Shown here: one piece after another, positions 1 to 64,000 of the stretch | Numbering within the stretch: the first letter of the stretch is position 1 | How the letters are laid out: each line of letters opens with the position of its first letter | The notes under the pieces: model-generated | What the model saw: only the letters and a program-made list of their open reading frames with translations | Told to the model about the DNA's origin: nothing | The model's database searches: none | Position numbers and translations under genes: made by a program | Sequence record: OQ873415.1 | Direction: 5' to 3' (one strand) | From: Escherichia phage PECP20 | DNA: 64,000 bases

Positions 1-133
1 AAACCACTTCAGTGTAGCATAAAAATTCAGTCCAGTTTTTCTGTACAACAACTAAATCAGGATTAAACAGAACATCTTCAAACTCATCGATGTTTGAATC
101 AGTAGTTACGTTTTTAATGATTTGACGTTTCAT
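1..133 (-). CDS. hypothetical protein, partial (N-terminal 44 codons; rest lies beyond window start)
   Basis: ATG at 133-131 preceded by GAGGAG; frame open to position 2; not in ORF track because truncated. Confidence 0.4.
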   Translation of the reverse strand, partial: MKRQIIKNVTTDSNIDEFEDVLFNPDLVVVQKNWTEFLCYTEVV

Positions 134-190
134 AATATTCTCCTCTTGTTTTGATAGGTCTATAGTATCATAGACCATAGTTGTTGTACA

Positions 191-715
191 TCATTTTAGC
201 AAAATAAAATCAACTTGTTCTGCCAATGAACGTCTAAACATTAATTGACAACTTCCGAGGATGAAATCAGGTGCTTCATAGACCGCGATGTAGTATCCTT
301 TAGCTTTCAAGAGTTCAACATCCACCTGGTCATCAAACCATGCATAAACCGCGTCAACGCTTTCAAATCCAAAATAGAACCCTTGAGCCCAATCTTCACT
401 CAATTCAAATGTGTACTCAATTCTATGGTATCTTAAGATATTTTGTTCAAGAAGTTTGTCTTCATTTACTGTAGGACGATTAGGGACATTATAGTTGTCG
501 CCGTGATGGTAGAAGTTACCTGAGATTATTCCATGTTTATCAAGGAACTCCCATGTTTCTTCAGAGTTGTCAGTGCCAGACCAACCGTAAGGTGAGCGTG
601 GTTCTTTATTCCAAGAGGTTTCCCAAATTCTGACGGCTTTACCGTCTTCGATAGCAATTCCTGGTAATGATTCACGTTGAGTACAAAAACTACGTTCTAC
701 GCGGTAAACTAACAT
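191..715 (-). CDS. hypothetical protein (174 aa)
   Basis: Long minus-strand ORF in gene-dense early region; no recognisable motif. Confidence 0.6.
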   Translation of the reverse strand: MLVYRVERSFCTQRESLPGIAIEDGKAVRIWETSWNKEPRSPYGWSGTDNSEETWEFLDKHGIISGNFYHHGDNYNVPNRPTVNEDKLLEQNILRYHRIEYTFELSEDWAQGFYFGFESVDAVYAWFDDQVDVELLKAKGYYIAVYEAPDFILGSCQLMFRRSLAEQVDFILLK

Positions 716-774
716 ATTATTCTCCTCTGGTTAATATGGTTATAATATCAAAACCAGAGGAGAAGTAAACAACT

Positions 775-1194
775 TTATGCGAAAGCAGCTGGGCTATATT
801 TTTTAATTTGGAATTCAGGAACTACCATGAACTGTCCAGCGAAAACGATGTTATAAAGCTTAACACCATCTTCTACCCAACGGTCGCTAATAAAACCAGC
901 AATTTGCTTAGTTTTCCATGGCGTTCCATCAGTTGCCGCAGCAATAGTGAATTCATGGTCTTTTTCAACAGAAACTGATCTGCATAGTCCCCATTTGAAC
1001 GCTTTTTCTTCCGGTTCAATGAATTGGCCTGAGACATAGCCAATGTTACCATCGGCGTCACGAACTTTAACTTCATTACGTCCAAAAACCGGATCGCTCA
1101 CAGAAAGAACTTCAACCAACTTCCCGGCAACTTTAGAGCGAGAAGCAACAGATACATATACGTAATCACCTGTAGAGAGATTTACAATATTCAT
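775..1194 (-). CDS. hypothetical protein, tandem paralog family member (139 aa)
   Basis: Shares C-terminal W-[VI]-EDG-x-x-L-[YL]-N-[IV]-V block with the two ORFs upstream; dexA.1/dexA.2 position. Confidence 0.65.
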   Translation of the reverse strand: MNIVNLSTGDYVYVSVASRSKVAGKLVEVLSVSDPVFGRNEVKVRDADGNIGYVSGQFIEPEEKAFKWGLCRSVSVEKDHEFTIAAATDGTPWKTKQIAGFISDRWVEDGVKLYNIVFAGQFMVVPEFQIKKYSPAAFA

Positions 1195-1203
1195 AATAAT
1201 TCC

Positions 1204-1689
1204 TTAAGCTTTACGAGGAGACACATAGCGAGTGATTTCAGATTCTTTAACAACTCGGAAGTCACCTAAGAATACGATATTGTATAACTTTTCACCATCT
1301 TCTACCCATTGGTCACTAATGAAGCCACACATAGTATCAGTTTTGCTTGGATAACCGTATTCATCGATGAAGTCAAATTCTTTATCAGTCTGGAATTCAA
1401 CACCTTTACACAAGGCCCATTTGAACTGTGCATTAGGCTCTGTGGATTCAACTTTTTCTCTTGAAGCAAAAGCACCACTCACAGGAGTTTCCAAGAACTT
1501 TGCACGAACATAAGCAAATTGGGTTTCCATTGACCCAAGACTAGGAATAATACGAACTTTTACCTCAGAATCTTCATCTTTAACACCTTCTTTAAGTTGA
1601 ATACTTACAACTTCGACCAATTTTCCTGCTGCTTTAGAACGAGATTTGTTAGATACGCGAACGATTTCACCAATAATACCAAGATTCAT
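1204..1689 (-). CDS. hypothetical protein, tandem paralog family member (161 aa)
   Basis: Same conserved C-terminal block (ISDQWVEDGEKLYNIVFLGDF). Confidence 0.65.
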   Translation of the reverse strand: MNLGIIGEIVRVSNKSRSKAAGKLVEVVSIQLKEGVKDEDSEVKVRIIPSLGSMETQFAYVRAKFLETPVSGAFASREKVESTEPNAQFKWALCKGVEFQTDKEFDFIDEYGYPSKTDTMCGFISDQWVEDGEKLYNIVFLGDFRVVKESEITRYVSPRKA

Positions 1690-1718
1690 AATTTTCTCTC
1701 TTTGTTTAAGTTGAATTC

Positions 1719-1748
1719 ATTATACTCCATCCGTCCTTGGATGTACAA
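1719..1748 (-). promoter_or_regulatory. early-type promoter (minus strand GTACAA-N-TATAAT) upstream of 1204..1689
   Basis: Plus-strand cattatactccatccgtccttggatgtacaa; same cassette as at 2277, 43855, 44875. Confidence 0.4.
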
Positions 1749-1750
1749 CA

Positions 1751-2245
1751 TTAATTAAGGATATTAACCACAGCACTACGTGGAACTACACTAAAATCAC
1801 CTGCATGAACAACGTTCAGAAGTTCAACACCGTCTTCAATCCACTGATCAGTCACCCATCCATTTACTGGACCAGCGAATGGGCGTCGAATTGAAACATA
1901 TTTACACAACAAATCGGTAGGCTCAATAGGCTTAATCAGAGTACCGTACATACAAGCGATATCCATATCAATACAGATATCTTTAACGGGTTCTACTTCT
2001 TCAATCAACAGTTCAAAGTCGGTGCTTGGAAGGGCGGTGGTAGAAATTGTACCATATGAATTTTTAATTTCTAAGAATAACCAAGGGCCTTCAACTTGTT
2101 TGATGAAGTTAACAATAGTGAAACTATTACCTTGAGTGGCACCTAAAATTTCGCAAAACTTTTCATAAGCTCGCACTGAAGCACTGTACCAGTTGATTTG
2201 TTTTTCGTCTTTCAGGATATAAGTAGCCGTAGTATTGATATTCAT
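1751..2245 (-). CDS. hypothetical protein, tandem paralog family member (164 aa)
   Basis: C-terminal VTDQWIEDGVELLNVVHAGDF matches paralog block. Confidence 0.65.
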   Translation of the reverse strand: MNINTTATYILKDEKQINWYSASVRAYEKFCEILGATQGNSFTIVNFIKQVEGPWLFLEIKNSYGTISTTALPSTDFELLIEEVEPVKDICIDMDIACMYGTLIKPIEPTDLLCKYVSIRRPFAGPVNGWVTDQWIEDGVELLNVVHAGDFSVVPRSAVVNILN

Positions 2246-2276
2246 AATGTTTTTCCTGTTTGGTTAAGATAGAAAG

Positions 2277-2306
2277 ATTATACTCCAACCATCCTTGGTT
2301 GTAAAC
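2277..2306 (-). promoter_or_regulatory. T4-type early promoter (GTTTAC-N18-TATAAT on minus strand)
   Basis: Plus-strand attatactccaaccatccttggttgtaaac between dexA stop and next gene start. Confidence 0.45.
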
Positions 2307-2311
2307 TGATT

Positions 2312-2989
2312 TTATCGCTGTTTTACACTTAACGGGTCAGGATTCTCAGGGACATCTTCAAGGCCAAGCGCATAACGCTGAGCATATTTTAACATCAAAA
2401 TATCTTTAGCACAATCATGAACACTATCATGGGCAACGAATCCTTTTAGCGTACCCATTGGTAACGGACACATACTTAATCCTCGCGTCAACGAGTAAGC
2501 TTCGATTGCCGTACGAATATCGCGTTGAGCCCAGAATTTAACCGGTTCTAATTTATCAGTATCAATATCTGGTTCAAGAACACCTTCATCACGATAGAGG
2601 TCACGAATCAAATCGACCAAGATTGGGAAGTCAAAACTCATACCACGGCACCACATTTGTGATTTCCATTGGTCAACTTTATTAGCTCGACAATAATCTA
2701 AAAAGATTTTAATGCCATCAAGCGTAGTGACATCGTCTTCAGATGGGGCCAAGTTTTTACGTGCTTCAGCCGATTGTTCTTTCCACCATTTCATGGTGGA
2801 TTTAGCGAAAACTCGCTTCCCTTTTTGAGAAGCTAAATTAAATTTAATTCGCTTACCTCGTTGAACAAGTTCTTCGAATGATTCAACAACTTCAGGGTCT
2901 GAATTATATGCAATAACCGCAAGGTCAATAACAGCCGCTTTTGATGTATTGCCGAATGTTTCAAAGTCTATAATAACATCAGTGCTCAT
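2312..2989 (-). CDS. dexA: exonuclease A (DnaQ-like DEDD 3'-5' exonuclease)
   Basis: 225 aa; N-terminal IIDFETFG exo I motif; immediately downstream of dda as in T4. Confidence 0.8.
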   Translation of the reverse strand: MSTDVIIDFETFGNTSKAAVIDLAVIAYNSDPEVVESFEELVQRGKRIKFNLASQKGKRVFAKSTMKWWKEQSAEARKNLAPSEDDVTTLDGIKIFLDYCRANKVDQWKSQMWCRGMSFDFPILVDLIRDLYRDEGVLEPDIDTDKLEPVKFWAQRDIRTAIEAYSLTRGLSMCPLPMGTLKGFVAHDSVHDCAKDILMLKYAQRYALGLEDVPENPDPLSVKQR

Positions 2990-2998
2990 AATTTTCTC

Positions 2999-4312
2999 TC
3001 AAATAAAATGGACGTCAAAACGACCACGAGTTGTGCCGACATACAATAGCTGTTTAGCTAATTCTGAATCGGCATAATGGATACACGGTGTATAAACAAA
3101 GGCCGTGTCAACAGACATACCCTGAGCCTTATGGAAGGTTGATACAGGTAGCGCCTTCACCTTAGTGAACATGCGTTTAGCATCCCAGAATTTACTCCAT
3201 GGAGCTTTACCACCTTTATTCCAGAATTTGTATGTTTCTGCGGTCTTAGCCAAAAACAAATTGAATTTATAAAGCTCTTCTTCGGAAGAAATAACCTTTA
3301 TATCCTCGCGGACGTATTCTTCATCATCCCCATATGTTTCTACTGTAAGATTCCAGTATCGTATCATATATTCGCCTGAAACACCACGTGCTTTAACGAA
3401 TGTAGACGTTTCTACAGCATCTCGAATACGAACGAATTGCCCGTTATTGAAAAGCATTTCGGTCATATTTTTGCCATCTAGCTTATACGTCTTGGTAAAC
3501 GGCTCTTGTAGAACAATGACTTCGTCTTTAATAAATGGCTTTTCTGTTTCAAGAAGTTTTCGGCGAATAATTGAATTTAACTTGTCCACCGACTTATTTG
3601 TGAATGCCATCATTCGATTTTCGAAAAGGTCTTCAGGAGTTTTAACGACATTAAAATAGTTCATCATATACGATTTAAGGTCTGTATATCCATGAACACC
3701 GTGCCCATCAACTACTTTATCATAAATCCATTTGCCATTACGAATATCAGTCGCAACATCAATAATTGGTGCATTGCTACGTTTAACTTCTGTAAGGTTG
3801 CATTGCACGAAGTCTTTGTGAGTGAAGAAAGGACTTAGATACGCAGTGGATTCGCCTGGGTCTACCGGACGAATCTGGCATCGGTCACCAATTCCAATTA
3901 CTGTGCACCATTTAGGGATACTAGCTAACATTATTTTAAACAGAGAACGGTCACACATTGATGCTTCATCAAATAACAGTACACGACACAAGGCTAAGTC
4001 GGGAACCTTTTTCTGTTCAAATAATACGTTTTCTTCGTATGTAGTTGGGTTGATTTTAAGAATGCTATGAATAGTCGATGCTTCTTGACCCGCAAGTTTG
4101 CTTAGAACCTTTTTAGCAGCATGTGTAGGGGCTGCTAAAATAATACCTGATTCTCCGGCAGAAATAAGGGCTTCAACGATGAATCTAGTAAGGGTTGTTT
4201 TACCTGTACCAGCAGGCCCGTTAATAGTTACGTGATGTTTCTTTTCTTTAATAGCTTTCATAACAACGTTGAAGGCGTTTTTCTGGCCTTCGGTCAAATC
4301 ATCAAATGTCAT
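2999..4312 (-). CDS. dda: Dda DNA helicase (SF1B)
   Basis: 437 aa; near-colinear with T4 Dda as recalled (MTFDDLTEGQKNAFN..., Walker A GPAGTGKTT). Confidence 0.95.
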   Translation of the reverse strand: MTFDDLTEGQKNAFNVVMKAIKEKKHHVTINGPAGTGKTTLTRFIVEALISAGESGIILAAPTHAAKKVLSKLAGQEASTIHSILKINPTTYEENVLFEQKKVPDLALCRVLLFDEASMCDRSLFKIMLASIPKWCTVIGIGDRCQIRPVDPGESTAYLSPFFTHKDFVQCNLTEVKRSNAPIIDVATDIRNGKWIYDKVVDGHGVHGYTDLKSYMMNYFNVVKTPEDLFENRMMAFTNKSVDKLNSIIRRKLLETEKPFIKDEVIVLQEPFTKTYKLDGKNMTEMLFNNGQFVRIRDAVETSTFVKARGVSGEYMIRYWNLTVETYGDDEEYVREDIKVISSEEELYKFNLFLAKTAETYKFWNKGGKAPWSKFWDAKRMFTKVKALPVSTFHKAQGMSVDTAFVYTPCIHYADSELAKQLLYVGTTRGRFDVHFI

Positions 4313-4620
4313 CGTAAAGTCCCTGCAATTGGAATACTAACAATACGGCCAGTATCTAGAATTCGTTGATACAATCTTTGCGTCTCCGCATCTAGTTTAA
4401 TGTGTTTCATTTCAAGCTTATTAAACCAGAACTTACGCGGAGTTTCGACCATTCTTAGAACTCCCATTTTTAAATCTGTTTTATACTGTGTTTTCAAAGT
4501 ATCGAAAACTTTATCTGCAATATCCTTTCTAAAAAATACTGCAGGACGATGTTCATCAAGTGGAACTGGGACAGTAAATCCTTCCATATCTCGATAAACT
4601 ATTGCATATACATAAACCAT
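4309..4620 (-). CDS. hypothetical protein (dda.1 position, 103 aa)
   Basis: ORF overlapping dda start by 4 nt. Confidence 0.6.
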   Translation of the reverse strand: MVYVYAIVYRDMEGFTVPVPLDEHRPAVFFRKDIADKVFDTLKTQYKTDLKMGVLRMVETPRKFWFNKLEMKHIKLDAETQRLYQRILDTGRIVSIPIAGTLR

Positions 4621-4622
4621 AA

Positions 4623-5369
4623 TTAACCTTTAATCAGTTGGAATAATGATGCGCTAAGTGGTAGGCCACGTTTCAATTTTAATTTACCAATGAAACCAAT
4701 CTTTTCAAAACGTTGCAGACCTTGGATAACTTTATCATATGTATCGAAAAGCGATTCAGCGTCAGTTAATTTAGTTTTAGTTTTCCAGTCAGAGCCTTTA
4801 AGAAGAACGTTGAGTTTAGTAAGTTCATGGCCTTCTGCTTGATGCGAGCCATTAATGCGTGCTTTCAAAGCAACAATTCTAAGTTTAGATTCGTTAGATA
4901 AAGGTTGATTTTTCATCATGTTCGTCATATGCTTAACACGATTTTCACGTTTTGCTCGGATTTTTAAAATAGTATCATAAACCTTTTTGATTTGGGCCCA
5001 TTTCTTCTCGTCGAGATTAAGTTTCTCTACTTTACGGGCAGAAGGATTAGCGATACGCCTTGCAATGGCATCACGTTTCTCGATAAGTTCTTCTAATGTT
5101 AAATCGGAACGAGCCGTGTTATATTTTTTCTTAACTGGGATAACATTACCTTTAATGTAGCCGATATCGTTATCAAAACGTTCTAAGGATAATTTCTCAC
5201 CTTCAACAGAGTTATTGAAAGATTCACCTGAGTAAGCGCAGACCTTTTGATCAAGAATGTTTTTAAGGTAATTAAAGTCTAAGTTAAAATCCTTAGAGCG
5301 TCTCTTCGCAGAAGCTCTGGTGTGGTCAAGACGACGATTGATTTTGTTAATTTTATTATTTGATAACAT
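4623..5369 (-). CDS. hypothetical basic protein in the srd position; N-terminal HNH-like motif
   Basis: 248 aa; between dda.1 and the mod genes as T4 srd is; contains CAYSG...ERFDNDIGYIKGNV resembling HNH endonuclease motifs. Confidence 0.5.
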   Translation of the reverse strand: MLSNNKINKINRRLDHTRASAKRRSKDFNLDFNYLKNILDQKVCAYSGESFNNSVEGEKLSLERFDNDIGYIKGNVIPVKKKYNTARSDLTLEELIEKRDAIARRIANPSARKVEKLNLDEKKWAQIKKVYDTILKIRAKRENRVKHMTNMMKNQPLSNESKLRIVALKARINGSHQAEGHELTKLNVLLKGSDWKTKTKLTDAESLFDTYDKVIQGLQRFEKIGFIGKLKLKRGLPLSASLFQLIKG

Positions 5370-5522
5370 AATATTTTCCTCTGTCTTACGGACGTTAAGG
5401 TCATTTAGCTGATAAGCTTATAATATCATGCCCTCAGGTAGTGTACACTCTTTTTTCGTAAAATGCTTTAATTTTTTATGTGTTATAATGGTTCTGAGTT
5501 CCATCCGGTTATTCCAATCCAG

Positions 5523-6131
5523 TCAGTAACCGACAATAGACAGATTCCAGATTGTATAATTTCCATCTTGAATAATAGAATCTACACGCAGTGTAGTCCC
5601 TATAGGGAGCATAAATTCACATTCGTCAGATATAAGTCTAGCATTAGACCGTCTTGTCGCTTCAGGGAAAGCTCCATTGAACTCACAAGATGGCGCAGCC
5701 AGAATCATGTTAAGCATATGTTCACGGAAGTTGAAAGCAAATGGTGCATCTTTGATGCAGAACATATTAAATGTTCCGTAAAAATTATACGAAGCAAAGT
5801 TACGTGCTACACCGAACACTGGACTAAAGCTCATTACTCTGTCAAATTTAATAATACTACCAATGCCTTTATCATCGAGTGTGGCCATAGTTTTCTTAGA
5901 GATTCCACGATACATTGTCTCAGGAACAGAAGACGTCCAATTTCTACGAACAATTGCACTTAAATCTTGTTGGATGCTATCAGGCTTGTTTTCCATACAC
6001 TGCCATAGTACACTTTGTTCAATGTCGCTGAATTGACTATCAATTTCGTACTGCAATTCATCTTGATATTCAGGGCATTGAGCACGACGAACCATTTCTT
6101 CAATTTCACACTCGTTATACGGCATAAACAT
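5523..6131 (-). CDS. modA: ADP-ribosyltransferase, ModA/ModB family
   Basis: 202 aa; R-S-E type motifs (YRG, SFS, ECEF); synteny; modA versus modB assignment is by position only. Confidence 0.6.
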   Translation of the reverse strand: MFMPYNECEIEEMVRRAQCPEYQDELQYEIDSQFSDIEQSVLWQCMENKPDSIQQDLSAIVRRNWTSSVPETMYRGISKKTMATLDDKGIGSIIKFDRVMSFSPVFGVARNFASYNFYGTFNMFCIKDAPFAFNFREHMLNMILAAPSCEFNGAFPEATRRSNARLISDECEFMLPIGTTLRVDSIIQDGNYTIWNLSIVGY

Positions 6132-6188
6132 TTAGGTTTCTCCTGTGGTTGATAAAGGTATAGTATCATCATCGGAAGAGTTTGTACA

Positions 6189-6770
6189 CTAAAAATTCAA
6201 CATTTTCAAATGAATGATTTTGTATAACCGAGATAAAGGGTCATATTCTAAGTCTTCAATTTCTACAATCTCAAATCTAGAGATACCTGAGACCATGTAT
6301 TCTTGTTCAGATTCAATCATATCTAGGACGTCAACACGTTTTTCTTCCATAACATGCTTAGGGTTCTTTCCGGCGAGTACAATGTTAACCATGTTTTGGT
6401 AGTAATCGAAAATGAACGGAGCATTCCTGAGACTAAGAATAGTGTACGTTTGATATTCCCAACTCCCAGAGAACTGTCTGGCCGTACCAAAGTCTGTTGT
6501 AAACGATGTTACTCGTCCAGGAGACCAATGGCATCCTACAGATAACAATGAAAGATGTTCTACTTCTTCTGGAGTTACACCACGGTAGAGTTCTACTGGT
6601 ACTGTAGAAGTCATATGCTTACGAACAAGACGGTCTAATTCATAGTGGAAATCTGGGTCTTCCTTATAATCAGTGCAAGCCCAGAGAATGTTTTGTTCTT
6701 GTTTAGTGAATTTATCATCAATTAGTGCTGCGAGATATTCGCGTTCTTGAAGTTCAGATTGACATGTCAT
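6189..6770 (-). CDS. modB: ADP-ribosyltransferase, ModA/ModB family
   Basis: 193 aa paralog of the previous ORF (YRG, TSFT, EQEY). Confidence 0.6.
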   Translation of the reverse strand: MTCQSELQEREYLAALIDDKFTKQEQNILWACTDYKEDPDFHYELDRLVRKHMTSTVPVELYRGVTPEEVEHLSLLSVGCHWSPGRVTSFTTDFGTARQFSGSWEYQTYTILSLRNAPFIFDYYQNMVNIVLAGKNPKHVMEEKRVDVLDMIESEQEYMVSGISRFEIVEIEDLEYDPLSRLYKIIHLKMLNF

Positions 6771-6986
6771 GATAGACCTCCATTTAAAGATAAGCCTATC
6801 ATAACACGAGAGGAGGGAATGTAAACTACTTTTTAAGCTTTCCTACTAAAGGTCCATCAGGGCCAGGTTGTTCTAACATGAATAACGATGCTTTAAAAAG
6901 CAATGTTAACCCTTTCACCATTCGATACCATGTCTCAAAGTCTTTTTCCTTGATTTCTAGTAAGAATTTCTCTTTAAATTTCTCTT

Positions 6987-7175
6987 TCATTTCCAAGGAC
7001 TCCATGGTGGAGGGTCGTCATAATAAGAGGCAAGGTCTTTCAGGGCTTCAACAGGTAAACTAAAGCCGTGTCGTTGTATAATACTATCTAGTTCATCAAC
7101 AAGTTCACTACGATGCACTTTAGGAGCCTTGACTTCAGGCTCATCAAACATACTCATAAGGTCCATCTTATTCAC
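6987..7175 (-). CDS. hypothetical protein (62 aa)
   Basis: Small acidic ORF overlapping next gene start by 8 nt. Confidence 0.4.
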   Translation of the reverse strand: MNKMDLMSMFDEPEVKAPKVHRSELVDELDSIIQRHGFSLPVEALKDLASYYDDPPPWSPWK

Positions 7176-7632
7176 CTAAATAAAAACTAGCAGGTTCAGA
7201 GAATGTTTCTAGTGCTACACCTTTTGTCTTAAAAAATTTCCAAATAGCTCGTTGCAAATGGATTAAATCTGCTAATGATGTAATAAAGTATTTTTTGGCA
7301 AAATACGTATGGTCTCGCTTTTCAAACAGGTCTAAACGCTTTTCAGGATTCACATAAACAGCATTTTCTGTAGATTCATAACCTAAGTCCTTTATGCCTT
7401 CTTCAAGACTAAACGGAGAATTTTTAGAATGAGTAATAGCTCCAACTCGCTCTACACGAATTTTGTAACCTTTAGGAATCTGCAATTTGCAGAATTCTTC
7501 TACGATATATTGCGGATTATTTAGACTTTTGTTAATGAGAATAGCTATTTCTAGTGGAGTCTTATCTTCTACTGGTATATGTTTAAATGACTTGGCTTCA
7601 AGCAAATACATTTTAAATAACATAGCATCCAT
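7168..7632 (-). CDS. hypothetical protein (154 aa)
   Basis: ORF in mrh region by synteny. Confidence 0.6.
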   Translation of the reverse strand: MDAMLFKMYLLEAKSFKHIPVEDKTPLEIAILINKSLNNPQYIVEEFCKLQIPKGYKIRVERVGAITHSKNSPFSLEEGIKDLGYESTENAVYVNPEKRLDLFEKRDHTYFAKKYFITSLADLIHLQRAIWKFFKTKGVALETFSEPASFYLGE

Positions 7633-7810
7633 TATAATTTCCTCGATGGTTCACCCATATAAAGTTTTACAATACGTTCGCCTTCATCTTCGACGAGCTT
7701 TTCTTCATGTTTCTGGAATTCTTTAGCCATATTCTCTTCAAGAACATCTAACCAATCTTCTGGTCCGACTCCATCATTCCAGCTTTTAAACCATTTTACT
7801 ATTCTGTTCA

Positions 7811-7999
7811 CTAATCACAACTCCCAGAGTCCGAACTACAATCGGAATAACTTGAACCAGAATCTCCAGACCAGGATGATACGTAAGAATGATTATAACT
7901 TGAAGAGTTTGAAGCAGACTTAGGACGAATAACTTCTTCCATCACGCCGTCACCAATATATTCCCAACTTTTTTCATGTGTATCAGGAATAGGCATCAT
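7811..7999 (-). CDS. hypothetical Ser-rich small protein (internal start of track ORF 7811..8122)
   Basis: Internal Met choice avoids overlap with 8013..8240; start not verified. Confidence 0.3.
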   Translation of the reverse strand: MMPIPDTHEKSWEYIGDGVMEEVIRPKSASNSSSYNHSYVSSWSGDSGSSYSDCSSDSGSCD

Positions 8000-8012
8000 A
8001 CCTTCGCCTGGT

Positions 8013-8240
8013 TTAACAACAAATAACTTCTTCAGCATCGTAAGCATTAATTGTTCCTCGAACAAAACGAACACCACCATCATCCCAACGGATTTCGGCA
8101 TTAAATTTGACGTCTTCACCATCCATCATGAATGAGTGTACGACTACGTCATCATAATATCCAAGACCGTATTTCAGCGAAACTTCTTGTGCAATCAAAG
8201 CGCCTAATGTGTTATTAGGTTTAATCCAACGATTTAACAT
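8013..8240 (-). CDS. hypothetical protein (75 aa)
   Basis: ORF; overlaps the 5' part of ORF-track entry 7811..8122 in another frame. Confidence 0.45.
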   Translation of the reverse strand: MLNRWIKPNNTLGALIAQEVSLKYGLGYYDDVVVHSFMMDGEDVKFNAEIRWDDGGVRFVRGTINAYDAEEVICC

Positions 8241-8312
8241 ATTGTTCTCCTCTTGAGTAAGTAAGAATATCTTAACATAGTTTTTAGTGGATGTAAACTC
8301 TAGAAACGAAAA

Positions 8313-8334
8313 AAGGAATCCCGAAGGATTCCTT
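8313..8334 (-). terminator. intrinsic terminator-like UUCG hairpin after soc
   Basis: Minus RNA AAGGAAUCC-UUCG-GGAUUCCUU followed by UUUUCGUUUC; 8 nt after soc stop. Confidence 0.5.
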
Positions 8335-8341
8335 AAATTAT

Positions 8342-8578
8342 TTAACCACTTACTGGTGTAGGGGTAAACATTGCAGCGTTCTTAGTACGCCAATCTGCTG
8401 CGTCAGTCACCACAGTAGTGTAAGCAGCTTTTTCAGACGGGAAAGTCTGATAATGAGAATCTGCAATCCGATGTTCGTTTGAATAAATCTCAAACGGAAC
8501 AGAAACTTCCATACCTTTAACTTCTTTGCCTTCACCAGCAGGATGCGTAAAGGTTTTGATGTTTACATAACCACCCAT
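8342..8578 (-). CDS. soc: small outer capsid protein Soc
   Basis: 78 aa; YVNIKTF...HYQTFPSEKAAY matches T4 Soc as recalled. Confidence 0.85.
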   Translation of the reverse strand: MGGYVNIKTFTHPAGEGKEVKGMEVSVPFEIYSNEHRIADSHYQTFPSEKAAYTTVVTDAADWRTKNAAMFTPTPVSG

Positions 8579-8609
8579 AATTAACTCCTTTGTTGTTTAA
8601 TTACAGGTG

Positions 8610-8617
8610 TATTTATA
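8610..8617 (-). promoter_or_regulatory. T4 late promoter core TATAAATA upstream of soc
   Basis: Plus-strand tatttata about 35 nt upstream of soc ATG. Confidence 0.5.
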
Positions 8618-8623
8618 ACTTAA

Positions 8624-9145
8624 TTAGTAACCATTATCCTGACGTTCAAAGTTGTGTTGGTTTTTCAAGTAGTAAAGTTTAAAGATTTCTTCAGCAGAAA
8701 GACCAAGACCTTGGAACATATTTAGAACGAAATGCAGAATATCAATCATTTCAAATTTAATTTCAAGCTGGTCTTCAGGAGACAGTTCATCGATACGACG
8801 ATTTCGATATTCAGCATGTTGTGCTTTCCATGGCTTCCATACACTGCTAGCGGCTTTTTCACCATTGCTCATACCACCAAGTGAAGTCAGCAGTTCACGG
8901 AATTCATCATCAATATAATCTTTCTGATTACGCAGCCAATCAACAACATCACCAGCAGTAGCCAATTCATCAGGATGTTTGTTATGTTCAGGCTTGTCAT
9001 TTGCCAGACGAACCTGTAAAGATTTCTGCATATCAAGCATTACCTGCAGTGGGTCTTTATCTTCGTGAATCAGAGCATTAAAATAAGCTTCTTCTGCTTT
9101 ATCAACACCAGAAATAAGTTGTGAACATTCATTAAAGTGCGCCAT
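8624..9145 (-). CDS. 56: dCTPase/dUTPase (gp56)
   Basis: Strong similarity to T4 gp56 as recalled; start set at MAHFNEC ATG (9145) rather than track start 9160. Confidence 0.9.
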   Translation of the reverse strand: MAHFNECSQLISGVDKAEEAYFNALIHEDKDPLQVMLDMQKSLQVRLANDKPEHNKHPDELATAGDVVDWLRNQKDYIDDEFRELLTSLGGMSNGEKAASSVWKPWKAQHAEYRNRRIDELSPEDQLEIKFEMIDILHFVLNMFQGLGLSAEEIFKLYYLKNQHNFERQDNGY

Positions 9146-9233
9146 TATTTTTCCTTTCAATTCAGTATAAGAGAGTTAATTCTAACATTAATTTTATAAA
9201 GCGTAATAAATAATAGGTAACTAAGGAGATATT

Positions 9234-9431
9234 ATGTTTAAACTTCCATCGTTAATCAACGCTATTAAAGGCAATAAAAAGAAAACTGCTATCGCCGCAA
9301 TAGTTGTAGGTGGCATTATTTCATGGAACTTCGGGATTGCACCATTGTTAGTTGCCCATGGTATTATAGTTCCTTCTGTTCCATTGGATACTGTAGTTGA
9401 TTTGGCCTTTGCTATTATAGGGCTTGTTTAA
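9234..9431 (+). CDS. small hydrophobic membrane protein (65 aa)
   Basis: Only convincing plus-strand ORF; AAGGAG 7 nt before ATG; Gly/Ile-rich predicted helices. Confidence 0.5.
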   Translation: MFKLPSLINAIKGNKKKTAIAAIVVGGIISWNFGIAPLLVAHGIIVPSVPLDTVVDLAFAIIGLV

Positions 9432-10450
9432 ATCTTCGAATAACGAGATAATCTCATTTTAGCATGCAACCCACTTGAAATATTCTGTTTCATATATTCT
9501 AAAATTTCTTGTGGTGTTGCATTTTCTTTCATTACCATATCATTCACATCCTTTGAACTCCATGGAGCTCGGTCCCAGAACATAACACGTTCGCCTGCAT
9601 CTACTAATCGCTTCATACGAGCTATAGTATCCGGATGCCTAGGTTCATTATCCATCACCCATACCCGACGTTCTTTAAATGGTACCACATCTAAATCTAT
9701 TGAACCGCCTGTAATAGCGATTGCATTGGGTATGAATAAACTATCAATAGGGCCTTCCATTACCCAGACGTCTCCTTCCTTAACACGTTCAACACCATAA
9801 ATTTTTGTTGCAGACTCAAACGCTTTAATAGTTATATATTTCTGAGGAGCATCTTTGCGAAGTGCACGTCCTTGAAATGACTCAGCCTTCCCGTCTTTAT
9901 TAAAAATAGGAATCACTAAACGCGGTTCTGGAATCTCTTTCTTATACGTGCCTGGTTGAATCTTGTTGACCAATTTAGGCCATTCTAATGTGAACCATAA
10001 TCTGTTCCACGATTCTTTAGGAATACACCGAGACTTAACATATTTCACAATAGGATGCTCTTCAGGCAACTTGTCCAGACGAGAACAAGACGGCAAAGAA
10101 TTTATAGTCTTTTTCTCCGGTTCTGGTTTATGTTCAGGAACCTTTTCAATCTTTGGTTCCATTCTAGCTTTTTCTTTACGAACTTCCATTAGATATTCAC
10201 GATAAAGCTCTTCGTCATACTCTTTTAAGTATCCGGAAATCGTATTATGATATTGACAGTTATAGCAATGCACATTACCTGGAGTACCGCCATAATACCA
10301 TCCGCGGGCTTTCATTGCATCTGTCTGAGAGTCGCCACAAACTGGACAACGAAACGTTAATTTAAATGTGCTTGAATTATTGATTTGTCTAAAACGAGGT
10401 AGGTGAGAAAACGCACGATAAGCAAATTCATTATCTATCCATTCAGCCAT
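9428..10450 (-). CDS. 61: DNA primase (gp61)
   Basis: 340 aa; zinc ribbon CPVCGDS...CYNC and TOPRIM region near-identical to T4 gp61 as recalled. Confidence 0.95.
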   Translation of the reverse strand: MAEWIDNEFAYRAFSHLPRFRQINNSSTFKLTFRCPVCGDSQTDAMKARGWYYGGTPGNVHCYNCQYHNTISGYLKEYDEELYREYLMEVRKEKARMEPKIEKVPEHKPEPEKKTINSLPSCSRLDKLPEEHPIVKYVKSRCIPKESWNRLWFTLEWPKLVNKIQPGTYKKEIPEPRLVIPIFNKDGKAESFQGRALRKDAPQKYITIKAFESATKIYGVERVKEGDVWVMEGPIDSLFIPNAIAITGGSIDLDVVPFKERRVWVMDNEPRHPDTIARMKRLVDAGERVMFWDRAPWSSKDVNDMVMKENATPQEILEYMKQNISSGLHAKMRLSRYSKI

Positions 10451-10489
10451 AGTATTCTCCAGAGGCCTTAAATTAATAAGGCCATCATA

Positions 10490-10984
10490 TCACAACTTAT
10501 TGATATTTACTTTAATTCGCTTTCTTTTCTTGGAAGGAATTTGTTCTGGACCTTTATTTACGACTGCACCTGTAGTTGTTCCTGATGCAATAGCTTGAGG
10601 GCTGCCACCTGAATCACCGGCCACCATATCCTCAAATAAAGGGAGTTCTTTAAATATTTCTTTCTGCTGTTCTTCCGTAATGTTATAGCGTGAAGCTACA
10701 GCACTCCAGGCAGACATCATTGAGGCCATTCCATTAAGACCTGGAACAGTACTCATCATTCGCTTCATTGAACGAACTGAAGCGTGAAAAGGTGTATAAG
10801 CCGCTTTCTCTTCGGGAGTAGAAGGACGTTTAAGAACACTTCCACGTTCGTCGATTATTTTGGCTTCGTACGCTTTCCATTCGGTAAAAGGTTTTTGCAT
10901 TAGTCGAATAAACTTATATGCGTAAACAGAATCTATTGCAGTGTTAATAATACCCATAGGTACCTCCTGAGTATATTTAATCAA
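10490..10984 (-). CDS. hypothetical protein (164 aa)
   Basis: ORF in the 61-to-41 accessory block. Confidence 0.6.
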   Translation of the reverse strand: MIKYTQEVPMGIINTAIDSVYAYKFIRLMQKPFTEWKAYEAKIIDERGSVLKRPSTPEEKAAYTPFHASVRSMKRMMSTVPGLNGMASMMSAWSAVASRYNITEEQQKEIFKELPLFEDMVAGDSGGSPQAIASGTTTGAVVNKGPEQIPSKKRKRIKVNINKL

Positions 10985-11174
10985 TCACAAAGATCGCTTT
11001 ATCACCGTTCGCATCTGTGACTTCATATGTAGTGTCTTCATAGTGTGGAATATTCCAAATTACACCATCATTAGCTTTTACGCTAATATGGTATTGGTGT
11101 TTTGAAACAACTTCATAATCTTCAAAACTTGTAAAAACACTAATTTTAGAACCAGTGCAAATTGCAGTAGTCAT
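10977..11174 (-). CDS. hypothetical protein (65 aa)
   Basis: ORF with 8-nt overlap to downstream gene. Confidence 0.5.
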   Translation of the reverse strand: MTTAICTGSKISVFTSFEDYEVVSKHQYHISVKANDGVIWNIPHYEDTTYEVTDANGDKAIFVID

Positions 11175-11175
11175 T

Positions 11176-11835
11176 TTAACCTCGATTCATAAATGCATTA
11201 AATATTTGGTCATCAACAGAAATTTCTAATTCGGCTTCAATTGCTTCAGCCTTTTCTTCAGGTGGTAATTCGTATCCACACACTACAATTTTTTCATCGA
11301 TATCAAAATATACAGAAGCAATACGATTAATGTTACTTTCAGTTAAGTCTAAATCAACATCAACATCTTTTTGACCTACACTTAAAGGATAACTAATACG
11401 GGTTATTTTATTATCTTTAACAAAGAGTCCACCAACATACTCTGTACTACGTTTGAAGTTTACACGTTTCCGAATTGAAAGATATGATACATCTTTACCG
11501 TGAGCTCGGCTCATAGGACATAATGAATAGCTAGAATAAGAGATGTCAAATCCTACACCTTCAATATGAGCCAACGTGTCATGAGTAAACCAATTATAAT
11601 CATATGCCAAATCCATTAAATTATAATATGTGAAAGGCACTGGATTAACATCATATGTTGTACCTTTAAAATCAGCCCAGGCAACGATTTCGTTATCTTT
11701 AACAATTACAAAAATTACACCAATATGGTATCCGTTATTATTTTCATTCGGCGTTATATTATAACATTGTGCATTAGGAAATTTACCATATTTAAATGGT
11801 GCGTTTTTGTGCATGTAATAAATCATATTATTCAC
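11176..11835 (-). CDS. hypothetical protein (219 aa)
   Basis: ORF; no motif recognised. Confidence 0.6.
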   Translation of the reverse strand: MNNMIYYMHKNAPFKYGKFPNAQCYNITPNENNNGYHIGVIFVIVKDNEIVAWADFKGTTYDVNPVPFTYYNLMDLAYDYNWFTHDTLAHIEGVGFDISYSSYSLCPMSRAHGKDVSYLSIRKRVNFKRSTEYVGGLFVKDNKITRISYPLSVGQKDVDVDLDLTESNINRIASVYFDIDEKIVVCGYELPPEEKAEAIEAELEISVDDQIFNAFMNRG

Positions 11836-12121
11836 CTGTGATTTCGGTTACGATATCTTTGTTATCGAAATTAGGGTCACAATACAAAACATAGTTGTAC
11901 TGCATGATACCGCCAGACTTAAGTTGTTCAACAACTTTATTAACCATATTAGGACGGTCTCGTTTAGTGATGTTCATGATATCAGAGAAGATTTGTTGTT
12001 CAACATCTTCTTGATTTGCAGTCATTGACCACTCACAGAGGTCTTTATCATAACCTGCTGTAACTGGAGCTGGTGCACATGATACTGCGAGTAAGATTGC
12101 TGCCAATGATAACTTTTTCAT
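11828..12121 (-). CDS. putative lipoprotein (97 aa)
   Basis: Signal peptide with lipobox LAVSC (MKKLSLAAILLAVSC). Confidence 0.6.
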   Translation of the reverse strand: MKKLSLAAILLAVSCAPAPVTAGYDKDLCEWSMTANQEDVEQQIFSDIMNITKRDRPNMVNKVVEQLKSGGIMQYNYVLYCDPNFDNKDIVTEITGE

Positions 12122-12150
12122 TTTAACTCCTTAGTTGATTTGATAGGACT

Positions 12151-12180
12151 ACTATACTATAGACCATCTATAATGTAAAC
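12151..12180 (-). promoter_or_regulatory. early-type promoter (GTTTAC-N18-TATAGT) upstream of lipoprotein gene
   Basis: Plus-strand actata...gtaaac; contains gataggact half-palindrome. Confidence 0.4.
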
Positions 12181-12184
12181 AAAT

Positions 12185-12433
12185 TTATTCTTTTTCGCGA
12201 ATAATAATTACTTGTTGAGGCTGCTGAGCAGATTTCTTTTCGGCAACGATAGACCAAATTAAAGTTCCAATCCAACCAATCATCGTCCAGTTAAAGAGTA
12301 AAGATACAAAGAAGATTGCTGTTGTGCTTTTTGTGCCACGAATAAGTGCGATTACCCAAGGCAACATGTAAATGATGATTGAACCAATACCTGCGATTAA
12401 AACTGCCACTGAACTAGCTACGAATAATTCCAT
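12185..12433 (-). CDS. small integral membrane protein (82 aa)
   Basis: Two to three hydrophobic helices. Confidence 0.6.
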   Translation of the reverse strand: MELFVASSVAVLIAGIGSIIIYMLPWVIALIRGTKSTTAIFFVSLLFNWTMIGWIGTLIWSIVAEKKSAQQPQQVIIIREKE

Positions 12434-12494
12434 GTTAATTTCCTCTTGATTTGTTATGTTTATAATATCTCGTTTTAACTTTGGCGTAAACCAA

Positions 12495-12863
12495 TTAATT
12501 AAATTTGTTTAAACGTTCAATACACTGGACGTAGTTATTCGCGATTTGTTTCTGGGAAGGCTCTTTGCCAGTTGTTTCAACATAGCGAATGAATGCGATT
12601 TCAGTAGCCTGTAAGCAATGTTCTTTAACGCGTTGTTCTTTTGACAATGCTACAGTATCAGAGTCACGATAACGTTGAGCATGGGCATCAGCTTGAATCA
12701 TTCGATTACCTACAGTAACCGGGTCTTCCACTTCGACTTTAGGTTGGTTGTACTGTTTAACATTCGGGTTATAAATCAATTGGCCAACATTATTAGGGAT
12801 AAAGCCATGAGCACCACATCCAGTTAATCCGAATACCATTGCTAAAGCTATTAATTTTTTCAT
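12495..12863 (-). CDS. putative lipoprotein (122 aa)
   Basis: Signal peptide with lipobox LTGC (MKKLIALAMVFGLTGC). Confidence 0.6.
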   Translation of the reverse strand: MKKLIALAMVFGLTGCGAHGFIPNNVGQLIYNPNVKQYNQPKVEVEDPVTVGNRMIQADAHAQRYRDSDTVALSKEQRVKEHCLQATEIAFIRYVETTGKEPSQKQIANNYVQCIERLNKFN

Positions 12864-12923
12864 TTCAATTTCCTCTGTAGTTGATAGAAAGATAGTAACA
12901 CAGTATGTGGTGCTTGTAAACAG

Positions 12924-13175
12924 CTATTTTAAACTTTTGCGAAATTTGCGTTTTTCTTGACGAATCTGTCGTTTAGTCGGACGTACAGCAAATTTAACGA
13001 AGTCCACTTTGCCGTGTGGAAACTTTTCAGATGCTTCACAGTCCATCATTAGTTCCCATCCTTCTAGAATAAGAGCTTTCCATTGTGTAGTTGATGCAAA
13101 TTCGTATGTTGATGGTTTAAACACAGTTGAATACATATTATCCTCTGAAATCAGCTTCAAAAACTTTCTCGTCAT
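12924..13175 (-). CDS. hypothetical basic protein with C-terminal VRPTKRQ motif (83 aa)
   Basis: ORF; C-terminus resembles the small ORF at 40935..41105. Confidence 0.45.
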   Translation of the reverse strand: MTRKFLKLISEDNMYSTVFKPSTYEFASTTQWKALILEGWELMMDCEASEKFPHGKVDFVKFAVRPTKRQIRQEKRKFRKSLK

Positions 13176-13350
13176 TAATAAATGCTTTAACTAATGCATT
13201 GTTCACTTCAGCAAGTTGTACCGTAACCCACTCGATTTCTTCGCGATCACCTGATAATATGATATCTTTAGTGAACATCTCGCCGCTTTTAAACCAGCCA
13301 ATAAAAGTAACTTTAGTTAATTTGCTCATATTTCCTCGCAAAATGCCCAT
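13138..13350 (-). CDS. hypothetical protein (70 aa)
   Basis: ORF; partial overlaps with both neighbours. Confidence 0.45.
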   Translation of the reverse strand: MGILRGNMSKLTKVTFIGWFKSGEMFTKDIILSGDREEIEWVTVQLAEVNNALVKAFINDEKVFEADFRG

Positions 13351-13643
13351 TCAGCATGATAAACTGTAGCACCTTTAGTATCATTCATTTGAACTACATC
13401 TACCGGAGAAATTACTCGATAGAGACGTGGTTCACCTCCATAAGAGCGTGCTGCTCGTCCTGCGTAAATCTTTGCTAAACCGATATCTTCAGTAAAGAAT
13501 ACACGATTCAAGTTTTTCTTACGTCCGGTTTCAGACAGAACTCCTGTTTCTTCAGGAGGACAAAGCATGTTTTCGATTTTAGCTGAACTACTTGAACCGT
13601 GATAAAAAATCTTAAATTCTGCTTTACAATCGATGGTTTTCAT
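13326..13643 (-). CDS. hypothetical protein with HGS motif (105 aa)
   Basis: ORF preceded by promoter cassette; FYHGSSSS motif. Confidence 0.55.
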   Translation of the reverse strand: MKTIDCKAEFKIFYHGSSSSAKIENMLCPPEETGVLSETGRKKNLNRVFFTEDIGLAKIYAGRAARSYGGEPRLYRVISPVDVVQMNDTKGATVYHAEWAFCEEI

Positions 13644-13669
13644 TTTGTTCTCCAGTAGTTGATAGGTCT

Positions 13670-13698
13670 ATAATAACACAACTACTGGAGAAGTAAAC
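13670..13698 (-). promoter_or_regulatory. T4-type early promoter (GTTTAC-N17-TATTAT)
   Basis: Plus-strand ataata (13670-13675) and gtaaac (13693-13698); spacer carries 5' arm of an SD-sequestering inverted repeat. Confidence 0.45.
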
Positions 13699-14073
13699 TT
13701 AAAAACGTAATTTAGATATATCTGCGTTGATTTCGTTTTGGTTTGCGTCGTATGCAATTAAACGAACCGCTTTAGATGGGTCATTCAATGCATAGAAATG
13801 ATGGAACATTGCTCGAACGATATCACCATTTACGAGTTCTACCTGGATAGGAGAACCTTTTTCGAGTTGGAAATGTTCATAAGCTTTGATGGTTCGCAGA
13901 TAATCAAGTTTTTGATTTCCAGCTCCAACTATTTGTACGATACGTTTGCCCATGTTTTCCATACGAGATACAATAGTTTTAGGAGCAAGAATAACGTAGG
14001 TTGCCAGTGGAGAAACTACTTCAACAGTTGTGTTTTCGGTGATTGCAGTAAAAATTGCTTGAGACATATTCAT
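13699..14073 (-). CDS. hypothetical protein (124 aa)
   Basis: ORF immediately downstream of gene 41. Confidence 0.6.
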   Translation of the reverse strand: MNMSQAIFTAITENTTVEVVSPLATYVILAPKTIVSRMENMGKRIVQIVGAGNQKLDYLRTIKAYEHFQLEKGSPIQVELVNGDIVRAMFHHFYALNDPSKAVRLIAYDANQNEINADISKLRF

Positions 14074-14139
14074 AATGTTTTCCTCTTGGTTGGTGTAAGT
14101 TCATCATATCATGCCTAGAGGAAGATGTAAACCCCGAAA

Positions 14140-14155
14140 GGAGACCGAAGTCTCC
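14140..14155 (-). terminator. UUCG-tetraloop hairpin just after gene 41
   Basis: Minus RNA GGAGAC-UUCG-GUCUCC then UUUCGGGG; followed by GTTTAC promoter-like hexamer. Confidence 0.4.
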
Positions 14156-14161
14156 TTTTTA

Positions 14162-15604
14162 TTAAAATTTTAACTCATTGGCTAAGCTATCTAGGTCAGC
14201 ACGTGTTGCTTTGGCTTTACCTACGCGTTCCGTACGATTCACCTCTGCCTGACGCATCTGAGCACCTGCGTTTTCATTTACCGTGTTAGGTGTGTTCATG
14301 CCTTCTTGCTCAATCTCAACCCATTTCTGATTGCCTTTACGTACACCCATCAAGAACTTGTTCCACTTATTCTTATCACCGTATCGTGATTTGATTTGTT
14401 TGATAAGTTGTTGTTCAGCTTGTGCAAGTTCTTCGGTTTCAATTACAGCCAACATGAAATCTGCCGTTGCTGGTAAACCTGCTGATTCTGCGATATCACT
14501 CATGTTCATGTCTGAAGCATCCCATGCTGCACGTCCTACTTGAGCTGCAGTCCATAGAACTGTTTCAGATTCTACTGCTAATGCACGAAGTTCTTCTGCG
14601 ATAGCTTTAACTAATGTGTAGCTATTTTCAGTGTAAACTCTGATACGACAAGACCCACAAATACCTAAGTAATCGACTATGATTACAGACGGCACAAAGT
14701 TCTTCTTGAGTTTCAATTCATTAAGCAATGCACGGAATGTATTAGCATTAGCTCCACCAGTAGGATACTGTTTGACTACTAAACGTCCTAATGTTGATTT
14801 TGAACGCCATTTTTCCATCTTGGCTTTATATTCAGCATAAGATACATTACCATCATCGATATCATCGAGTGATACGTCAAGCATGTTTGCATCTATACGC
14901 TTAGCACAAACTTCTTCAGCCATTTCCATGGAAATATAAAGAACATTATGTCCTGTTTGAAGATAATCTGCAGCAAGTGAACAAAGGCCTAAAGATTTAC
15001 CAACGTTAACACCAGCCATTAAAACGTTCAGTGTACCTGTTTCTGCACCGCCTTTGGTGATTTTATTCAAAATGTTTAATTTGAACGGGACCTTACGTGC
15101 TTTATTTAGATAAGAAAGCCAGCGTGCTTCATAGTCTTCCATCCAGTCATGACCAACATAACTATCAAACGAAATTGAAAGTGCTTGACGCATAATATCA
15201 GGAATAGCTCCTACGTCAGGCATTTTCTTGTTACGTTGTTCTGGAGGTAGTTCAGCATTAGACTGAATCTCAATGATTTTGGATGTAGCATTATACATCG
15301 CTTTTTGCTGGACATATTTCTCAGTTTCTTTAACCAACCATTCGTGGTCTTCAGGAGTATCAGCCAATTTTTCAATTAGGTCCGAAGTTCCTTTATATTC
15401 GGCTTCAGTTAAAGAACTGTTATCTAAAGCCACCTTTAATGCATTGATAGATGGCATTGCATTATATTCGTTAACGTGGCTCTTTATAATTTTAAAGACA
15501 TTTTTTGCCGGTCCACGCTCAAAATACTCAGAATCCATATAAGGCCAGACCTTAGAAAAATAAGCCTGGTCATATACTAGATGAGACAAAATAATTTCTA
15601 CCAC
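14162..15604 (-). CDS. 41: replicative DNA helicase (gp41, DnaB-like)
   Basis: 480 aa; MVEIILSHLVYDQAYFSKV and Walker motifs match T4 gp41 as recalled. Confidence 0.95.
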   Translation of the reverse strand: MVEIILSHLVYDQAYFSKVWPYMDSEYFERGPAKNVFKIIKSHVNEYNAMPSINALKVALDNSSLTEAEYKGTSDLIEKLADTPEDHEWLVKETEKYVQQKAMYNATSKIIEIQSNAELPPEQRNKKMPDVGAIPDIMRQALSISFDSYVGHDWMEDYEARWLSYLNKARKVPFKLNILNKITKGGAETGTLNVLMAGVNVGKSLGLCSLAADYLQTGHNVLYISMEMAEEVCAKRIDANMLDVSLDDIDDGNVSYAEYKAKMEKWRSKSTLGRLVVKQYPTGGANANTFRALLNELKLKKNFVPSVIIVDYLGICGSCRIRVYTENSYTLVKAIAEELRALAVESETVLWTAAQVGRAAWDASDMNMSDIAESAGLPATADFMLAVIETEELAQAEQQLIKQIKSRYGDKNKWNKFLMGVRKGNQKWVEIEQEGMNTPNTVNENAGAQMRQAEVNRTERVGKAKATRADLDSLANELKF

Positions 15605-15613
15605 GATAACTCC

Positions 15614-15955
15614 TTAAAAGAATTTAAATTTTTTCTTGGTCCGTTCATTAAAAGCTTGTTGTACTTGCATTGTAACACATTTTTCAACATGTGGTGCAAG
15701 TTCTGCTTTTCTGTCCTGGTCAAGAACTGCAAAGTCCATTACGATTTTACCATCAACCCAGTCTAGTTTTGTAATATAGACTATATGATGAGAACCATCT
15801 TCAAGTGTAATCAGAATCTCTTGAATGACATTTTCCATTGCTGAACGGATAATTTTAAGAGATTCATTAAACACTCGTTCTTTGCGAATGTCTTCCCCTT
15901 CCGAAGAAGGGGATTCATCAACGATTTCTAGATTTAAATCATCGAGATTATTCAT
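15614..15955 (-). CDS. hypothetical protein in the gene 40 position
   Basis: In-frame ATG (MNNLDD) at 15955 overlaps uvsX stop by 8 nt; track start 16075 would sit inside uvsX. Confidence 0.5.
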   Translation of the reverse strand: MNNLDDLNLEIVDESPSSEGEDIRKERVFNESLKIIRSAMENVIQEILITLEDGSHHIVYITKLDWVDGKIVMDFAVLDQDRKAELAPHVEKCVTMQVQQAFNERTKKKFKFF

Positions 15956-17120
15956 CGAAATCTTCCATTTCGTCAAGGTCGTTTTCAATATCTGCTGCAG
16001 ACGGAGCATCAGAAGCTTTAACCGGAACTTTAGTTGTTGCTTTGCAATTAATAAGGTCGTTAACAGCGTCATCAACTTCTTTAATAGAAGAGATAGCGCC
16101 TAGTTTATATTTAGTTTCAATTGCATCTCGGAAAGGTTTGTGTTTAAACAACGGTCCCCAGAATTCTACACAATCAGTAGCTTTAGCACGCCACGATTTC
16201 TCTTCACGAATCATTTCACCTGTTTCTTCGTCAAGGAATTCACGAGCATACCAACCAGCTTTAGGCTTAACAACAAATCCAATTTCAGTTGCCATTTCTA
16301 ACAAGCCACTGAATGGATCGATACCGCCGTCAAAATTAACCGTGATTGGGAAAGTAGATTTCTCTTTAACTGTACGAGATTTTTCTGCTTTCAACGTGAA
16401 GTCATAACCGGTCAATTCTGTACCTTCTTTAACCTGACGTTTAGAGATAAAGAATACAGTGTTAGCAGAGTAAAGAATACCTGTACCACCACCCATAATC
16501 TCTTTAGGATATAGTCCGCCGATTTCCATTGCTGTATGGTTGATTGCAACACACGGAATATCTTTAATAGTCAGATAAGGAGTCACAATACGGAACAGAG
16601 ATTTAAGTGCCTTAGCACGAGACATATCACCTACGACTTTCTCGTTCAATGCATCTTCGGTTTCTTTCTTAGATGCAGTATTACCGATTGAATCGATAAA
16701 GATAATAACTTTATCACCGCGTTCAATAGCGTCAAGCTGATTAGTCATATCAACTTTAAGTTGTTCTACAGATTGAATCGGAGTATGAACTACACGGTCT
16801 AAATCAACACCCATTGAACGAAAATAAGATTCTGAAGCACCGAATTCCGAGTCATAAAACAAACAGATTGCATCTTTATATTTCTTCATATACGCTGCAA
16901 CCATAGTCAGCCCAAACAATGTTTTAAAGTGTTTAGAAGGAGCAGCAAAAATAGTTAAGCCTGATTGCAATCCTGCATTCAGAGCACCACCTAGTGCGAT
17001 ATTCAACATCGGAATACGAGTAGGGACTTCATCACGATTATTAAACAGCTTAGACTTAGTCAAGTCTGCAGTCATTTTAGAAGTAGAAGCTTTAATCAGA
17101 CGAGATTTTAAATCAGACAT
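15948..17120 (-). CDS. uvsX: UvsX recombinase (RecA/Rad51 family)
   Basis: 390 aa; near-colinear with T4 UvsX as recalled. Confidence 0.95.
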   Translation of the reverse strand: MSDLKSRLIKASTSKMTADLTKSKLFNNRDEVPTRIPMLNIALGGALNAGLQSGLTIFAAPSKHFKTLFGLTMVAAYMKKYKDAICLFYDSEFGASESYFRSMGVDLDRVVHTPIQSVEQLKVDMTNQLDAIERGDKVIIFIDSIGNTASKKETEDALNEKVVGDMSRAKALKSLFRIVTPYLTIKDIPCVAINHTAMEIGGLYPKEIMGGGTGILYSANTVFFISKRQVKEGTELTGYDFTLKAEKSRTVKEKSTFPITVNFDGGIDPFSGLLEMATEIGFVVKPKAGWYAREFLDEETGEMIREEKSWRAKATDCVEFWGPLFKHKPFRDAIETKYKLGAISSIKEVDDAVNDLINCKATTKVPVKASDAPSAADIENDLDEMEDFDE

Positions 17121-17218
17121 TGTATTTTTCCATAGGCATCATTATATTTTACTCATGTTTAAAAGATAAGACGATTATATACTAAGGGTTATACAGCATT
17201 TAAAACTTTAAATGGCTC

Positions 17219-17767
17219 TTAACGAGCCCATTTGATGATTTCTGTAATCAAACCATTACGTTCGCTTGCATTAAATCCTATAATTTTGTTAGCACCATCA
17301 TGATTAAGTAATTGATACGTTTGGATTTTGTTATGAATTGCAAACTCTTCAAAATGTGAAATGACTGTATTAAAACCGAATGAAGACAAAGTAATAAGGT
17401 CGTCTTCAAAACTTTCAGTCATTTCATTACGTGTTAAAATAATTGTGAACACATCATGGTTTTGGCAAAGACGAACATAGTCCTGTTCATAAACATCAAG
17501 AACAGAGTCCGCATCTTGCCGAATACGTCCATAAACCCAGTTACTAATATATCCACGGTCTAACAGATAAATCTTAGTAGGGTCTAAATAATTCAACATC
17601 GTTTCGAAACAGCCAACTTCATTTCGAGACTTAACATCGAAACGTCCATCAACTGTTCGTTTAGGAAAATCAATCTTTACATATCTTTCACTAATTTCCA
17701 TTATGTCATTAATGAAAGTTGTTTTACCAGCATTATCTGGGCCGTCTACTAAAATAATTTTAGCCAT
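17219..17767 (-). CDS. thymidylate-kinase-like P-loop nucleotide kinase
   Basis: 182 aa; P-loop GPDNAGKTT; DRGY...Y lid-like motif; occupies part of the T4 beta-gt slot. Confidence 0.7.
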   Translation of the reverse strand: MAKIILVDGPDNAGKTTFINDIMEISERYVKIDFPKRTVDGRFDVKSRNEVGCFETMLNYLDPTKIYLLDRGYISNWVYGRIRQDADSVLDVYEQDYVRLCQNHDVFTIILTRNEMTESFEDDLITLSSFGFNTVISHFEEFAIHNKIQTYQLLNHDGANKIIGFNASERNGLITEIIKWAR

Positions 17768-17768
17768 T

Positions 17769-18668
17769 TTATTCCTCGATTACGACATCTTCGTATTTAG
17801 GTATATTATATGGTGAAGAAATTAAAGCATTAAAGTAGATGAACTCACCAAGACCTGGATGGAATACTTCTTCAGGATTTTCGAAATATTGAATCTTCGG
17901 GCGTCCTTTAAGAATTTGATAGTACTCAGTTTTAGTTGGTTTAAAAATTCGAATCAGCGCTTCTTCAGGATACTTATTTCTGTCGAAGCTATTATTTGGA
18001 TCGGTTATATAAAGCGGTTGACCTAATTGAATTGCACATTCAACCACTTGTTCAAAACGATAACATGGGTCACTAATTCGAAATGGATGAAAAATACCAT
18101 CTAGATGAATAGGAGCCAAATCACCTACAAGACGCTGCATGATGGAAGGACGTATAACTTTCTGAGTTACGATAATCTTATTACCATCTGCACCTGCGTT
18201 AACCAGCACTTCTTTTTGACGTTCATTCAACACGGTAGTTTGAAGTGAACGATTAACTGACAACATATCGGTTTTTAAGAATTCGTCAATATAAAAACGT
18301 TGTTTATTAGGGTCTGCAGTGATATTGAAATTGAATTCTACATCAAAAGCGCCGCCATAACCAGTGATATCTGTGATTAGAAAATCACAATCATAATAAT
18401 CAATTAATGAATCAACCACAAATTCATTTTCAGTCCAGAAATATTTACGAGTGTTATACGCGTTATCTTTATACCATAATGGAACAAACTTAAATTCTGG
18501 GAAAAGACGTTCGCATTCTTTAATATCAGATGCATTACGTGGATATGTAATCACATCACCCGGATTAGCACGGTGCAAATGAAGTTGGAAGTTGCCATCC
18601 TTAAGGATAGCATACTGTCCAGTTTCATAAGACCGCATACTCAAGATTGGTACGCGGAAAATAGCCAT
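17769..18668 (-). CDS. hypothetical protein (299 aa) in the beta-glucosyltransferase slot
   Basis: ORF between kinase and gene 42 homolog; no similarity to T4 beta-gt recognised. Confidence 0.6.
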   Translation of the reverse strand: MAIFRVPILSMRSYETGQYAILKDGNFQLHLHRANPGDVITYPRNASDIKECERLFPEFKFVPLWYKDNAYNTRKYFWTENEFVVDSLIDYYDCDFLITDITGYGGAFDVEFNFNITADPNKQRFYIDEFLKTDMLSVNRSLQTTVLNERQKEVLVNAGADGNKIIVTQKVIRPSIMQRLVGDLAPIHLDGIFHPFRISDPCYRFEQVVECAIQLGQPLYITDPNNSFDRNKYPEEALIRIFKPTKTEYYQILKGRPKIQYFENPEEVFHPGLGEFIYFNALISSPYNIPKYEDVVIEE

Positions 18669-19384
18669 TAGTCAAGGAATCCTTTAACATAATCAAAATC
18701 ACGTTCAAACACATGGGCGCTTACCATGGTATGAGTATAATCACCAACTTCTACACCGCATTCGTTAGCGATATAATGAAGTAATTTTCCTTGGAGATAA
18801 AAATCCAACTGCATAACAACAGCACAGTTCTGAGAACGCATATGACAGTGGGTATAAAGCTTACCATCACGAATATAATAAGTTACTGAGTCAGTACATG
18901 GATATTCAAGTGTTTCGTCCGAATCAAGCAAAGCCTGATCAGAACTTTCTAGAATTTGGAACACAACTCTTCGAGAGTTAGGTTTTTCTTTAAGTTCTTT
19001 TAGAAGAGTTGGTAATTGGGCCGCAATGCGAGGGCCATAGAAAGTGTTGAAGTTCGCCGGCAAAACATCTGATTTTGGTTTAGAAATAAATTTAGCGACA
19101 TTAGGATATGCCTTAAACGCTTCTTCTGCGTTGGTACCACCAGAAATCATAAACTTCCAGAAGTCTTCGGCATATTCATAAGAGATGCGGTTAATACGTG
19201 GGTCGGTCATTTTGAATGATGATGGAGTGTCAACAACTACTGTCATAGACCCAATTTCATTACAACGTCCAATACGAGAATCAGTTACGAATTCGGGGTT
19301 TTCTAAAATTTCACGATTGACTGCTTTAAATGCGGTTTGAAAATCTGCGGCTTTGATATATTTCATTGTGTTATGTTTTCCCAT
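18668..19384 (-). CDS. 42: dCMP hydroxymethylase-like (thymidylate synthase fold)
   Basis: 238 aa; thymidylate synthase-like core (PCTDSV...MRSQNCAVV); syntenic with T4 gene 42 but diverged. Confidence 0.7.
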   Translation of the reverse strand: MGKHNTMKYIKAADFQTAFKAVNREILENPEFVTDSRIGRCNEIGSMTVVVDTPSSFKMTDPRINRISYEYAEDFWKFMISGGTNAEEAFKAYPNVAKFISKPKSDVLPANFNTFYGPRIAAQLPTLLKELKEKPNSRRVVFQILESSDQALLDSDETLEYPCTDSVTYYIRDGKLYTHCHMRSQNCAVVMQLDFYLQGKLLHYIANECGVEVGDYTHTMVSAHVFERDFDYVKGFLD

Positions 19385-19426
19385 GTTTACCTCAATACAA
19401 TTTATTATATACTCAATTCATAAAGC

Positions 19427-19666
19427 TTATTTGAATTTCTTGACAATGTTGATATAACGTAAAGCTTCAGAATCTATACTTCCAAGAACACTATGAAGGA
19501 ATGCATCAGTGTAGTATTCCAATTGAACAGGTTCTTTAATCACTTTAGCCGCTTTGGTTTCAAACAGGCCCATAAGGGCCTTTTTAAGAATTTGTTCGTT
19601 AGTGTTCAGTTTCATAGTCAAAATCTCTTCGTTAAGTTTATAATTAAAACTTTTTCTAGAAATCAT
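19427..19666 (-). CDS. hypothetical protein (79 aa)
   Basis: ORF; 4-nt overlap with upstream gene. Confidence 0.5.
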   Translation of the reverse strand: MISRKSFNYKLNEEILTMKLNTNEQILKKALMGLFETKAAKVIKEPVQLEYYTDAFLHSVLGSIDSEALRYINIVKKFK

Positions 19667-20823
19667 TCCGGGTACCTCAAAGCGTCATCAGAGTTAGTTA
19701 TATCAATAATAGATATGGAGTTTTCTGCTAACCCGTTTTTAGATAATTGACGTTTATAATACCTTTCACAATATGTACACGTTGACCCACAGATTTCATT
19801 AGCACAATCAAAATCTGGATGTCTGAACCACCTTTTTTCTAAAAAGCCATCTAACAAAGAGGTTTCAATATTTACTGTATGTGAAAACTCAGTCTCATTT
19901 TCAAGAGTGAAAATAGTCTCTAAAGGCTTCCACAGTTCTAACAAATTACCTTCAAACTTTTCAGAAGCGTATGCTTCAAGAACTTTCAAAATGTAGTCTG
20001 TGCTACCTGTACGTCCTGAAACTTTGAATTGAGTGATACCAATATCATTATAAAGTTTCAAATCTTGAGGACGAACAAAACGAGTTCTCAACCAGTTAAA
20101 TGGGTCTGTATCACGAGCTTTAATACAGTGCTGCATAGGATATCCATTTAAGGATTTAGCATCATCAGCGGTAACATCAGTACTATGGAAAATATAGCAA
20201 GAGTCACGATAACTACAATGTGTTGTATACCCTTTACCAGCATTAGAACAGAACTCATTTACAAGAACTTCAAATATTATATTGTTCTTATTGCAAAACT
20301 CTGCTGCACGCTTCAGGAAAGAAACTGAACGGTTCTTATGAATTCCGCAACAGACCTTTTTGATGTTATATTGGTCATGTAAGTATTTGATTTGAGTTAC
20401 CGCATCGACATGTAGAATTGTTGAAACTTCAATCTCAATATCTTTATTGACTTCACGAACAATTTCCATAACAACAGGGTTAGCGATAGTAATACGCCAT
20501 ACGCCTATTGACCAAAGATACTGAACATAATCCTGAATAGCTTTCTTCTTCCACTCAACTAGTTCTCTTTTTGAACCAGGATTTATCGTGTTGAGTGTAT
20601 AGTTAAAGCAAATACCTAATTCGTTACAACGTTTAACGTAGTCTTCTAACATCTTTTTGTCAACGTCAGGAAGCCTAAAATCAGGTCTGGCTGCTACAAA
20701 AGCCATTTCTCTTGTAGAGCCATATACTTCGTTTATCAAGCTATTAGGATAGGTTTTATTGAGCTCTACGATTTTATCAAGAAGAGCTAAATCAAAATTC
20801 GTTCCGATTTTAAAAGTATTCAT
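19663..20823 (-). CDS. hypothetical Cys-rich protein, possible Fe-S enzyme
   Basis: 386 aa; C-terminal C-x4-C-x3-C-x-Y-C cluster plus scattered Cys; family not assigned. Confidence 0.7.
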   Translation of the reverse strand: MNTFKIGTNFDLALLDKIVELNKTYPNSLINEVYGSTREMAFVAARPDFRLPDVDKKMLEDYVKRCNELGICFNYTLNTINPGSKRELVEWKKKAIQDYVQYLWSIGVWRITIANPVVMEIVREVNKDIEIEVSTILHVDAVTQIKYLHDQYNIKKVCCGIHKNRSVSFLKRAAEFCNKNNIIFEVLVNEFCSNAGKGYTTHCSYRDSCYIFHSTDVTADDAKSLNGYPMQHCIKARDTDPFNWLRTRFVRPQDLKLYNDIGITQFKVSGRTGSTDYILKVLEAYASEKFEGNLLELWKPLETIFTLENETEFSHTVNIETSLLDGFLEKRWFRHPDFDCANEICGSTCTYCERYYKRQLSKNGLAENSISIIDITNSDDALRYPE

Positions 20824-20879
20824 TTTTTTGCATCTCGCGTTAATTGATGCGATGGTTTTTGCAGGTCTTACTTAAATTA

Positions 20880-21281
20880 TTATAGATTTGGTTTATATGA
20901 TTTAAATGTTTCGAATTCGCCTTTATTCATAAGAGCTTTGAATTCGTCAGGACGCATAGCTTTGTCGTCGATAATCCAATCATATACTGGTTTATGTGTT
21001 AGCAAATTATGGTACTTCAAACCAATGTTTTCCAAGTTCTGAATCAGACTTGGGAGAATGTCAATTGCTATACGACCAGGACCTACCGACTTCATACCAC
21101 GGGCAGTGTAAAGCGTTATGGTATGCCCTGCATCATACAGGGCATTAATGGCAGACACCATTTCGACGTCTGGTTTGAAGTTCACGTAATCACGATTGTT
21201 ATTCCACTCTGTTATACAATCATCGACATCAAAACAAAGATTAAGCATGTTTTCTACACGGTGCATTAGATTCGTTCCCAT
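20880..21281 (-). CDS. HAD-superfamily phosphatase (sugar-phosphate phosphatase-like)
   Basis: 133 aa; N-terminal FDVDDCIT (DxD nucleophile motif). Confidence 0.65.
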   Translation of the reverse strand: MGTNLMHRVENMLNLCFDVDDCITEWNNNRDYVNFKPDVEMVSAINALYDAGHTITLYTARGMKSVGPGRIAIDILPSLIQNLENIGLKYHNLLTHKPVYDWIIDDKAMRPDEFKALMNKGEFETFKSYKPNL

Positions 21282-22951
21282 TGATGAGTGATATCGCCGC
21301 CGATTGGACGATAGGAAACACCAGTTTCTTTATCAGTTAGTACCCATTTACCAGGATTTTTTGTAATCAGAGTAGCCGTTACAGGTTCTGCTACGTCATA
21401 ACTAATAGAGCCGTCTTGAAGTACACGGCCCATGTTACGTAATTGCTTAGTCAGAAGTTCCATACCTTTATAATATGCGGCAACCGCTTTAAGTGGATTA
21501 TTCTTGAAATAACCACCTAATGCAATCCAGATAATTGCTACTGCCAAATGATGATACTCGTTAAACGAACTCATCTTTCCATATTTGTAAACTAATGGAT
21601 TGATGTTAATAGTCAAATTACAAGTTGTTTCATCAATAGTAAACTGACCCCAGGTCGGATTAGCATTGAATTCATCATAACCTGAAACAGCATAAAGCAC
21701 TTTAGCTTCATCATACAATTTTGGCCCGTAAATCTTGGTTTCACCAAAATATCCACGAGGGTCGATAAACTTGACTTCGCCGTTATCGGTAATCATAGTA
21801 TTACTGAAGTTCGGGTCACCATGAATAACAGAGTACTGTCCCTGAGAACGGTTATGATAACGAATAAGATGTTCTAAAGCTTGTTTCAACATTGGCTTCA
21901 GACGTCCAATCTTAGTGTAGTTCACATGTGTGATTTTACCAAATGAATCAATCAATGGCTGAATGCTTTCACAACGATCAATAACTTTCGTATAGAACTC
22001 TTTAGTGAAATCACGGCGAACAGTTTCAGGACTTACAAAATAAGTGTCCGTGCTGAATTTCAGTGCATCTAAAATTGCATCAACAATTTGTGGACGAGCA
22101 AGACTTGATTTGGATTTAATATATTCAAATGCCGGCTTACCTTTAATACGTTCCATTTCAAAATTATTTTCATTTACCGAAACTAACTGAGGAACTGAAT
22201 CTGATTTCACTTTCAAATACCATGAAATCTCATCTTTTTGAAGAGCTCGACCTTGTTCGGTTAACGCGAATTTAGTTACAGTTTCTTCGCCAATTTCAAC
22301 TGCATTAAAACTACGATTCAGTTCACGAACTTCATGAGCCTTTTCAAGTTTAGGCATATCACCTAAATCAATTAGATTCATAAGCTCTGATTTATTGAAT
22401 GCACTGCCGTAAAGGAATTCTACGAAATCACGACCTTTGCAGTATTCGTGAATTTCCTCATCAGTAGAACCCATGTAGAATTCCCAGTCTTTGAACTGAT
22501 AAATTCCTACAACATTACCACCTGTTGAACCTACGTTAGTGATATTTTCACCATCGAAATTATATCGACATTCATCACCCTTAACATAGATTGCGTTAAC
22601 ATTCCAAGACCATGAACCAAAGTCAGGAATAATATCACACCAGTTAACAATTACGTTATGGCCATCTAAATCTTTGTATAATTTAGCAAGAGCATAAGCA
22701 GAACCATACGCTTCATCAACTGTACGAATAGTCACATTGAACCCTTCTTGCTCGCAATAAGCTCGAACAGTTTCAGCAAATTTTGAATGAACTACTACAA
22801 TAATTTCATCTGCGCCAAGGTCAGAATAAATTGTATACAAATTGCTCAGAATAGTGTCTTGTTTATAGTTAACAAGCACCTTAGGAATATGGTGAGTAAT
22901 TGGATATAAACGAGTTGCTAATCCAGCACCAAGAATAACAGCTTTTTTCAT
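21266..22951 (-). CDS. bifunctional sugar-1-phosphate nucleotidyltransferase / APH-type sugar kinase
   Basis: 561 aa; N-terminal MKKAVILGAGLATRLYP (RmlA-like); C-terminal HGDPNFSN...IDPRG (aminoglycoside/choline-kinase-like). Confidence 0.8.
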   Translation of the reverse strand: MKKAVILGAGLATRLYPITHHIPKVLVNYKQDTILSNLYTIYSDLGADEIIVVVHSKFAETVRAYCEQEGFNVTIRTVDEAYGSAYALAKLYKDLDGHNVIVNWCDIIPDFGSWSWNVNAIYVKGDECRYNFDGENITNVGSTGGNVVGIYQFKDWEFYMGSTDEEIHEYCKGRDFVEFLYGSAFNKSELMNLIDLGDMPKLEKAHEVRELNRSFNAVEIGEETVTKFALTEQGRALQKDEISWYLKVKSDSVPQLVSVNENNFEMERIKGKPAFEYIKSKSSLARPQIVDAILDALKFSTDTYFVSPETVRRDFTKEFYTKVIDRCESIQPLIDSFGKITHVNYTKIGRLKPMLKQALEHLIRYHNRSQGQYSVIHGDPNFSNTMITDNGEVKFIDPRGYFGETKIYGPKLYDEAKVLYAVSGYDEFNANPTWGQFTIDETTCNLTININPLVYKYGKMSSFNEYHHLAVAIIWIALGGYFKNNPLKAVAAYYKGMELLTKQLRNMGRVLQDGSISYDVAEPVTATLITKNPGKWVLTDKETGVSYRPIGGDITHQWERI

Positions 22952-22993
22952 GTTGAAGTCCTCATTGGTAAGTAGGTGTATTGTACACTATTC

Positions 22994-23136
22994 TAGTTAA
23001 AGCATTCATACTTTGCCTGTAGACCAATCATAATCCATCCAATTACAAGTGTTGGAATCATTACTGGAGCCGTTAAGCCCCAGTAGATAGTCATGGCAAG
23101 CATCAATAGTAAAAGTCCTATTGTTATTGCTTTCAT
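22994..23136 (-). CDS. small hydrophobic peptide (47 aa)
   Basis: ATGA overlap with stop of upstream SIS gene; hydrophobic; below ORF-track size cutoff. Confidence 0.35.
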
Positions 23137-23768
23137 TGTTCGCCTCGTAACATGGCACCTAGTGCACCACCAGGGTGGAACTTAAGGAAGTCATTAGAGG
23201 TAAATCCACGTTCAGACGAAAGGTTGATAGCAAACGTATCGATAAGCGCTAACAACAATGTAGTGGACATGGTCGGAGCCAGAGAATTCTCATCAACCTC
23301 TACCGCGATGCCTGTACAGAACGTATAATCAAAAAGAGCTTCGTATTCTTGCGGAATGTCAGGGTTACAATGTAACAGAATCTGTTTAACCTGAGGACGA
23401 ATCATACGAAGATGTTTAGCAACACCTATCATTTCTTCAGTCTTACCAGAACGACTGATGTGAACTAATACATCATTAGGTGCAATAAATCCTGCGTCGC
23501 CATGAGAATAATGCCCGGTGTTCAAATACATGCTAGGAATACCTAGTGAAGCAAAAGTCTCGGAAGCTTTAGTTGCGATATTAGCGTTCTTACCAACACC
23601 TGTAATAATTACTCGGCTTTCATAATTACTCAGTCCAGGGCGACGAAGAGTTTCAAGAATAGCATTATATCGGGCAGAGTTTTGACTAATTACTTTAGCC
23701 ATAGTGGCAAGAGATGAAGCTTGTTTTACGATTGCGTCAATAGCGATAGTGATTGGTGTAGTTTTCAT
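23133..23768 (-). CDS. SIS-domain sugar-phosphate isomerase (arabinose-5-phosphate isomerase-like, no CBS domains)
   Basis: 211 aa; ITGVGKNANIATK...HGDAG...ISRSGKT...HPGGALG closely resembles KdsD/GutQ SIS domain. Confidence 0.8.
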   Translation of the reverse strand: MKTTPITIAIDAIVKQASSLATMAKVISQNSARYNAILETLRRPGLSNYESRVIITGVGKNANIATKASETFASLGIPSMYLNTGHYSHGDAGFIAPNDVLVHISRSGKTEEMIGVAKHLRMIRPQVKQILLHCNPDIPQEYEALFDYTFCTGIAVEVDENSLAPTMSTTLLLALIDTFAINLSSERGFTSNDFLKFHPGGALGAMLRGEQ

Positions 23769-23808
23769 ATTTCTCTCATTTAATTAGTTTACCGTCCATG
23801 GCATTATA

Positions 23809-26520
23809 TCAAAAATCGAACATATCGAACAGAGATGCTTTCTTCTCGTAATCGAGTTTCGCTGCTGATGTGAATCCTTCAAGTGGTTTAATAAATGTCT
23901 TCTCAAGGAGAACAGTGTAGTCCATCCAATGAAGTACGTCGTCTTTAATTAAATCTGTGATTTCAGTACCAGAAGGCCATGCGATACATTTATCACCGAA
24001 CGGGTTTCCATCACGTAAAGGCAGAACGTATACCTTTTCGCCTTCTACAACTTGTGGAGCATCAATATTACCTTTGATAGCTCTGTTATATGTCAGAATT
24101 CCACGAATATGGAACGGGCATTTAGGACCAGGGAATCCACCAACGTCATATTTAGCAATGTTATTCGCAGAAGATACTGACGCGATGCTAATATAATTCA
24201 ATTGACGGAATTCTTTTTCAAACTCTTTAAAATATTCTTGTAATGATTCTTCACCTTCTTGAAGCATACGACGAATACATTCTTTAAGAGCTTTCTGTAC
24301 TGCTTTAGGGGTCGAAGATTTCTGTGTTTCGAGACCCATGATTTTGAGTTTAGGCTCAGCGTATCTGGTTCCTTCCATATCCCACACGTTTAATGCATAA
24401 CGTTTCTTACCAGTCCAGAATCCACCAATACCTTTAGAACCGAGTGGAGGACCAGCAATAGCTTCTCGGTCCATGAACATCAAATGTTGCTTATTATTCA
24501 TGTATTCACACATTTCACGGAAACCTCTATCAATAGCCGGTTCCATACGTTCACGAGCGAACTTATCTAAGAAGTCTACCCAATGGTTGGTATCACGGAA
24601 TTTAGATTCACCAACCTTATCAATAATTTTATCTGCAGATACGTAAATAGAGTCTGTATCACCATAAAGAACGAAAGCTTCACCTTCTGTACCACAAACT
24701 TCGTTCAGATATTCATTAACTTTACGTTCAATCCACTGTAAAGCCATTTGACCAAATGTTGTGATTGCAGTTGCATTACGCAAATCGTAATAACGGAACC
24801 AAACGTTACCAAGTGCACCATAAAGCGAGTTGATGAGCAATTTACGGTTAATTTGTGCAGTCATACCTGCAACTTCAGTACGTTGAGCTCTAAACAACAT
24901 TTCATTAAGAGATTTAGCAGACAACTTTTTAATCTTTTCTTTAATCTCATCGCTGAAGTCGAAACGATAATCAACATCTAATGGTTCGTCAACAGAAAGA
25001 TTAGGATTATGCAACGCCTCTTTAATTATTTCACCATTACGTTGAGCCGCAAGCATGTAACCTTTATGTTCTTTACGTTGATTAAAGACCTTAGTGATTT
25101 CAGTTGGAACTACACCATCACGGTCTTTATAATACATCATGCCATTAGGAGAACAACTGTACACATCTGAAGGACGTTCAGCGATTGCGTTAATATAATC
25201 ATGCAGTGGAGCTACTTTAAACGTTCCTGCTATTGTTTCCGGGCTAATATTCACTTGGCGAATAATACTTGGATACAGGGATGTAAGGTCGAAACTCATT
25301 ACATATTTGTATCGATTTGGAATAGGTTCCTTAACAAAAGCGCCAGGATAAGGTTGAACCGGGTGAGAACGACCTTGTGGAATCACCTTGTTCTGCTCTT
25401 TAAGGCTATTAAAAATAATAGCATCCCATGTTTTAATTGGGCTAAACACAGATTGAATCTGTATCTTAGCATAATAACCCATGTCCAAACTCAAGTTGAT
25501 GAACTGACGCTTAGCATCAATTTGCAATACACGATACACGTCGATAATGTTATAAGAAATATATCGTTGGTGATTGCTTTCACGAAGCTTAGAAATAGGG
25601 CCGTCATATTTCAGTTTACCAACGTTCAATTCAAATTCTGAAATGTAATCCAGAGAATACGACGGTTGATTGGTAAAAGAGAATTTTTTGTAAAGGTCAA
25701 TGTAATCAAGAACAGAGATACCGAACAATGTAATGATTTCACGAGAACCATACATGTTTTCGATAACTTTAACACGAGTTTTACGATGTGGTGATAAACG
25801 TTTTGCTGTGGATTCACCAAAAATATTCTTGATTCTGTTATACACATATGGAATATCAAATGACTCAACGTTCCATCCAGTCAAAATGACAGGAGTTTTC
25901 TGTTGCCAGAAGTTGAGATATTCCATCAACAATTCTTTTTCGTTATCGAACGGCATATAAATGATTTTATCGATAATTTCGGATGGAACTTCATCACCAC
26001 CTTGTTCTTGAAGCTTAGCAGCGATTTCAATAGACCATTCTTCTACATTACCATATGGAGAATTCAATAGATCAAATACGTAGAACCTGTCGTCAATTGA
26101 GTCATAATGAGTGATAGCATCAATCGGATGTTTTGCTTGTGACGGCTCAGGGAACCCATCCGGAGATGTTACTTCGATGTCGAAGTTAGCCACACGAATT
26201 TTTGTATGGTCGTATTTGATTTCATAGTTATAAGTGTCAGACAAATACGCCAATTTGAAATCGTCCATGCCAAGTGCTTCAAGTCCGATATCTTCCATGC
26301 GTTTAATCCATTGGGAGGCATCACGCATATTAGCGAACAACTTACGAGTACACGGCTTACCGTAGATATCGAAATATTTCGTAGCCTGACTTTCTGGACA
26401 ATGTGCAAACAACGATGGCTTATACTCTACTTCACGAGTACGTTCACGGCCATTAGAATCGATGTAACGTTCAAAAATTGAATCACCAATCTGTTCAACC
26501 GTTAAGTAAAATTCTTTCAT
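23809..26520 (-). CDS. 43: DNA polymerase (family B, gp43)
   Basis: 903 aa; exo motifs (FDIEV), polymerase motifs (DxxSLYPSII, YGDTDS); N-terminus matches RB69 gp43 as recalled. Confidence 0.98.
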   Translation of the reverse strand: MKEFYLTVEQIGDSIFERYIDSNGRERTREVEYKPSLFAHCPESQATKYFDIYGKPCTRKLFANMRDASQWIKRMEDIGLEALGMDDFKLAYLSDTYNYEIKYDHTKIRVANFDIEVTSPDGFPEPSQAKHPIDAITHYDSIDDRFYVFDLLNSPYGNVEEWSIEIAAKLQEQGGDEVPSEIIDKIIYMPFDNEKELLMEYLNFWQQKTPVILTGWNVESFDIPYVYNRIKNIFGESTAKRLSPHRKTRVKVIENMYGSREIITLFGISVLDYIDLYKKFSFTNQPSYSLDYISEFELNVGKLKYDGPISKLRESNHQRYISYNIIDVYRVLQIDAKRQFINLSLDMGYYAKIQIQSVFSPIKTWDAIIFNSLKEQNKVIPQGRSHPVQPYPGAFVKEPIPNRYKYVMSFDLTSLYPSIIRQVNISPETIAGTFKVAPLHDYINAIAERPSDVYSCSPNGMMYYKDRDGVVPTEITKVFNQRKEHKGYMLAAQRNGEIIKEALHNPNLSVDEPLDVDYRFDFSDEIKEKIKKLSAKSLNEMLFRAQRTEVAGMTAQINRKLLINSLYGALGNVWFRYYDLRNATAITTFGQMALQWIERKVNEYLNEVCGTEGEAFVLYGDTDSIYVSADKIIDKVGESKFRDTNHWVDFLDKFARERMEPAIDRGFREMCEYMNNKQHLMFMDREAIAGPPLGSKGIGGFWTGKKRYALNVWDMEGTRYAEPKLKIMGLETQKSSTPKAVQKALKECIRRMLQEGEESLQEYFKEFEKEFRQLNYISIASVSSANNIAKYDVGGFPGPKCPFHIRGILTYNRAIKGNIDAPQVVEGEKVYVLPLRDGNPFGDKCIAWPSGTEITDLIKDDVLHWMDYTVLLEKTFIKPLEGFTSAAKLDYEKKASLFDMFDF

Positions 26521-26548
26521 TTAATTTCCTTTAGACGAGTTATTGTCT
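26521..26548 (-). promoter_or_regulatory. gene 43 translational operator (hairpin with AAUAACUC loop plus SD)
   Basis: Minus RNA AGAC-AAUAACUC-GUCU-AAAGGAAAUUAA-AUG; loop matches the T4 gp43 operator loop as recalled. Confidence 0.55.
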
Positions 26549-26580
26549 TTTGTTTGTTGATGAACTTATTATACTCCAAA

Positions 26581-26600
26581 TGGGACCGAAGTCCCATTGC
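26581..26600 (-). other. stable UUCG-tetraloop RNA hairpin between regA and gene 43
   Basis: Minus RNA AAUGGGAC-UUCG-GUCCCAUU directly after regA stop; followed by TATAAT hexamer. Confidence 0.5.
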
Positions 26601-26601
26601 T

Positions 26602-26970
26602 TTAATTACCAATTGTATATTTTGCTTTCAAAGTCCAGTCATCTTTCTGTTTAAAAGAGATAACACGGAAGTTATTAGTCAGGCTAAATAGATCTTCACG
26701 AGCAGAGTCTTCAATAACAATTAACCCCCAGTCTTCAAGCAACTGGGCAATCGAATCACGTCGCTGATAGTCTTCACCGTCGATATCAACTTGTCGTCCG
26801 TCCATACGCAGCATTTCTTTAAAGTGGACGATGTAGTATTTACCTTGCTTTTGGAGGATATGACAGGACTGATAAAGAACTTTATCCTTGTTATTAGCGA
26901 TGCCCATACGGGTCAGAGTCTCTTTGACTTTCAGAAAATCTTCGGGGTTCTTCAATTTAATTTCGATCAT
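26602..26970 (-). CDS. regA: translational repressor RegA
   Basis: Near-identical to T4 RegA as recalled; start set at MIEIKL ATG (26970), 122 aa; track start 26979. Confidence 0.9.
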   Translation of the reverse strand: MIEIKLKNPEDFLKVKETLTRMGIANNKDKVLYQSCHILQKQGKYYIVHFKEMLRMDGRQVDIDGEDYQRRDSIAQLLEDWGLIVIEDSAREDLFSLTNNFRVISFKQKDDWTLKAKYTIGN

Positions 26971-26972
26971 TT

Positions 26973-27536
26973 TTACCATTCCAATGCTAATTTTTTAAAT
27001 TGTTTTTGTTCTTTCACATTTTTTGTAACTTCTTTGAGAAACTCATCAGTGACCATGGCCTTCAGTTCTTTAAGGACTATTGGCAGCTTGTTATTTTTTT
27101 CAAGGAGCCGTTTATACTCGGTGGCATCATTCATGTTGATTGTGTAATGTTTCATCAACAATTTGATAACTAGTAACTCTGAAGTGTCTTCGACTAGTTT
27201 AGCCCATTTAGAGAATCGACGACCACGCGGAATTGCCGCCATCATATAGTTGAAGTGCGCTTCATCACTTAATTCAGAACCGACTAAGTTCATCATGTAA
27301 ACAGCTGGCATACATTCCGGGAACTGGGATAATGAGTTCTCAACCATAAATTTTGAGTAGTCGACCTGAGCAATTGACATAGATTTCTTTTCATTAATAG
27401 CATTAACGATTTTAAAGAATTCATTCTCAGGTTTTTCTTTAAACATATCAGCACATTTTTGAATCGCATCAGCGTCATTAGACTTCCATGCAATTTGGTG
27501 CTCGTTAAGCTGGACGTCATCATCGAATAAGTTCAT
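26973..27536 (-). CDS. 62: clamp loader subunit gp62
   Basis: 187 aa; position and length as T4 gp62. Confidence 0.9.
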
Positions 27537-27537
27537 A

Positions 27538-28500
27538 TTATTTCCAAGTCAGTTCGCAGGTCAGTTGAAGAAGCATATACATAACATGTAATTCAATATT
27601 ACTTGCTAGTCCATGAAACTTATTATTTTCGCCTGCAATTTCGTAAAGCGAAATAATACTTTTACCAGGTGCAACTTGGTCATAACATTCTGAAACTAAT
27701 TTATCGATGAACCATGAATAATCTGCAGCATATTTTGGAGCTAATGCACGAAGTTGTTTGATATCTTTGTTCTTCATTGCTTCGATAACATCAGAGACTG
27801 TGCCACGATCATTGGTTACAATCGACAAAATACCCGCATCAAGAACACCTTTAGACGAGTACTGGTCTAATTGACCAATTGTACGACGAAAGTCTGGGAA
27901 GTTCTTTTTAACCAGAGCTGCAACAACTTTCATATCAGCGATTTCGATATTTTCGTTCTTACAGATTTCAACCATGCGATGAATCATTTTCTTCATCATT
28001 GAGATTTTATCTTCTTCAGTCGGACGACCGAATTCGATAACTCGACAACGGCTACGTAATGGTTCAATAATTCCATCAATATTGTTAGCAGTGATAATAA
28101 TAGAGCAGTTACTAGAGAATTCTTCCATAAACGTACGAAGGTGACGTTGTGATTCGGCAAGGCCACTACGGTCAAATTCATCAATAACAATAACTTTCGG
28201 CTTGCCTTCCATTGAGACTGAACGAGCGAATGCAGTTAACGGACCACGCACAAAATCAATTTTACAATCAGAACCGTTGACGAACATCATTTCAGCGTTG
28301 ATATCGTTACATAATGCTTTTGCTACGGTTGTTTTACCGGTACCAGGAGATGGAGAGTGTAAAATAATATGAGGAAGTTTTCCTTTAGTAACCAAAGACT
28401 TGAATGTTTCATGGTCGTAGGCAGGCAGAATACATTCGTCAATGGATGAAGGACGATATTTCTGTTCTAGAATGTGTTCTTTGGAATTGATAGTAATCAT
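27538..28500 (-). CDS. 44: clamp loader ATPase gp44 (AAA+)
   Basis: 320 aa; Walker [11 protein letters not shown]; near-colinear with T4 gp44. Confidence 0.95.
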
Positions 28501-28575
28501 GTAATTTTCCTCATTATCATTAATCTGGAGGATTTCTCCTCCATAATCGTACTACATTAAACGTAAAGCTTTGTC

Positions 28576-29262
28576 TTAGAAGTCGTGAGTAGAATCGGCT
28601 TCCATTGCAATAACATAACTTACTTGAGAGCTTTCAAACTTGGCTGCAACTTTATCACCAGCTCCCCACAACATTACTTTATAGTTACCTGGCTGGATTT
28701 TCATATTAGCCATATTGATTACGAAGTTAAAGTTGTTAGAACCGTCATAATCGGTAAGAGTCAAAGAATACTTAGGACGAGTTAGTCCAGAATCTTCAAC
28801 TTTATTGTAACCATTGATAACAATTTTACCATCTTTATTTGTAATAGCAATTGTATCAATCTGGAGACCACGTGAAACTCGAAGCAATTGTTGAAGGTCT
28901 TCAGCTTTAATTTCAGTAATCACAGAAGCCACCGGGAATTGAATTGGCTTATTAGGAAAAACAATAGTGCTCTTGTCGGCAGCAGGCCAATAAACTGTGG
29001 AACGTGTATCTGCAATTTTAATATTGCCATCGGTGTGCATTGAAATTTCAGCATCATCAGACACTAGACTCAAAATGCTTAAGAAGCTATTCAAATCATA
29101 AAGTGCTACGTCAAAATCAATTTCATCAGAGATATTTGCTTCCGCATAAGTGGTGCCATTAACTGCACGGGTCATAATAAATTTACCTTGACTCAGCAGA
29201 ATACCGGAGTTAATAGAGGCAAAGTTTTTCAGAATAGCGATAGTATCTTTAGACAGTTTCAT
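28576..29262 (-). CDS. 45: sliding clamp gp45
   Basis: Start set at MKLSKD ATG (29262), 228 aa, matching T4 gp45; track start 29277. Confidence 0.95.
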   Translation of the reverse strand: MKLSKDTIAILKNFASINSGILLSQGKFIMTRAVNGTTYAEANISDEIDFDVALYDLNSFLSILSLVSDDAEISMHTDGNIKIADTRSTVYWPAADKSTIVFPNKPIQFPVASVITEIKAEDLQQLLRVSRGLQIDTIAITNKDGKIVINGYNKVEDSGLTRPKYSLTLTDYDGSNNFNFVINMANMKIQPGNYKVMLWGAGDKVAAKFESSQVSYVIAMEADSTHDF

Positions 29263-29304
29263 TTTATTTCCTTTCAAGACAATTCAAAGTTTATAACAAA
29301 TTTA

Positions 29305-29721
29305 TTATGCAGCAACCATCTGCTTTTTAATAGCTTCAGGCAGTGATTCAATATATTCTGGAATTTTAGAAGCAACAATTTCGCCGGCTGCAATTAATTG
29401 TTCGTCGGCATCAACACAGTAGAAATCTTCCAGACGCTCAGAACCGTCTTTATCAAGAACGATTTTTCCACCTGCTTCAATAGAATCTTTATAGTGCTTA
29501 CGCATCAGATGAATCCACATATCAGATACATCGTTATCAATAAAACCATAAATCATAAAACGAGTTTCTTGTGGCAAAGATTGAAGCTTTTTAGCACTTG
29601 CGTCATCACAATGCAGGACCCATGCTTTACGAACACGATTATGGTTATGCGGGTTAGCGTCAGTACGGATAGAAGTAACTTTCAGATCAGCAGCAGTGAA
29701 ACCTTTAGCAGTAGTAAACAT
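29305..29721 (-). CDS. rpbA: RNA polymerase-binding protein RpbA-like
   Basis: 138 aa ORF between 45 and 46 as T4 rpbA; assignment by synteny. Confidence 0.5.
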   Translation of the reverse strand: MFTTAKGFTAADLKVTSIRTDANPHNHNRVRKAWVLHCDDASAKKLQSLPQETRFMIYGFIDNDVSDMWIHLMRKHYKDSIEAGGKIVLDKDGSERLEDFYCVDADEQLIAAGEIVASKIPEYIESLPEAIKKQMVAA

Positions 29722-29733
29722 ATTATTTCTCTC

Positions 29734-29922
29734 TTATTCGTAGAAGTCAGTAACTGTCCATGCGGAATTGCGATTAGACATTATTTTATTATACTCATCT
29801 TTAAAAGCAGATTTGAGCATTTGTTCAGTAACAATATGTTCTTCACCTGAAAACGTATTGGTCAAAACATATTTTTTAATTTCAGGGACAACGAGAAGAT
29901 GTTGTCCGGTTGAATACTCCAT
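29734..29922 (-). CDS. hypothetical protein (45.2 position)
   Basis: Start set at second in-frame ATG (29922), which has GGAG 8 nt upstream; track start 29934. Confidence 0.45.
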   Translation of the reverse strand: MEYSTGQHLLVVPEIKKYVLTNTFSGEEHIVTEQMLKSAFKDEYNKIMSNRNSAWTVTDFYE

Positions 29923-29949
29923 GTTGTTCTCCATTTAATTTGATGTGGT

Positions 29950-29974
29950 CATTATAACCACATCGTGTTAAAGC
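29950..29974 (-). promoter_or_regulatory. candidate MotA-dependent middle promoter (CGCTTTA box, 12-nt spacer, TATAAT)
   Basis: TATAAT lies inside an 8-bp-arm palindrome gatgtggt...accacatc. Confidence 0.35.
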
Positions 29975-29976
29975 GT

Positions 29977-31665
29977 TTATGAAACAGTCATCACAGTAAA
30001 TCGTCCAACTTTGCTCATTTGAAGATGTTGTCCATAAGCTTGTGGGTCATGGTCTCTGTGACTAATTATAAACACGTTTGCATCGGTTAGAGAGTTAAGA
30101 ATTGTTGAAATAGCTTTAATACCTTCAGAATCAGTCGCGGAATCCATGACTTCGTCCATAATTAATGTATTGATTCTAACACCAGAGACTTTTTCAGCAA
30201 TATCTCGCCATGTAAACAACAATGCGATATCGATACGTGCCTTTTCACCTTGACTAAATGAAGCATAACTGAACTCTTCACGGCCACGTGATTTTATAGA
30301 TTCATTGAATTCTTCATCAATAGAAAACACGTAATCGGCTTCCATGATTTTAAGATAATGGTTAATCTGCTTGTTGAACAGAGGCACATATTTTTTAATG
30401 ATAGCACCTTTAATACCAGAATCTTTTAACATATCTGTGATAATACCACGATGGTATTTTTCAAGAACGATATCTGATTTTGTTTTAATGATTTTATCAA
30501 GTTCTTTTTGAAGCAAAGCTATCTCATCGGCATGGTCGATAAATTCTGCCGAGGCTTGCTCTATTGCAGCTTTAACTTTCTTAGCTTTATCAATAGTGGC
30601 AATCATTGCTTGTTTCTTGGTACGAATATCAGATGCAAGGTCCTGCTTAGTCTTAACATTAGCTCTATATTCGTCCACTAGGACACTCAGATTATCTCTG
30701 TGACAGGTAAGTTGCTCGAATGAGTGATTACATTCATGAAGCTTATCGGTAATCTTAGAGACAATAGGATCACCCTGGTGCAACTGTGATGCACAAGTAG
30801 GACATGTACCGCCATCATGATACATCTTAATAACTTTGTTATATGAGTCAATTTTAGATTTAATCAAGAATGCTTCTTGTCCTATCTTGTTGAATGCCTC
30901 AGTAGGGTCTTCGTCAAGAACGATATTAAGTAGACGCTCATTGGCTTCTTCAATTTCTGCTTTTAATGAACGAGCTTCTTTGGCTAGGTCGTCATACATA
31001 TTCTGTAGACGTGCTACATTATCGCCAGATAATTTCTTTTGGCGTTCGATATTCTCGTTATAAATCTTAATTTGTTGGATAACACCATCTTTCTTGGCAT
31101 CGAGAACTTGTCCCTGGGAATTAAGTTCTCGAACTTGAGACTTATTGATTTTATCCATTTCAGCGAGTGTTCCAACTTCTAATAAGTCTTCAACAAGCTT
31201 TCTGCGAGCAGGGGTGCTAAGAGCCATGAAAGGGGTATACCCTGCCGTCCCAAGCACAACGATCTGTTTAAAAGACGCGTATGACATTCCGATGCTACGT
31301 TCAAATTCTTCTTGGAAGTCACGACTGCTGGCAGATTCATCAAGACGAACACCGCCAACGGAGATTTCGAAAATATTGGGCTTTTGGCCACGTTTAATGA
31401 AGTATTTTTTATCATCAAATTCCATCCAAAGCTCAACTAAGAGCTCTTTCTTGTTCGTGCTATTAATGATTTGTCCTTTCTTAACATCACGAAATGGTTT
31501 ACCGAAAAGTCCGAAAGTAATGGCTTCTAACATCGTAGATTTACCACCGCCATTTTTACCAGTGATTAATGTCTTTTGGACTTTATCTAATTGGATATCA
31601 ATAGGATTCCCACCTACCGACATGATGTTTTGATAACGAACACGATTTAATTTAAATGATTTCAT
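29977..31665 (-). CDS. 46: recombination nuclease subunit gp46 (SbcC/Rad50-like ATPase)
   Basis: 562 aa; N-terminal Walker A GKNGGGKST; near-colinear with T4 gp46. Confidence 0.9.
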   Translation of the reverse strand: MKSFKLNRVRYQNIMSVGGNPIDIQLDKVQKTLITGKNGGGKSTMLEAITFGLFGKPFRDVKKGQIINSTNKKELLVELWMEFDDKKYFIKRGQKPNIFEISVGGVRLDESASSRDFQEEFERSIGMSYASFKQIVVLGTAGYTPFMALSTPARRKLVEDLLEVGTLAEMDKINKSQVRELNSQGQVLDAKKDGVIQQIKIYNENIERQKKLSGDNVARLQNMYDDLAKEARSLKAEIEEANERLLNIVLDEDPTEAFNKIGQEAFLIKSKIDSYNKVIKMYHDGGTCPTCASQLHQGDPIVSKITDKLHECNHSFEQLTCHRDNLSVLVDEYRANVKTKQDLASDIRTKKQAMIATIDKAKKVKAAIEQASAEFIDHADEIALLQKELDKIIKTKSDIVLEKYHRGIITDMLKDSGIKGAIIKKYVPLFNKQINHYLKIMEADYVFSIDEEFNESIKSRGREEFSYASFSQGEKARIDIALLFTWRDIAEKVSGVRINTLIMDEVMDSATDSEGIKAISTILNSLTDANVFIISHRDHDPQAYGQHLQMSKVGRFTVMTVS

Positions 31666-31916
31666 ATGTATTCTCTTCGAATGAAGTCCTCTACATATTT
31701 TAACATGTCATTTCTATCAGCAAAATATTCATCTAGTTCTGCATACATAACAACACCTGGTGCGTACTCACAGGTAACATACATTGTTCCAAAGAAACGA
31801 GGAGTTGATTCCTCGTAATTCTCAGTCCATTCAACGATACCAATATAACCGTCGCCAATACTAAATTCGTGACGATGGATTTCATAGTCAGTCTTCGTCA
31901 TTATACGCATCCTCAA
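31662..31916 (-). CDS. hypothetical protein (46.1 position)
   Basis: 84 aa ORF, 4-nt overlap with gene 46. Confidence 0.55.
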   Translation of the reverse strand: MRMRIMTKTDYEIHRHEFSIGDGYIGIVEWTENYEESTPRFFGTMYVTCEYAPGVVMYAELDEYFADRNDMLKYVEDFIRREYI

Positions 31917-32145
31917 TACACGCTTCAGCCATTTTAAGAATAGAGCCAGGAGTATCGTTGTCCATTATATTAAAGCTAAATTCAATAGCCCAGTCGGTGC
32001 AGACATGAACTGCTTTAACTTCATTGCCTTCAACGCGTAATGGCTCAATCCAATACTTGATAGTGTTCTCGAATCCATCATCATCTTTAACGTCTATTTC
32101 AACTTCAAGCCCGAGCCCAGCATTATTAAATTCATCTAAAGTCAT
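31888..32145 (-). CDS. hypothetical protein (46.2 position)
   Basis: 85 aa acidic ORF. Confidence 0.55.
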   Translation of the reverse strand: MTLDEFNNAGLGLEVEIDVKDDDGFENTIKYWIEPLRVEGNEVKAVHVCTDWAIEFSFNIMDNDTPGSILKMAEACIEDAYNDED

Positions 32146-33161
32146 TGTGTTGCCTCAATATAAAGTTCGTTGGAATATTTGACCAGCGCTTCTCTGTCTT
32201 CGTCTGAGATATCTGGAATCGCGTCAATATATTCTTTAATGATATCTTGAAGTGATTTAATCTCGATTTCCTGGTCGTCATCAGATTCAACACTGTTATC
32301 AACTTTAGAAACCATACGAAGAGAGTGAACTACTTTTTCAAGTTCAGATTCAAACTTAGTCAACTCTGAATCAATTTCTGATACTATAACACGTACGGCT
32401 AGATTAGTATAATCAGAATAATTGATTTTGCCTTTAAATGGATAAGTGATTCGTCGATGCCATGTTGTTTCATTAGGAATAAATTCCATACGTTCAACAT
32501 CAGTGTCAAATACCCAGAATCCACGTGGGTCGTTCTCGTCACCTGCAGTAAGGGTCCATGGTGTCCCAATATATTTGACGTTAGCAGCTTCAGAGATTGT
32601 GTGGAAGTGGCCGGACCAGACTTGTTTATAGGTCTTTAAGAAATCAGGTTCAAGCCCATGGGACTTCATTCCTTTATAGAAATAAAAGCCGTTCAGTTCC
32701 CAGTGACCAACACAATACGCAGCAGAAGAAGTCTTGATGTGCTCTAAGATTTCACCTGTATTTTCTTCACACATCCATGGAACGATATCAATCAGACATC
32801 CGTCAAAATCTACAGTAGTTGGATGCTCGTAAATAGTAAAGTTTTCAAATTGAGTTAACAATTCAGAAACAGTGTTAGGTGTTATTGTATTCTTAAACGC
32901 CATGTCATGGTTTCCTATCGTGACATGAACGTGAATGCCTGCTTTAGAAATCATATCAACGATTTCACGATTGAATTCCATTGTACGATGTGTTATTGCT
33001 TTACGGACGTCAAACCAATCACCGTACTGAATCCAAGTTTTAATCCCGTGTTTCTTAGAGTATTCAATTGCTTGTCGAATACCATCACGTTGAATATCTT
33101 GAACCCATGGGTCGTCTTGTTTGACTCCGATATGGAAGTCGCCTAAGTGCAAAATTTTCAT
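32142..33161 (-). CDS. 47: recombination nuclease subunit gp47 (SbcD/Mre11-like phosphoesterase)
   Basis: 339 aa; MKILHLGDFHIG calcineurin-like motifs. Confidence 0.9.
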   Translation of the reverse strand: MKILHLGDFHIGVKQDDPWVQDIQRDGIRQAIEYSKKHGIKTWIQYGDWFDVRKAITHRTMEFNREIVDMISKAGIHVHVTIGNHDMAFKNTITPNTVSELLTQFENFTIYEHPTTVDFDGCLIDIVPWMCEENTGEILEHIKTSSAAYCVGHWELNGFYFYKGMKSHGLEPDFLKTYKQVWSGHFHTISEAANVKYIGTPWTLTAGDENDPRGFWVFDTDVERMEFIPNETTWHRRITYPFKGKINYSDYTNLAVRVIVSEIDSELTKFESELEKVVHSLRMVSKVDNSVESDDDQEIEIKSLQDIIKEYIDAIPDISDEDREALVKYSNELYIEATQ

Positions 33162-33212
33162 ATTATTTCCTCATTAGTTAATTCATTCTATCATCCGTTT
33201 ATAAAGCAAAAA

Positions 33213-33232
33213 AGGAACTCCGAAGAGTTCCT
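33213..33232 (-). terminator. intrinsic terminator-like UUCG hairpin upstream of gene 47
   Basis: Minus RNA AGGAACUC-UUCG-GAGUUCCU followed by UUUUUUGCUUUAU. Confidence 0.5.
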
Positions 33233-33401
33233 ATCCACATAGTACACCGTACAGAGGCTCATTTGAACTTTTAAATCGAATGGGCTTGTACGTAATAGTT
33301 CCTTCGGCTTTAGCTTTATCATAAGACTCTTTAAAACGTCTCATTCTTTCTGCTTTGCCTTTACGGATTTTATCGAAATTTTCAGAAGTCGGGATGTTCG
33401 T
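33231..33401 (-). CDS. small hypothetical protein (about 57 aa)
   Basis: Hand-translated ORF (MTNIPTSENFDKIRKG...) ending at the hairpin; below track cutoff; coordinates approximate. Confidence 0.3.
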   Translation of the reverse strand, partial: TNIPTSENFDKIRKGKAERMRRFKESYDKAKAEGTITYKPIRFKSSNEPLYGVLCG

Positions 33402-33443
33402 CATGCATAAGCACCTCTCAGAAAATACCTAAATCGATTTCTC

Positions 33444-33665
33444 TCATCGTTTCCACCATTTCTTAACTTGAAATGAATCGACCCACACGAGTTGTTTTGG
33501 GTCTGCCTTTACAATAGGCGGACAAATTTCTGTAATAGAACCGTCGTGATATTCCTTTTCAGAAATTTTAACGCAAAGAGGACCACCCAATTTAACGGTG
33601 AACCCTGCGTTCAGCTTCAGACGTTTAAACTTTGTTTGAACTAGCGCCATTAATGATGTCCTCAA
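33444..33665 (-). CDS. hypothetical protein (73 aa)
   Basis: ORF; start uncertain. Confidence 0.45.
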   Translation of the reverse strand: MRTSLMALVQTKFKRLKLNAGFTVKLGGPLCVKISEKEYHDGSITEICPPIVKADPKQLVWVDSFQVKKWWKR

Positions 33666-33948
33666 TAGCCTGACGAGTAGTAACCCACTGGATTTTAATT
33701 AACTTGTCATTATACGGTTGTCGTAGAATATCCCGAGATTTCTTAATAGCATATTCGTAAGCTTCGAAGTTGTTTTGAATTGCTGCTTCTTGAGCATGTG
33801 CATAAAGACGGTTTAGTTCAAAACGATTCTTTTTAAGAATCTTTTCGGATTTTTTACGTGCTTCAGCTTCATTTTTCTTTTGGATTTCTTGTAGCATTTT
33901 AGCTACTGCATCTTCTGCTTCTTTATTTTCAATAATCTCGGTAGTCAT
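33625..33948 (-). CDS. hypothetical protein (107 aa)
   Basis: ORF; charged, helical-looking. Confidence 0.55.
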   Translation of the reverse strand: MTTEIIENKEAEDAVAKMLQEIQKKNEAEARKKSEKILKKNRFELNRLYAHAQEAAIQNNFEAYEYAIKKSRDILRQPYNDKLIKIQWVTTRQAIEDIINGASSNKV

Positions 33949-33949
33949 A

Positions 33950-34165
33950 TTATCTCATTAAATTAAAATAAAAACGTCCATCCTCTTCAATACAGAACTC
34001 GTACTCAACTGGAGTCCCATTTATCGAAAATGACACGTCATGTGGGTTCAAAGGGTCGATGTCAAAATTAATTTTAAATTCACGACCCAACAGTTTTACC
34101 AAATAAGGGATTGCTTCGTCAAAAGGTTCTTCTAAGTAGTTAGAGATGTCAATTGTCATCCTCAT
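33950..34165 (-). CDS. hypothetical protein
   Basis: Internal ATG start chosen to limit overlap with gene 55 3' end. Confidence 0.45.
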
Positions 34166-34706
34166 ATAAAAAATCCAAACTAGGCGAATCGCTAACAACT
34201 TCCTTCTTTTCAGCCCCAGGAGCTTTATAAGCGGATTCTTCATAATGCGTCATTTTATCGTAGATGTCTTGAATAAACGTTTCATCTACCAACGCTACCA
34301 TATCATCGTCATGACTGTCGTAGACATTATGAACGAAGTAACTATATTTCTTTGCAACTTCCTTACGTTCTTTTTTGATACGTTGGACAAAAGCATTAAA
34401 ACAAGCTCGAGTTATGTATGCATGTGGGTTATTGTACTTAGTTTCGTCGAAATTATGAAGTCCCTTAATAGAGGCTTCAATCCCATCTGCAATCATCTCC
34501 TGCTTCCAAGACTGGGTATATCCTGAAAAGTTGAAACGTTTGGACAGGCCTTCGGCGATAAGCATAATTGCTAAACCGATGGTATCATTCTGACGAATAA
34601 TTTTGTTTGGGTCTTTATTATTTAAGAGCTCCTTTTTCCACTCGATTATAGCAGCGAGAAGCTCTTTATTATTCACATAGTTATTTTTAGGTTTTTGTTC
34701 AGTCAT
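34149..34706 (-). CDS. 55: late-transcription sigma factor gp55
   Basis: Near-identical to T4 gp55 as recalled ([11 protein letters not shown]...); ATG at 34706 gives 185 aa; track start 34724 is a TTG. Confidence 0.95.
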
Positions 34707-34778
34707 AAGTACCTCTTGGCTCAATTCATAGGTCTATTATATCATAATATTTAGAGACCTATCTTAAAGCACGAGATA

Positions 34779-35048
34779 CTATCGGAGCAAACAATAAGCC
34801 TGAAACACTTTTTCCATTAAACGTTTGAACTCATGGATATCGATATAAAGCTCAGTAAGACCGGCATTATAAAGAAAATCTAAAAAGTTCTCATGTGTTT
34901 CGTTATAGTCGCCTTCGTTTAATTGAGATACATGAGTTTCCCAAAAACCGACACCTTTAACAAATGGAAAATACGTAACTTTCATAAAGTTGTCGACGTA
35001 AAATTCGCCCAGCTTTTCTTCAGTTATACTGATTCGAGTTAATTTCAT
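34779..35048 (-). CDS. hypothetical protein (89 aa)
   Basis: ORF in small-gene chain. Confidence 0.5.
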   Translation of the reverse strand: MKLTRISITEEKLGEFYVDNFMKVTYFPFVKGVGFWETHVSQLNEGDYNETHENFLDFLYNAGLTELYIDIHEFKRLMEKVFQAYCLLR

Positions 35049-35272
35049 TCTAGTTCCTTTGCTGCAAATAAGGCAGCATCCAATGAATCAAATTGGTCAA
35101 CGAAATCAATATTCAACGCATCGTCAACCGTAGCATATAGCCACCATTGTTTGAATTCGTATTCTAGAATAAATCCAGGACCTTCGATCTGAGGAAGACC
35201 TAGACTATTTGTACCAACTTCGTAACCAGCTAGACGCAGGTCATTAATCAAAGTTTCTGTTAATACGCTCAT
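35045..35272 (-). CDS. hypothetical protein (75 aa)
   Basis: ORF; 4-nt overlap coupling. Confidence 0.5.
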   Translation of the reverse strand: MSVLTETLINDLRLAGYEVGTNSLGLPQIEGPGFILEYEFKQWWLYATVDDALNIDFVDQFDSLDAALFAAKELE

Positions 35273-35649
35273 TTTACCGCCTTAACAATTTTAAGGTCAA
35301 CGAATTTTTTCTTACGTTGATTTTTCATACGACGGATAGTCTTTTCAGAGATTTCATGTTTCTGATAAGCTTTAGATTCAACACCAAATGCAGCAACGTC
35401 AAATTCAGAAAGAATATATTGTACTAGAATTTCACGAATAGAATTACGTCCAATTTTCTGGTCGTGTTTTTGCATGATTTCATAAAGACGGAATTCCCAC
35501 GCGTCAAGAACTTGAGGAGTAACAATATTGCCGGATTCCAGAAGAGCAACAACTTTATCGAAAGCGAAAGAATTAACTACGTTTTTGATTTTAGTAGACA
35601 TATTATTTTCCTCGGTTATTTTATTATCCAACGAGAGAATTATACTCAT
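35269..35649 (-). CDS. hypothetical protein (126 aa)
   Basis: ORF; 4-nt overlap coupling. Confidence 0.55.
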   Translation of the reverse strand: MSIILSLDNKITEENNMSTKIKNVVNSFAFDKVVALLESGNIVTPQVLDAWEFRLYEIMQKHDQKIGRNSIREILVQYILSEFDVAAFGVESKAYQKHEISEKTIRRMKNQRKKKFVDLKIVKAVK

Positions 35650-35667
35650 CTCTCAAGAGTTTGTATA

Positions 35668-35907
35668 TTATTTTTTAAGCATGAAAAGTAAGTAATTTGT
35701 ATCACGTGGAGTAATATCAACACCCATATCAAAGATGCCTTTATAGATTGGGTATTTGTTTTCGGTTGTATCGAAGCTGAAACTATTTCCATCACAACTA
35801 ACAGTAATAGCATCTGTTAAAATGTCATACTCAATCCTAACAATTGAATTCCCAATTTTAACGTCGAGGTGTTTTTTGAATTTGATAAAATCTAATTCTT
35901 GGGCCAT
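35668..35907 (-). CDS. hypothetical protein (79 aa)
   Basis: ORF. Confidence 0.5.
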   Translation of the reverse strand: MAQELDFIKFKKHLDVKIGNSIVRIEYDILTDAITVSCDGNSFSFDTTENKYPIYKGIFDMGVDITPRDTNYLLFMLKK

Positions 35908-35970
35908 GATATTTTCCTCATTTTAAGACGATAGAAAGATAATAACATGTCTTCCTATCGTTGTACATTA

Positions 35971-36171
35971 TTAACCGAACTTTTTAGCGCCTTTCCAGCC
36001 TTCGTACATAGCTGCACAAGTCAATAGTACAGCGTGCTGGCATTCTTTGTATTTGTAAATCCAGAACCAGCGTAAGAAGTCTTCATCCTCAACGCCGTTG
36101 AGTTTCATATTGGCAAAGAATTCGGCACGTTCTTCACGAAGCTTTTGCGATAACATAGATTCAGGATTCAT
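35971..36171 (-). CDS. hypothetical protein
   Basis: ATG at 36171 forms ATGA overlap with upstream stop. Confidence 0.45.
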   Translation of the reverse strand: MNPESMLSQKLREERAEFFANMKLNGVEDEDFLRWFWIYKYKECQHAVLLTCAAMYEGWKGAKKFG

Positions 36172-36302
36172 TTTGTATTCCACGCCCCATTTTCATCGAT
36201 GAACTTAATCCAGTCATTTACAGACCATTTAGTTGTATCACCCTTTGGATTAACATTTAAAGTATATAATCCTTGCTTAAAAAGCATTCGTTTAATATTC
36301 AT
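36168..36302 (-). CDS. small hypothetical protein (44 aa)
   Basis: ATG at 36302 with GAGG upstream, directly after upstream stop; track ORF 36168..36395 would overlap upstream gene. Confidence 0.35.
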   Translation of the reverse strand: MNIKRMLFKQGLYTLNVNPKGDTTKWSVNDWIKFIDENGAWNTK

Positions 36303-36309
36303 AATTTCC

Positions 36310-36603
36310 TCAACTGTAACGATAACATTCGTTAGCTTTACGTTTGGCTTCAGTATGAGAAGTATTATAATCATACTCTTCTTTACTGTAAACATCTTTT
36401 TTCAACTTACGAACCTCTTTGCGGAGTTGTCGATTCATTTCATTCTTGACTTCAGAATCAACACCTTTCATACGTTTCCATTTATCTGAGCGGAAGATGT
36501 TTTCAACCATGTCTTTGTGGCTAACACCGTCAGGAGCTTTACGCTTACCAAAATAGTCGTAATCGCGAACTTTCAAATCTTTACGACGATATGTTTTACC
36601 CAT
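36310..36603 (-). CDS. hypothetical basic protein (97 aa)
   Basis: ATG at 36603 avoids overlap with 36611..36859; Lys/Arg-rich. Confidence 0.5.
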   Translation of the reverse strand: MGKTYRRKDLKVRDYDYFGKRKAPDGVSHKDMVENIFRSDKWKRMKGVDSEVKNEMNRQLRKEVRKLKKDVYSKEEYDYNTSHTEAKRKANECYRYS

Positions 36604-36610
36604 AAGTACC

Positions 36611-36859
36611 TCAGAGGTTGATTGATACAATGCGTTTGATAAAATTCACTTCACTTACTGAAAGGTCTTTAAGACCGATTGATTCTAAACGCTGAGTAAG
36701 CGTCAACATTGGGATATAGTCCCATTGAGTTTTAGACATTTGATAAGTACGAACGCCATTAGCAATTTCAACATGCAAATCTGAAATGGTAACGAATACC
36801 GGTCGCTCATCATTAACTTTAAGGGTTAGAACAACTTTCTTTGAATCTAAACTAATCAT
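36611..36859 (-). CDS. hypothetical protein (82 aa)
   Basis: ORF. Confidence 0.5.
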   Translation of the reverse strand: MISLDSKKVVLTLKVNDERPVFVTISDLHVEIANGVRTYQMSKTQWDYIPMLTLTQRLESIGLKDLSVSEVNFIKRIVSINL

Positions 36860-37134
36860 AGTTTAATTTCCTTCGCAATTGAACAGAAGATACTACGGTC
36901 ACAAAGCATTTCACCAATTTCTGGATATTTGATTGAACGGTACCAAACATCCAGGCTTGAAACTCTGGTTATCTGTACTGCATTACCGTTGACAGAATAG
37001 TACTGGTCAACCTTAATTTCTTTATCTTCAATTGTCATTTTGTTTTCCTCTATAGCAGATGGTTTAATCTTAACACATCTATCGAGGATGTAAACTGTTT
37101 TATGAAAAATATTTTTGATTTGAGAGGGGCGCAA
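36856..37134 (-). CDS. hypothetical protein (92 aa)
   Basis: ORF; 4-nt overlap. Confidence 0.5.
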   Translation of the reverse strand: MRPSQIKNIFHKTVYILDRCVKIKPSAIEENKMTIEDKEIKVDQYYSVNGNAVQITRVSSLDVWYRSIKYPEIGEMLCDRSIFCSIAKEIKL

Positions 37135-37187
37135 GGAGATAGTGAAGTGAAGATTCCAATGGATTATATTAGAAATAGGATAAAGAA

Positions 37188-37206
37188 GACCAGGCGCCGC
37201 CTGGTC
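37188..37206 (-). terminator. GC-rich hairpin terminator after glutaredoxin-like gene
   Basis: gaccagg-cgccg-cctggtc stem-loop overlapping the stop codon, followed on minus RNA by UUCUUUAUCC. Confidence 0.5.
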
Positions 37207-37528
37207 AATCTTCTATGATATCAGAGTCATATCCTAATGAAATCAAGGACTTTTTAAACTCTGCAATATTCTTTTGTTTCTTATCATTTAAAAATATGAC
37301 AGGATAACGAATATTAAGTGAAGTGAATCCTGCACGTTTAGCAAGAGATACGATTAAAGGACGGTCGTATTCAATCTTACCATTATTAGTGAGGACTTTA
37401 TAAAATGTATAAGGAACATTGAGCTCCTTTAAAAGTTTTGTAACAGTATAACATCCTGGACAACGTCCAACTTCTTCAGGGATGCCATAAATTTCAATCT
37501 TGTTCTTTAAGTTCGAGTTTTGTTCCAC
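37205..37528 (-). CDS. nrdH: glutaredoxin/thioredoxin-fold redoxin (CPGC active site)
   Basis: IYGIPEEVGRCPGC redoxin motif; no in-frame ATG after upstream stop, so start proposed at GTG 37528 with AAGGAA upstream; start uncertain. Confidence 0.55.
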   Translation of the reverse strand: MEQNSNLKNKIEIYGIPEEVGRCPGCYTVTKLLKELNVPYTFYKVLTNNGKIEYDRPLIVSLAKRAGFTSLNIRYPVIFLNDKKQKNIAEFKKSLISLGYDSDIIED

Positions 37529-37811
37529 GAGAAATAATTCCTTGATAAGCCCAATAAGGAGGATTAACAGAATCATCACCAGAGTTTTCTTCAGGAAAAT
37601 AAACCTGGATAACAAATCCAGATGCATCAAATGTAAAATAAACTGTAGGCAGTTCACCTAACAATTCGACACGAGCATTAATTTCTTCGAGATCTCGTTC
37701 GCGTCCAGCCCAAAAACTAGGATTTAGATTACATTCGTAAAAATAATAGTCATTACCGAACATATCAAACCCATTCCAACTCTCTACCACGTACCGCTCA
37801 AAACTAATCAT
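37494..37811 (-). CDS. hypothetical protein (105 aa)
   Basis: ORF with ATG start. Confidence 0.6.
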   Translation of the reverse strand: MISFERYVVESWNGFDMFGNDYYFYECNLNPSFWAGRERDLEEINARVELLGELPTVYFTFDASGFVIQVYFPEENSGDDSVNPPYWAYQGIISRGTKLELKEQD

Positions 37812-37813
37812 AA

Positions 37814-38029
37814 TTAAGCCTTTTTATCAAGAACAGCATTCAGCTTGTTAGTAATTTTATCCAGACGCTCATTGAACTCACTAGAAGATAAGCCCTTTTC
37901 TGGAGAAATTAAACTAATCACGAAAAATACACCAGTAAAAGGAATAAGAAAAATAGCTCCAACTGCCATAAACAAAAAGAACGTTACAGTTGTAAGAAAA
38001 TCAGCTAAACCTTTACGAAATTTATACAT
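37814..38029 (-). CDS. small membrane protein (71 aa)
   Basis: Two hydrophobic helices. Confidence 0.55.
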   Translation of the reverse strand: MYKFRKGLADFLTTVTFFLFMAVGAIFLIPFTGVFFVISLISPEKGLSSSEFNERLDKITNKLNAVLDKKA

Positions 38030-38140
38030 ATTTACCCCTAATTAATTAACCAAGCATTGATAAGCAAACCATATTGCGAATAAAATTCTGGACCAAAATG
38101 AAAAATCATATCATTTATAGTATCCATAATGTAATTCAAT

Positions 38141-38611
38141 TTAATCATGTTTCCACACCCCATCGGTATTTGACCAAAGTCGCTGATTATCTGATCCTCG
38201 CCACAGCTTTTTGGTCGGAAGATTTTTCTCATACTTCCCATCAATAATAACATCAACATATTTAAGCATTTCTAGCTGTTTAATATCTTCAAACTTATAT
38301 CCTGTCCACAACCAAATGCTTTTATTGGGATAAAGATTTTTAATAGTTTGAACTACAGAGTGAATAACATCTCGGTTATCAGGATAGAGAGGGTCTCCTC
38401 CGGTTATAGTCAATCCTTCTATATAATCATTATTCAAACATTCAATTAATTGTTCTAGTGTTTCACCAGTGAATGGAATACCATTTCTAGCATTCCATGT
38501 TGATTTATTATAACACCCTTCGCATTTATGCAAACAACCTGTAACGAAAAGAACGACCCTGCAACCAGGGCCATTAACAAAATCGCAAGGATAAAATCTA
38601 TCATAATTCAT
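38141..38611 (-). CDS. nrdG: anaerobic ribonucleotide reductase activating protein (radical SAM)
   Basis: 156 aa; CLHKCEGC radical SAM motif; directly downstream of nrdD. Confidence 0.9.
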   Translation of the reverse strand: MNYDRFYPCDFVNGPGCRVVLFVTGCLHKCEGCYNKSTWNARNGIPFTGETLEQLIECLNNDYIEGLTITGGDPLYPDNRDVIHSVVQTIKNLYPNKSIWLWTGYKFEDIKQLEMLKYVDVIIDGKYEKNLPTKKLWRGSDNQRLWSNTDGVWKHD

Positions 38612-40425
38612 TGGTGTTTAACCCTATGCATGATTTCTTTATTTTTACCGAGATTAAATCCGCGTTCGTTCGGATTTCCCAAATAACCGCATGTCCTTCT
38701 TATAGTGTTCATCTTTTTAGGATCAGTTTCTCCACAAACTGAACAAACAAATCCGTTTTCAGTAGGAGTCATTTCATGAGTACTTCCACACGTAAAACAT
38801 TTATCTACTGGCATATTAACACCAAAATAATCTAAATGTTGTGCAGCATAATCCCACACGGCCTCAAGACCTTTTAGGTTATTTTTCATATCAGGAAGTT
38901 CAACATAAGAAATGTGACCACCTGTCGCAATGAAATGATATGGCGCTTCACGAGAAATCTTTTCAAACGGAGTAATATTTTCTTCTACTGAAACGTGGAA
39001 ACTATTAGTGTACCAGCCTTTATCGGTAACATCTTTTACGCTTCCATATTTTTCTGTATCAAGTTTACAGAAACGATAACACAAGTTTTCAGCAGGAGTA
39101 GAATATAAACTAAAAGCAAATCCAGTTCTTTCGGTCCACTGTTTAAGATGAGCATTCATTTTAGTTAAAATTTCTTGCCCAATATCACGACCGACAAGAA
39201 TATTCAATTCGTGAATACCAATGTATCCCAAAGACACTGAACTTCTACCGTTTTTAAATAACTCAATTATATCGTCGTCAGGTTTAAGACGAACCCCAAA
39301 TGCACCTTCTTGGTAAAGAATAGGAGCAACAGTCGCTTTAACTCCTTTTAAGGAACTAATTCTACACATCAAGGCTTCAAAGCACAGATCCATTCGTTCA
39401 TTAAATAACTCAACAAATTTCTGTTCATTGAACTGTGTTCCAATATAAGAATCTAACGCGATGCGAGGAAGATTCAGTGTTACAACACCGAGATTATTAC
39501 GTCCATCAAGAATTTCATTACCAGTCGAATCTTTCCATACACTCAAGAAACTACGGCAACCCATTGGAGAAACTGGAACTGAAGAACCAGTAATAGCTTT
39601 ATTATTCTTAACCGAAATAATGTCAGGATACATTCTTTTGCTTGCACATTCTAACGCAAGTTGTTTAATATCATAGTTCGGATCATCTTTATAAAGATTA
39701 ACACCTTCTTCAACAAACATAACAAGTTTAGGAAAAATAGGAGTTATTCCATCACGACCAAGACCTTTAATCCGATTTTTCAGAATTGCTTTCTGAATCA
39801 TTCGTTCGGTCCAATCAGTTCCAGTACCAAATGTAATTGTTACAAAAGGCGTTTGCCCGTTTGAACTAAAAAGAGTATTTACCTCATACTCATAAGCTTG
39901 AAATGCGTCATATACATCTTTTTCTGTTTTAGATTGAGCATAATTCAGAATGTCTGGTATTTGCCATTTTTCTGCATCTTCAACATGTTTAGCGTATGTA
40001 CGTTTAACATAAGGAGAAAGAACTTTATCGACATTCGCAAATGTAGTTCCGCCGTACTGATGTGAAGCAACTTGTGCAGTAATTTGTGCCATAATTGCAG
40101 TAGCAACACCAATCGATTTAGGCGTTTCAATTTGAGCATTGCCCAATTTAAATCCGTTCTCAAGCATCCCCTTTAAATCGACTAAACAGCAATTGGTAAA
40201 CGGAAGAGCAGGAGAATAATCAATATCATGCATGTGGATAATTCCACTTTCATGCGCATTCATAATAAAAGACGGGACCATATTTTTGGCAATGTGCTTA
40301 GACACAATACCAGCCATAAGGTCCCGTTGAGTTGGAAAAACACGAGAATCTTTATTAGCATTCTCGTTCAAAAGATCTTTATTAGTTTTATAAATTAATC
40401 CTTCAATTTCTTTTTCAATTTTCAT
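38608..40425 (-). CDS. nrdD: anaerobic ribonucleoside-triphosphate reductase (glycyl radical enzyme)
   Basis: 605 aa; C-terminal glycyl radical motif RRTCGYLG and Zn-ribbon cysteines. Confidence 0.95.
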   Translation of the reverse strand: MKIEKEIEGLIYKTNKDLLNENANKDSRVFPTQRDLMAGIVSKHIAKNMVPSFIMNAHESGIIHMHDIDYSPALPFTNCCLVDLKGMLENGFKLGNAQIETPKSIGVATAIMAQITAQVASHQYGGTTFANVDKVLSPYVKRTYAKHVEDAEKWQIPDILNYAQSKTEKDVYDAFQAYEYEVNTLFSSNGQTPFVTITFGTGTDWTERMIQKAILKNRIKGLGRDGITPIFPKLVMFVEEGVNLYKDDPNYDIKQLALECASKRMYPDIISVKNNKAITGSSVPVSPMGCRSFLSVWKDSTGNEILDGRNNLGVVTLNLPRIALDSYIGTQFNEQKFVELFNERMDLCFEALMCRISSLKGVKATVAPILYQEGAFGVRLKPDDDIIELFKNGRSSVSLGYIGIHELNILVGRDIGQEILTKMNAHLKQWTERTGFAFSLYSTPAENLCYRFCKLDTEKYGSVKDVTDKGWYTNSFHVSVEENITPFEKISREAPYHFIATGGHISYVELPDMKNNLKGLEAVWDYAAQHLDYFGVNMPVDKCFTCGSTHEMTPTENGFVCSVCGETDPKKMNTIRRTCGYLGNPNERGFNLGKNKEIMHRVKHQ

Positions 40426-40895
40426 TTTAAACTCTTTCTAAGCTGCTTTTTGAATGAAGCTATTAATTGTGTTTTAGTATCAGATTCATTATATTCAAAT
40501 CCTCTTTGAAGCATCTCAGTCATCATTTCCTCTTTACCTAGTCTTGAGAACTCTTTAGTTTTGTCTGGAACAAAATTAGGATGGATATTATTATCAGAAT
40601 AATCTTGTTTCAAATAAGCAAGAAGAGCTTCAAGCCATTCGAGGTAGTCGACATCACGACCTTTAAGACCAGAACGGTTGAACTTATGCTTCATTTGGCC
40701 TTCTGCTGCGTTGCACAGATTACAGAGTAATCCACGAACTCTACCGGCTTTTGGCCCGTTTAACTCGTGGTCGTGGTCAAGATGGTTACCTTGAACATCA
40801 GGGTCTAATTCACGGTGGCAAATAGGACACTTACCGTTCTGTGCATCATAAAATTTTTGTTTTTCTTCTTTATATTTTGCGCCTGATAATAACAT
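40422..40895 (-). CDS. 49: endonuclease VII (Holliday junction resolvase, gp49)
   Basis: 157 aa; near-identical to T4 gp49 as recalled (GKCPICHREL...HELNGPKAG). Confidence 0.95.
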   Translation of the reverse strand: MLLSGAKYKEEKQKFYDAQNGKCPICHRELDPDVQGNHLDHDHELNGPKAGRVRGLLCNLCNAAEGQMKHKFNRSGLKGRDVDYLEWLEALLAYLKQDYSDNNIHPNFVPDKTKEFSRLGKEEMMTEMLQRGFEYNESDTKTQLIASFKKQLRKSLK

Positions 40896-40934
40896 GATAA
40901 ACCCTTACCTTAAATAGATAAGGGTATTTATAAT

Positions 40935-41105
40935 TTAGTAAATGTTATAAAAGTTACGATGAGAACGTTTAGCTTTGCGAAGCTGACGTTTAGTAGGACG
41001 AACTGTAAATGGTTGTCCAGAGAAAAAATTCGGATCGGTTTTAATAAGCAAATACCAATCACGCTTGCCATTTTTTAATAAACGGTACAATAATTTAACT
41101 TGCAT
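40935..41105 (-). CDS. small basic protein with C-terminal VRPTKRQ motif (56 aa)
   Basis: Hand-translated ORF MQVKLLYRLLKNGKRDWY...FTVRPTKRQLRKAKR; paralogous C-terminus to 12924..13175. Confidence 0.35.
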   Translation of the reverse strand: MQVKLLYRLLKNGKRDWYLLIKTDPNFFSGQPFTVRPTKRQLRKAKRSHRNFYNIY

Positions 41106-41233
41106 AATAATCTCTTCCCATTTCCATATCGATTAATTCATTTATTGAAGGTTCATCATAACATGGTTCTTCGTCGTTGTAAACTGTTTCGACGTCTGGC
41201 TCGACAGTCTCCCATCGAGCAGAATACCACGGT

Positions 41234-41590
41234 TTAACCCCGGAGTTTATTGAGCTCTTCATAATCAATCCAGGATTCTAGCCCTGACGGCAGGTCACAT
41301 TCAATGTTCCACAGAAGCTCTTCAATGGCTTGCAGGCGATTATATTCTTCAACGGTAATGGTAACCATTGGTGCAACCGGTTCTGCCTTTTTAACCATCA
41401 TGTCATTCATCAGGACATACAAGTCATCACGAACGACGGTGTCGTTCCAACCCCATGATTTGGCTTCATACGCTAATGATGAAGGGAGCACATTTAAAAC
41501 TTCAATAATAGATGGAGATTCAGGACCAAGCTCTGATACACAAACTTCGTATGCATCTTGGAAATCTTTAAGATTTAATGAATATGTCAT
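41234..41590 (-). CDS. hypothetical protein (118 aa)
   Basis: ORF. Confidence 0.6.
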   Translation of the reverse strand: MTYSLNLKDFQDAYEVCVSELGPESPSIIEVLNVLPSSLAYEAKSWGWNDTVVRDDLYVLMNDMMVKKAEPVAPMVTITVEEYNRLQAIEELLWNIECDLPSGLESWIDYEELNKLRG

Positions 41591-41608
41591 TTAAAATATT
41601 CTCGCAGT

Positions 41609-41905
41609 TTATTGTTCTACCCAGGCATAGGAAACTTCGAAATCAGGACCACCGTATTCCCAGTGATATTCACCAACAGGAATCCAGTCACCGTGCTCGT
41701 TTTCTTCATAGTCCTCAGCCTCAAGGCCAACGAATCGCCATTGGACACCGATGATTCGATTACCCATCATTACTCTAAATTCACCCCATGGATTATCGAT
41801 AGCATATTGGATATCGTTCTTAGCACGAGAACACATTTCTTGATATAACAAAGCTTCTAATTTACCCTGGTCATAAGAGCCCGGGAAAGTTAAATCAATA
41901 CTCAT
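41609..41905 (-). CDS. hypothetical protein (98 aa)
   Basis: ORF; Trp/Tyr-rich. Confidence 0.6.
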   Translation of the reverse strand: MSIDLTFPGSYDQGKLEALLYQEMCSRAKNDIQYAIDNPWGEFRVMMGNRIIGVQWRFVGLEAEDYEENEHGDWIPVGEYHWEYGGPDFEVSYAWVEQ

Positions 41906-42165
41906 TTAAAATATTCTCGCAGTTGGTCAAATCCACCAATATGACTTCCATCAGGAGCAAACACTTGAGGCATAGTCAATCCGACTTGTGATTCACGTCC
42001 AAGCTTAACCAGAAGCTCAGCAATTTTCTCATCATCAAAAACACCTTTTTCTGGCATAACATTAATGAATTCGAATGGCTGTTTCTTAACAGTCAGCAAT
42101 CGTTTCGCATTATCACAATAAATGCATTTATGAATAGTAGAGTCATACCCGTACACTTTAAACAT
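41902..42165 (-). CDS. nrdC: thioredoxin/glutaredoxin NrdC
   Basis: MFKVYGYDS...HKCIYCDNAK near-identical to T4 NrdC as recalled; start at ATG 42165. Confidence 0.9.
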   Translation of the reverse strand: MFKVYGYDSTIHKCIYCDNAKRLLTVKKQPFEFINVMPEKGVFDDEKIAELLVKLGRESQVGLTMPQVFAPDGSHIGGFDQLREYFK

Positions 42166-42571
42166 TATTTTTCCTTTCATCGATTAAATATGCAATGCCA
42201 AATACAATACATGTAATAAAACCTGTGATACAGATAGAAACCAACAACACTGTACCAAAGAACCAAATCAAGTTATCTTTAGTAGTTTGTTTGATATCCA
42301 TCTCACGAATTTCTATAGCTATCGTATCACCTTTATTCAGAAGCGTATAAAACGACGGTGATACACGCCTGTCAAAAACTCGTCCTTGCTCATCTTTATA
42401 GACTGCAATAAATTCTAATTTAGAATATTTTCCTGTAGATTGGCCTGAGATTAATTCCACTACCTCCACAGGAATTACTTTAGTTTCCATGTAAGTATTC
42501 TGGCTGTTCCAAATGAATGGAATAATGGCAAAAACTAAAGCTGCGATAAAACAACGAAGGCTATATCTCAT
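42158..42571 (-). CDS. membrane protein (137 aa)
   Basis: N- and C-terminal hydrophobic helices. Confidence 0.6.
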   Translation of the reverse strand: MRYSLRCFIAALVFAIIPFIWNSQNTYMETKVIPVEVVELISGQSTGKYSKLEFIAVYKDEQGRVFDRRVSPSFYTLLNKGDTIAIEIREMDIKQTTKDNLIWFFGTVLLVSICITGFITCIVFGIAYLIDERKNNV

Positions 42572-42876
42572 TATAATGTTCTCTCAAATTTGTGGAAGCA
42601 TTTACGGCATTTCAATTTCAAGTTATCAGTGGTCCAGTTAACCAGTTGGACTTGGATAGTTCCACATTCCGGGCATGGATGTTTTGCTGCTGATTTGGCA
42701 GCATTTTCACGTCGTTCAACCATTTTCATTATTTCGTTCCATGCTGGAGGAACGAACTCTTCTTCACCGTGGATTTTATCTCGCTGAACAAATTCAATCT
42801 TTGAACTATCGTCAATAAACTTAACCAAGCCATGATTAGTGCTCATATCAATATCCTCTAAAAGACGTAGTTTCAT
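42571..42876 (-). CDS. zinc-ribbon protein (101 aa)
   Basis: CPECG...CRKC pair. Confidence 0.6.
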   Translation of the reverse strand: MKLRLLEDIDMSTNHGLVKFIDDSSKIEFVQRDKIHGEEEFVPPAWNEIMKMVERRENAAKSAAKHPCPECGTIQVQLVNWTTDNLKLKCRKCFHKFERTL

Positions 42877-43826
42877 TATAACACCTCAATGGCATTTCGT
42901 AAACCGTCCGCTTTCGCATTCAGAGTTTTTAACGATTTAGTCTGTTCTTTAATCTGGGCTTCGACTTCTTTCAGACGAGATTTGAGATATTCACGTTCTT
43001 CGCTCAAGTTGTCAACTTTTTCTACTTTAGGTTCTTTAATAGTCTTAAGTTTATACTCGTTAGGGTTCTTCAGCTTAATTCGGGTGCGAGAACTGTATAA
43101 CATTGAACCGTTATCTTCGGATTCGTCGAACGTTTCAACAACATCCATAGTCTCTAACAATGTAATAAGTTTATAAGACAATGAACGAACGGTTTTATTA
43201 TGCTTATTAATTTCTTCAGCTTTCATGGTACCGAGATTACGTGAGTAGTAATAAGGAACCTGGATATCAATTGATAATGATGCGTTACCATTACCGGTCG
43301 GTTTGAATACTGCAGTAACCCAATCTTTAACATGAACTTTATTTGTACGACAATCACCGCCCGTGAATAATTTACGAGAATGTTTAAAAAGCATATTCAC
43401 TTGGTTATTGAATTCACAAGCAAATTTATCAGCGAATTTAGTTTCAGGAATGGTAGATAACCAATCAGCCAAATGAGTCTTTTTAACATCATTAACAATA
43501 GTGAATTCAACCAAATCAGTTTTAGATGTCACAGATTTAATAAAGCTCGGTTTCATAAAGTTTTTAATGTTATCGCGAGCTACAGTAGAAGATAATAAAC
43601 GAGAACGTTTGAACCATTGAAGCAGTGTCCCTAATGAATGAGAATACGCATTCTGAGTATCTTTACAGATATGATTTTCTTGACCTGTGTATGTACCAAA
43701 ATCGCGAAGAATACCACTTACTACATCTCGGTGTGGAACATCAAATCCTAGTGCACCAACAGCGCGCTGGGCACGAACGTTAGCGATAAGACCGGCAAAG
43801 TATTCAATGTAATGTGAACGTGTCAT
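42876..43826 (-). CDS. hypothetical protein with C-terminal coiled coil (316 aa)
   Basis: ORF with own promoter cassette; C-terminal heptad-like region. Confidence 0.7.
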   Translation of the reverse strand: MTRSHYIEYFAGLIANVRAQRAVGALGFDVPHRDVVSGILRDFGTYTGQENHICKDTQNAYSHSLGTLLQWFKRSRLLSSTVARDNIKNFMKPSFIKSVTSKTDLVEFTIVNDVKKTHLADWLSTIPETKFADKFACEFNNQVNMLFKHSRKLFTGGDCRTNKVHVKDWVTAVFKPTGNGNASLSIDIQVPYYYSRNLGTMKAEEINKHNKTVRSLSYKLITLLETMDVVETFDESEDNGSMLYSSRTRIKLKNPNEYKLKTIKEPKVEKVDNLSEEREYLKSRLKEVEAQIKEQTKSLKTLNAKADGLRNAIEVL

Positions 43827-43854
43827 AATATTTTCCTCTCGTTAAGATAGATTT

Positions 43855-43884
43855 ATTATACTCCAACCATCCTTGGTTGTAAAC
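43855..43884 (-). promoter_or_regulatory. T4-type early promoter (GTTTAC-N18-TATAAT)
   Basis: Plus-strand attatactccaaccatccttggttgtaaac, identical to the cassette at 2277..2306. Confidence 0.45.
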
Positions 43885-43888
43885 CGTT

Positions 43889-44848
43889 TTATGATTTTAA
43901 TGCATTCATTGCATTAAAAAGTTTAGAGTACTGCAACTGGAGATTCGTTACAACACTTTGAGCATCACGAAGCTTAGCTTGTGCTTTGTCAAGTTCAACG
44001 GACAGTTGGTCTGCAGTAGCCTTGATTTGGTTGTAATGATAATCTTCGGCCGGAAGAAGGTCATTAGAAACATTTAGTTTTACTGCCGACAGTTTGCACA
44101 CATTTGGCAAACCTTTAAACATACCGGGTTGTGTCGGAGAATATGCGCTTAGAACCTCTGCATTACCGACTGGTGTTGCTGTGATATTGCCTTCGAACGT
44201 TGCATTTTCCTTTTTAAGATTTTGATAGTATTCAGAGTCTTTGTGCCACCATGGCGCAGGAACCTTTTTACCAATAGATACACGAGCCTGGATAGCGATA
44301 TGGCCCTTATTCTTGATAGGGTCGATAATATTAAGCTCACGAGAATAAATTGCTTTAATCTGGTGGATATTATCACCTAAAACTTCTAACGCTTGGTGGA
44401 ATACACGAGCAACGTTATCGTTCTTAGGTTTATACGTGAGAGTGAACTCGTTCTCGCTGATAACCATGATTTCCAACTTATCGTAAGTATATTTCAAATG
44501 TTTCATGTTAATTGCTTGAGGACGAATACGAGAAGCAATGGCCATCAGATTGTTAAGGTTATTCCGGAACTGCTTAGCGAAATATTGTCCTTCACCGCCA
44601 ATACAAAAATTACGAAGTTTCTGTTTGGCTAATAAACGGCTGAACTCACCATTTTTAATGAACTCTTTAACGGGCGTGTTAGTAACACATTCAAATTGAG
44701 TAAACATACGAGAAGTAATCCCATAATACGAACAGACTTCCTCAATCTCTTCAGGAGTTTTTACAGGCATACGGATAGGATTAGGTCCTGGAGTATATGC
44801 GTTCGAGGTAAATTCTTTGATAAGTTCTCTACGTGTAATAAAAGCCAT
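43889..44848 (-). CDS. hypothetical protein with C-terminal coiled coil (319 aa)
   Basis: ORF with own promoter cassette. Confidence 0.7.
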   Translation of the reverse strand: MAFITRRELIKEFTSNAYTPGPNPIRMPVKTPEEIEEVCSYYGITSRMFTQFECVTNTPVKEFIKNGEFSRLLAKQKLRNFCIGGEGQYFAKQFRNNLNNLMAIASRIRPQAINMKHLKYTYDKLEIMVISENEFTLTYKPKNDNVARVFHQALEVLGDNIHQIKAIYSRELNIIDPIKNKGHIAIQARVSIGKKVPAPWWHKDSEYYQNLKKENATFEGNITATPVGNAEVLSAYSPTQPGMFKGLPNVCKLSAVKLNVSNDLLPAEDYHYNQIKATADQLSVELDKAQAKLRDAQSVVTNLQLQYSKLFNAMNALKS

Positions 44849-44874
44849 TTTATATTCCTCATGTTGAAAAATTT

Positions 44875-44904
44875 ATTATACTCCAACCATCCTTGGTTGT
44901 ACAT
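44875..44904 (-). promoter_or_regulatory. early-type promoter (GTACAA variant of the same cassette)
   Basis: Plus-strand attatactccaaccatccttggttgtacat. Confidence 0.4.
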
Positions 44905-45899
44905 CATTCCTTAAGAAGTTTTACTACTTGAATAAGATTAGCTCGTTCTGTTTTATTTTTACCATTTAAGCCTGCTAATCGTGAGATTTCATCGTCAGTC
45001 TGTTGAATAGTTACATTAAGTTCGTTAATCAAAGCTTCAAAGTATTTGATTTGCTCAGCATGTTTTGATTCAAATTTCTGAACCGGAATAACGTCTTGGT
45101 TCAGTTCATCAATAAGGTCTTTAAGAGCATCTTCTTGGTTGATATCGTATTCAACTTCTTTTATTTCTTCAACGAACTCGTTTTTATATCTAACATCTTT
45201 TAGTCCTGGTGCCGGTCCTGAAATCTCTTCTTTAAGAGTACAAACATACCCAATACGGTATTGGATACCGTCTCGCTTGATATCAACTTCGTCGATAAAT
45301 CCGCAATGTTTAAGACCAGAGCCGATTAGGTCAAAATATCCTTGACGTCGTCCTTCAAACGTTACACGAACTACTAAGACAGTTTTGCCAGCGACCTTTT
45401 GAAGCTCACATTTATAAAAGTTCGTTGAACCTGAATAACGTGGATGAGTTTTAAAGTTCATCTGACGATCTAGGCCCATTTGTAAACGTGCTGTTACGGC
45501 CATAAAACGTGTTTGGTTCTCGTTAAGATGAGCAACAATCCATTTCAAAGGCATTTTACCCTGTTCACGACCGAACAAATCAGTACATCCTAGATTACGC
45601 AGGATGTTGTTAGAGTTAATCATCGACAGAACGTTAAGTTTATTCAGCGCGCTGAAGATTCCATCAGCCATTGATTTTCCATAACCTTTACACGCTTTAA
45701 TAAGTGCTCGCGGCAGATTAGTATAGATTTCAGACGGCATATGAAAATCAAATTTACTAGTCAGTAATTGATGAACTTGGATAGCAATTTGCTCGTAATT
45801 AAGTGCTCTGCGATCATTATGGTCTTTAAACCACACTTTAATCTGTGAAGCACATAAACCGTTAATTTCATGTTTTACCGCATCAGATGTAATGCTCAT
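44904..45899 (-). CDS. hypothetical protein with C-terminal coiled coil (331 aa)
   Basis: ORF. Confidence 0.7.
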   Translation of the reverse strand: MSITSDAVKHEINGLCASQIKVWFKDHNDRRALNYEQIAIQVHQLLTSKFDFHMPSEIYTNLPRALIKACKGYGKSMADGIFSALNKLNVLSMINSNNILRNLGCTDLFGREQGKMPLKWIVAHLNENQTRFMAVTARLQMGLDRQMNFKTHPRYSGSTNFYKCELQKVAGKTVLVVRVTFEGRRQGYFDLIGSGLKHCGFIDEVDIKRDGIQYRIGYVCTLKEEISGPAPGLKDVRYKNEFVEEIKEVEYDINQEDALKDLIDELNQDVIPVQKFESKHAEQIKYFEALINELNVTIQQTDDEISRLAGLNGKNKTERANLIQVVKLLKE

Positions 45900-45961
45900 A
45901 ACTATTTCCTCAGATTGAATTGGAACTCAAAACCATTATAACCCGTCCTTGGGTAAAGCGT

Positions 45962-46489
45962 TTATGCGTGAACCGTCTTTAAACGTTCTTCAAATTTCCG
46001 AAGAGTACTAATACGTTCTGCTTTCTGTTTTGTATAGTTTGCAATACGTTCTGAAGTGAGAGCGTATCGTTCGTTTACTGTTTCTTTCATGAAGTCAGGG
46101 ATTTCACGAGAAGCTTTAATTTCATCAAACTTGTCGAGTACTGCCTGGTCTTCAGCGATTAAATTTTCATACATCTCGATATCTTTCTTGATAAACTCGA
46201 TATCTTCCTGGGTTACTTTGGATAAACGAGACGCTTTATCCTTTTTGTACTGCTCGTTAGTTTCACGAGACCAGAATAATGTACGTTTTTTGTTAGTGTT
46301 TTTGTAGACTTCCACAATTCCAACTGAATCGATGATAACAATCCAATTCCAGCGAGATTTGAAAATCTGACCTCCGTCCACGGTAATCTCGTTATCATAA
46401 GCAACGTCATTAAAGAACTTGCTTTGTGCTTCAGATTTAAATTTACCGTCGTTATAATTTACCAGGTTGAAAATATCTTTAGCGTTCAT
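45962..46489 (-). CDS. hypothetical protein (175 aa)
   Basis: ORF preceded by promoter cassette. Confidence 0.65.
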   Translation of the reverse strand: MNAKDIFNLVNYNDGKFKSEAQSKFFNDVAYDNEITVDGGQIFKSRWNWIVIIDSVGIVEVYKNTNKKRTLFWSRETNEQYKKDKASRLSKVTQEDIEFIKKDIEMYENLIAEDQAVLDKFDEIKASREIPDFMKETVNERYALTSERIANYTKQKAERISTLRKFEERLKTVHA

Positions 46490-46516
46490 GTTTTACCTCC
46501 AGTAGTTGATAGGTCT

Positions 46517-46545
46517 ATAATAACATAACCATAGACCTTGTAAAC
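46517..46545 (-). promoter_or_regulatory. T4-type early promoter (GTTTAC-N17-TATTAT)
   Basis: Plus-strand ataata (46517-46522) and gtaaac (46540-46545); followed by GGAGG. Confidence 0.45.
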
Positions 46546-46547
46546 AA

Positions 46548-46835
46548 CTAAAAGAAACTTTTTTCAGTATTTTTTCCACTGAACCAAACAGACTTCGGGA
46601 TTTTTTGTAATTTTTCAGACTTAAGTTTCTCTTCCTGTTCTTTCTTATATACTCCCTTGTCGTACTGGAGCATCTCTAGGGCATTCTTTTGCAAACGATC
46701 TAAGGTAATTAAGGCTTTAGTTTTTCCTTTCAAGGAAGAGTCCTGGCGAACTTCCTCGCTATATTGCATCGTAGAACTAACCATACGATGTGCATACAGT
46801 TCGACTGCGGCTTTGATTTTTTGCATAAAATCCAT
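46548..46835 (-). CDS. hypothetical protein (95 aa)
   Basis: ORF. Confidence 0.55.
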   Translation of the reverse strand: MDFMQKIKAAVELYAHRMVSSTMQYSEEVRQDSSLKGKTKALITLDRLQKNALEMLQYDKGVYKKEQEEKLKSEKLQKIPKSVWFSGKNTEKSFF

Positions 46836-46973
46836 AACATATCCTCTTTGATTTGTACATCATTATTTTTAAATATTTCTATGCCCTCAGTAGGTTCCTG
46901 GTGTCCTTCTTTGAGGTAAGCCATATGGTTATTAATCTTTGTGGCTTTTGTTACCTCAGGACTTCCTGTAAGC

Positions 46974-47975
46974 TTATTTCAGTAAAGTTACTTCAGAGAT
47001 TTCCTCCCAACCATCTTTATCGGTTGAAATAAAATCTGCTACATAAAGAGCCGTACGTAATGATACATTGCGAAGACGAGATACATTAGCCTTCATCCAG
47101 GACAATGCTTTATACGTTTCAGCATCAGTCAAGCCACGTTTCTGCATCATATCAGTAGATAATATTACATCTTCAACTCGAACCATAATCTCTTCATTAG
47201 AGTGTACTCCAAGGTCGAGATACACTGAACGAGATACTAAAGCTTGAAGGTGTGGAGCAAGTTTCGAACCCCGTTCTAACTCTTTATCGATATCAACGTT
47301 TGTAATGAAAACGATAGTACCTTCAAACTCAAATTCTTTATCAATACCCTTATCCTCGAGATAAGATGACGCAGTGCTCCAACAAACTTTGCGTTTATCT
47401 CCGGTATCTAATGCTGCTTTAAGAAGGTTCAGGATGTCCATATCTGAGAATACGTCAACGTCATCGATTAAGAGAACGCTGTCTTCATCACGGTTGAGCC
47501 AAAGTTGTTCGTAAAGGCCAATACCGGAGATTTTACCATTAATGCTTTTGTATTTGATGAAACCATTATCATTAGCATTATTAAGTGCTTTATCCAGAGA
47601 ATACGTCTTACCAATACCAGCTGCACCTGAAATAATGAGTGAACGAATTTTGCCATCAATAATGCCATTCGTCATCATGTTCATTACTTTAAAGCGTTTG
47701 TTGATACGAGTTTTCATATCTTCAGTGCTTTCAACAACTGCAACTGGTGACGTCTCAACTCCTTCCATTACGATGTCTGATTTGAAGACCCATACTCCAC
47801 GTTCAGAACCATCAATCATAACGAAAATTTTACCATCACCTAAGTGGGAACATTCAGGATTAAGCTTTGCCGGGAACCATGTCTTTGTGGCAACATAAGA
47901 ACCAGAGATTTCGTTATTACGATAGATACCTTTTTTGATTTGAACGTTGAACATTTTATTCTCCAATTTACTCAT
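46974..47975 (-). CDS. P-loop ATPase (AAA-like) with N-terminal domain
   Basis: 333 aa; Walker A GAAGIGKTY and Walker B LLIDDVD. Confidence 0.75.
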   Translation of the reverse strand: MSKLENKMFNVQIKKGIYRNNEISGSYVATKTWFPAKLNPECSHLGDGKIFVMIDGSERGVWVFKSDIVMEGVETSPVAVVESTEDMKTRINKRFKVMNMMTNGIIDGKIRSLIISGAAGIGKTYSLDKALNNANDNGFIKYKSINGKISGIGLYEQLWLNRDEDSVLLIDDVDVFSDMDILNLLKAALDTGDKRKVCWSTASSYLEDKGIDKEFEFEGTIVFITNVDIDKELERGSKLAPHLQALVSRSVYLDLGVHSNEEIMVRVEDVILSTDMMQKRGLTDAETYKALSWMKANVSRLRNVSLRTALYVADFISTDKDGWEEISEVTLLK

Positions 47976-48051
47976 TTCGTTTCGATAGGTCTATAGTATC
48001 ATATCCTAAAAGCATGTACACTACTTTTTAAAAATATTTTGACCCCCTAAA

Positions 48052-48067
48052 GGGACCCGAAGGTCCC
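48052..48067 (-). terminator. UUCG-tetraloop hairpin downstream of 48145..48333
   Basis: Minus RNA GGGACC-UUCG-GGUCCC with flanking G/C and U tracts. Confidence 0.45.
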
Positions 48068-48144
48068 CACATTTACTTATCGCACTTAGCAACATAATTA
48101 GGCATATCACAGAATACGGAGCGTGTAACTACTCGACCCTTTGA

Positions 48145-48333
48145 CTATGCTTCAGTTGCTTGTCCGGCAGTGCTATTAATATAGCTCGATTTGATATTCT
48201 CAATACCCTGAGAATGTGATGCATTTACCGAACCGTTGGAAGGCCCAGAAGACTGGTTACCACCAGCTCCTGTGGTAGCACCAACAGAGAATGCCATCAT
48301 TACTGCGAATAAACCAATTGCTAATTTTTTCAT
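48145..48333 (-). CDS. small secreted protein (62 aa)
   Basis: Signal-peptide-like N-terminus followed by Gly/Ser/Asn-rich region. Confidence 0.55.
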   Translation of the reverse strand: MKKLAIGLFAVMMAFSVGATTGAGGNQSSGPSNGSVNASHSQGIENIKSSYINSTAGQATEA

Positions 48334-48364
48334 ATTTACCTCAAGTTAAGGGTTATTTATCTAC

Positions 48365-49354
48365 TTATTTATAGTAAGAATTATGATTTTCGAGATAGAC
48401 TTGCTCAAGGAAATCATCCCAGAAACTCATATCTACTTTTTGTTGCATACCATTCTTGGCAGCTTGTTCTGACGCATGTTCAACTTGGTCAACGATATCT
48501 TCTAGGAATTCTTGTACAGTTTTAAACGTATGTTTACCAAGCTTAACATCGAGAATAAATGGAGCATCCTGAAGTGGGTAAACCAGGTCGCCGGTTTTGT
48601 AAATTTCCAATAATTGAAGTCCACCACGACATGCATGACTCAATGCTTTCCAGTCAATACCTTCGTTAGCTTCTGCTTTACGAGCACGTTCACCATAGTT
48701 CTCTTCCAGTTTAACCAGGATAGCATTGAACTCTTTATTGGTTAACGTGTCTTGGAATTTACGGTCTAACAGACTATAGAATGTTTGCTTACCTGTTTTC
48801 TCGTTTTCGGTTTCAACCCATGAAGCAAATTCACCTACAGGTAGAACATTCTTCATATGTGATAAACGAATTACTGCACCATTATCAAAGTATTGTCCCC
48901 ATTCATTAGAACGTTTAAGGGCTTGACGAAGAACAGCCAGTCGAGAACCCTTGACACCGTATTTAGAAGCTTGCTTACGGACGTACCCTAAATAAGATTT
49001 CATGTTAGTGGTATAGAAACGAGACCTGTTATCTTGAATATACTTCCATACATCAGGCAAATCAGATTTAACTACTAGACTTGGTGGAGTATGAAGCATA
49101 TCTAATGCGACGGTTTCACCATCTGCAGCTAGTTTAAAGAAATATTTGAGACTATATAACTCATGGTCTACGTCGTCTTTTGTGTTCTTAGAAGATGTGT
49201 TATTCGTGTTCTTGCTCATATGTTCTTTAACGTTACCGGTCAAAATATCACGAGCATGAGGGACATAAATTTCTTTAAAATCGACGTCAGATTCAGGAGT
49301 AGACGTTCCATAAAGGTGGCTACCAAAGTAGCTTTTCATAATTGTTTTCATCAT
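48365..49354 (-). CDS. nucleotidyltransferase-fold protein (Pol-beta superfamily signature)
   Basis: 329 aa; N-terminal FGSHLYGTSTPESDVDF fits the G[GS]-x9-13-D-x-[DE] minimal NTase motif. Confidence 0.7.
   Translation of the reverse strand: MMKTIMKSYFGSHLYGTSTPESDVDFKEIYVPHARDILTGNVKEHMSKNTNNTSSKNTKDDVDHELYSLKYFFKLAADGETVALDMLHTPPSLVVKSDLPDVWKYIQDNRSRFYTTNMKSYLGYVRKQASKYGVKGSRLAVLRQALKRSNEWGQYFDNGAVIRLSHMKNVLPVGEFASWVETENEKTGKQTFYSLLDRKFQDTLTNKEFNAILVKLEENYGERARKAEANEGIDWKALSHACRGGLQLLEIYKTGDLVYPLQDAPFILDVKLGKHTFKTVQEFLEDIVDQVEHASEQAAKNGMQQKVDMSFWDDFLEQVYLENHNSYYK
48366..48373 (-). promoter_or_regulatory. T4 late promoter core TATAAATA upstream of 48145..48333
   Basis: Plus-strand tatttata about 35 nt upstream of the ATG. 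Confidence 0.45.
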
Positions 49355-49824
49355 TTAGCCTTATATTCAAGAGTAGGACAGACTTTTTCTTTACGAGCTT
49401 TAAGGTATTCACCTATTAATGATTTCTTACGTTCAATAGGCTCAAGTCCATTTTTAATTCGTTCTTGGTTTTGCGCAATGAGCTCAATTTCTTTATAATA
49501 TTTTCTGTCGTTATATTTGTCTAACAACCAAGACGGACCAATTACCAACCCGGTAGCAATAAAAGCCATGACTGCTACAATTAAAATGCCTACACCAATT
49601 GAGGCTGGAACTAATGTCCATAGACTGCTAAAAACAAAGAATTTAGTTAAAATTTCCTGGCCAATGATTGTGACTGCTGCTAAAATCGCAAATCCAATAA
49701 TTGAAACAGCCAATACCGGGATTAACGTTTTCCAAAAATAAGCACACAACGTTTTCGGACGATTCCATGTACTATTGAACGCGGCATAAATTTTAAAGTG
49801 CCAAGAGTTTTCATTGATAATCAT
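49351..49824 (-). CDS. integral membrane protein (157 aa)
   Basis: Three to four predicted TM helices. Confidence 0.65.
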   Translation of the reverse strand: MIINENSWHFKIYAAFNSTWNRPKTLCAYFWKTLIPVLAVSIIGFAILAAVTIIGQEILTKFFVFSSLWTLVPASIGVGILIVAVMAFIATGLVIGPSWLLDKYNDRKYYKEIELIAQNQERIKNGLEPIERKKSLIGEYLKARKEKVCPTLEYKAK

Positions 49825-49833
49825 AATAATTCC

Positions 49834-50364
49834 TTATTTCAAAGTTGGGATAATAGAATCGAGATAAGCTTTAAGAGCAACTGCTTCATCTTTGTCTAAT
49901 GTAACGATATGTTGACGAAGGTCATCAATTTGACGAATAACTACAACATCGCCATCTTCATAAGAAGGATTAACGCCTAGGACCGTTGTATAGTCAGGGC
50001 GGTCCTGATTTGTAATAAAAGCATTACGGCATTTAGCCCATTGAAGTTTGGCCTTTTTGGCTATTTCAGATTCCATTAATTCTTTCACCTTAGTGACGAA
50101 TGTTTTCCAATTATTGATAGAAAGGCATTCATCTTCTGTTTCGATATTAACCCCACTATAAAGACCGTGATAAAAACGAACTTGAAGGTCTTCATCGATG
50201 TTAATTACAGATGCATGGCCCGGCGGATTGAGTTTCAAAATCTTGTCCAGTTCCATAGGAAGAATAGTAACAGAATCATCTTCTTGTGTCAGAACGTAAG
50301 CATAACCACGTTTTTCGATACATAAATCACCAAACAACTCGGTTGTTTCAATTACAATTTTCAT
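49834..50364 (-). CDS. hypothetical protein (176 aa)
   Basis: ATG at 50364 (MKIVIET) with GGTGAATAAT upstream; track start 50376 is non-ATG. Confidence 0.65.
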   Translation of the reverse strand: MKIVIETTELFGDLCIEKRGYAYVLTQEDDSVTILPMELDKILKLNPPGHASVINIDEDLQVRFYHGLYSGVNIETEDECLSINNWKTFVTKVKELMESEIAKKAKLQWAKCRNAFITNQDRPDYTTVLGVNPSYEDGDVVVIRQIDDLRQHIVTLDKDEAVALKAYLDSIIPTLK

Positions 50365-50365
50365 A

Positions 50366-50545
50366 TTATTCACCAATTAAAGTTTCAACAAAATTCACCA
50401 AAGCATTCTGGCACGCATCAACCTGATTTTCATAAAAGTCTCCGTTATCATTTACCGCGTGATAAGCTACATCATTCAAATCTGAATCGGCTTCACGTAG
50501 GTCACGGATAAGGTCCATCAATTTATTAGCTTGTTCACGGGTCAT
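50366..50545 (-). CDS. small acidic protein (59 aa)
   Basis: Hand-translated ORF MTREQANKLMDLIRDL...; below track cutoff. Confidence 0.4.
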   Translation of the reverse strand: MTREQANKLMDLIRDLREADSDLNDVAYHAVNDNGDFYENQVDACQNALVNFVETLIGE

Positions 50546-50681
50546 TTTACCATACTCGTTTCAATAAGATTCACTATGCCGTTTACCATGTTATAAGTAA
50601 ACATCGGATAATTGTATTGTACTACAACATAAGCGATAAGCAAAAGTTTCATTTTGTTCTCCGTTCGTTTTGGTAGGACTA

Positions 50682-50710
50682 CTATAACATAGTCCTACCA
50701 AGATGTAAAC
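50682..50710 (-). promoter_or_regulatory. early-type promoter with -10 inside a 9-bp-arm palindrome
   Basis: GTTTAC-N17-TTATAG; plus-strand ggtaggact-N10-agtcctacc. Confidence 0.35.
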
Positions 50711-50943
50711 TACCGATTGTGTTTTAAATGTTGATAAAGTTCTTCAACTTGTTTAGGGTCCAAAACAATTAGGTCATTTTCTTGACGAAGATAAATCCAT
50801 CCCTTATCCCCAGGGCCATTTTTACAAAACATCACCACCATATCATCATCTTCAGCGCTTTCAGGCAAAAGTTCAAGTACACCGTCTTCAGATTTTCCAG
50901 TATAATCGTAAAGCATAATGTCCTCACATAATCTCGTTAACAT
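50710..50943 (-). CDS. hypothetical protein (77 aa)
   Basis: ORF. Confidence 0.5.
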   Translation of the reverse strand: MLTRLCEDIMLYDYTGKSEDGVLELLPESAEDDDMVVMFCKNGPGDKGWIYLRQENDLIVLDPKQVEELYQHLKHNR

Positions 50944-51103
50944 ACATTTGCAATTCGGTGTGGGCGTCGGCCATCTTTTTCATAGCTCTGTTAATGTCGA
51001 TGTCTCCATCTTCGCAACCATGAGCATTTTCCCAATCAGATACCGCATTAGCGTACTCTTCAATCAAAAACATCAACTTAGAAATCTTTTCTTTACGTGT
51101 CAT
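50924..51103 (-). CDS. hypothetical protein (59 aa)
   Basis: ATG at 51103 with GAGGAG upstream and promoter cassette at 51130-51159; track ORF extends to 51172. Confidence 0.45.
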   Translation of the reverse strand: MTRKEKISKLMFLIEEYANAVSDWENAHGCEDGDIDINRAMKKMADAHTELQMYVNEIM

Positions 51104-51129
51104 AACGTTCTCCTCTAGTAAGTAAGGAC

Positions 51130-51159
51130 TACTATAACACATCTCAAGGAGAAGTAAAC
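51130..51159 (-). promoter_or_regulatory. early-type promoter (GTTTAC cassette variant)
   Basis: Plus-strand aaggactactataacac...gtaaac. Confidence 0.35.
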
Positions 51160-51204
51160 TGTTAAATACCAAAAAGCCCCAACCATAAGGAAGGGGCTAG
51201 TAAA

Positions 51205-51507
51205 TTAGATAGATGTAGGCTCTAATTTTATTTTCATGAACTCAGCAAATTGTCTGGCAGTTTTTATGCCTTGTTCATGACATTCAAATGCATCATCACA
51301 GGGGCTATTTTTGTAATGCTTTGCCATATACTTATAGAATTTTTCAGAATTCTCGACATTTTGAATTTCAAACAAAGTATATACGTTTTTAATCCCTGAT
51401 TCCATAAAGTTATCAAAATATGGGTCAATATGTGCAGTACCAACGATAGGAGTTGTTGCTGCAAAAAACCCCAGCATCGCCATGACAGCTATCGCTCTTA
51501 AGGCCAT
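51205..51507 (-). CDS. secreted/periplasmic protein (100 aa)
   Basis: N-terminal signal-peptide-like segment MALRAIAVMAMLGFFAATTPIVGTA. Confidence 0.55.
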   Translation of the reverse strand: MALRAIAVMAMLGFFAATTPIVGTAHIDPYFDNFMESGIKNVYTLFEIQNVENSEKFYKYMAKHYKNSPCDDAFECHEQGIKTARQFAEFMKIKLEPTSI

Positions 51508-51519
51508 ATAGGCCTCCTG

Positions 51520-51732
51520 TTAATTTTGGCCAGTATTTATTTTTCGCCTTTGGACGGCCTTAACATCTGTGAGGTATTTTTCCAGCTTGCGCTTGCGTGT
51601 ATAATCAGCTTTAGAACCAGTTTGACGGATATCCTCGTTTAAATGAGAAATAGAATGTCCTAATTCTCTTCGGATTTCATCCAATTGGGTTACAGTAAGA
51701 TTACGAAGTTGTCTTTCGTTTAATTGCTGCAT
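51520..51732 (-). CDS. hypothetical protein (70 aa)
   Basis: ORF; charged. Confidence 0.5.
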
Positions 51733-51759
51733 ATATACCTCTTGGTTAGATATTAGTAT

Positions 51760-52341
51760 TTATAACAACCCTGTCAAATCATTCCAATGCTTCCGGCATA
51801 ATGACACATATCTATCGGTATCACCAATTTCAATTTGACTGCCATCTGTAATTGGAAGTCCGTCTTCCGTGACTCTAGCTACCATTGTGGCCTTTTTACC
51901 ACAATGACAGACACCTTTAAGTTCAACAAGCTTATCGGCAATAGCCATTAATGCTTGAGAACCTTCAAATAGATTACCTTTAAAATCTGTTCGTAGTCCA
52001 TATGCCATTACCGGCACATTGTATACGTCAACAATACGACTAAGTTGATACACCTTTTCAGTAGTTAAGAACTGAGCTTCGTCAACAAATACGCAGTGAA
52101 TATCCTTTTGTGCTGCAGCCCATTTATAGAATTCAAAGATATCCATGTCTTTTGTAATTATATTGGCATCCTGACGAATACCAATACGAGAGACTATTTC
52201 ACCTTTTGAATCACGAGTATCAATAGCCGGTTTAAGAACTAATACACCCATGCCACGTTCTTTATAGTTATGTGCGGCAGTAAGTAATGAAGCAGACTTA
52301 CCAGCGTTCATAGCGGCATAGGTAAAAATTAAACTAGCCAT
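51760..52341 (-). CDS. tk: thymidine kinase
   Basis: 193 aa; P-loop AAMNAGKS and Zn-ribbon CHCGKKA...C; matches T4 tk length. Confidence 0.92.
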   Translation of the reverse strand: MASLIFTYAAMNAGKSASLLTAAHNYKERGMGVLVLKPAIDTRDSKGEIVSRIGIRQDANIITKDMDIFEFYKWAAAQKDIHCVFVDEAQFLTTEKVYQLSRIVDVYNVPVMAYGLRTDFKGNLFEGSQALMAIADKLVELKGVCHCGKKATMVARVTEDGLPITDGSQIEIGDTDRYVSLCRKHWNDLTGLL

Positions 52342-52350
52342 AAGAGTCCC

Positions 52351-52533
52351 TTATAGTGAATTCACGTAGTCAATGAGTTCTTGTTCTTTCCTGTCAAATG
52401 ATTCCATCAATGCTTGATATTCTTCGTCTGTTAAAGGAGCATATTCATCGTACGCATTAGTGGCTGCTTGCTCATCCAATAGGTCATGGATAAGTTCGAA
52501 CAGTTTAGTTTTCTCTTCTTTAGTCAATTTCAT
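52351..52533 (-). CDS. hypothetical acidic protein (60 aa)
   Basis: ORF. Confidence 0.5.
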   Translation of the reverse strand: MKLTKEEKTKLFELIHDLLDEQAATNAYDEYAPLTDEEYQALMESFDRKEQELIDYVNSL

Positions 52534-52757
52534 TTAGGTTCACCTTCTTTAACGAAATCTGGGTAAGGGTAAAATCCTGAGTAAAACCCTTCACCTTTAT
52601 GATTGCTACAACCTTTGTTCGAACAGTAACACCAATAATCAAAATCACAAGCCATTTCGTCATTGCATAAAGCAAAAACTACAGGCCATTCGCATTTTTC
52701 GCATTTAGCACCTGTAAGAATTTTTGTTTGACTCATAACCATTTGACCTGCATGCAA
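52530..52757 (-). CDS. Cys-rich small protein (75 aa)
   Basis: Multiple Cys (CEKCEWP...CYCSNKGC), possible zinc binding. Confidence 0.5.
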   Translation of the reverse strand: MHAGQMVMSQTKILTGAKCEKCEWPVVFALCNDEMACDFDYWCYCSNKGCSNHKGEGFYSGFYPYPDFVKEGEPK

Positions 52758-52960
52758 TATTCTTCGACATGCTTTTTACGACATTTCTTATCAATAAAGG
52801 TATATTCCATAAAGCGTCCATGATAACGACGTTCAACATCGTGAGGGGTGTTAATAGGACACTTAGTCTGGCGAATTTCTTCCCATTCACGAATAATAAC
52901 TGCTTTATTCTTTGGGTCATACGGGTGAGGATAATGCACATTCATAACAATGGTTCCCAA
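52733..52960 (-). CDS. hypothetical protein (75 aa)
   Basis: Preferred over overlapping 52705..52941 frame on composition and coupling with neighbours. Confidence 0.45.
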   Translation of the reverse strand: MGTIVMNVHYPHPYDPKNKAVIIREWEEIRQTKCPINTPHDVERRYHGRFMEYTFIDKKCRKKHVEEYCMQVKWL

Positions 52961-53409
52961 TCAACAATCACAATTTCTAGTTTAGTGGAATACGTATCTA
53001 AAATCTCTTCGATGACATCCCAGTTTCCACCACCAATACCTGCACCAATTCTTGGCATATAAATTACAGGCTTTGTTATCTTATTTTTTCCGAATTCATT
53101 TAATTCTATTATACAATTCATTAAAGCAGAGTACTCAAAATTAGGTCCCGGCTCAAACTGTGTATAAAGATTAAAGCAATAAGCTTTATGGGTCTTAAAA
53201 TATTTTTCATAAACCGAATAAGTCCCGAGTTTAGACTCGTCTCCGAATTCGGTTTGAAGTTTATCGGCTTCTAAAATTTTTGGATAAGCCTTTGCCAATT
53301 GACCTGCTACACCGGCACCCATTGTATGAAAACAATTGCACCCATGAGCAATATTATTACCTTTAGAAAACAGGGCGACAATATCGCCCTTGATATAGTT
53401 TTTAATCAC
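52942..53409 (-). CDS. macro-domain-like protein (ADP-ribose binding/processing fold)
   Basis: 155 aa; N-terminal GDIVALFSKGNNIAHGCNCFHTMGAGVAGQL and C-terminal PRIGAGIGGG resemble macro-domain Gly-rich loops. Confidence 0.6.
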   Translation of the reverse strand: MIKNYIKGDIVALFSKGNNIAHGCNCFHTMGAGVAGQLAKAYPKILEADKLQTEFGDESKLGTYSVYEKYFKTHKAYCFNLYTQFEPGPNFEYSALMNCIIELNEFGKNKITKPVIYMPRIGAGIGGGNWDVIEEILDTYSTKLEIVIVDWEPLL

Positions 53410-53749
53410 TTGCTACAAGTCCTCTAGTATAAGAGTCAACTAGACGGTCCACCATAGAATTGCATGCTGCCTTATCTTTAGGTTCCGCCACCGAGCATTC
53501 TAATATTTGCCATTTTTTATAGTATCTTTTAATTAAGGTAGACGCCTTGAACCTACTAGACGCCCCATCTTTTTCTCCGTCTTTATACGCATATAACAAT
53601 TTTTGTGAAAAATCTACTTTACACTCTTGACTTTTACCACAATAATCAGACGCCGTTCTGTTTGTATACTCCGTTACATCAGTATATGTAGTATTAGCAA
53701 GAGCGTTAAATGAAACCAAGCCAACTATTAAAGCTAACATTTTGGTCAT
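53402..53749 (-). CDS. secreted protein (115 aa)
   Basis: Signal peptide MTKMLALIVGLVSFNALA. Confidence 0.6.
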   Translation of the reverse strand: MTKMLALIVGLVSFNALANTTYTDVTEYTNRTASDYCGKSQECKVDFSQKLLYAYKDGEKDGASSRFKASTLIKRYYKKWQILECSVAEPKDKAACNSMVDRLVDSYTRGLVASD

Positions 53750-54288
53750 TCTTTTATTTCCAGTAGTTTATTTGATTTAAGGTAATTAGCCTTTTCTAGG
53801 ACTTCAGAAGCATATTTACTTCCAGCACTTGTCTTCCACCCCGCATTATATGAGGATATAGCTTTTCTTATATCCCCGTTATGTATATTTAACCAATAAG
53901 AAAATTCGATATAAGCCCATCTGGCCGAATTAGACCGCTTAGATAGCATTTTCTTAATTTGGGCATCAGACATATTATAACCAAGCTGGTTAATTCTTGC
54001 CCTCATTGTTGGTAGATAGTTTTGGAACATTCCATACGCATGGTGACCTTTCTTATCTTTAAGATTAATACCGGCAGATGATTCTTGCCATAGTATTGCG
54101 GCCATTATGTATCCAAGTCCTTTCTTATGCATATTTTCATGCGTTTTAAATTTTCCGTCCTTAGAAAACTGTTCCCCAAACTGATAAGCATAATTCAAGT
54201 TATCGAGTTGGACATTACTAAAAGTATGCTCGGAGCTATGTGCTGATAACGAAAGAGCAAATAGACCAGCGAGTAGTGCTTTTCTCAT
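53746..54288 (-). CDS. secreted lysozyme-like / lytic transglycosylase-like protein
   Basis: Signal peptide; AAILWQESS motif typical of the lytic transglycosylase catalytic region. Confidence 0.6.
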   Translation of the reverse strand: MRKALLAGLFALSLSAHSSEHTFSNVQLDNLNYAYQFGEQFSKDGKFKTHENMHKKGLGYIMAAILWQESSAGINLKDKKGHHAYGMFQNYLPTMRARINQLGYNMSDAQIKKMLSKRSNSARWAYIEFSYWLNIHNGDIRKAISSYNAGWKTSAGSKYASEVLEKANYLKSNKLLEIKE

Positions 54289-54296
54289 GTTTACCT

Positions 54297-54755
54297 CTAG
54301 ATTTTAATCACTGCTTTAGAAGCTTTTCCTGGTAGTCGTTTACTGTTAATAATAGCCATTCTACATTGAAGAGTCTTCATTTTGAATGTTGGATTTTCGC
54401 GACAGACTGTAAGTCCTAACCAAAGATTTCCATCAGTTATTTCTAAACGGCCTGGGCGATATTCGACACCTTCGACAAAATCTTCATCAACATCTGGACG
54501 TGCCGGCATTGATAAAAATTCTGCAACTTCTTTAACATGATTTTTTACTTTATGAAATAATTCAAAAACGTAATTCTCATCTATTTCTCTCTGGATGGCG
54601 CGATCTAAGAGATGTTGAGAATACTTGATATGAAAGCCTGGTAGTCCAAAAGACTTTGCAGCATCTTTTATACCGGCATTTATTTTGCGGAACTCCGTTT
54701 CAAAGATTCGACGGAGTTTATTACGGCGGATAAAAACTTCCGAATTGATAGTCAT
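54297..54755 (-). CDS. regB: endoribonuclease RegB
   Basis: 152 aa; near-identical to T4 RegB as recalled (MTINSEVFIRRNKLRR...). Confidence 0.92.
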   Translation of the reverse strand: MTINSEVFIRRNKLRRIFETEFRKINAGIKDAAKSFGLPGFHIKYSQHLLDRAIQREIDENYVFELFHKVKNHVKEVAEFLSMPARPDVDEDFVEGVEYRPGRLEITDGNLWLGLTVCRENPTFKMKTLQCRMAIINSKRLPGKASKAVIKI

Positions 54756-54766
54756 TTTGATTTCTC

Positions 54767-54812
54767 CTCTAGTTGACAGGTCTATAGTAACACAACTAGA
54801 GGAGAAGTAAAC
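54767..54812 (-). promoter_or_regulatory. regB upstream region: early-type promoter plus SD-sequestering inverted repeat
   Basis: GTTTAC-N17-TACTAT; arms CCUCUAGUUG / CAACUAGAGG pair the GAGG of the SD; 5' arm lies in the promoter spacer. Confidence 0.45.
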
Positions 54813-55111
54813 TACTCTTTGAAAGGAATTAACTTTTTAACTGCTTTAGATACTTCGTCACGAACCTGATGGAAGTTCTTGAGCTGTTCAAGGCGTTGTT
54901 CGTAATACGCAATCTCATCTTCTTCAAGACAATCGTCAGCGTCTTCTTTCAGATATGCCTTGTACTCATTAAAGAGGGCCCATAGGCGGTTCTCAAAGTC
55001 ATCAAGGCTTTGAATTTTCTTGTGCTTCGGAACAAGGCCAAAAGGATTGCTTTCAGTTATGCGTCTAGATGCTTCATAATGAGTTCCAAAGCCTGATAGG
55101 ATTTGAGCCAT
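54812..55111 (-). CDS. hypothetical protein (99 aa)
   Basis: ORF. Confidence 0.55.
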
Positions 55112-55377
55112 TAGTATTTTTCCTCAGGTCGAAATACTGCACGACAGGCCCACATGCTGGCTTCTTTTAGATGTTGCTTAGCATACTTAAGAGCCTGTAC
55201 TGCATCCATATCTTCTTTGGTTTGTTGCTCTGTTTCATTTTCTTTCAAGATATATGCTTCTTCAATCAGAGCATCAAACAACAATCCAAGACGGACTTCT
55301 GCATCTTTAATAGCGTTCACTTTACCGATTTTATCGTCGGTATGTGGCTTGTAGCCTTTAATATCTTCAATCGACAT
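55111..55377 (-). CDS. hypothetical protein (88 aa)
   Basis: ATG at 55377 (MSIEDIKG) forms ATGA overlap with upstream stop; track ORF extends to 55545. Confidence 0.5.
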
Positions 55378-55591
55378 AAGGAATTTCCTCATCGGTGGCA
55401 AGGTCATATTCGACCAATTGGATAGGCTCATTAATACCATATCCACGTACAGTGATATCAGTTGCCGGATAGTTTCCAGTAATATCACCCATTCTAAATG
55501 CTTCAATGAATGATTGCTCGCCTGAGCAACTAAACCAGGCGGCAAAACATTTTAAAACATCTTCAGACCCTTCTATAATCAATTTAGCCAT
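55367..55591 (-). CDS. hypothetical acidic protein (74 aa)
   Basis: ORF. Confidence 0.5.
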   Translation of the reverse strand: MAKLIIEGSEDVLKCFAAWFSCSGEQSFIEAFRMGDITGNYPATDITVRGYGINEPIQLVEYDLATDEEIPYVD

Positions 55592-55953
55592 TATAGACTC
55601 TCAGTAAAGGTACGAGCGATAACGTCACGCTGCTGTTCCGGAGTCAGAGAGTTAAAGCGAACTGCATAACCGGATACACGGATGGTCAGCTGCGGATATT
55701 TTTCCGGATGCTTAACTGCATCTTCCAGAGTTTCACGACGCAGAACATTAACGTTCAGGTGTTGACCACCTTCAATTTTAACTTTAGGTTGATGTTCAAT
55801 TTCAATTTCGCGGGCATGTAAACCGTAGAAAATTTCCGGGTCTACAATAGCGTCTTCTTTAAAAGTCTTAGAGACAATAATCCGGGCTTGAGTACCGTCT
55901 TCAAAATAAATAGTGCCTTTGTGTGTGCCTTCAAGAATTTGATATGCTTTCAT
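55591..55953 (-). CDS. autonomous glycyl radical cofactor (GrcA/YfiD-like)
   Basis: 120 aa; C-terminal ~60 aa ([60 protein letters not shown]) match E. coli GrcA as recalled, including the RVSGY glycyl radical loop. Confidence 0.9.
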
Positions 55954-55959
55954 ATAACC

Positions 55960-56268
55960 TCAATTAGAAAATAAATTTATCCAAGTTTTTTCTTTAATCA
56001 AAAATGGGTCGGAATTAAACGCCATTAAACTTTGAGTGATTAATCCCTTAAATGGCCCATCAATAAATTCCATTTTGAAATGCGGAATACTAGTCATCAA
56101 CCGTGCATTAGGAGCAGTACAAAGAACCTGCTGCCCTGCGAACGGACCTTTAGTCAAACGGTATCGTTTAGGTTTAAAATGGTAAATCTCGTAATTTTCT
56201 ACAAGAGCCCTTTTATTGCATACTGGGCTGTTATAACAATACTCAAAAACTTCAATAGTGGTCATCAT
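55960..56268 (-). CDS. hypothetical protein (102 aa)
   Basis: ORF. Confidence 0.55.
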   Translation of the reverse strand: MMTTIEVFEYCYNSPVCNKRALVENYEIYHFKPKRYRLTKGPFAGQQVLCTAPNARLMTSIPHFKMEFIDGPFKGLITQSLMAFNSDPFLIKEKTWINLFSN

Positions 56269-56804
56269 TGCATTCCAATCACAAAAAATTGAGGACGAGC
56301 ATTACCGCCGATGCAATATTTGCTTTTGCAACAGTGTTGGACTGTTTTAATATGTACATTGTAAATCTTATCCATATCAGGAGCTTTAATAGGCTCGTCA
56401 ATTATATACAGAATACGAGAAAGCGTTAATCCACGGAATTTAGAACCTTCATTGCCAATAAAACTACGAACAGAATCAGTAAATAAACGGAATCGAATAT
56501 CGTCGCTAGAATAACGAGAAAATTCTTTTTTAATGTTGCCAGCAGAAATTTTAGAATAAGCTGAAGTATTAGAAAGAACAATAACTGTTCCACCATCATA
56601 CAGCCAATTAACAGCAAAATTAGTTACTGCGGTCGATTTACCTGATTGTCGGCCGCCGTCTAAACGAAGTGTACAGTACTGCTTGAGTACGTCTTCAAAC
56701 GGTGGGATATAACCGTTCTTACAAATTTCTTCTACTCTAGCATCAGAATGGTGTGTAAAAGCATTCATCAGGGATAGATAAGGTCCAGTTAAAAATGTTC
56801 TCAT
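56265..56804 (-). CDS. P-loop NTPase (179 aa)
   Basis: Walker A GGRQSGKST and Walker B YIIDEP. Confidence 0.65.
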   Translation of the reverse strand: MRTFLTGPYLSLMNAFTHHSDARVEEICKNGYIPPFEDVLKQYCTLRLDGGRQSGKSTAVTNFAVNWLYDGGTVIVLSNTSAYSKISAGNIKKEFSRYSSDDIRFRLFTDSVRSFIGNEGSKFRGLTLSRILYIIDEPIKAPDMDKIYNVHIKTVQHCCKSKYCIGGNARPQFFVIGMQ

Positions 56805-56976
56805 TTAGTTTCTCTTAAGGTTGGGGCCATTCCATGGCACATGTTAGGTCCTTCGACTCGCTATGTAAACCCATTACCGCATTGCGCTCGACCTTATTAC
56901 AGGTTGGAAAAGGTACATCACTCAGAGGACTCGACGTTCATGAGGAGAGGTTGCGTTTCCCTTTATTAGGCAAGAA

Positions 56977-57306
56977 TTATACTCTAGGCTTTTGAGCTTG
57001 TTTGGTATTGGATTCCCATGTGGCTTTGGTAATTTTGTTAGCGGCATAACCAAAGGCATTAGATAGAACACCTTTAGAGTTGAATACATCCAATCCAATA
57101 AGTACACCGGCTGTGTTAAATTTAGGAGCAAAGTACGCATTAGTTTTAGAAAGAGCTTTTTTCAATTCAGGGTCTTGAACCAAGTCATCAAAAACGCCTT
57201 TACTATTTACTTTATATGTTACTTTGGGATTTTTACTTTCTTCGATAGCAGCTTTCTGTTCCGCAGATAATGTAACTTCAGTGATAAACTCTTGATATGT
57301 TTTCAT
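56977..57306 (-). CDS. capsid internal protein with capsid targeting sequence
   Basis: ATG at 57306 gives N-terminus MKTYQEFITE, the T4 internal-protein targeting consensus; Lys/Ala-rich body. Confidence 0.7.
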   Translation of the reverse strand: MKTYQEFITEVTLSAEQKAAIEESKNPKVTYKVNSKGVFDDLVQDPELKKALSKTNAYFAPKFNTAGVLIGLDVFNSKGVLSNAFGYAANKITKATWESNTKQAQKPRV

Positions 57307-57313
57307 TTTTTCC

Positions 57314-57727
57314 TTAGTAAATTGATTTACCATAGTATTTGTACCAAGTCGGACGTTGAGCAATTTTTTCATCTAAGCGTGCTTGACTTATCGCAATGGA
57401 CACTTCGGACGGGACATAATTATTACGAAATTCGGCAGGAATGTCGGAAATATCCTGGACTGTCGTGTCCTTGATTTTGAAACCACGTTTCAAACATTCA
57501 GCGATTAGCTCGATTTGTCGTAAACGTAAAAATTCAAGTTTGTCGTAAAAGAATGTTACGTGACCTGTGCCTAAGATAAATGTTGGAGAGATTTTAAAAT
57601 CCTTTACACGTTTACCGTTTTGAACATGTTTACGGACTGCACCAAATACGCGTGGTAATTCACGATACTCAGCCATAAGATGTTGGTCGGACAGTTCAGA
57701 AACAAGTGTTAAATTGATACGAGTCAT
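57314..57727 (-). CDS. denV: endonuclease V (pyrimidine dimer DNA glycosylase)
   Basis: Near-identical to T4 DenV as recalled ([12 protein letters not shown]...); start at ATG 57727. Confidence 0.95.
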
Positions 57728-57785
57728 AATTTCCTCCAAGTAGTTGATGAATGTATAGTATCAAAACCCTTGGAGGAAGTAAACA

Positions 57786-58067
57786 CTATTTTTCTGAAGC
57801 GCCTGAAATATATTTTTCAAGACGTTGTTTCATCAGCGAGCCGTTCTTAGCGATTTCTTCTGGTTTATCGCACATACGCAACAAGGCTTCAAGCTTAGCG
57901 ATATCGCTGGTACGTTCAAATTTGCGAGTATCTATCTTACTAGCAAGTTCAGAAATACGTGCTAATAGACTTTCAGCTTCAACCAAAGCTGCACCTAGCT
58001 TAGTTGCAAATGTGTCAGTAGCTTCGTTAAGAATAGATTCTGATAAAAATTCACTATATGTTTTCAT
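57786..58067 (-). CDS. capsid internal protein with capsid targeting sequence
   Basis: ATG at 58067 gives [10 protein letters not shown]; ATGA overlap with lysozyme stop. Confidence 0.7.
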
Positions 58068-58552
58068 ATATACGCTTTCCAAGTTCCTGTTTTAAATGTT
58101 GAGATTACGCGTTTCGCGCGATTAGGTGTCTGACGATACCATTTAGATTGAGCTAGATTTACTGCCGCTTCATCCCAACGTTTCTGTTTAAGCATACGAA
58201 GAGAATTAGTAAAACCGGCGACTCCTGCTACACCCATTTGGAAGACCATATTGACCAATGCACACCGACGAACTGCATCTAAAGAATCATATACCGGTTT
58301 AAGTTTAGCATTACCCAAGATTCCGCGAACGGCTTTATCGACGTCTTCATTAAATAGCTTTTCAGCCTCATCAAGGGTAATTGTACCGTTGCATTTACGA
58401 CCGATCATTCTGTCAAGTTCAGCTTTAGCTACGGCTAAAGACTGGTTCTTTGTTACCAAGTGGCCTATGCCAATCGTCCAAAAGCCTTCAGTGTCTTTGT
58501 ATAAAGTCAGTCTAAGACCTTCGTCATTACGAAGCATTTCAAATATATTCAT
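58064..58552 (-). CDS. e: lysozyme (endolysin, T4 e type)
   Basis: [32 protein letters not shown] matches T4 lysozyme as recalled; start at ATG 58552. Confidence 0.95.
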
Positions 58553-58556
58553 AATA

Positions 58557-58576
58557 CCTCCCACGTTTATAGGAGG
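58557..58576 (-). promoter_or_regulatory. SD-sequestering hairpin upstream of lysozyme gene
   Basis: Minus RNA CCUCC-UAUAAACGU-GGGAGG, where GGGAGG is the SD 5 nt before ATG; TAATAAATA just upstream. Confidence 0.5.
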
Positions 58577-58586
58577 TATTTATTAC

Positions 58587-59045
58587 TTATAGGATGGTAG
58601 TGAGCACCTTATATAATGATTTGCCCATTACATATTCCCATTGAGAAGGTTTAATTAAAGCGAATGCATCAAATTCAGGAATCTGTCGTCCGTCTGGGAA
58701 TGTATGATAGGAATTACAAACACTGTTTCTGAATTGCTCGTGCTCTACAGGGATGGTATATAGGAACAGATGAATATTCTTATTATCTGAGTAATGATGT
58801 TCACCTAGGTCTTTCAGGAAGACAGGGTCATATTGTGTAAACCCAGTTTCTTCTTCGCATTCACGAATAGCGGCTTCAATAGGAGATTCGCCAGGTTCGA
58901 CATGGTCTTTAGGAATATCCCACCGATGAGCTAAAGAACCTTTAGGACGAGAACCAGTTACACGACCCATGAATAACTCTTTATCTTTTGTCATGAAGAT
59001 AATACCGGCTGATAGTTCTTTCACTTTATTTTTCTTACTCATCAT
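58587..59045 (-). CDS. nudE: Nudix hydrolase
   Basis: 152 aa; Nudix box GESPIEAAIRECEEETGF; position downstream of e as T4 nudE. Confidence 0.8.
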   Translation of the reverse strand: MMSKKNKVKELSAGIIFMTKDKELFMGRVTGSRPKGSLAHRWDIPKDHVEPGESPIEAAIRECEEETGFTQYDPVFLKDLGEHHYSDNKNIHLFLYTIPVEHEQFRNSVCNSYHTFPDGRQIPEFDAFALIKPSQWEYVMGKSLYKVLTTIL

Positions 59046-59286
59046 ATCGGTCCCATGATTTGGCCATCAATTCGGACATAAATTCTTCAATGCGCGTTTC
59101 TTTAGATGGACTTTCACTATTAGAGACCGCAAGTTTGTAATCTGCAATAGGACAGAACATATCAAGGTCCATATTAAGATCGTCTTTGATTTTTTCTTCT
59201 GACACATCTTTATCATACGTGTACAGATAACTATCGCATGATTCTGATTTAATGTAAATTGCTATACTCATCTCAAATTCCTGCAT
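59035..59286 (-). CDS. hypothetical acidic protein (83 aa)
   Basis: ORF. Confidence 0.5.
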   Translation of the reverse strand: MQEFEMSIAIYIKSESCDSYLYTYDKDVSEEKIKDDLNMDLDMFCPIADYKLAVSNSESPSKETRIEEFMSELMAKSWDRYDE

Positions 59287-59759
59287 TCGGTAATAAAACG
59301 TTCAACTTCGTTATTCTTGGCCTTTATCTTGTCTTTACGTTCCTGTAAACTACTTTTAACAAGATTAATAATGATGGCGGCGGTACCGCCGCCAATGATG
59401 CCACCAACAACACTTACGATACTAGATGCTAATAAGATAGCAATAATATCAACAAAACCGAAAGAACTCACCTTAGTACTGAAAAACCATACCGACGGTA
59501 CAAATATAATCCATCCTGTTATCCATTGGCACTTATTGAAAAACTTTTCAAGCTCAGCTTGAGTTGTTCGTATTACTTCATCGATAGGTTGATATCCATT
59601 AATGTATCTGTTCACGATAATACCTGCTGGCTGGTCGATTTTAAATTCTTGGCAAATACGTTTCACTAAGTAGGATGGACATCCTGTCCAATCCACTGAA
59701 TAGTACGAAATACCTTCGTTGCCATCGTCTATATTAGACCAATATGTTTTGTTAATCAT
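59268..59759 (-). CDS. membrane protein with C-terminal ERFITECR motif (163 aa)
   Basis: Central TM helices; C-terminal motif shared with 60447..60752 and 63113..63472. Confidence 0.6.
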   Translation of the reverse strand: MINKTYWSNIDDGNEGISYYSVDWTGCPSYLVKRICQEFKIDQPAGIIVNRYINGYQPIDEVIRTTQAELEKFFNKCQWITGWIIFVPSVWFFSTKVSSFGFVDIIAILLASSIVSVVGGIIGGGTAAIIINLVKSSLQERKDKIKAKNNEVERFITECRNLR

Positions 59760-60445
59760 TACCAGCCTTCCATAGGGAATTCCAGATAAACTTGAGCATT
59801 GACACGAATTTCATTGGTAATCTTTTTAACTCGGTCTGTATTACGAGATACACGTCCGAACCAACGCCATCCATTACTAATTGCACGAGAACCAGTGTGC
59901 CATGTTTGCCAATCAAACTGAAGAAGAGTACGGTCCGGAGCTTCCCATTTCTCTAGTTCACCTTTTTCAATTTTTTCGAGGACTTCTTTGTGCCACTGGC
60001 GATAGATAAGTTCGCCATCAGGAATCTGACTGAACTCTGCAGTTCCTGTTGCAAAATGAGTAGGACACACATCAGCGTTAACAAGACCAAGAATATGTTC
60101 AGACAAATAGCGAGGATTGTCATAGTCAGGTTGTCCTGCAGTAATAAAATGTTGACCAACCGGAATATCCGGGCGTGGTACGTCATCATGGTGATAACCA
60201 GGAATAGCAGGATACCAACCAGGCATCAGCATATGGACTCGTGAATCAAATACTACATCTGAGTCTTTCCAATCGTCAGGGAGATTTTGGATAAAGCTAC
60301 GAGTAATTGGACCGCCGTTATCAAAAGCAAAATTCAAATCGCAATTAAAGAACATAGGCTCGTTTTTAATCTGGTCATTTTTAATCGCATGAGCAAAACC
60401 ACCTACTGCACGAGCTTGACTATTAAACACTTTAGAACTATTCAT
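59759..60445 (-). CDS. hypothetical protein (228 aa)
   Basis: ORF; His/Asp/Trp-rich; no family assigned. Confidence 0.65.
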   Translation of the reverse strand: MNSSKVFNSQARAVGGFAHAIKNDQIKNEPMFFNCDLNFAFDNGGPITRSFIQNLPDDWKDSDVVFDSRVHMLMPGWYPAIPGYHHDDVPRPDIPVGQHFITAGQPDYDNPRYLSEHILGLVNADVCPTHFATGTAEFSQIPDGELIYRQWHKEVLEKIEKGELEKWEAPDRTLLQFDWQTWHTGSRAISNGWRWFGRVSRNTDRVKKITNEIRVNAQVYLEFPMEGW

Positions 60446-60446
60446 A

Positions 60447-60752
60447 TTATTTTCCTCGACATTCTTTAATGAAATTTTCTAGATTGGTAGATTCAATAGC
60501 TTTTTTACGAGCTTCTGCGTGTTCTTCTTCAGACAATTTACATTTATAATTGACCCAGACGTTATGGTCGAAACTAGTCGTGGCATATAATAACAATGCT
60601 CCAACGAATAGCAAAAACGGCGATAAGAATACAAAACCAGGAACACCATCCATACTGTAAGCCTTTTGTAATACTGCAACAGAAAGAGCTGCGTAAAAAA
60701 GTGATACAAATATTGTTAAAAGACCAATTCGGTTGGTTTCGCCTAATTTCAT
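60447..60752 (-). CDS. membrane protein with C-terminal ENFIKECR motif (101 aa)
   Basis: Two TM helices; C-terminus LENFIKECRGK. Confidence 0.6.
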   Translation of the reverse strand: MKLGETNRIGLLTIFVSLFYAALSVAVLQKAYSMDGVPGFVFLSPFLLFVGALLLYATTSFDHNVWVNYKCKLSEEEHAEARKKAIESTNLENFIKECRGK

Positions 60753-60810
60753 AATATTCTCCTCATGTTTTAATAGGACTACTATAACATAGTCCTATCA
60801 GTTTGTACAC

Positions 60811-61029
60811 TTATTTTGACATTTCTTCGATGTCACGACGATACCCATCACGAACTTCACGAAGAGCTTCAAGGCCACACATAGGCTCGATACCAGTAAT
60901 GTGAACTTGATTAATCTGATACTCTACATCTTCTAACTGAGCGAAAACATAACGACGTTCTGCTGCACAACCAGGTTTAGCTTTACCGAAACGTTTATTC
61001 AAAGTAGTCATTTTTATATCTCCATTCAC
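60811..61029 (-). CDS. hypothetical protein (72 aa)
   Basis: ORF. Confidence 0.5.
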   Translation of the reverse strand: MNGDIKMTTLNKRFGKAKPGCAAERRYVFAQLEDVEYQINQVHITGIEPMCGLEALREVRDGYRRDIEEMSK

Positions 61030-61091
61030 TCATTTGTTTTGATAGGTCTATAGTATCAACAACTACAGACCTTGTAAACTGTTTTGTGAAA

Positions 61092-62048
61092 TTATTTGAA
61101 AGGTTTTACCATATGAAAGTTTTGTTTGAAACGCTTGACGTAATCGTCGTGTCCTAAGCTTTGGTACATACTTACTACTTTGTTATAATTTTCCCAAGCG
61201 AACTCACGGAACCATCCTGATGTGATTGATGTACAGACCTTTTCAAGGGCCATCATAAAACTATCACGTGGATGGATTTCAAAGTTATTAGGAATCTGAG
61301 AACGTTCTAACGCTAGTACACATGATTCTTCGTATACGCCGGCCAATTTGACCATTTCTGGTAATGATTCGAACTTCTCGCGTGAGGTCATGACTTCAGA
61401 ACCATCTTTCATATAAAATGTATACGCTGGACGGTCTGTTAGTGCAATGGCTTCATGAATAGTATCATGGTCATATGTATAGATGTCATCTTTAAAGAAC
61501 GCACTTTTAGAAGTGTCAAGAACTGGGTGAGCATAATTCAAGGTTTCTTTCTGGCGTTTCAGCATAATTTCAGTAAGTTCATCGTTCAGTGTAACACCTT
61601 TACCACGAAGATACTGAATATGGTTCATAGTCTTTAAAAAGAATGGATTATTTTTCTTGAAACGATGAGACATCTTAATTGCAAGACATATCTCAGGAGT
61701 TGCCCAGTAAAACCCGTTCAAACGGTCTTTAGTCAAATTTTTCTTGGCGTATTTTAAAAGGTCATAAGAAGACGTGAAATCTTCAGGAGTGAGTTCACCG
61801 ACTAGTTCGCGAACGTTAGTGATAGCCGGAACGATGTATGCTTCAAAATGAGTTTCGCGTCCATTATGGAAGCATTTGAAAACTTGGACATCAGGGTTAT
61901 CTTGGTGAACATATACACCCATCATTTGATTTTTGAATGCATTCCAAGAACCTTGGTCCGCAATAAAGTCCCAATCACTATTTTTAATAGCGCTAGAATC
62001 AATAAGACCGTGATAGTGAAGTGCACGAGAACCAATAACTAACATCAT
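61092..62048 (-). CDS. hypothetical protein, possible nucleotidyltransferase-like N-terminus (318 aa)
   Basis: N-terminal VIGSRALHYHG...SDWDF loosely resembles GS...D-x-D nucleotidyltransferase signature; weak. Confidence 0.65.
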   Translation of the reverse strand: MMLVIGSRALHYHGLIDSSAIKNSDWDFIADQGSWNAFKNQMMGVYVHQDNPDVQVFKCFHNGRETHFEAYIVPAITNVRELVGELTPEDFTSSYDLLKYAKKNLTKDRLNGFYWATPEICLAIKMSHRFKKNNPFFLKTMNHIQYLRGKGVTLNDELTEIMLKRQKETLNYAHPVLDTSKSAFFKDDIYTYDHDTIHEAIALTDRPAYTFYMKDGSEVMTSREKFESLPEMVKLAGVYEESCVLALERSQIPNNFEIHPRDSFMMALEKVCTSITSGWFREFAWENYNKVVSMYQSLGHDDYVKRFKQNFHMVKPFK

Positions 62049-62076
62049 AATATTTTCCTCGGATTAATTCATTAAC

Positions 62077-62328
62077 TTAAATTTCACGACATGCGATATT
62101 ATATTCATCCCAGAGGTCATCATGTGAAGCCTCTACCAATGGAACGATTGTACCGTTTATGTCTTCATTATAAGGGCAAATTGTACAGTGCGCATCTTCG
62201 AATCGGATGCCTTTGTGTTCAGATTTTTTATAACGCATATCGAATATCTTTGCAAACTTTTCACGAGTAATGGTTTTACCAACCACTTTGGTTCCGATAC
62301 TTTCGTAATAAATCATTGTGGACTCCAT
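62077..62328 (-). CDS. Cys/His-containing small protein (83 aa)
   Basis: ORF preceded by promoter cassette at 62334-62374. Confidence 0.55.
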   Translation of the reverse strand: MESTMIYYESIGTKVVGKTITREKFAKIFDMRYKKSEHKGIRFEDAHCTICPYNEDINGTIVPLVEASHDDLWDEYNIACREI

Positions 62329-62378
62329 TTGTTTTGATAGGACTACTATAACATAGCCCTATCTTGTTGTAAACTGTT

Positions 62379-62576
62379 TTAGCAAGAATAACTAGATGAT
62401 ACCCAGCCTTGAACAGTGATACTATTGTGGGATAATGAGATCGCGTCCTGGAGATTCAGACCTGCGTTATCTTCAATCCATAATGTAACTTCTTCGCGTT
62501 CTTCTGCTGCAATTTGGAACAGGTTTTCCAGAGCAGCTACTGCCGTACGTACAGCACAATCTAATTCACGAGACAT
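62379..62576 (-). CDS. small protein ending W-x-SSS-x-x-C (65 aa)
   Basis: C-terminus GWVSSSYSC; tandem paralog family. Confidence 0.5.
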   Translation of the reverse strand: MSRELDCAVRTAVAALENLFQIAAEEREEVTLWIEDNAGLNLQDAISLSHNSITVQGWVSSSYSC

Positions 62577-62585
62577 ATTGTTTCC

Positions 62586-62813
62586 TTAGCAAGACATAGA
62601 GGAAGAGAACCAGAAACCTTTGCCTTCCGGAATTCCATAATCGTTACGGATCCAGCCATATTCATCATATTCTGAACTGGTCGCCGGAATATATCGGTTA
62701 AGTCCTTCAGCATACACATGAAAATACTCGCCGGTTTTATCAGCTAATTGTTGGCCTTCACAGATTAGTGCTCGAATTTGGTCTTCAATTTCTTTAACGG
62801 TTTTAGTGGTCAT
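62586..62813 (-). CDS. small protein ending W-x-SSS-x-x-C (75 aa)
   Basis: C-terminus FWFSSSMSC. Confidence 0.5.
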   Translation of the reverse strand: MTTKTVKEIEDQIRALICEGQQLADKTGEYFHVYAEGLNRYIPATSSEYDEYGWIRNDYGIPEGKGFWFSSSMSC

Positions 62814-62822
62814 TTTATTTCC

Positions 62823-63116
62823 TTAACATATTTGAGAAGAGGAGATCCATACACCGGAAGTAACGATACCATTTTCGTCAACTTCACCGCCATAGTTTTC
62901 AATTTCATCGCGCATCCAGCGACTACATTCATAACCAACAGGATAGTAAGTACGACCTGAACCATATTCACCTACATCAAATGAAACACCATACTTATCT
63001 GCGATAATAGTAGCTTCATTCTCGATATGGTCTTGAGCACGAAGAAGTTTGCTGATTGCTTCTTCTGCAGATTTAGCGTCATTGTATTCAGGGATTACGA
63101 TTTCAATTTTACTCAT
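62823..63116 (-). CDS. small protein ending W-x-SSS-x-x-C (97 aa)
   Basis: C-terminus VWISSSQIC. Confidence 0.5.
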   Translation of the reverse strand: MSKIEIVIPEYNDAKSAEEAISKLLRAQDHIENEATIIADKYGVSFDVGEYGSGRTYYPVGYECSRWMRDEIENYGGEVDENGIVTSGVWISSSQIC

Positions 63117-63472
63117 TTTCTACATTCCTTAATAAAGTTTTCGATTGTTTCATTTTCACGTTTAGCTAGGAGTTCATTATAACTAATCATTTGAGAAGCG
63201 TAAACCTTTTTATTTTTCTTGTTGTGGTTTATAAAATCGTAGTAAAAATAGACTACAGTACAAAATGATGCGATGGATGCAAAGGCTTGGGTATACCGTA
63301 AGTCCTGCCATTGGTCTGTGAATCCACCAGTGTTCCCTATAAATCCTAACACAACGCCGTCAATAAGAAATCCAACTAATCCAAAGGCAAATCCCATGCC
63401 AATACTCATAATAAAAATTAGAATGTTCTCACCAAGAGAAGGCCATACGGTTAAGAGTTGAGGCTTTTGCAT
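63113..63472 (-). CDS. membrane protein with C-terminal ENFIKECR motif (119 aa)
   Basis: TM helices; C-terminus IENFIKECRK. Confidence 0.6.
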   Translation of the reverse strand: MQKPQLLTVWPSLGENILIFIMSIGMGFAFGLVGFLIDGVVLGFIGNTGGFTDQWQDLRYTQAFASIASFCTVVYFYYDFINHNKKNKKVYASQMISYNELLAKRENETIENFIKECRK

Positions 63473-63825
63473 CTTATTTCCTTAACGAATTCCATAGCTT
63501 CTTCATATTCATACTTTTTAACAGCTTCATCATACTGAGCTTGGGCTTTTGCGCACTGAACTTTCCATTCTCTTAATCGGGCTCTGTGATGACGGCCTTG
63601 GTGCCAATATCCTACCCAATTAATAGGCATTAATAAAAACGGTACAATAAGTGGTGCGACGAACATTAATGAAAATGCTGCATCAGACGATATAACTTCA
63701 CTAGAATCTAAAACAGCTCCTATAATCATAAAGATTAAAAATGCTAAAGCTAAAATAGGACCAAATAATACTTCATACGGGATTAATTTACGTTTGTATT
63801 CGTAGGCCCAGGGCTTACTTGGCAT
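63451..63825 (-). CDS. membrane protein (124 aa)
   Basis: ATG at 63825 (MPSKPWAY) chosen; overlaps the stop of the partial gene upstream; track start 63876. Confidence 0.5.
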   Translation of the reverse strand: MPSKPWAYEYKRKLIPYEVLFGPILALAFLIFMIIGAVLDSSEVISSDAAFSLMFVAPLIVPFLLMPINWVGYWHQGRHHRARLREWKVQCAKAQAQYDEAVKKYEYEEAMEFVKEIRCKSLNS

Positions 63826-64000
63826 GTATAGGGTTGGCTTTGACATATTCTCTACATTCCATAATAAATTGCTCAAGGATTAAATTGTTAGTGAAATTAG
63901 GACTAACAACCATAGTTTCATAAAGCGCATCAATAGCACTTAAAGCATCAACTCTTTTAAGCAAAGGCTTGCCTTCATACATAGTTTCAGAATCGATGAT
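63815..64000 (-). CDS. hypothetical protein, partial (C-terminal 61 codons; N-terminus beyond window end), FIMECR motif
   Basis: Open frame from window edge to TAA at 63817-63815; C-terminus ...EQFIMECREYVKANPIHAK resembles the ENFIKECR family. Confidence 0.4.
   Translation of the reverse strand: MIDSETMYEGKPLLKRVDALSAIDALYETMVVSPNFTNNLILEQFIMECREYVKANPIHAK

Follow-up and report, generated by a model that had tools for sequence, protein, structure and literature searches.

The window analysed here, a stretch of 64,000 nucleotides of Escherichia phage PECP20 (OQ873415.1), carries three adjacent open reading frames (ORFs) of 139, 161 and 164 aa directly downstream of dexA. All three lie on the minus strand, within the interval 775-2245 given in the initial annotation. 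Judged by sequence, these genes are members of the known MotB / MotB.1 family of T4-like phages, and we consider the locus to be, with high probability, the early-gene cluster that carries the motB family in a T-even phage of RB69 type (Mosigvirus). The genes and their immediate neighbours are as follows.

2312-2989, minus strand: dexA exonuclease, 225 aa, the upstream neighbour that anchors the locus
1751-2245, minus strand: ORF3, 164 aa, intact motB.1 orthologue
1204-1689, minus strand: ORF2, 161 aa, motB orthologue
775-1194, minus strand: ORF1, 139 aa, a second, shorter motB paralogue
191-715, minus strand: motB.2 homologue, 174 aa, the downstream neighbour (phrog_1106; annotated motB.2 in RB69)

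The gene order thus runs dexA, motB.1 (ORF3), motB (ORF2), second motB paralogue (ORF1), motB.2 and cef, placing the cluster within the dexA-cef early hyperplastic region of Tevenvirinae, on the same strand as dda/dexA. The same order was found in Escherichia phage CAU_ECP01 (99.8% DNA identity) and Mosigvirus phiC120 (97%), and the RB69 annotation follows it as motB.1 / motB / MotB-like / motB.2. The identity of dexA was established from a Pfam Rv2179c-like match, PHROG 255, and annotation in near-identical phages. The motB.2 homologue did not contain the block shared by the other three proteins and falls outside the MotB family.

The paralogy of these genes, their common C-terminal domain and the RB69-type layout of two motB and one motB.1 were already published in 2021. 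Specifically, MotB and MotB.1 were described as having a common C-terminal domain and different N-terminal domains (PMC7827196, Patterson-West et al. 2021), with two motB and one motB.1 in RB69 (PMC7827196).

A shared C-terminal domain

A regular-expression search of the six-frame translation recovered exactly one copy of the block W-[VI]-EDG-x-x-L-[YL]-N-[IV]-V-x-x-G-[DQ]-F in each ORF, and no fourth copy, the published 29-aa peptide included, was present outside the three ORFs in any frame of the 64-kb window. Alignment placed the blocks at the same positions.

1793-1843, minus strand: conserved block WIEDGVELLNVVHAGDF in ORF3
1258-1308, minus strand: conserved block WVEDGEKLYNIVFLGDF in ORF2
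829-879, minus strand: conserved block WVEDGVKLYNIVFAGQF in ORF1

The core motif G-[FWY]-[IV]-[ST]-D-[QR]-W-[VI]-E-D-G-x-x-L-x-N-[IV]-V was present in all three proteins. Pairwise alignment showed that the block, as first described, is statistically significant and that the similarity is far beyond chance, with BLASTP E-values of 1e-29 for ORF1/ORF2, 2e-11 for ORF1/ORF3 and 3e-10 for ORF2/ORF3, and each protein exceeded the gathering threshold of Pfam PF17613 'motB' (25 bits, whole-protein score; ORF1, 76.1; ORF2, 180; ORF3, 35.3). All three also passed reciprocal profile searches for MotB/MotB.1. The idea that the ORFs are unrelated and share the block through chance or composition is refuted by these scores and by the retention of the block across hundreds of phage genomes, together with its absence elsewhere in the window, and has virtually no probability left.

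The shared block was near-invariant (72-86% identity) among proteins with unrelated N-termini, and the C-terminal domain showed the same 72-86% identity in proteins that matched only 35% of ORF3. A profile of this domain, searched against 1.84 billion representative proteins, returned 28 matches and no relatives beyond T-even-type phages. Two profile-search matches, P0180 and P0184, were rejected as spurious, being repetitive Ig-like proteins.

One tandem duplication and a third, partial paralogue

ORF1 and ORF2 aligned over their full length at 43% identity and had in common the motif VSxxSRSKxAGKLVEV. Both therein contained the KOW-like N-terminal motif V-S-x-x-S-R-S-K-x-A-G-K that marks MotB proper (category 1 of PMC7827196). 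ORF2 comprises a KOW-like N-terminal domain, a linker and the shared C-terminal domain; ORF1 has the same two domains, although its N-terminal loop and its linker are shorter. Orthologues of ORF1 at 80% identity or more were found in 207 phage records, and the 60-80% identity band was empty.

ORF3 lacked the KOW-like motif, which places it in the MotB.1 group (category 2 of PMC7827196). ORF3 matched phrog_2333 across its full length (aa 1-164, E = 1.2e-82), including the non-KOW N-terminal domain, and aligned with T4/T4T MotB.1 across both domains, whereas its Pfam motB match was confined to aa 84-159. Hence, the proposal that the N-terminal halves differ holds for ORF3 against the other two but not for ORF1 against ORF2, which are homologous end to end. 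Likewise, the proposed triplication was right as to paralogy and wrong as to count: on these alignments, the cluster is one old ORF1/ORF2 tandem duplication plus ORF3, which is paralogous to them only via the C-terminal domain of ~57 aa.

Separately, we observed that the reference motB.1 genes of T4 (NC_000866/AF158101) and RB69 (NC_004928) are split by single-base insertions within the shared block. Two such insertions in RB69 yield a 132-aa and a 29-aa ORF, while T4 reference MotB.1 is cut off inside the conserved block, at 119 aa. All re-sequenced T4 records lack the extra G and carry an annotated MotB.1 of 143 aa, and on these grounds we rejected programmed frameshifting as the source of the T4 truncation. 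Since motB.1 is interrupted within the block in both references, we regard the '29-aa category 3 peptide' and the '13.8-kDa MotB.1' as very likely to stem from errors of annotation or sequence, and heterologous tests of MotB.1 that relied on the reference ORF were probably carried out on a truncated protein.

Promoters and dispersed cassettes

Consensus searches identified three promoter-like sites at the cluster, two of which precede members of the family.

2277-2305, minus strand: early-promoter-like site before ORF3, TTTACA-17-TATAAT, 11/12 matches
1719-1747, minus strand: early-promoter-like site before ORF2, TGTACA-17-TATAAT, one deviation from the PeSL consensus
720-769, minus strand: promoter-like site (TTTACT-16-TATTAT, 769-742) with inverted repeat, between ORF1 and the motB.2 homologue

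The ORF3 site conforms to the T4-type PeSL promoter consensus, TTTACW-N17-TAYWAT (PMC4122927), and the ORF2 cassette is 77% similar to it over 62-64 nt. These calls are consensus matches only, and the total of 12 sites is close to the 9.5 expected from shuffling, although the ORF3 and ORF2 sites score best. Near-copies of the ORF3 cassette were located elsewhere in the window (43823-43892 and 44875-44901), as were near-copies of the 720-769 element (54762-54816 and 13641-13698). The latter element contains a perfect 13-nt inverted repeat (720-732 / 752-764) and forms the downstream boundary of the cluster; beside the ORF2 and ORF3 promoters we found no inverted repeat of at least 8 nt.

No promoter-like site was found upstream of ORF1 in the consensus search. 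Its ATG is located 9 nt past the ORF2 stop, and its Shine-Dalgarno sequence overlaps the ORF2 stop codon. From this arrangement, transcription of ORF1 together with ORF2, and coupling of their translation, are very probable, and the ORF2 promoter-like site probably drives an ORF2-ORF1 bicistron. The initial annotation had assigned each gene its own cassette, which holds for ORF3 and ORF2 but not for ORF1, since the third cassette (769-742) is that of the next gene (191-715). Finally, the phiC120 RefSeq record gives motB a 14-aa N-terminal extension that overlaps the promoter and is most likely a start-codon miscall.

Predicted structures and charge

AlphaFold (AF2) modelling predicted that each of the three proteins consists of two small SH3/KOW/Tudor-like beta-barrels with a disordered linker between them; the models had pLDDT 75-79, their domains being rich in beta-structure and their linkers falling below a pLDDT of 50. 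The ORF3 model (mean pLDDT 78.8) was divided as follows.

aa 1-83: predicted LSm/SH3-like barrel
aa 86-107: predicted disordered linker (pLDDT below 50)
aa 108-164: shared C-terminal domain

Strands in the ORF3 model were at residues 8-11, 42-49, 55-61, 67-73 and 80-83, accompanied by helices. The N-terminal barrel is predicted to be KOW-like in ORF1 and ORF2 and of a different, LSm/SH3-like kind in ORF3, while the C-terminal barrel is larger in ORF1 and ORF2 (~73 aa) than in ORF3 (~57 aa) because its hairpin is longer. The best Foldseek matches were to tandem Tudor and KOW6-KOW7 structures, in a search that did not distinguish which domain was aligned, and those of ORF3 were to SH3-like Tudor/KOW barrels with weak E-values of 1.5e-3 and above. 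The published fold of the C-terminal domain is an OB-fold, as opposed to the SH3-like Tudor/KOW barrels returned by this search. Searches of BFVD returned family members and generic KOW/SH3 barrels and nothing else, and a PDB sequence search with both family profiles gave nothing below E = 0.5.

The three proteins of the window range from acidic to near-neutral (pI: ORF2, 5.2; ORF1, 5.8; ORF3, 4.5, with a net charge of -9), and the shared block itself is acidic. ORF1 and ORF2 carry a net negative charge, in contrast to T4 MotB (pI 9.2, +5.8).

Divergence and recombination

Across the six Mosigvirus genomes compared, ORF1 and ORF2 had pS values of 0.24-0.30 and pN values of 0.06-0.09, compared with a pS of about 0.085 and a pN of 0.005-0.008 for the flanking dexA and motB.2, such that pS in ORF1 and ORF2 was 3-5 times the flank value. 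The divergence of ORF3 resembled that of the flanks. No positive selection was detected among these genomes, pN/pS being 0.08-0.41, and thus below 1, in every gene and domain. The ORF1/ORF2 alleles were visibly mosaic. ORF2 of the window combines a T4-type N-terminal domain with an RB69-type C-terminal domain, and a KOW N-terminal domain is combined with a MotB.1-type C-terminal domain in four further proteins (P0058, P0065, P0088 and P0172). Copy number and N-terminal domain type also differed among phages.

Fast divergence and mosaic alleles at pN/pS below 1 fit recombinational module shuffling under purifying selection and do not demonstrate positive selection. The locus had been suggested to be a case of diversifying duplication; the duplication, the divergence or replacement of N-termini and the greater variability relative to the flanks are borne out, but selection for change is not. 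Duplication with N-terminal divergence or replacement is also the published view of the family (PMC7827196).

Possible functions

The family's only experimental data come from T4 MotB, which binds DNA non-specifically and alters H-NS binding (PMC6070864, PMC7827196). It coats DNA without sequence specificity, alters H-NS placement on the DNA and raises burst size about two-fold (PMC6070864, PMC7827196); it binds DNA tightly, copurifies with H-NS/StpA and is toxic when expressed (PMC6070864). Deletion of motB.1 from T4 had no phenotype in laboratory conditions (PMC12152347). By analogy with T4 MotB, the window proteins may be abundant, non-essential host-takeover factors produced in the first minutes of infection and may bind nucleic acid or nucleoid components. 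ORF3 and ORF2 would be expressed from sigma-70 early-type promoter cassettes, with ORF1 transcribed along with ORF2. However, this transfer of function is uncertain because T4 MotB is basic and the MotB orthologue in the window is acidic, and the non-basic Mosigvirus orthologues call for caution in extending the DNA-coating model.

The acidic to near-neutral proteins and their acidic block suggest, in our own reading of the sequences, that the common C-terminal barrel is more likely a partner-binding or oligomerisation module than a DNA-binding surface; the variable N-terminal barrel, with its basic patches, would then make the nucleic-acid contacts. Across phages, this C-terminal module changes very little, and recombination exchanges N-terminal barrels, linkers and entire alleles. 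A more specific version, which we put forward speculatively and rate as rather unlikely in this exact form, is that the near-invariant acidic barrel acts as an adaptor that docks all members on one partner or on each other, and that interchangeable N-terminal barrels (KOW-like, LSm-like and others), with an optional linear motif of ~15 aa (DMDIACMYGTLIKP), redirect it to different nucleic-acid targets. The common partner could be of host or phage origin, for example a nucleoid-associated protein. If so, the family would amount to a set of combinable tools for taking over nucleoid and RNA, and T-even genera would trade ORF1/ORF2 alleles as part of an arms race against the defence proteins or chromatin of their hosts.

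Two other readings are each improbable. In one, the locus serves anti-defence or host range under diversifying selection, with each paralogue directed against a different immunity or restriction factor and variable N-termini that follow variation among hosts. ORF1 and ORF2 exceed dexA and motB.2 in synonymous divergence by a factor of 3-5 and in non-synonymous divergence by a factor of more than 10, mosaic alleles are exchanged between Mosigvirus and Tequatrovirus (e.g., RB51 and Bas41), copy number and N-terminal type vary, and the early, non-essential genes have dispersed promoter cassettes at their flanks, all of which would suit such a role; moreover, H-NS is a xenogeneic silencer, so the effect of MotB on it is loosely counter-defence (PMC7827196). 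Yet pN/pS stays below 0.45 in every gene and domain, ORF3 evolves at a flank-like pace, and the joint rise of pS and pN suggests that old alleles were imported rather than that the genes adapted rapidly where they stand. PADLOC and NCBIfam searches with the cluster proteins returned no matches, leaving them without similarity to known defence-related families, and a host-dependent phenotype is unreported for the family. The host-range or anti-defence role originally suggested thus finds nothing that connects the genes to either, the T4 MotB data concerning DNA and H-NS.

The other reading, which we likewise doubt, makes ORF3 (MotB.1) an RNA-binding Hfq/LSm-like post-transcriptional factor, its C-terminal domain only tethering it to MotB's complex. 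An LSm-like five-stranded N-terminal domain has been predicted for MotB.1, GoF and Frd.2 (Kim et al. 2025, PMC12152347), and the N-terminal part of our ORF3 model, at pLDDT 79-89, is a beta-sheet accompanied by helices, but the fold matches of ORF3 are generic SH3-like barrels and its strong acidity is unfavourable for RNA binding. Reporter RNA was unaffected by MotB.1, though the protein used was the truncated 119-aa form (PMC12152347).

Comparison with known systems

The cassettes at the cluster resemble the PeSL cassettes of T4-like phages (Arbiol 2010; Comeau 2014) in being dispersed early-promoter copies that flank hyperplastic-region genes and, at one site, in the perfect 13-nt inverted repeat; they differ in that no stem-loop was detected at the ORF2 and ORF3 promoters. 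PeSL elements may have had a role in rearrangements, for example that of motB.2, which sits elsewhere in T4 than in RB69-type phages.

T4 MotB (Pfam PF17613; Patterson-West et al. 2018, 2021) is the positional and sequence counterpart of ORF2, its orthologue (56% full-length identity), and both have the KOW-like N-terminal motif and the C-terminal core. ORF1 is shorter than T4 MotB, keeping both domains but missing some 22 residues in the N-terminal loop and the linker. The T4 motB locus has the same early promoter and dexA ... cef neighbourhood, but a single motB where the window has two in tandem, and its basic product differs from the acidic to near-neutral ORF2 and ORF1. ORF3 shares 46% identity with intact T4-type MotB.1 (143 aa, PHROG 2333), with both domains in common, and has in addition a linker insert of ~20 aa with the motif DMDIACMYGTLIKP; unlike the truncated T4 reference protein, it is intact. 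In RB69 (RB69p010-p013: two motB, motB.1 and the 29-aa peptide), the gene order is that of the window and the proteins are near-identical, although motB.1 is a single intact gene here and split in the RB69 reference, and the N-terminal domain of ORF2 is T4-type, not RB69-type.

The motB-type genes downstream of dexA

Over its first 5 kb the window shared 99.8% identity with Escherichia phage CAU_ECP01 and ~97% with Mosigvirus phages, for example phiC120. The region comprised:

2999-4312, minus strand: dda helicase
2312-2989, minus strand: dexA exonuclease
1751-2245, minus strand: ORF3 (164 aa), motB.1; phrog_2333, E = 1e-82
1204-1689, minus strand: ORF2 (161 aa), motB orthologue, 56% identical to T4 MotB; full-length Pfam match, E = 4e-53
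775-1194, minus strand: ORF1 (139 aa), a second, shorter MotB-like paralogue; phrog_1671, E = 2e-51
191-715, minus strand: motB.2 (174 aa), neighbour of ORF1, without the shared block
after the 174-aa gene, minus strand: cef

The lengths and positions of ORF1-3 were as the initial annotation gave them, and the C-terminal block that it recognized in all three (ORF1, WVEDGVKLYNIVFAGQF; ORF2, WVEDGEKLYNIVFLGDF; ORF3, WIEDGVELLNVVHAGDF) proved real and statistically solid. Pairwise BLASTP returned E = 1e-29 for ORF1 and ORF2 (43% identity across the whole length), 2e-11 for ORF1 and ORF3, and 3e-10 for ORF2 and ORF3, and all three proteins passed the gathering score of Pfam PF17613 ('motB'). Neither a motif scan nor tblastn against the six-frame translation located a fourth copy of the block in the 64 kb. 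The N-terminal halves had been said to differ, which is correct for ORF3 but not for ORF1 versus ORF2, whose N-terminal halves are alike and carry the motif VSxxSRSKxAGKLVEV. Duplication with N-terminal divergence stands as a description of the family.

Promoters and dispersed cassettes

Each gene had also been credited with an independent promoter. This holds, at the level of promoter-like sites, for ORF3 and ORF2; no such site was found ahead of ORF1, and the third cassette is that of the next gene:

2305-2277, minus strand: promoter-like site of T4 early type upstream of ORF3, TTTACA-17-TATAAT
1747-1719, minus strand: promoter-like site of T4 early type upstream of ORF2, TGTACA-17-TATAAT
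769-742: third cassette, belonging to the next gene, with a perfect 13-nt inverted repeat (720-732 / 752-764)

ORF1 starts 9 nt past the ORF2 stop codon, which itself lies inside the ORF1 Shine-Dalgarno sequence. Near-copies of the motB-family/cef intergenic cassettes occurred elsewhere in the window, at 13641-13698, 43823-43892, 44870-44915 and 54762-54816, with further ones at 60747-60817, 61034-61058 and 62323-62391, all with 76-100% identity over 25-74 nt. The cassettes match the PeSL promoter consensus of T4-type phages (PMC4122927), and the dispersed copies are likely to be early promoter elements of PeSL type that mark further hyperplastic regions. In the phiC120 RefSeq (NC_055718, locus 2704-3231) motB is annotated as 175 aa; the coding stretch of its 14 additional N-terminal residues, MEYSEFNLNKEREI, overlaps the -10 region of the promoter, and the annotated start codon is probably a miscall.

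Divergence and mosaic alleles

Divergence by Nei-Gojobori counting, all pairs of six Mosigvirus genomes (five for ORF3)
ORF1: pS 0.237, pN 0.060, pN/pS 0.25
ORF2: pS 0.299, pN 0.094, pN/pS 0.32
ORF2 N-terminal domain: pS 0.414, pN 0.168, pN/pS 0.41
ORF2 C-terminal domain: pS 0.144, pN 0.019, pN/pS 0.13
ORF3: pS 0.121, pN 0.011, pN/pS 0.09
dexA: pS 0.086, pN 0.005, pN/pS 0.06
motB.2: pS 0.084, pN 0.008, pN/pS 0.10

ORF1 and ORF2 were the divergence hot spots. The diversifying selection initially proposed was not demonstrated, given pN/pS of 0.06-0.41 throughout. Because synonymous and non-synonymous divergence were both raised, we read the pattern as the signature of old, divergent alleles being exchanged rather than positively selected in situ. 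This reading has support from three observations. ORF1 contains a two-state patch (DPVFGRNE versus CGLFSPHQ); ORF2 of the window (1204-1689) is an intragenic mosaic when set against T4, RB69 and three further loci (L007-L009), joining a T4-type N-terminal domain near-identical to that of T4 MotB (…SRSKAAGKLVEVVSIQLK.GVKDEDSEVKVRIIP) to an RB69-type C-terminal domain, while the other Mosigvirus genomes carry a different N-terminal motB allele; and an ORF1-type C-terminal domain follows a MotB N-terminal domain in metagenomic proteins, which could be assembly chimeras. Separately, in a 43-aa metagenomic protein (P0183) the MotB.2 N-terminus, MKIYRVESSFSIL.YED, is joined directly to the MotB.1 C-terminal tail, EDGVELLNVVHAGDFSVVPRSAVVAILN, as if a deletion between motB.2 and motB.1 had occurred at a YED/EDG microhomology.

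Predicted structure and function

AlphaFold2 models from family alignments (mean pLDDT 78.8 for ORF3 and 75.0 for ORF2) were beta-rich, with two domains on either side of a linker of pLDDT <50 (residues 86-107 in ORF3 and 71-87 in ORF2). Foldseek searches of the PDB retrieved 53BP1 (tandem Tudor domains) and Spt5 (KOW6-KOW7) with weak E-values (at least 1.5e-3), which agrees with the literature, where KOW and LSm/SH3-like folds are predicted for the N-terminal domains. The matches were not assignable to one domain, so the C-terminal domain, for which the literature proposes an OB-fold, is described here only as a small beta-barrel. The ORF3 linker also holds a motif of ~15 aa, D-[MFT]-D-[IV]-A-[CS]-M-Y-G-T-L-[IV]-K-P (here D-M-D-I-A-C-M-Y-G-T-L-I-K-P, window 1928-1969, aa 93-106), which T4-type MotB.1 lacks. 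Its location varies within the family: in P0037, P0038, P0031, P0058 and P0172 it is found N-terminally or between domains. Domain-insertion events may have left it behind as a remnant, or it may be a linear motif that has been shuffled.

T4 MotB, the sole member with experimental knowledge, is made early and abundantly and is toxic if expressed alone; it alters the footprint of H-NS, relieves repression of part of the H-NS regulon and raises burst size twofold (PMC6070864, PMC7827196). It is basic (pI 9.2, net charge +5.8), whereas the window proteins (778-2245) are not (pI 5.2 for ORF2, 5.8 for ORF1, and 4.5 for ORF3, with a net charge of -9); the isolated MotB.1-type C-terminal domain has a pI of 4.65. 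Non-specific coating of DNA, as by T4 MotB, may not be a general property of the family. Given this contrast, the most likely class of function for ORF1-3 would be that of nucleoid- or nucleic-acid-directed early takeover factors; the C-terminal barrel that they share would more probably serve them all in partner binding or oligomerisation than as the DNA-binding surface. An anti-defence role, as first suggested, was not demonstrated, ORF1-3 having matched no known defence-related family.

Distribution across phages

Using tblastn, ORF1 matched 767 phage records, with a true orthologue (≥80% identity) in 207 and MotB alone (<60% identity) in 560; the 60-80% band was empty. ORF3 matched 739 records, 308 of which covered at least 80% of the query, and in the remainder the alignment was confined to the C-terminal ~35% of ORF3, at 72-86% identity. 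One C-terminal domain stands behind at least four N-terminal arrangements among database homologues, among them a MotB.1-type C-terminal domain preceded by a KOW N-terminal domain, and proteins of 245-252 aa that have two barrels at the N-terminus. When 1.84 billion representative proteins were searched with a profile, only 28 matched; two spurious repetitive proteins aside, all came from this phage group. ORF1 extends beyond Mosigvirus to the Tequatrovirus phages RB51 and Bas41 (FriedrichZschokke), which have RB69-type motB and the ORF1 paralogue, yet T4-type dexA and motB.2. Their motB.2 is placed upstream of motB.1, in the T4 order, unlike that of the window, which is downstream of ORF1. 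Both features point to exchange between genera and to rearrangement inside the region.

motB.1 in the reference genomes and comparison with T4 and RB69

The T4 reference motB.1 (NC_000866.4; 119 aa; UniProt P39415, '13.8 kDa protein') ends in ...GWVTDQWIGRWR and a stop. One extra G (locus 2292-2330, record ~7291-7330; compared with loci L005 and L006, 395-826) shifts the frame within the conserved block, where ...DQWI runs into GRWR and the stop, and the next frame then reads EDGVELLNVVHAGEYSVVPRSAVVAILN and a stop, the rest of the domain. Among the records listed, only AF158101.6 and NC_000866.4 have the extra G; in 13 others (RB55, RB59 and eleven T4/T4T records) this stretch is shorter by one base, and MotB.1 is annotated as 143 aa in T4T and MT984581, the two of these that were opened. 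Kim et al. 2025 (PMC12152347, methods section 4.2) obtained motB.1 constructs by gene synthesis, with T4 coordinates from NC_000866.4 and a product given as 13.8 kDa, and heterologous MotB.1 was without effect on their reporter. The protein assayed was therefore probably the truncated 119-aa form, without half of the conserved C-terminal domain, and the negative result probably concerns that form.

motB.1 is a single intact gene in the window, phiC120 and RB51, in contrast to the RB69 reference (NC_004928, locus 3877-4373), where two single-T insertions, probably due to a mutation in the stock or a sequencing error in the reference, split it into a 132-aa ORF and the 29-aa RB69p012 (the 'category 3' peptide of PMC7827196). 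Gene order is dexA, motB.2, motB.1, motB, cef in T4 and dexA, motB.1, 29-aa ORF, motB, 'MotB-like', motB.2, cef in RB69. Patterson-West et al. 2021 (PMC7827196) had already reported a conserved C-terminal domain common to MotB and MotB.1 with different N-terminal domains, proposed that motB or motB.1 was probably duplicated from the other, sorted the family into categories by distinct N-terminal domains, and listed two motB copies, one motB.1 and the 29-aa peptide in RB69. The finding is therefore a re-discovery: ORF1-3 are an already described gene family in an already described RB69-type arrangement.

Follow-up and report, generated by a model that had tools for sequence, protein, structure and literature searches.

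The window, which is the whole 64,000-nucleotide stretch of Escherichia phage PECP20 DNA that was analysed (OQ873415.1), carries on its minus strand the gene order dda, dda.1, srd, modA and modB, an arrangement that it has in common with phage T4. The srd open reading frame is preceded by a ribosome-binding site and, further upstream, by a promoter-like site that is consistent with an early promoter. This site is weak evidence, because the regional count does not exceed the shuffled expectation; the same was found for the counts of promoter and terminator sites in the scan around srd as a whole. The ModA-like and ModB-like genes are adjacent paralogs with a 57-nt gap between them, whereas the modB and modA genes of T4 overlap. 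The general features of the locus and of the Srd protein are shown in Table 1.

Table 1 Features of the srd locus of phage PECP20 and residues of Srd aligned with PacI
Feature	Position (nt)	Strand	Basis or remark
dda (Dda-like helicase)	2999-4312	minus	gene order dda/dda.1/srd/modA/modB
dda.1	4309-4620	minus	gene order; adjoins srd
srd open reading frame	4623..5369	minus	ORF list; ATG at 5369-5367, stop included, 248 aa
Ribosome-binding site GAGG	5378-5381	minus	sequence; 8 nt 5' of the srd ATG
Promoter-like site TGTACA-16-TATTAT, extended TG	5447..5420	minus	consensus scan; ~50 nt 5' of the srd start
modA-like ADP-ribosyltransferase	5523-6131	minus	phrog_832 match
modB-like ADP-ribosyltransferase	6189-6770	minus	phrog_832 match
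Predicted PacI-type His-Me finger (HNH) domain, residues ~10-107	5049..5342	minus	predicted structure, profiles
CAYSG, residues 44-48, remnant of the first CxxCG zinc-knuckle turn	5226..5240	minus	alignments to PacI (C63-G-Y-C66-G)
Cys44	5238-5240	minus	
ERFDNDIGYIKGNV, residues 63-76	5142-5183	minus	
Predicted beta-beta-alpha core, E63-R87 (ERFDNDIGYIKGNVIPVKKKYNTAR)	5109..5183	minus	alignments to PacI, structure model, conservation
Long antiparallel alpha-helical hairpin, residues 121-153 and 159-191	4797..5009	minus	
C-terminal tail, residues 226-248 (KLKLKRGLPLSASLFQLIKG)	4626..4694	minus	conserved in 22 orthologs
Srd E63 = PacI D92			metal-ligand position
Srd R64 = PacI R93			usual His position
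Srd D66 = PacI D95			
Srd G70-Y71 = PacI G99-Y100			loop Tyr
Srd N75 = PacI N104			structural Asn
Srd N84 = PacI N113			metal-ligand position
Srd R87 = PacI K116			

Identity and annotation of the srd product

The product of the srd reading frame is a true, full-length ortholog of T4 Srd. It is 69 % identical to T4 Srd over 247 of 248 amino acids (E = 3e-125), matches phrog_1400 (“Srd anti-sigma factor”) over residues 3-248 (E = 6e-100), and shows 100 % identity to the protein annotated as Srd in Escherichia phage CAU_ECP01. Since identity, the phrog_1400 match and gene order all agree, the protein that the preliminary description had placed in the srd position is indeed Srd and shares more with it than the position. 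The PECP20 and T4 proteins have the same length and identical residues at all motif positions, the 31 % divergence lying mostly in the helical hairpin. The PECP20 protein is very basic (pI 10.1) and contains one Cys. A family-HMM scan of the window found no srd paralog elsewhere.

Srd orthologs and relatives (H29, H85, H92 and H105) carry several different labels (hypothetical protein, anti-termination protein, anti-sigma factor, decoy of sigma70 and HNH endonuclease), the last of these being attached to an Srd ortholog once, in a Klebsiella phage. Most database records would make Srd an anti-sigma factor or a decoy of sigma-70 or sigma-S, for which the historical name and the annotations propagated from it are the only arguments. 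No sigma-factor or anti-sigma Pfam family was matched by Srd, even at E values up to 10, and the experimentally reported partner is RNase E (PMC13232886, PMC4980113). The anti-sigma reading was rejected, as sequence and structure searches gave no supporting similarity to sigma-70 regions or to anti-sigma folds, and it is regarded as very improbable. Srd itself is already a known protein; the new part is the assignment of its domain to the HNH/PacI type, which was not found in the literature searched, where nothing relevant tied Srd to HNH, to His-Me fingers or to PacI.

The N-terminal domain and its relation to PacI

The structure of full-length Srd was predicted with 22 aligned orthologs as input (mean pLDDT 87), and the N-terminal 112 residues were predicted separately (mean pLDDT 80). 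Both predicted models contain helices at residues 4-23 and 32-39, strands at 60-64 and 76-80, and helices at 81-87 and 92-107, the two strands and the helix 81-87 forming a beta-beta-alpha unit that is followed by helix 92-107. In Foldseek, the top ranks were taken by the Geobacter Gme HNH nicking enzyme and PacI, with a probability of 1.00 and a TM score of 0.57 to PacI. Further matches of the domain model were DraIII, McrA, several Cas9 HNH domains, CAD, TagI and Hpy99I, all of which are HNH/His-Me finger nucleases. Secondary PHROGs matches over residues ~9-106 were to endonuclease (5.6e-19), HNH endonuclease (3.6e-15), decoy of host sigma70 (6.5e-13) and endonuclease VII (1.4e-11) families. 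The predicted beta-beta-alpha-metal fold, shared with Gme HNH (4h9d), Cas9 HNH, McrA and DraIII, supports the N-terminal domain of Srd as a genuine HNH (His-Me finger) relative, and PacI (PDB 3ldy, 3m7k) is its best match both in structure and in sequence profile.

The link to PacI requires a broad family profile or structure prediction, and identity between Srd and PacI is only 16-18 %. A PDB sequence search gave no match with Srd alone or with a 16-sequence Srd-only profile, and hhalign of the narrow Srd-only profile against PacI aligned just a 15-residue fragment at 4.9 % probability. The broad profile was made from 76 diverse domain copies. These came from an exhaustive search with an HMM of the N-terminal region, in which 7,862 cluster representatives reached E<=0.001 and 441 reached E<=1e-10. 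When the 76-copy profile was searched against 177,635 PDB sequences, PacI was the best match (E = 3.8e-6), followed by Gme HNH (0.014) and, lower, by two Cas9 HNH regions. An independent local run with a larger alignment gave PacI at E = 4.4e-6, and hhalign of the family against PacI reached 94.8 % probability over 91 columns. Three relatives (P0128, P0157 and P0164) keep a complete CxxC...CxxC site (CxxCG...CCxxCN) and bridge Srd and PacI.

Many relatives contain 2-4 tandem copies of the domain. One of them (P0049; 852 aa, four copies) is a protein of the dinoflagellate Polarella glacialis, and the domain is therefore not restricted to phages.

Scans of Srd against Pfam and NCBIfam returned no HNH family, even at E values up to 10, and a PADLOC scan returned neither an HNH match nor any other meaningful one. 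No stretch of Srd falls within a Pfam family. Among 136 full-length relatives scanned against Pfam at E<=0.01, none (0/136) matched an HNH catalytic-domain family; a single relative gave a weak match to the HNH_repeat accessory family (E = 0.001), and there was no shared partner domain, coiled-coil noise being all that was returned. The PacI-type domain is thus without a Pfam model, and the canonical HNH Pfam models fail to detect Srd. The PacI group was described as group 20 of the His-Me fingers and as one of three then-new groups with no Pfam family (PMC5714182). The preliminary description had held that a strong full-length alignment to T4 Srd together with the lack of an HNH profile hit would speak against an HNH relationship; this combination does occur with Pfam and NCBIfam, but it is a false negative because no Pfam model covers the PacI-type clade.

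Active-site residues and the zinc knuckle

The HNH-like motif that had been noted in this reading frame, consisting of CAYSG and ERFDNDIGYIKGNV, is present in Srd as described. When all six reading frames of the window were translated, the extended pattern [DE]R.[DN]...GY...N........N..[KR] had one match, where composition predicts 1.4e-5, and PacI fits the same pattern at residue 92. A chance likeness of a short motif to HNH would agree with the missing matches to curated profiles (Pfam, NCBIfam), but not with this count or with the concordance of fold and profile evidence. It was rejected on the motif statistics and on the structure, profile and hhalign matches to PacI, and its probability is considered negligible.

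The mapping of Srd residues to PacI (Table 1) was identical in three alignments, including the 76-copy profile search and hhalign. PacI shares with Srd the core D/E-R...D...G-Y...N........N..K/R, with Arg in place of His and a loop Tyr, and also the helix ahead of the CxxxG turn. Canonical HNH nucleases have the central Asn (GNV) and the helix Asn at equivalent places, but their general base is a His (D-H dyad) and as a rule they carry a CxxC...CxxC zinc site, and Srd has neither. At the end of strand 1, where the general-base His would stand, Srd has R64, and Arg occupies this position in 174 of 176 domain copies from relatives; no conserved His was found anywhere in the domain, by composition and in the 22 orthologs. 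By alignment to PacI, the structural Asn (N75) and the helix metal-binding Asn (N84) of His-Me fingers are both present, as are the Arg-for-His exchange and the loop Tyr (R64, Y71) of the PacI clade. The Asp/Asn pair of metal ligands is likewise represented, with N84 for N113 and, as a conservative change from D92, E63; this position is Glu and not Asp in all Srd orthologs.

PacI is an active restriction enzyme without the canonical His, for which a loop Tyr substitutes (PMC5714182, PMC4081073, PMC3384342), and it binds a single metal ion via one Asp and one Asn (PMC4081073). Y100 is probably the catalytic Tyr, as judged from the sequence, because it is the sole Tyr between D92 and N104 of PacI, the presumed loop. 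On this mapping Srd retains the full PacI-type catalytic set, with Asp to Glu as a conservative change. The preliminary description had stated that the usual metal-binding His was replaced; a His is replaced, by R64, but it is the general base of the D-H dyad and not a metal ligand, and the metal positions of PacI (Asp and Asn; PMC4081073) are kept in Srd as E63 and N84. As active PacI also lacks the His and has a substitute Tyr, the missing His is a trait of the clade and not a sign of decay. Of the proposed degenerate HNH domain, the relationship to HNH holds (Foldseek 1.00; PacI E = 3.8e-6; hhalign 94.8 %), but the degeneracy does not, the PacI set being kept. A non-catalytic role in nucleic acid binding is nevertheless possible, on grounds other than the missing His.

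E63, R64, N67, G70, Y71, G74, N75, N84 and R87 are invariant in the 22 Srd orthologs, which extend down to 38 % identity. A wider sample took in the 150 best-scoring relatives, with 176 copies of the domain; among these, C44 was found in 176 copies, Asp or Glu at position 63 in 175, R64 in 174, G70 in 171, Y71 in 173 (with His in the other three), N75 in 176 and N84 in 173. The pocket positions rank as the most conserved in the Srd protein, a pattern unlike that of a decaying active site, and the near-constant Asp or Glu at position 63 is the pattern expected for a needed carboxylate.

In three copies, namely both copies of P0161 and one other, the loop Tyr is a His (NNNTGHVKGNV), which gives the impression of a general base that arose anew at this site.

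What Srd has actually lost is the Cys4 zinc knuckle, of which only C44 is left. C44 corresponds to the PacI zinc ligand C63, whereas S47, K80 and Y83 stand in place of the ligands C66, C109 and C112. Position 47 is Ser or Thr in 158 and Cys in 6 of the 176 domain copies. Each PacI subunit carries two Cys4 zinc sites, and Srd, with its one Cys, has none. In the predicted model a long helix takes the place of the N-terminal CxxC...CxxC of PacI, and the N-terminal helices would pack at the expected location of the zinc sites. Cys44 itself is invariant (176/176), although the other three zinc ligands are gone in most family members.

The loss of three of the four zinc ligands and the Glu in place of Asp at the metal-ligand position would both suit a catalytically dead relic, in which the HNH fold is only a scaffold or binding surface and Srd is purely a protein-protein activator of RNase E. 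In the literature, too, Srd figures as an activator that binds RNase E (PMC13232886, PMC7430671), and inactive derivatives of the His-Me finger exist in the Smad MH1 domain and the Enpp nuclease-like domain, which are precedents for HNH folds reused for binding (PMC5714182). These two domains have lost the His and any substitute Tyr, as have the inactive His-Me groups in general (PMC5714182), whereas Srd keeps the Tyr together with all other PacI active-site positions. Against a relic there are further the conservation of the pocket, which is the highest in the protein and holds across thousands of relatives, the restriction of position 63 to Asp or Glu (175/176), and the failure, for the PacI clade, of the argument that a domain without His is degenerate. 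A dead relic is given an even chance.

Helical regions and proposed mode of action

PacI is a homodimeric DNA restriction enzyme of 142 aa, whereas Srd carries a helical C-terminal extension of 140 residues and has RNase E as its reported partner. The hairpin in this extension (residues 121-191) is very basic and poorly conserved in sequence, and it gave generic coiled-coil matches only. In the C-terminal tail, K231, G235 and P237 are invariant in the 22 orthologs (to 38 % identity), and conservation reaches at least 90 % at K229, L236, L238, A240, L245 and G248. The tail is a candidate partner-binding peptide and may contact RNase E.

According to PMC13232886, PMC4980113 and PMC7430671, which credit the finding to Qi et al. 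2015, the early protein Srd of T4 binds to RNase E in its N-terminal, catalytic half and accelerates the decay of host mRNA. Very few other proteins are known that stimulate RNase E via its catalytic half. A functional analogue of Srd has been proposed in RapZ (PMC7430671), an E. coli adaptor that likewise binds to this catalytic half and stimulates RNase E cleavage by way of the N-terminal domain. RapZ differs in having an unrelated fold and specificity for one small RNA, and the likeness to Srd is functional only, by description.

The PECP20 protein is a T4 Srd ortholog composed of a PacI-type HNH domain, a hairpin and a tail, in which the pocket likely engages nucleic acid and the rest of the protein likely docks on RNase E. 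The HNH-derived module, with its intact PacI-type pocket, would engage the phosphate backbone of the nucleic acid, the helical region and tail would dock Srd on RNase E, and the two together would bring or present RNA to RNase E. Conservation of the pocket indicates that it is in use. That the pocket binds and does nothing else is rather probable, and that it is catalytically active as a metal-dependent nicking nuclease is a more doubtful proposition.

HNH nucleases characteristically yield 5'-phosphate ends, and such ends are preferred by RNase E. Srd may be pictured as an autonomous nuclease, a Tyr-dependent HNH nickase or RNase whose 5'-phosphate cuts feed RNase E and so explain the apparent stimulation. 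The complete PacI-type catalytic set under strong constraint and the homology to an active enzyme would agree with such an activity, as would the HNH endonuclease label that several records give to relatives and to one Srd ortholog. The picture fits less well with the absence of the zinc knuckle and with the position of PacI as a distant relative and a DNA enzyme. Qi et al. are reported to have found that Srd-driven decay of the lpp and ompA mRNAs is lost in RNase E-defective cells, and a dependence on RNase E of this kind would argue against Srd as a free-standing general RNase. Srd expressed alone impairs the growth of E. coli, and this toxicity on heterologous expression (PMC6070864) is a point in favour of a nuclease. 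Taken together, the autonomous nuclease is entertained tentatively, at clearly less than an even chance.

The assignment to the PacI type leads to the specific point mutants Y71F, E63A, R64A and N84A, and the placement of Srd on the PacI branch with its catalytic set intact turns a vague idea of an activator into a testable hypothesis on the way in which it acts on RNase E. It also corrects a widespread annotation, most databases still naming Srd an anti-sigma factor, and it brings out a very large phage protein family (7,862 cluster representatives, E<=0.001) that is invisible to Pfam and inconsistently annotated. It is conceivable, if on the unlikely side, that Srd is a Tyr-dependent, zinc-less HNH nuclease and that thousands of phage proteins with the ER/DR-GY-N-N residues may be so too. 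If this were true, the T4 host-mRNA shut-off factor would make a first metal-dependent cut that leaves 5'-phosphate ends or, alternatively, would sit on RNase E and hold the RNA in a pocket of the nuclease type, and a new zinc-free branch of PacI-like enzymes would take part in RNA decay.

Follow-up and report, generated by a model that had tools for sequence, protein, structure and literature searches.

The modB-modA locus of Escherichia phage PECP20: a diverged pair of predicted arginine ADP-ribosyltransferases

The stretch of Escherichia phage PECP20 DNA analysed here (sequence record OQ873415.1; 64,000 nucleotides, hereafter the window) carries two adjacent minus-strand genes that an earlier note, made from the letters alone, had described as paralogous ADP-ribosyltransferases (ARTs) resembling ModA and ModB of phage T4, whose divergence could mean altered targets. 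This raises the questions of whether the two genes indeed encode such enzymes, which of them corresponds to ModA and which to ModB, and what their divergence implies for the host proteins that they would modify.

Two adjacent genes of the ModA/ModB family

Both open reading frames, termed ORF_A and ORF_B, are complete and begin with ATG (the end coordinate takes in the stop codon). Transcription of the minus strand would run from ORF_B across a short spacer to ORF_A and, after a gap of 153 nt, on to srd, dda.1 and dda. In this order, the features of the locus are as follows:

6798..6826, minus strand: early-type sigma-70 promoter-like site 5' of ORF_B (GTTTACA, 16 nt, TG-n-TATGAT)
6774..6782, minus strand: Shine-Dalgarno-like GGAGG of ORF_B, 7 nt 5' of the ATG, read from the sequence as aaatGGAGGtctatcATG
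6189..6770, minus strand: ORF_B, 193 aa, the promoter-proximal copy, a predicted ModB-type arginine mono-ADP-ribosyltransferase
6132..6188, minus strand: spacer between ORF_B and ORF_A, 57 nt, containing a Shine-Dalgarno-like AGGAG for ORF_A as well as TGTACA-17-TACTAT, a weak promoter-like sequence
5523..6131, minus strand: ORF_A, 202 aa, the srd-proximal copy, a predicted ModA-type arginine mono-ADP-ribosyltransferase
4623..5369, minus strand: srd, an anti-sigma factor homologue (phrog_1400, E 6e-100; 69% identity to T4 Srd) and the synteny anchor downstream
4309-4620, minus strand: dda.1 homologue
2999-4312, minus strand: dda homologue

The coordinates first given for the pair, 5523-6770, were exact, and judged by their sequences the two proteins are paralogs, with 32% identity over 147 aa (BLASTP, E 2e-26). 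Each matched phrog_832, 'RNA polymerase ADP-ribosylase' (E 3.7e-38 for ORF_A and 1.1e-36 for ORF_B). When all ORFs of 50 aa or more in the window (415) were scored with a family profile, ORF_A and ORF_B alone were recovered (E 1e-87 and 1e-84; next best 0.25). The same profile found no third paralog or Alt-like ART in the 64 kb, a result that says little on Alt, which is very divergent and is located elsewhere in T4-type genomes.

A profile search of 1.84 billion representatives delineated a small family of ~200-aa proteins, with 120 members at E<=1e-3. Homologues P0001-P0032 all carry the precomputed Pfam domain PF26816.1. Scans of ORF_A and ORF_B against local copies of Pfam-A and NCBIfam yielded nothing meaningful; the Pfam-A copy scanned, which was silent on the window's proteins even at E<=1, apparently lacks PF26816. 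ORF_A and ORF_B group with the T4-type ModA and ModB proteins by significant similarity to them along the full length, by their single-domain architecture of ~200 aa and by their place in the early region running from soc/mrh to srd-dda. As a separate observation, ModA/ModB-type ART domains also occur inside giant multidomain proteins of 1,000-4,300 aa (P0060, P0067, P0069, P0072 and other representatives), which are probably 'polyvalent proteins' of phages and conjugative elements as described in PMC5512222.

We aligned the pair with T4 ModA and ModB (sequences from NC_000866). The residues of the R-S-EXE motif in the four proteins are:

ORF_A: Y74-R75-G76; S101-F-S103; E170-C-E172
ORF_B: Y62-R63-G64; S89-F-T91; E155-Q-E157
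T4 ModA: R72; S96-A-S98; E163-Q-E165
T4 ModB: R73; S99-F-T101; E171-Q-E173

In both phage PECP20 proteins, the order of Arg (strand beta-1), S-x-S/T (beta-2) and E-x-E (ARTT loop) is present and aligned with the characterised enzymes, and the R, the G, the first S and both E residues were invariant in this four-way alignment and in family alignments of 15 and 23 sequences. No catalytic residue was lost on alignment to the T4 proteins, the arginine, the first serine and E-x-E all being kept. The signature originally read from the pair (YRG, S-x-S, E-x-E) needs one amendment: YRG and E-x-E hold for both proteins, but S-x-S is literally present in ORF_A only, ORF_B having S-x-T, as does T4 ModB. 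The substitution R73A abolishes the activity of T4 ModB (PMC10468400), and T4 ModA E165A is catalytically dead (PMC11404850); the residues aligned to these positions are R63 of ORF_B and E172 of ORF_A, respectively.

AlphaFold2 models of the two proteins (ORF_A: pLDDT 94.3, pTM 0.87; ORF_B: pLDDT 89.9, pTM 0.84) both have the predicted ART fold, a split beta-sandwich with N-terminal helices. In Foldseek searches of the PDB with either model, all top matches were R-S-E ADP-ribosyltransferases (E ~1e-5, probability 1.0, TM 0.45-0.56), including C3 exoenzymes, Certhrax, Vis, HopU1, iota Ia, CDTa, Tre1 and ExoS/T; the ORF_A model matched C3, Vis and HopU1, and the ORF_B model Certhrax, C3, iota and CDTa, at E ~1e-5. 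The C3-like and binary-toxin enzymes (C3bot, Certhrax, Vis, iota Ia, CDTa, HopU1, Tre1) resemble the phage proteins in fold and in the arrangement of catalytic motifs, yet share only 9-17% identity with them, and are secreted bacterial toxins or effectors as opposed to intracellular phage early proteins. Searching the PDB by sequence revealed no solved relative of ORF_A or ORF_B, only chance matches (E>0.02). Among the predicted viral structures of BFVD, the ORF_A model matched ModB of Serratia phage CBH8 and ModA of Shigella phage Sf22 at TM 0.85.

The source phage is a Mosigvirus, an RB69-like relative of T4 that infects E. coli. Its locus is 97.7% identical in nucleotide sequence to that of Escherichia phage CEV1, and 153 phage records, almost all of them from Mosigvirus phages of E. 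coli or Shigella, hold the locus at a nucleotide identity of at least 90% (90-99%). In the type member, RB69 (NC_004928), the equivalents are already annotated modA and modB (NP_861708, with 96.5% amino-acid identity to ORF_A, and NP_861709, with 94.3% to ORF_B), other records use the names 'RNA polymerase ADP-ribosylase' or 'ModA or ModB ribosyltransferase', and phage CAU_ECP01 has a protein with 100% identity to ORF_A. RB69, O157 typing phage 3, CEV1 and CAU_ECP01 share the locus, its order and its lengths with PECP20, and the few substitutions that separate the pair in these Mosigvirus phages from that of PECP20 fall mostly in the N-terminal helices. Since the genes are annotated as modA/modB in RB69 and in >100 near-identical phage genomes, the pair is already known and nothing is new in the genes as such. 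The original reading of the two proteins as ModA/ModB-like ADP-ribosyltransferases is borne out by position, catalytic residues, predicted fold and existing annotation, and we consider both their family membership and their enzymatic nature highly probable.

Divergence of the pair and its correspondence to T4 ModA and ModB

The gene order modB-modA-srd-dda.1-dda is common to T4 (Tequatrovirus), RB69 and PECP20 (Mosigvirus), JS10 (Dhakavirus) and VR25 (Gaprivervirus), and Citrobacter phage Moon (Moonvirus) has a single 'ModB-like' gene at the equivalent place. Because both the order shared by four genera and the single Moon gene fit it, we favour one tandem duplication, probably in the ancestor of these four genera (Tequatro-, Mosig-, Dhaka- and Gaprivervirus), and take the copy next to srd to be of the ModA type. 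One-to-one orthology to T4 is likely, though not proven by sequence, with srd-proximal ORF_A as the ModA type and upstream ORF_B as the ModB type.

ORF_A is like T4 ModA (NP_049635; the ADP-ribosyltransferase of RNAP alpha Arg265) in its srd-adjacent position, its aligned R-S-EXE motif (R72/E163/E165 of T4 ModA align to R75/E170/E172) and its size (202 vs 200 aa in T4), and the predicted structure of a Tequatrovirus ModA matches the ORF_A model at TM 0.85. The two proteins nevertheless share only 34% identity over 172 aa, and ~19% in the N-terminal helical region. ORF_B is like T4 ModB (NP_049636; acting on S1, EF-Tu and trigger factor, and RNAylating S1/L2) in its upstream position and in its S-F-T and E-Q-E motifs, but it is 14 aa shorter, with a shorter N-terminus and without the insertion before the ARTT helix. 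The T4 genes overlap by 4 nt, whereas those of PECP20 are separated by the spacer.

The divergence that the earlier note had remarked on proved real and far exceeds that of the neighbouring genes: identity to T4 is 79% for Dda, 78% for Dda.1 and 69% for Srd, as against 31-36% for the two ARTs, and the srd/modA boundary therefore marks a sharp fall in conservation. We also estimated dN/dS between PECP20 and each of RB69 and O157 typing phage 3, two pairwise comparisons that involve few substitutions, with the following values:

ORF_A: 0.35-0.41, the highest of the genes compared
ORF_B: 0.14
dda, dda.1, srd and mrh: 0.03-0.07

Within Mosigvirus, most amino-acid substitutions fall in the N-terminal helices; the strands with R, S-x-S/T and E-x-E are unchanged. 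As far as pairwise estimates from few substitutions go, this is the pattern of functional enzymes that are under purifying selection and whose periphery evolves fast. It would fit, but does not demonstrate, a shift or drift in the recognition of substrates. In the same comparisons, dS was 0.28-0.29 for ORF_B and 0.07-0.16 for ORF_A, srd, dda.1, dda and mrh; the value of ORF_B, roughly two- to fourfold that of the other genes, suggests a recombinational exchange of this segment with a Mosigvirus lineage that is more distantly related.

In BLASTP searches, ORF_A scored higher against T4 ModB (31% over 210 aa, 107 bits, E 5e-34) than against T4 ModA (34% over 172 aa, 72 bits, E 3e-20), and so did ORF_B (ModB: 36%, 90 bits, E 3e-27; ModA: 26%, 41 bits, E 2e-9). 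The N-terminal helical region of ORF_A is likewise 32% identical to T4 ModB vs 19% to T4 ModA. In a neighbour-joining tree of 63 family members (200 bootstraps), the ORF_A and ORF_B clades received 95% and 100% support, deep nodes stayed below 30%, and no supported relation was found among the clades of ORF_A, ORF_B, T4 ModA and T4 ModB. Together with the low identity of the locus relative to its neighbours and the raised within-genus dN/dS, whose changes cluster in the N-terminal helices, the leaning of ORF_A towards T4 ModB and the poorly supported deep nodes would fit two active ARTs with a division of labour unlike that of T4, for example with ORF_A as a second ModB-like enzyme of broad or RNAylating activity, or with one copy targeting a host defence or toxin protein. 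We consider such an arrangement unlikely, given that PECP20 shares its host (E. coli) and its flanking takeover genes with T4, that gene order is conserved in four genera, and that the closest relatives of T4 ModA are found in the ORF_A clade. In clade-profile scoring, T4 ModA reached 95 bits on the ORF_A clade vs 32-64 bits elsewhere (32 on the ORF_B clade, 37 on the T4 ModB clade), and its best matches outside its own genus were members of the ORF_A clade. The C-terminal third of ORF_A, moreover, is 34% identical to T4 ModA vs 29% to T4 ModB, and the pattern FP-x3-R-x2-N-x2-L-[IV]-SDE-x-E-x-M-[LI]-P-x-G is common to ORF_A and T4 ModA. Because host, synteny, the link to the ORF_A clade and the C-terminal pattern agree, the asymmetry between ORF_A and the T4 proteins is most simply explained by fast evolution of T4 ModA itself; on this simplest reading, ORF_A would be the less-diverged member of the ModA lineage and T4 ModA a fast-evolving outlier.

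The poor resolution of the deep nodes would also accommodate independent duplications in Mosigvirus/Dhakavirus and in Tequatrovirus, in which case the labels 'ModA' and 'ModB' would not be transferable between genera. The clade-profile scores of ORF_A, ORF_B and T4 ModB point the same way, each of these being closest to a single-copy 'ancestral' type and scoring higher on such clades than on the others of the three. However, the tandem arrangement and its orientation by srd are identical in four genera, T4 ModA is linked specifically to the ORF_A clade, and one duplication is more parsimonious, so that we regard separate origins as very unlikely and retain the single ancestral duplication.

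That linkage alone maintains one copy as a decaying or catalytically dead paralog is extremely improbable: in the laboratory, T4 can dispense with modA and modB (PMC2988021, for modA), the dN/dS of ORF_A, ~0.4, is the highest among the genes compared, and one homologue, P0002, has an internal deletion, but both ORFs are full length with catalytic residues intact in every family alignment, dN/dS is <1 for both and the catalytic core is invariant across Mosigvirus sequences, and both have confident models and a Shine-Dalgarno sequence of their own. P0002, from Escherichia phage vB_EcoM-ZQ3, is an otherwise 90%-identical ModA homologue whose 17-residue deletion (PFAFNFREHMLNMILAA) lies opposite ORF_A residues 130-146, with loss of a core strand and a helix; the allele of this one phage may be inactivated.

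Proposed function and targets

The best explanation of the locus, which we hold to be highly probable, is that ORF_B and ORF_A are modB and modA, encoding small single-domain NAD+:arginine mono-ADP-ribosyltransferases of the R-S-EXE class that would act early in infection. For the further claim that their targets are those of the T4 enzymes, which rests on analogy, we see slightly better than an even chance. T4 ModA ADP-ribosylates Arg265 of both RNAP alpha subunits, and T4 ModB modifies S1, EF-Tu and trigger factor (PMC2988021, PMC10468400); T4 ModB also attaches NAD-capped RNAs to S1 and L2, a reaction termed RNAylation (PMC10468400).

By analogy with the T4 enzymes, NAD+ would be bound by way of the beta-1 Arg together with the S-x-S/T strand, and the E-x-E of the ARTT loop would serve the transfer of ADP-ribose onto arginine side chains of host proteins. 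ORF_A, as the ModA type, would most likely modify Arg265 of both RNA polymerase alpha subunits, which, if the T4 case holds, would uncouple the polymerase from UP elements and from CRP-dependent host promoters. ORF_B, as the ModB type, would most likely act on the translation proteins S1, EF-Tu and trigger factor, and may also RNAylate S1 and L2 with NAD-capped RNAs, as T4 ModB does. The locus evolves far more rapidly than the genes around it, chiefly in the N-terminal helical region, with catalysis under purifying selection.

A speculative extension, which we hold to be decidedly unlikely, is that ORF_A, with its ModB-like N-terminal helical domain, has a target range or a capacity for NAD-RNA (RNAylation) that is absent from T4 ModA, the N-terminal helices of both enzymes perhaps being a specificity determinant that tracks variation in host or defence. 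The Mosigvirus enzymes, which share their host with T4 and about one-third of its enzymes' sequence, constitute a natural comparison set, and could help locate what lets ModB, and not ModA, accept NAD-capped RNA, a matter stated to be an open question (PMC10468400).

Expression signals and surroundings of the locus

The promoter-like site upstream of ORF_B showed 10/12 consensus matches and an extended -10 TG in a consensus scan, and a GTTTAC -35 is the signature of T4-type early promoters (PMC1524935). The spacer's TGTACA-17-TACTAT, with 8/12 matches by eye, fell under the scan threshold and is putative only. Because promoter-like sites are no commoner in the region than in shuffled sequence (15 vs 13.3, no excess), the early promoter and Shine-Dalgarno signals around ORF_B and ORF_A are suggestive only.

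RB69 modA is annotated from the second Met (200 aa), as opposed to the 202-aa ORF_A given here. The AGGAG of ORF_A lies 8 nt ahead of the first ATG, and in phage ESCO47 the second Met is replaced by Leu, leaving the first ATG as the only Met kept; for these reasons, the 202-aa form appears the likelier product. A 161-aa ORF on the plus strand (5478-5963), antisense to ORF_A, was dismissed as most likely a by-product of the coding strand, nothing supporting a gene there.

Upstream of the pair, a Mrh-like gene at 7168-7632 (minus strand; PF24070, E 7e-38) has only 32% identity to T4 Mrh. The corresponding region of RB69 is annotated with two short fragments (186 and 210 nt), while PECP20 and O157 typing phage 3 have one intact ORF of 465 nt, and the whole modB-to-soc interval is a variable region. 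A terminator-like site occupies 8313-8334, where a perfect hairpin of 9 bp (AAGGAATCC-cgaa-GGATTCCTT) precedes a run of T on the minus strand. It is situated just downstream of a 78-aa ORF (8342-8578), which by its position only we take to be soc, and the cluster of early genes lies downstream of it. Scanned over its full length (1-64000), the window yielded no tRNA gene and no Rfam family at threshold. GC skew is negative throughout the window, in keeping with the minus-strand location of almost all genes.

Follow-up and report, generated by a model that had tools for sequence, protein, structure and literature searches.

The hairpin that follows soc in the genome of Escherichia phage PECP20 has a GC-rich stem and a four-nucleotide UUCG loop, and the same design recurs at other sites along the same strand, mostly between genes. 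The question raised by this locus is what such hairpins do for the transcripts that carry them, in particular where the stem is followed by no run of U residues. The window analysed here is a stretch of 64,000 nucleotides (sequence record OQ873415.1). It comes from a T4 relative, an RB69-like Mosigvirus, as judged from a 1.2-kb probe around the 8313 site, which matched Tevenvirinae phages; the best match was Escherichia phage OLB35 (99.2%), and phage G2469, at 96% to the same probe, is classified in Mosigvirus, within the RB69-like group. Comparison with T4 by tblastn confirmed the gene names soc, 56, 41, 40, uvsX, 43, regA, 44, 45, 47, a-gt.3, nrdC.10 and nrdC.11. Nearly all long open reading frames of the window lie on the minus strand, so that a loop reading CGAA on the plus strand is UUCG on the transcript.

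The initial annotation, made from the sequence, had listed at least five sites and proposed to collect further ones with the motif GGNNNNCGAANNNNCC. This regular expression failed as a search tool, with only 2 matches, a number equalled in 19 of 100 shuffles and hence not significant, and a structure-based enumeration was used instead, in which perfect-stem tetraloop hairpins were collected on both strands and the family was cut off at a TTCG loop on a Watson-Crick stem of 6 pairs or more. Across the whole window six C(UUCG)G hairpins with perfect stems were found on the minus strand: at 8313..8334 after soc (stem 9), 14137..14158 after gene 41 (stem 9), 15894..15913 inside gene 40 (stem 8), 26579..26598 after regA (stem 8), 33213..33232 after a-gt.2 (stem 8) and 48051..48068 between nrdC.11 and nrdC.10 (stem 7). 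All five annotated sites were thus present with their UUCG loop on the minus transcript, and the one within gene 40 had been missed. The annotated limits were exact at 8313-8334 and 33213-33232; 14140-14155 is the core of the longer hairpin after gene 41, and 26581-26600 was shifted by 2 nt.

The same enumeration gave only two weak TTCG hairpins on the plus strand, none of them comparable. In 200 dinucleotide-preserving shuffles of the window the mean number of TTCG-loop hairpins was 0.085 and the maximum 2, against the six observed, which rules out a chance origin. Among the 13 tetraloop hairpins of the minus strand whose stems have 7 or more pairs, 5 have UUCG as their loop, and 6 of the 8 CTTCGG hexamers on that strand lie inside the six hairpins. 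A C-G pair closes the 4-nt loop in all six, and 4-5 of the 7-9 pairs in each stem are G-C. All lie on the sense strand and five are intergenic. Four of them (soc, gene 41, regA and the a-gt.2 homologue) have a stop codon within 7 nt of their start, beginning 3-7 nt past it or overlapping it. The hairpin at 48051, which is 76 nt past the nearest reading frame, does not lie just after a gene. A promoter element is found downstream of five of the six.

What divides the family is the tail. We took at least 5 U in the 8 nt directly 3' of the stem as the U-tract criterion for an intrinsic terminator. The soc and 33213 hairpins have 6 U in this interval, those of gene 41 and regA have 3, and those of gene 40 and 48051 have 2, so that the name of intrinsic terminator applies to two of the six. 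This division into sites with U tracts and sites with no U-run agrees with what had been annotated, and a sequence scan for terminators on the minus strand flagged the same two of the six hairpins. By nearest-neighbour calculation the isolated hairpins have free energies of -11.1 to -13.5 kcal/mol, and all six appear in both the minimum free energy and the centroid folds of segments of about 60 nt. Folding z-scores with flanks included are modest (-0.7 to -2.5). In ViennaRNA the UUCG loop gains only about 0.4 kcal/mol over AAAA, and the extra stability attributed to UUCG therefore rests on published measurements. A search of the whole window against Rfam gave no matches at gathering thresholds.

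The phenomenon itself is the CUUCGG hairpin family of T4, known since Tuerk et al. (1988, PNAS 85:1364) and met here in an RB69-like relative. The discovery of UUCG tetraloops in T4 mRNA dates from 1988, and they proved extraordinarily stable (PMC4371310); CUUCGG hairpins are described as abundant in T4, predominantly intergenic and able to stop reverse transcriptase in PMC8948821, which cites Tuerk 1988. The hairpins of the window are like those of T4 in their loop, closing C-G pair, sense-strand location and mostly intercistronic position. A scan of the whole T4 genome, in which stems of 6 or more pairs were accepted, gave 20 C(UUCG)G hairpins, all on the sense strand: 18 belong to the minus strand, where they lie between genes or within genes of that strand, and two to the plus strand, where they come after the plus-strand late genes 23 and 37. 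In 13 of the 20 the hairpin starts at -8..+7 nt relative to a stop codon. A tail with 5 or more U in its 8 nt is present in only about 7 of the 20, so that most of the T4 family is without a U-run. T4 has a UUCG hairpin at the orthologues of five of the six window sites (soc, gene 40, regA/43, a-gt.2 and nrdC.11/10), and the T4 and window stems differ by compensatory changes, as after soc, where T4 has GGACUCC and the window GGAAUCC.

At an additional site, between genes 45 and 44, the window has the minus-strand hairpin UGGAGGA-GAAA-UCCUCCA (28526..28543), with a GAAA loop in place of the UUCG loop found in T4 (31899-31914). Stable tetraloop classes appear, from these sequences, to have been interchanged at this orthologous position.

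Conservation was followed in a wider sample of IMG/VR loci, for which RegA, Soc, gp41, gp47 and the nrdC.10 homologue served as queries and from which the orthologous hairpins were extracted. Orthologues occur in related phages for all six hairpins, and the loop is mostly UUCG at four of the sites. Covariation was counted formally at two sites, gene 43 and gene 40, with 500 shuffles each. At the gene 43 site 99.2% of the stem positions are paired, 6 of the 7 pairs have changed on both sides, and the score is 0.664 against 0.183 for shuffled alignments (0/500 as high), with controls slid along the sequence scoring no more than 0.235. At the gene 40 site, where all positions are paired and all 7 pairs show compensatory changes, the score is 0.956 against 0.232 (0/500); its alignment has constant anchor flanks, and the statistics exclude an alignment that mixes non-homologous sites. 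The best hairpin in each search window was selected by script, against a background of only 0.046 hairpins per 55-nt window, so that this selection does not explain the hairpins found in 31 of 46 gene 40 loci. The hairpins are conserved by structure, with stems that covary and a loop that is kept at most sites. The sense-strand location of all six members here and all 20 in T4, together with the covarying stems, also bears out the earlier supposition that they act on the minus-strand transcript.

The two sites with U-tracts are the simplest to read. The soc hairpin (8313..8334, minus strand) has the form AAGGAAUCC-UUCG-GGAUUCCUU, begins 7 nt past the soc stop codon and is followed directly by UUUUUUCGUUU. 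A UUCG hairpin with a U-tract is present in 20 of the 21 soc loci, in 8 distinct hairpin sequences. An early-promoter-like site, TTTACA-N17-TAAGAT with TG (8269..8297, minus strand), lies just downstream, and gTTTACa follows the hairpin in 12 of the 20 loci. The 33213..33232 hairpin had been placed before gene 47; it does lie upstream of that gene and is better described as overlapping the TAG stop codon of a 57-aa a-gt.2 homologue (33231..33404), after which comes UUUUU. Its T4 orthologue, with matching flanks, is 38715-38734. Judged at the level of sequence, both hairpins are canonical intrinsic terminators, as had been suggested; conservation supports the call at soc, where the U-tract is kept, the a-gt.2 site having too few orthologous loci for such a judgement.

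Directly after the U-tract at 33213 comes TGCTTTA (33202..33208, minus strand), which resembles a MotA box of a middle promoter, with TAGAAT 11 nt beyond it (33185-33190, minus strand). The MotA box consensus is established T4 knowledge (reviewed in PMC2988021), and the arrangement of hairpin plus GCTTTA is also seen at T4 38715, 36607 and 5381. In T4 the a-gt and mobB module is bracketed by two such hairpin-plus-MotA-box cassettes (T4 36607-36626 and 38715-38734); the window has one cassette, at 33202-33232, and is without a-gt and mobB. This suggests that the module was gained or lost by recombination between cassettes.

Intrinsic terminators of T4 consist of a GC-rich stem, a 4-nt loop and poly(U), and two of them lie within the 5' ends of the mobE and segF coding sequences (PMC2988022). 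The soc and a-gt.2 hairpins match this pattern for E. coli and T4 terminators, whereas the defining U-tract is missing at the other four. UUCG loops are reportedly over-represented in E. coli terminators, a finding ascribed to d'Aubenton-Carafa et al. in 1990.

Among the sites without a U-run, the hairpin of gene 41, the helicase gene (14137..14158), begins 3 nt past the stop codon and has the tail UUU-CGGGG. An early-promoter-like site, TTTACA-N17-TATGAT with TG (14103..14131, minus strand), abuts this tail, and the junction cggggTTTACA or gggTTTACA is conserved in relatives. A hairpin is present at 23 of 46 loci, with UUCG in 17 of the 23, covarying stems, 12 distinct sequences and a full U-tract in 13 loci. 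T4 is without a UUCG hairpin here; T4-type phages have a different inverted repeat that is embedded in the promoter, an element of PeSL type placed right after gene 41. Read on the plus strand (14137-14158), the hairpin of the window is followed by UUUUUAUUAAAAUUUU, and it could also stop antisense transcription on that strand as a bidirectional terminator.

The hairpin at 48051..48068 lies between the nrdC.11 and nrdC.10 homologues and has the tail UUA-GGGGG. The reading frame that precedes it by 76 nt encodes 62 aa (48145-48333), comes after nrdC.11 and is absent from T4. A hairpin is found in 8 of 19 orthologous loci (6 distinct sequences), seven with UUCG and the eighth with CUAG, and -35-like boxes lie downstream of it in relatives. 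The T4 orthologue, 55414-55433, has UUUUUAUUU. At both this site and that of gene 41 the orthologues in relatives often carry full U-tracts, and the two hairpins of the window are probably degenerate or leaky terminators and not a separate class.

At the regA/43 site the hairpin (26579..26598) begins 3 nt past the regA stop codon, occupies the -35/-30 region of the gene 43 promoter and has the tail UGGAG. The TATAAT -10 box of that promoter (26568..26573, minus strand) comes 5 nt after it. Because this box is downstream of the hairpin, transcripts from the gene 43 promoter do not contain it; only transcripts coming from regA do, and the hairpin can therefore act only as their 3' element. It is found in 42 of 43 T-even-like loci, in 18 distinct sequences, with UUCG in 34 of the 42. 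The other loops (GAAA, UACG, UCCG, UUAC, CGUG) are mostly other stable tetraloops, and two relatives have G(UUCG)C in place of C(UUCG)G. In 28 of the 42 loci the distance between hairpin and TATAAT is no more than 22 nt, other loci having an intervening TGCTAT MotA-like box, and the hairpin stays beside TATAAT even where an extra reading frame has been inserted after regA. A DNA cruciform or MotA-box role for the loop at this site, part of which resembles GCTTC, was considered and set aside, since the spacing varies between lineages (13 vs 15 nt) and some of the others possess a TGCTAT box of their own.

In many relatives (loci L008-L018, L022, L023, L026 and others) a reading frame begins at the regA stop codon (TAATATG) and lies between regA and the hairpin; such small extra frames, of which the 62-aa frame after nrdC.11 in the window is another example, are found between a conserved gene and its terminal hairpin, the hairpin staying with the downstream promoter. 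Upstream of gene 43 there is also the minus-strand hairpin AGAC-AAUAACUC-GUCU (26533-26548), which matches the 16-nt RB69-type translational operator described in the literature as the binding site of DNA polymerase gp43.

The gene 40 hairpin (15894..15913), UCCCCUUC-UUCG-GAAGGGGA, is the one member of the window inside a coding sequence. Gene 40 overlaps the end of uvsX, and the hairpin lies in the 5' part of the frame, at about codons 15-21 and 34 nt past the uvsX stop codon. It has no U-run; its tail is AGACAUUC, and the T4 equivalent is AGAAGAAA, with 0-2 U. The hairpin is present in 31 of 46 loci at a constant offset from the start of gene 41, in 14 distinct sequences, and compensatory changes, some of them synonymous, have kept it in T4-like phages that are very divergent. 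Between T4, with arms UCCCCCUC/GAGGGGGA, and the window, the change is both compensatory and synonymous. The loop is variable (UUCG in nine loci, and UCAG, GGAA, GAAG, GAAA, UAAG and others), and a 99% relative (locus L107, about 391-410) has UUUG, which is a Ser-to-Leu change; a UUCG loop is therefore not essential at this site. In many lineages the two arms encode a semi-conserved peptide, SPSxEGE, so that RNA structure and protein sequence are mutually constrained. The view that the hairpin is a by-product of the conserved peptide is only partly true, as unrelated stems persist where the peptide differs.

It is at this site that published data on RNA ends bear on the function of the family. 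Kim et al. (2025, PMC12152347, citing Hinton 1989) describe the 358 bp that precede gene 41 in T4, where an in vivo 3' end of RNA falls directly behind a stem-loop; the same text reports more RNA ends at this stem-loop in rho mutants and a factor, GoF(D25Y), that raises RNA stability and acts post-transcriptionally. In a review, 3'-end formation upstream of T4 gene 41 is thought to reflect RNA decay and protection and not simple termination (PMC2988021). Our scan of this T4 region gave UCCCCCUC(UUCG)GAGGGGGA (-15.9 kcal/mol, T4 22329-22348) as its sole substantial stem-loop, and this is the orthologue of window 15894-15913. We infer that the stem-loop with the mapped 3' end is the C(UUCG)G hairpin of gene 40. 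The initial annotation had regarded the sites lacking a U-run as possible stability or processing elements, and had named transcript 3' ends that do not map near the hairpins as a result against its proposal. For one such member, in T4, a 3' end does appear to lie there, this being the only T4 orthologue with a mapped end; on the other side stand the full U-tracts in relatives at the gene 41 and nrdC.11/10 sites. On all three points, the strand on which the hairpins act, termination at the two sites with U tracts and a stability or processing role at the rest, the evidence agrees with the annotation. A literature search for a genome-wide T4 3'-end map or T4 Term-seq found nothing relevant.

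We consider it quite probable that the hairpins are RNA-level elements of transcript boundaries, serving as terminators where a U-tract follows and, where it does not, combining weak or no termination with a block to exonucleases. Each element would be a short perfect stem with a C(UUCG)G cap, encoded on the sense strand where a transcription unit ends, in most cases with the next promoter directly downstream. With a U-tract present (soc, a-gt.2) it would bring about Rho-independent termination; with the tract short or absent (gene 41, gene 40, regA/43, nrdC.11/10) termination would be weak or none. The hairpins without a U-run would then block 3'-to-5' exonucleases, so that transcripts cut or ended downstream are trimmed to a defined, stable 3' end, while the downstream genes would be served by polymerases that read through and by the adjacent promoter. 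Genes of one operon would in this way come to differ in dosage, as with uvsX versus 40/41, or 45-44-62-regA versus 43. The existence of the hairpins, their enrichment, strand, placement by stop codons, covariation and association with promoters are observed; the exonuclease barrier with read-through is the mechanism that our analysis would assign to the four sites without a U-run. Two of these four, after gene 41 and at nrdC, could instead be decaying terminators with little function in PECP20, given the U-tracts in many relatives.

REP elements in E. coli operons provide a precedent, as intercistronic hairpins without a U-tract that shield the upstream mRNA from 3' exonucleases and set differential expression. 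REP elements are repeated sequences of about 35 bp and are bound by host proteins, whereas the hairpins described here are 18-22 nt long, share no common stem sequence and rely on the tetraloop.

Of the alternatives, the one that survives best holds that all six hairpins are intrinsic terminators or attenuators, with 3' ends made by release of RNA polymerase and no special role for exonuclease trimming. The full U-tracts at gene 41 and nrdC orthologues, in relatives and in T4, are what one would expect from it, as are the three U after the 14137 stem and the two to three after the 48051 stem, and in T4 the weak mobE terminator, whose poly(U) is short, still ends about 30% of transcripts (PMC2988022). 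The tails argue the other way. That of gene 40 and its T4 equivalent have 0-2 U, that of regA/43 is UGGAG, and with the G-rich tails (CGGGG, AGGGGG) the RNA:DNA hybrid would be stronger and release hindered; it is because the tails are G-rich or purine-rich that a purely terminator-based explanation is weakened. In addition, T4 RNAs with the gene 40 3' end vary in abundance with the rho allele and with a factor that acts post-transcriptionally (PMC2988021, PMC12152347). We think this alternative unlikely.

A second alternative takes the hairpins to be primarily DNA-level recombination cassettes for the insertion, deletion or swapping of modules, with any RNA function secondary. The model would be the PeSL cassettes of T4-like phages (Arbiol 2010; Comeau 2014), in which a stem-loop terminator or attenuator is combined with an early sigma-70 promoter in intergenic regions with insertions and deletions of small reading frames, and for which shuffling is documented (PMC2839356, PMC4122927). 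There is a partial likeness, in that early-promoter-like sites follow the soc and gene 41 hairpins and in that hairpin-plus-promoter cassettes of our family flank variable content, such as the extra frames after regA and the a-gt/mobB module with its two cassettes in T4 and one in the window. However, a PeSL usually has its stem-loop over the -35/-10 boxes or between them and is conserved in sequence over the whole cassette of about 100 bp, whereas here the hairpin precedes the promoter, the loop alone is conserved and two sites have MotA-type promoters. Stems differ between sites and lineages with little homology beyond CTTCGG, one member lies within a conserved gene (gene 40), and the strand bias and compensatory changes point to selection on the RNA fold, which a role in recombination does not explain. 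We regard this alternative as highly improbable. The window does contain repeats that match known PeSL cassettes: three copies of an inverted repeat, TAGGACTA-TGTTATAG-TAGTCCTA (50674-50697, 60774-60797 and 62338-62361, minus strand; 0 expected by chance), the loop of which resembles a -10 box.

That the hairpins are folding nucleation points or insulators shielding regulatory mRNA structures (the gene 43 operator, RegA/RegB targets) from mispairing, a nucleation role suggested by Tuerk et al. as summarised in PMC4371310 and favoured by the position of the regA/43 hairpin some 30 nt upstream of the operator at 26533-26548, is scarcely credible, because gene 43 transcripts from the TATAAT promoter lack the hairpin and most family members have no operator nearby.

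Two intergenic hairpins without a U-run have a further peculiarity in their tails. The 3' arm is followed by UUUC-GGGG at gene 41 (14128-14141) and by UUUA-GGGGG at nrdC.11/10 (48041-48054), both on the minus strand. Apart from the loops themselves, a regular-expression search of both strands gave no further occurrence of this UUUC/A-GGGG shape in the window, and it is absent after the hairpins of T4; in relatives it occurs at three non-homologous sites (loci L019, L020, L024, L030, L142, L143, L150 and L178-L181). The G-run can pair with the 3' arm, far more weakly than the main stem does. Such a tail might disable termination, or might be a relic of slippage.

We offer tentatively, and as unlikely to hold, a joint proposal for gene 40 and the G-run tails. 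The gene 40 hairpin would be a conserved checkpoint of 3'-end formation and decay that sets the ratio of uvsX to the gp40/gp41 helicase and is the target of the Rho(nusD) and GoF effects, and the G-run tail would be a built-in anti-termination feature or a switch by alternative pairing. As an anti-termination feature, the strong distal hybrid would keep the hairpin as a protector of the 3' end and force read-through.

In summary, the hairpin family of the window adds no new principle. What may be new is the conservation by covariation of a hairpin within the gene 40 coding sequence, and the UUUC/A-GGGG tails. The structurally conserved gene 40 hairpin provides a defined target for the effects of Rho and GoF on T4 middle mRNA levels, and the G-run tails offer a testable idea for how a terminator hairpin may be converted into a read-through stabiliser. 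The transcript-boundary hairpins behind the discovery of the UUCG tetraloop are kept by structure, not by sequence, across T4-like phages, and they can for this reason serve as reliable markers when transcription units are annotated in new phage genomes.
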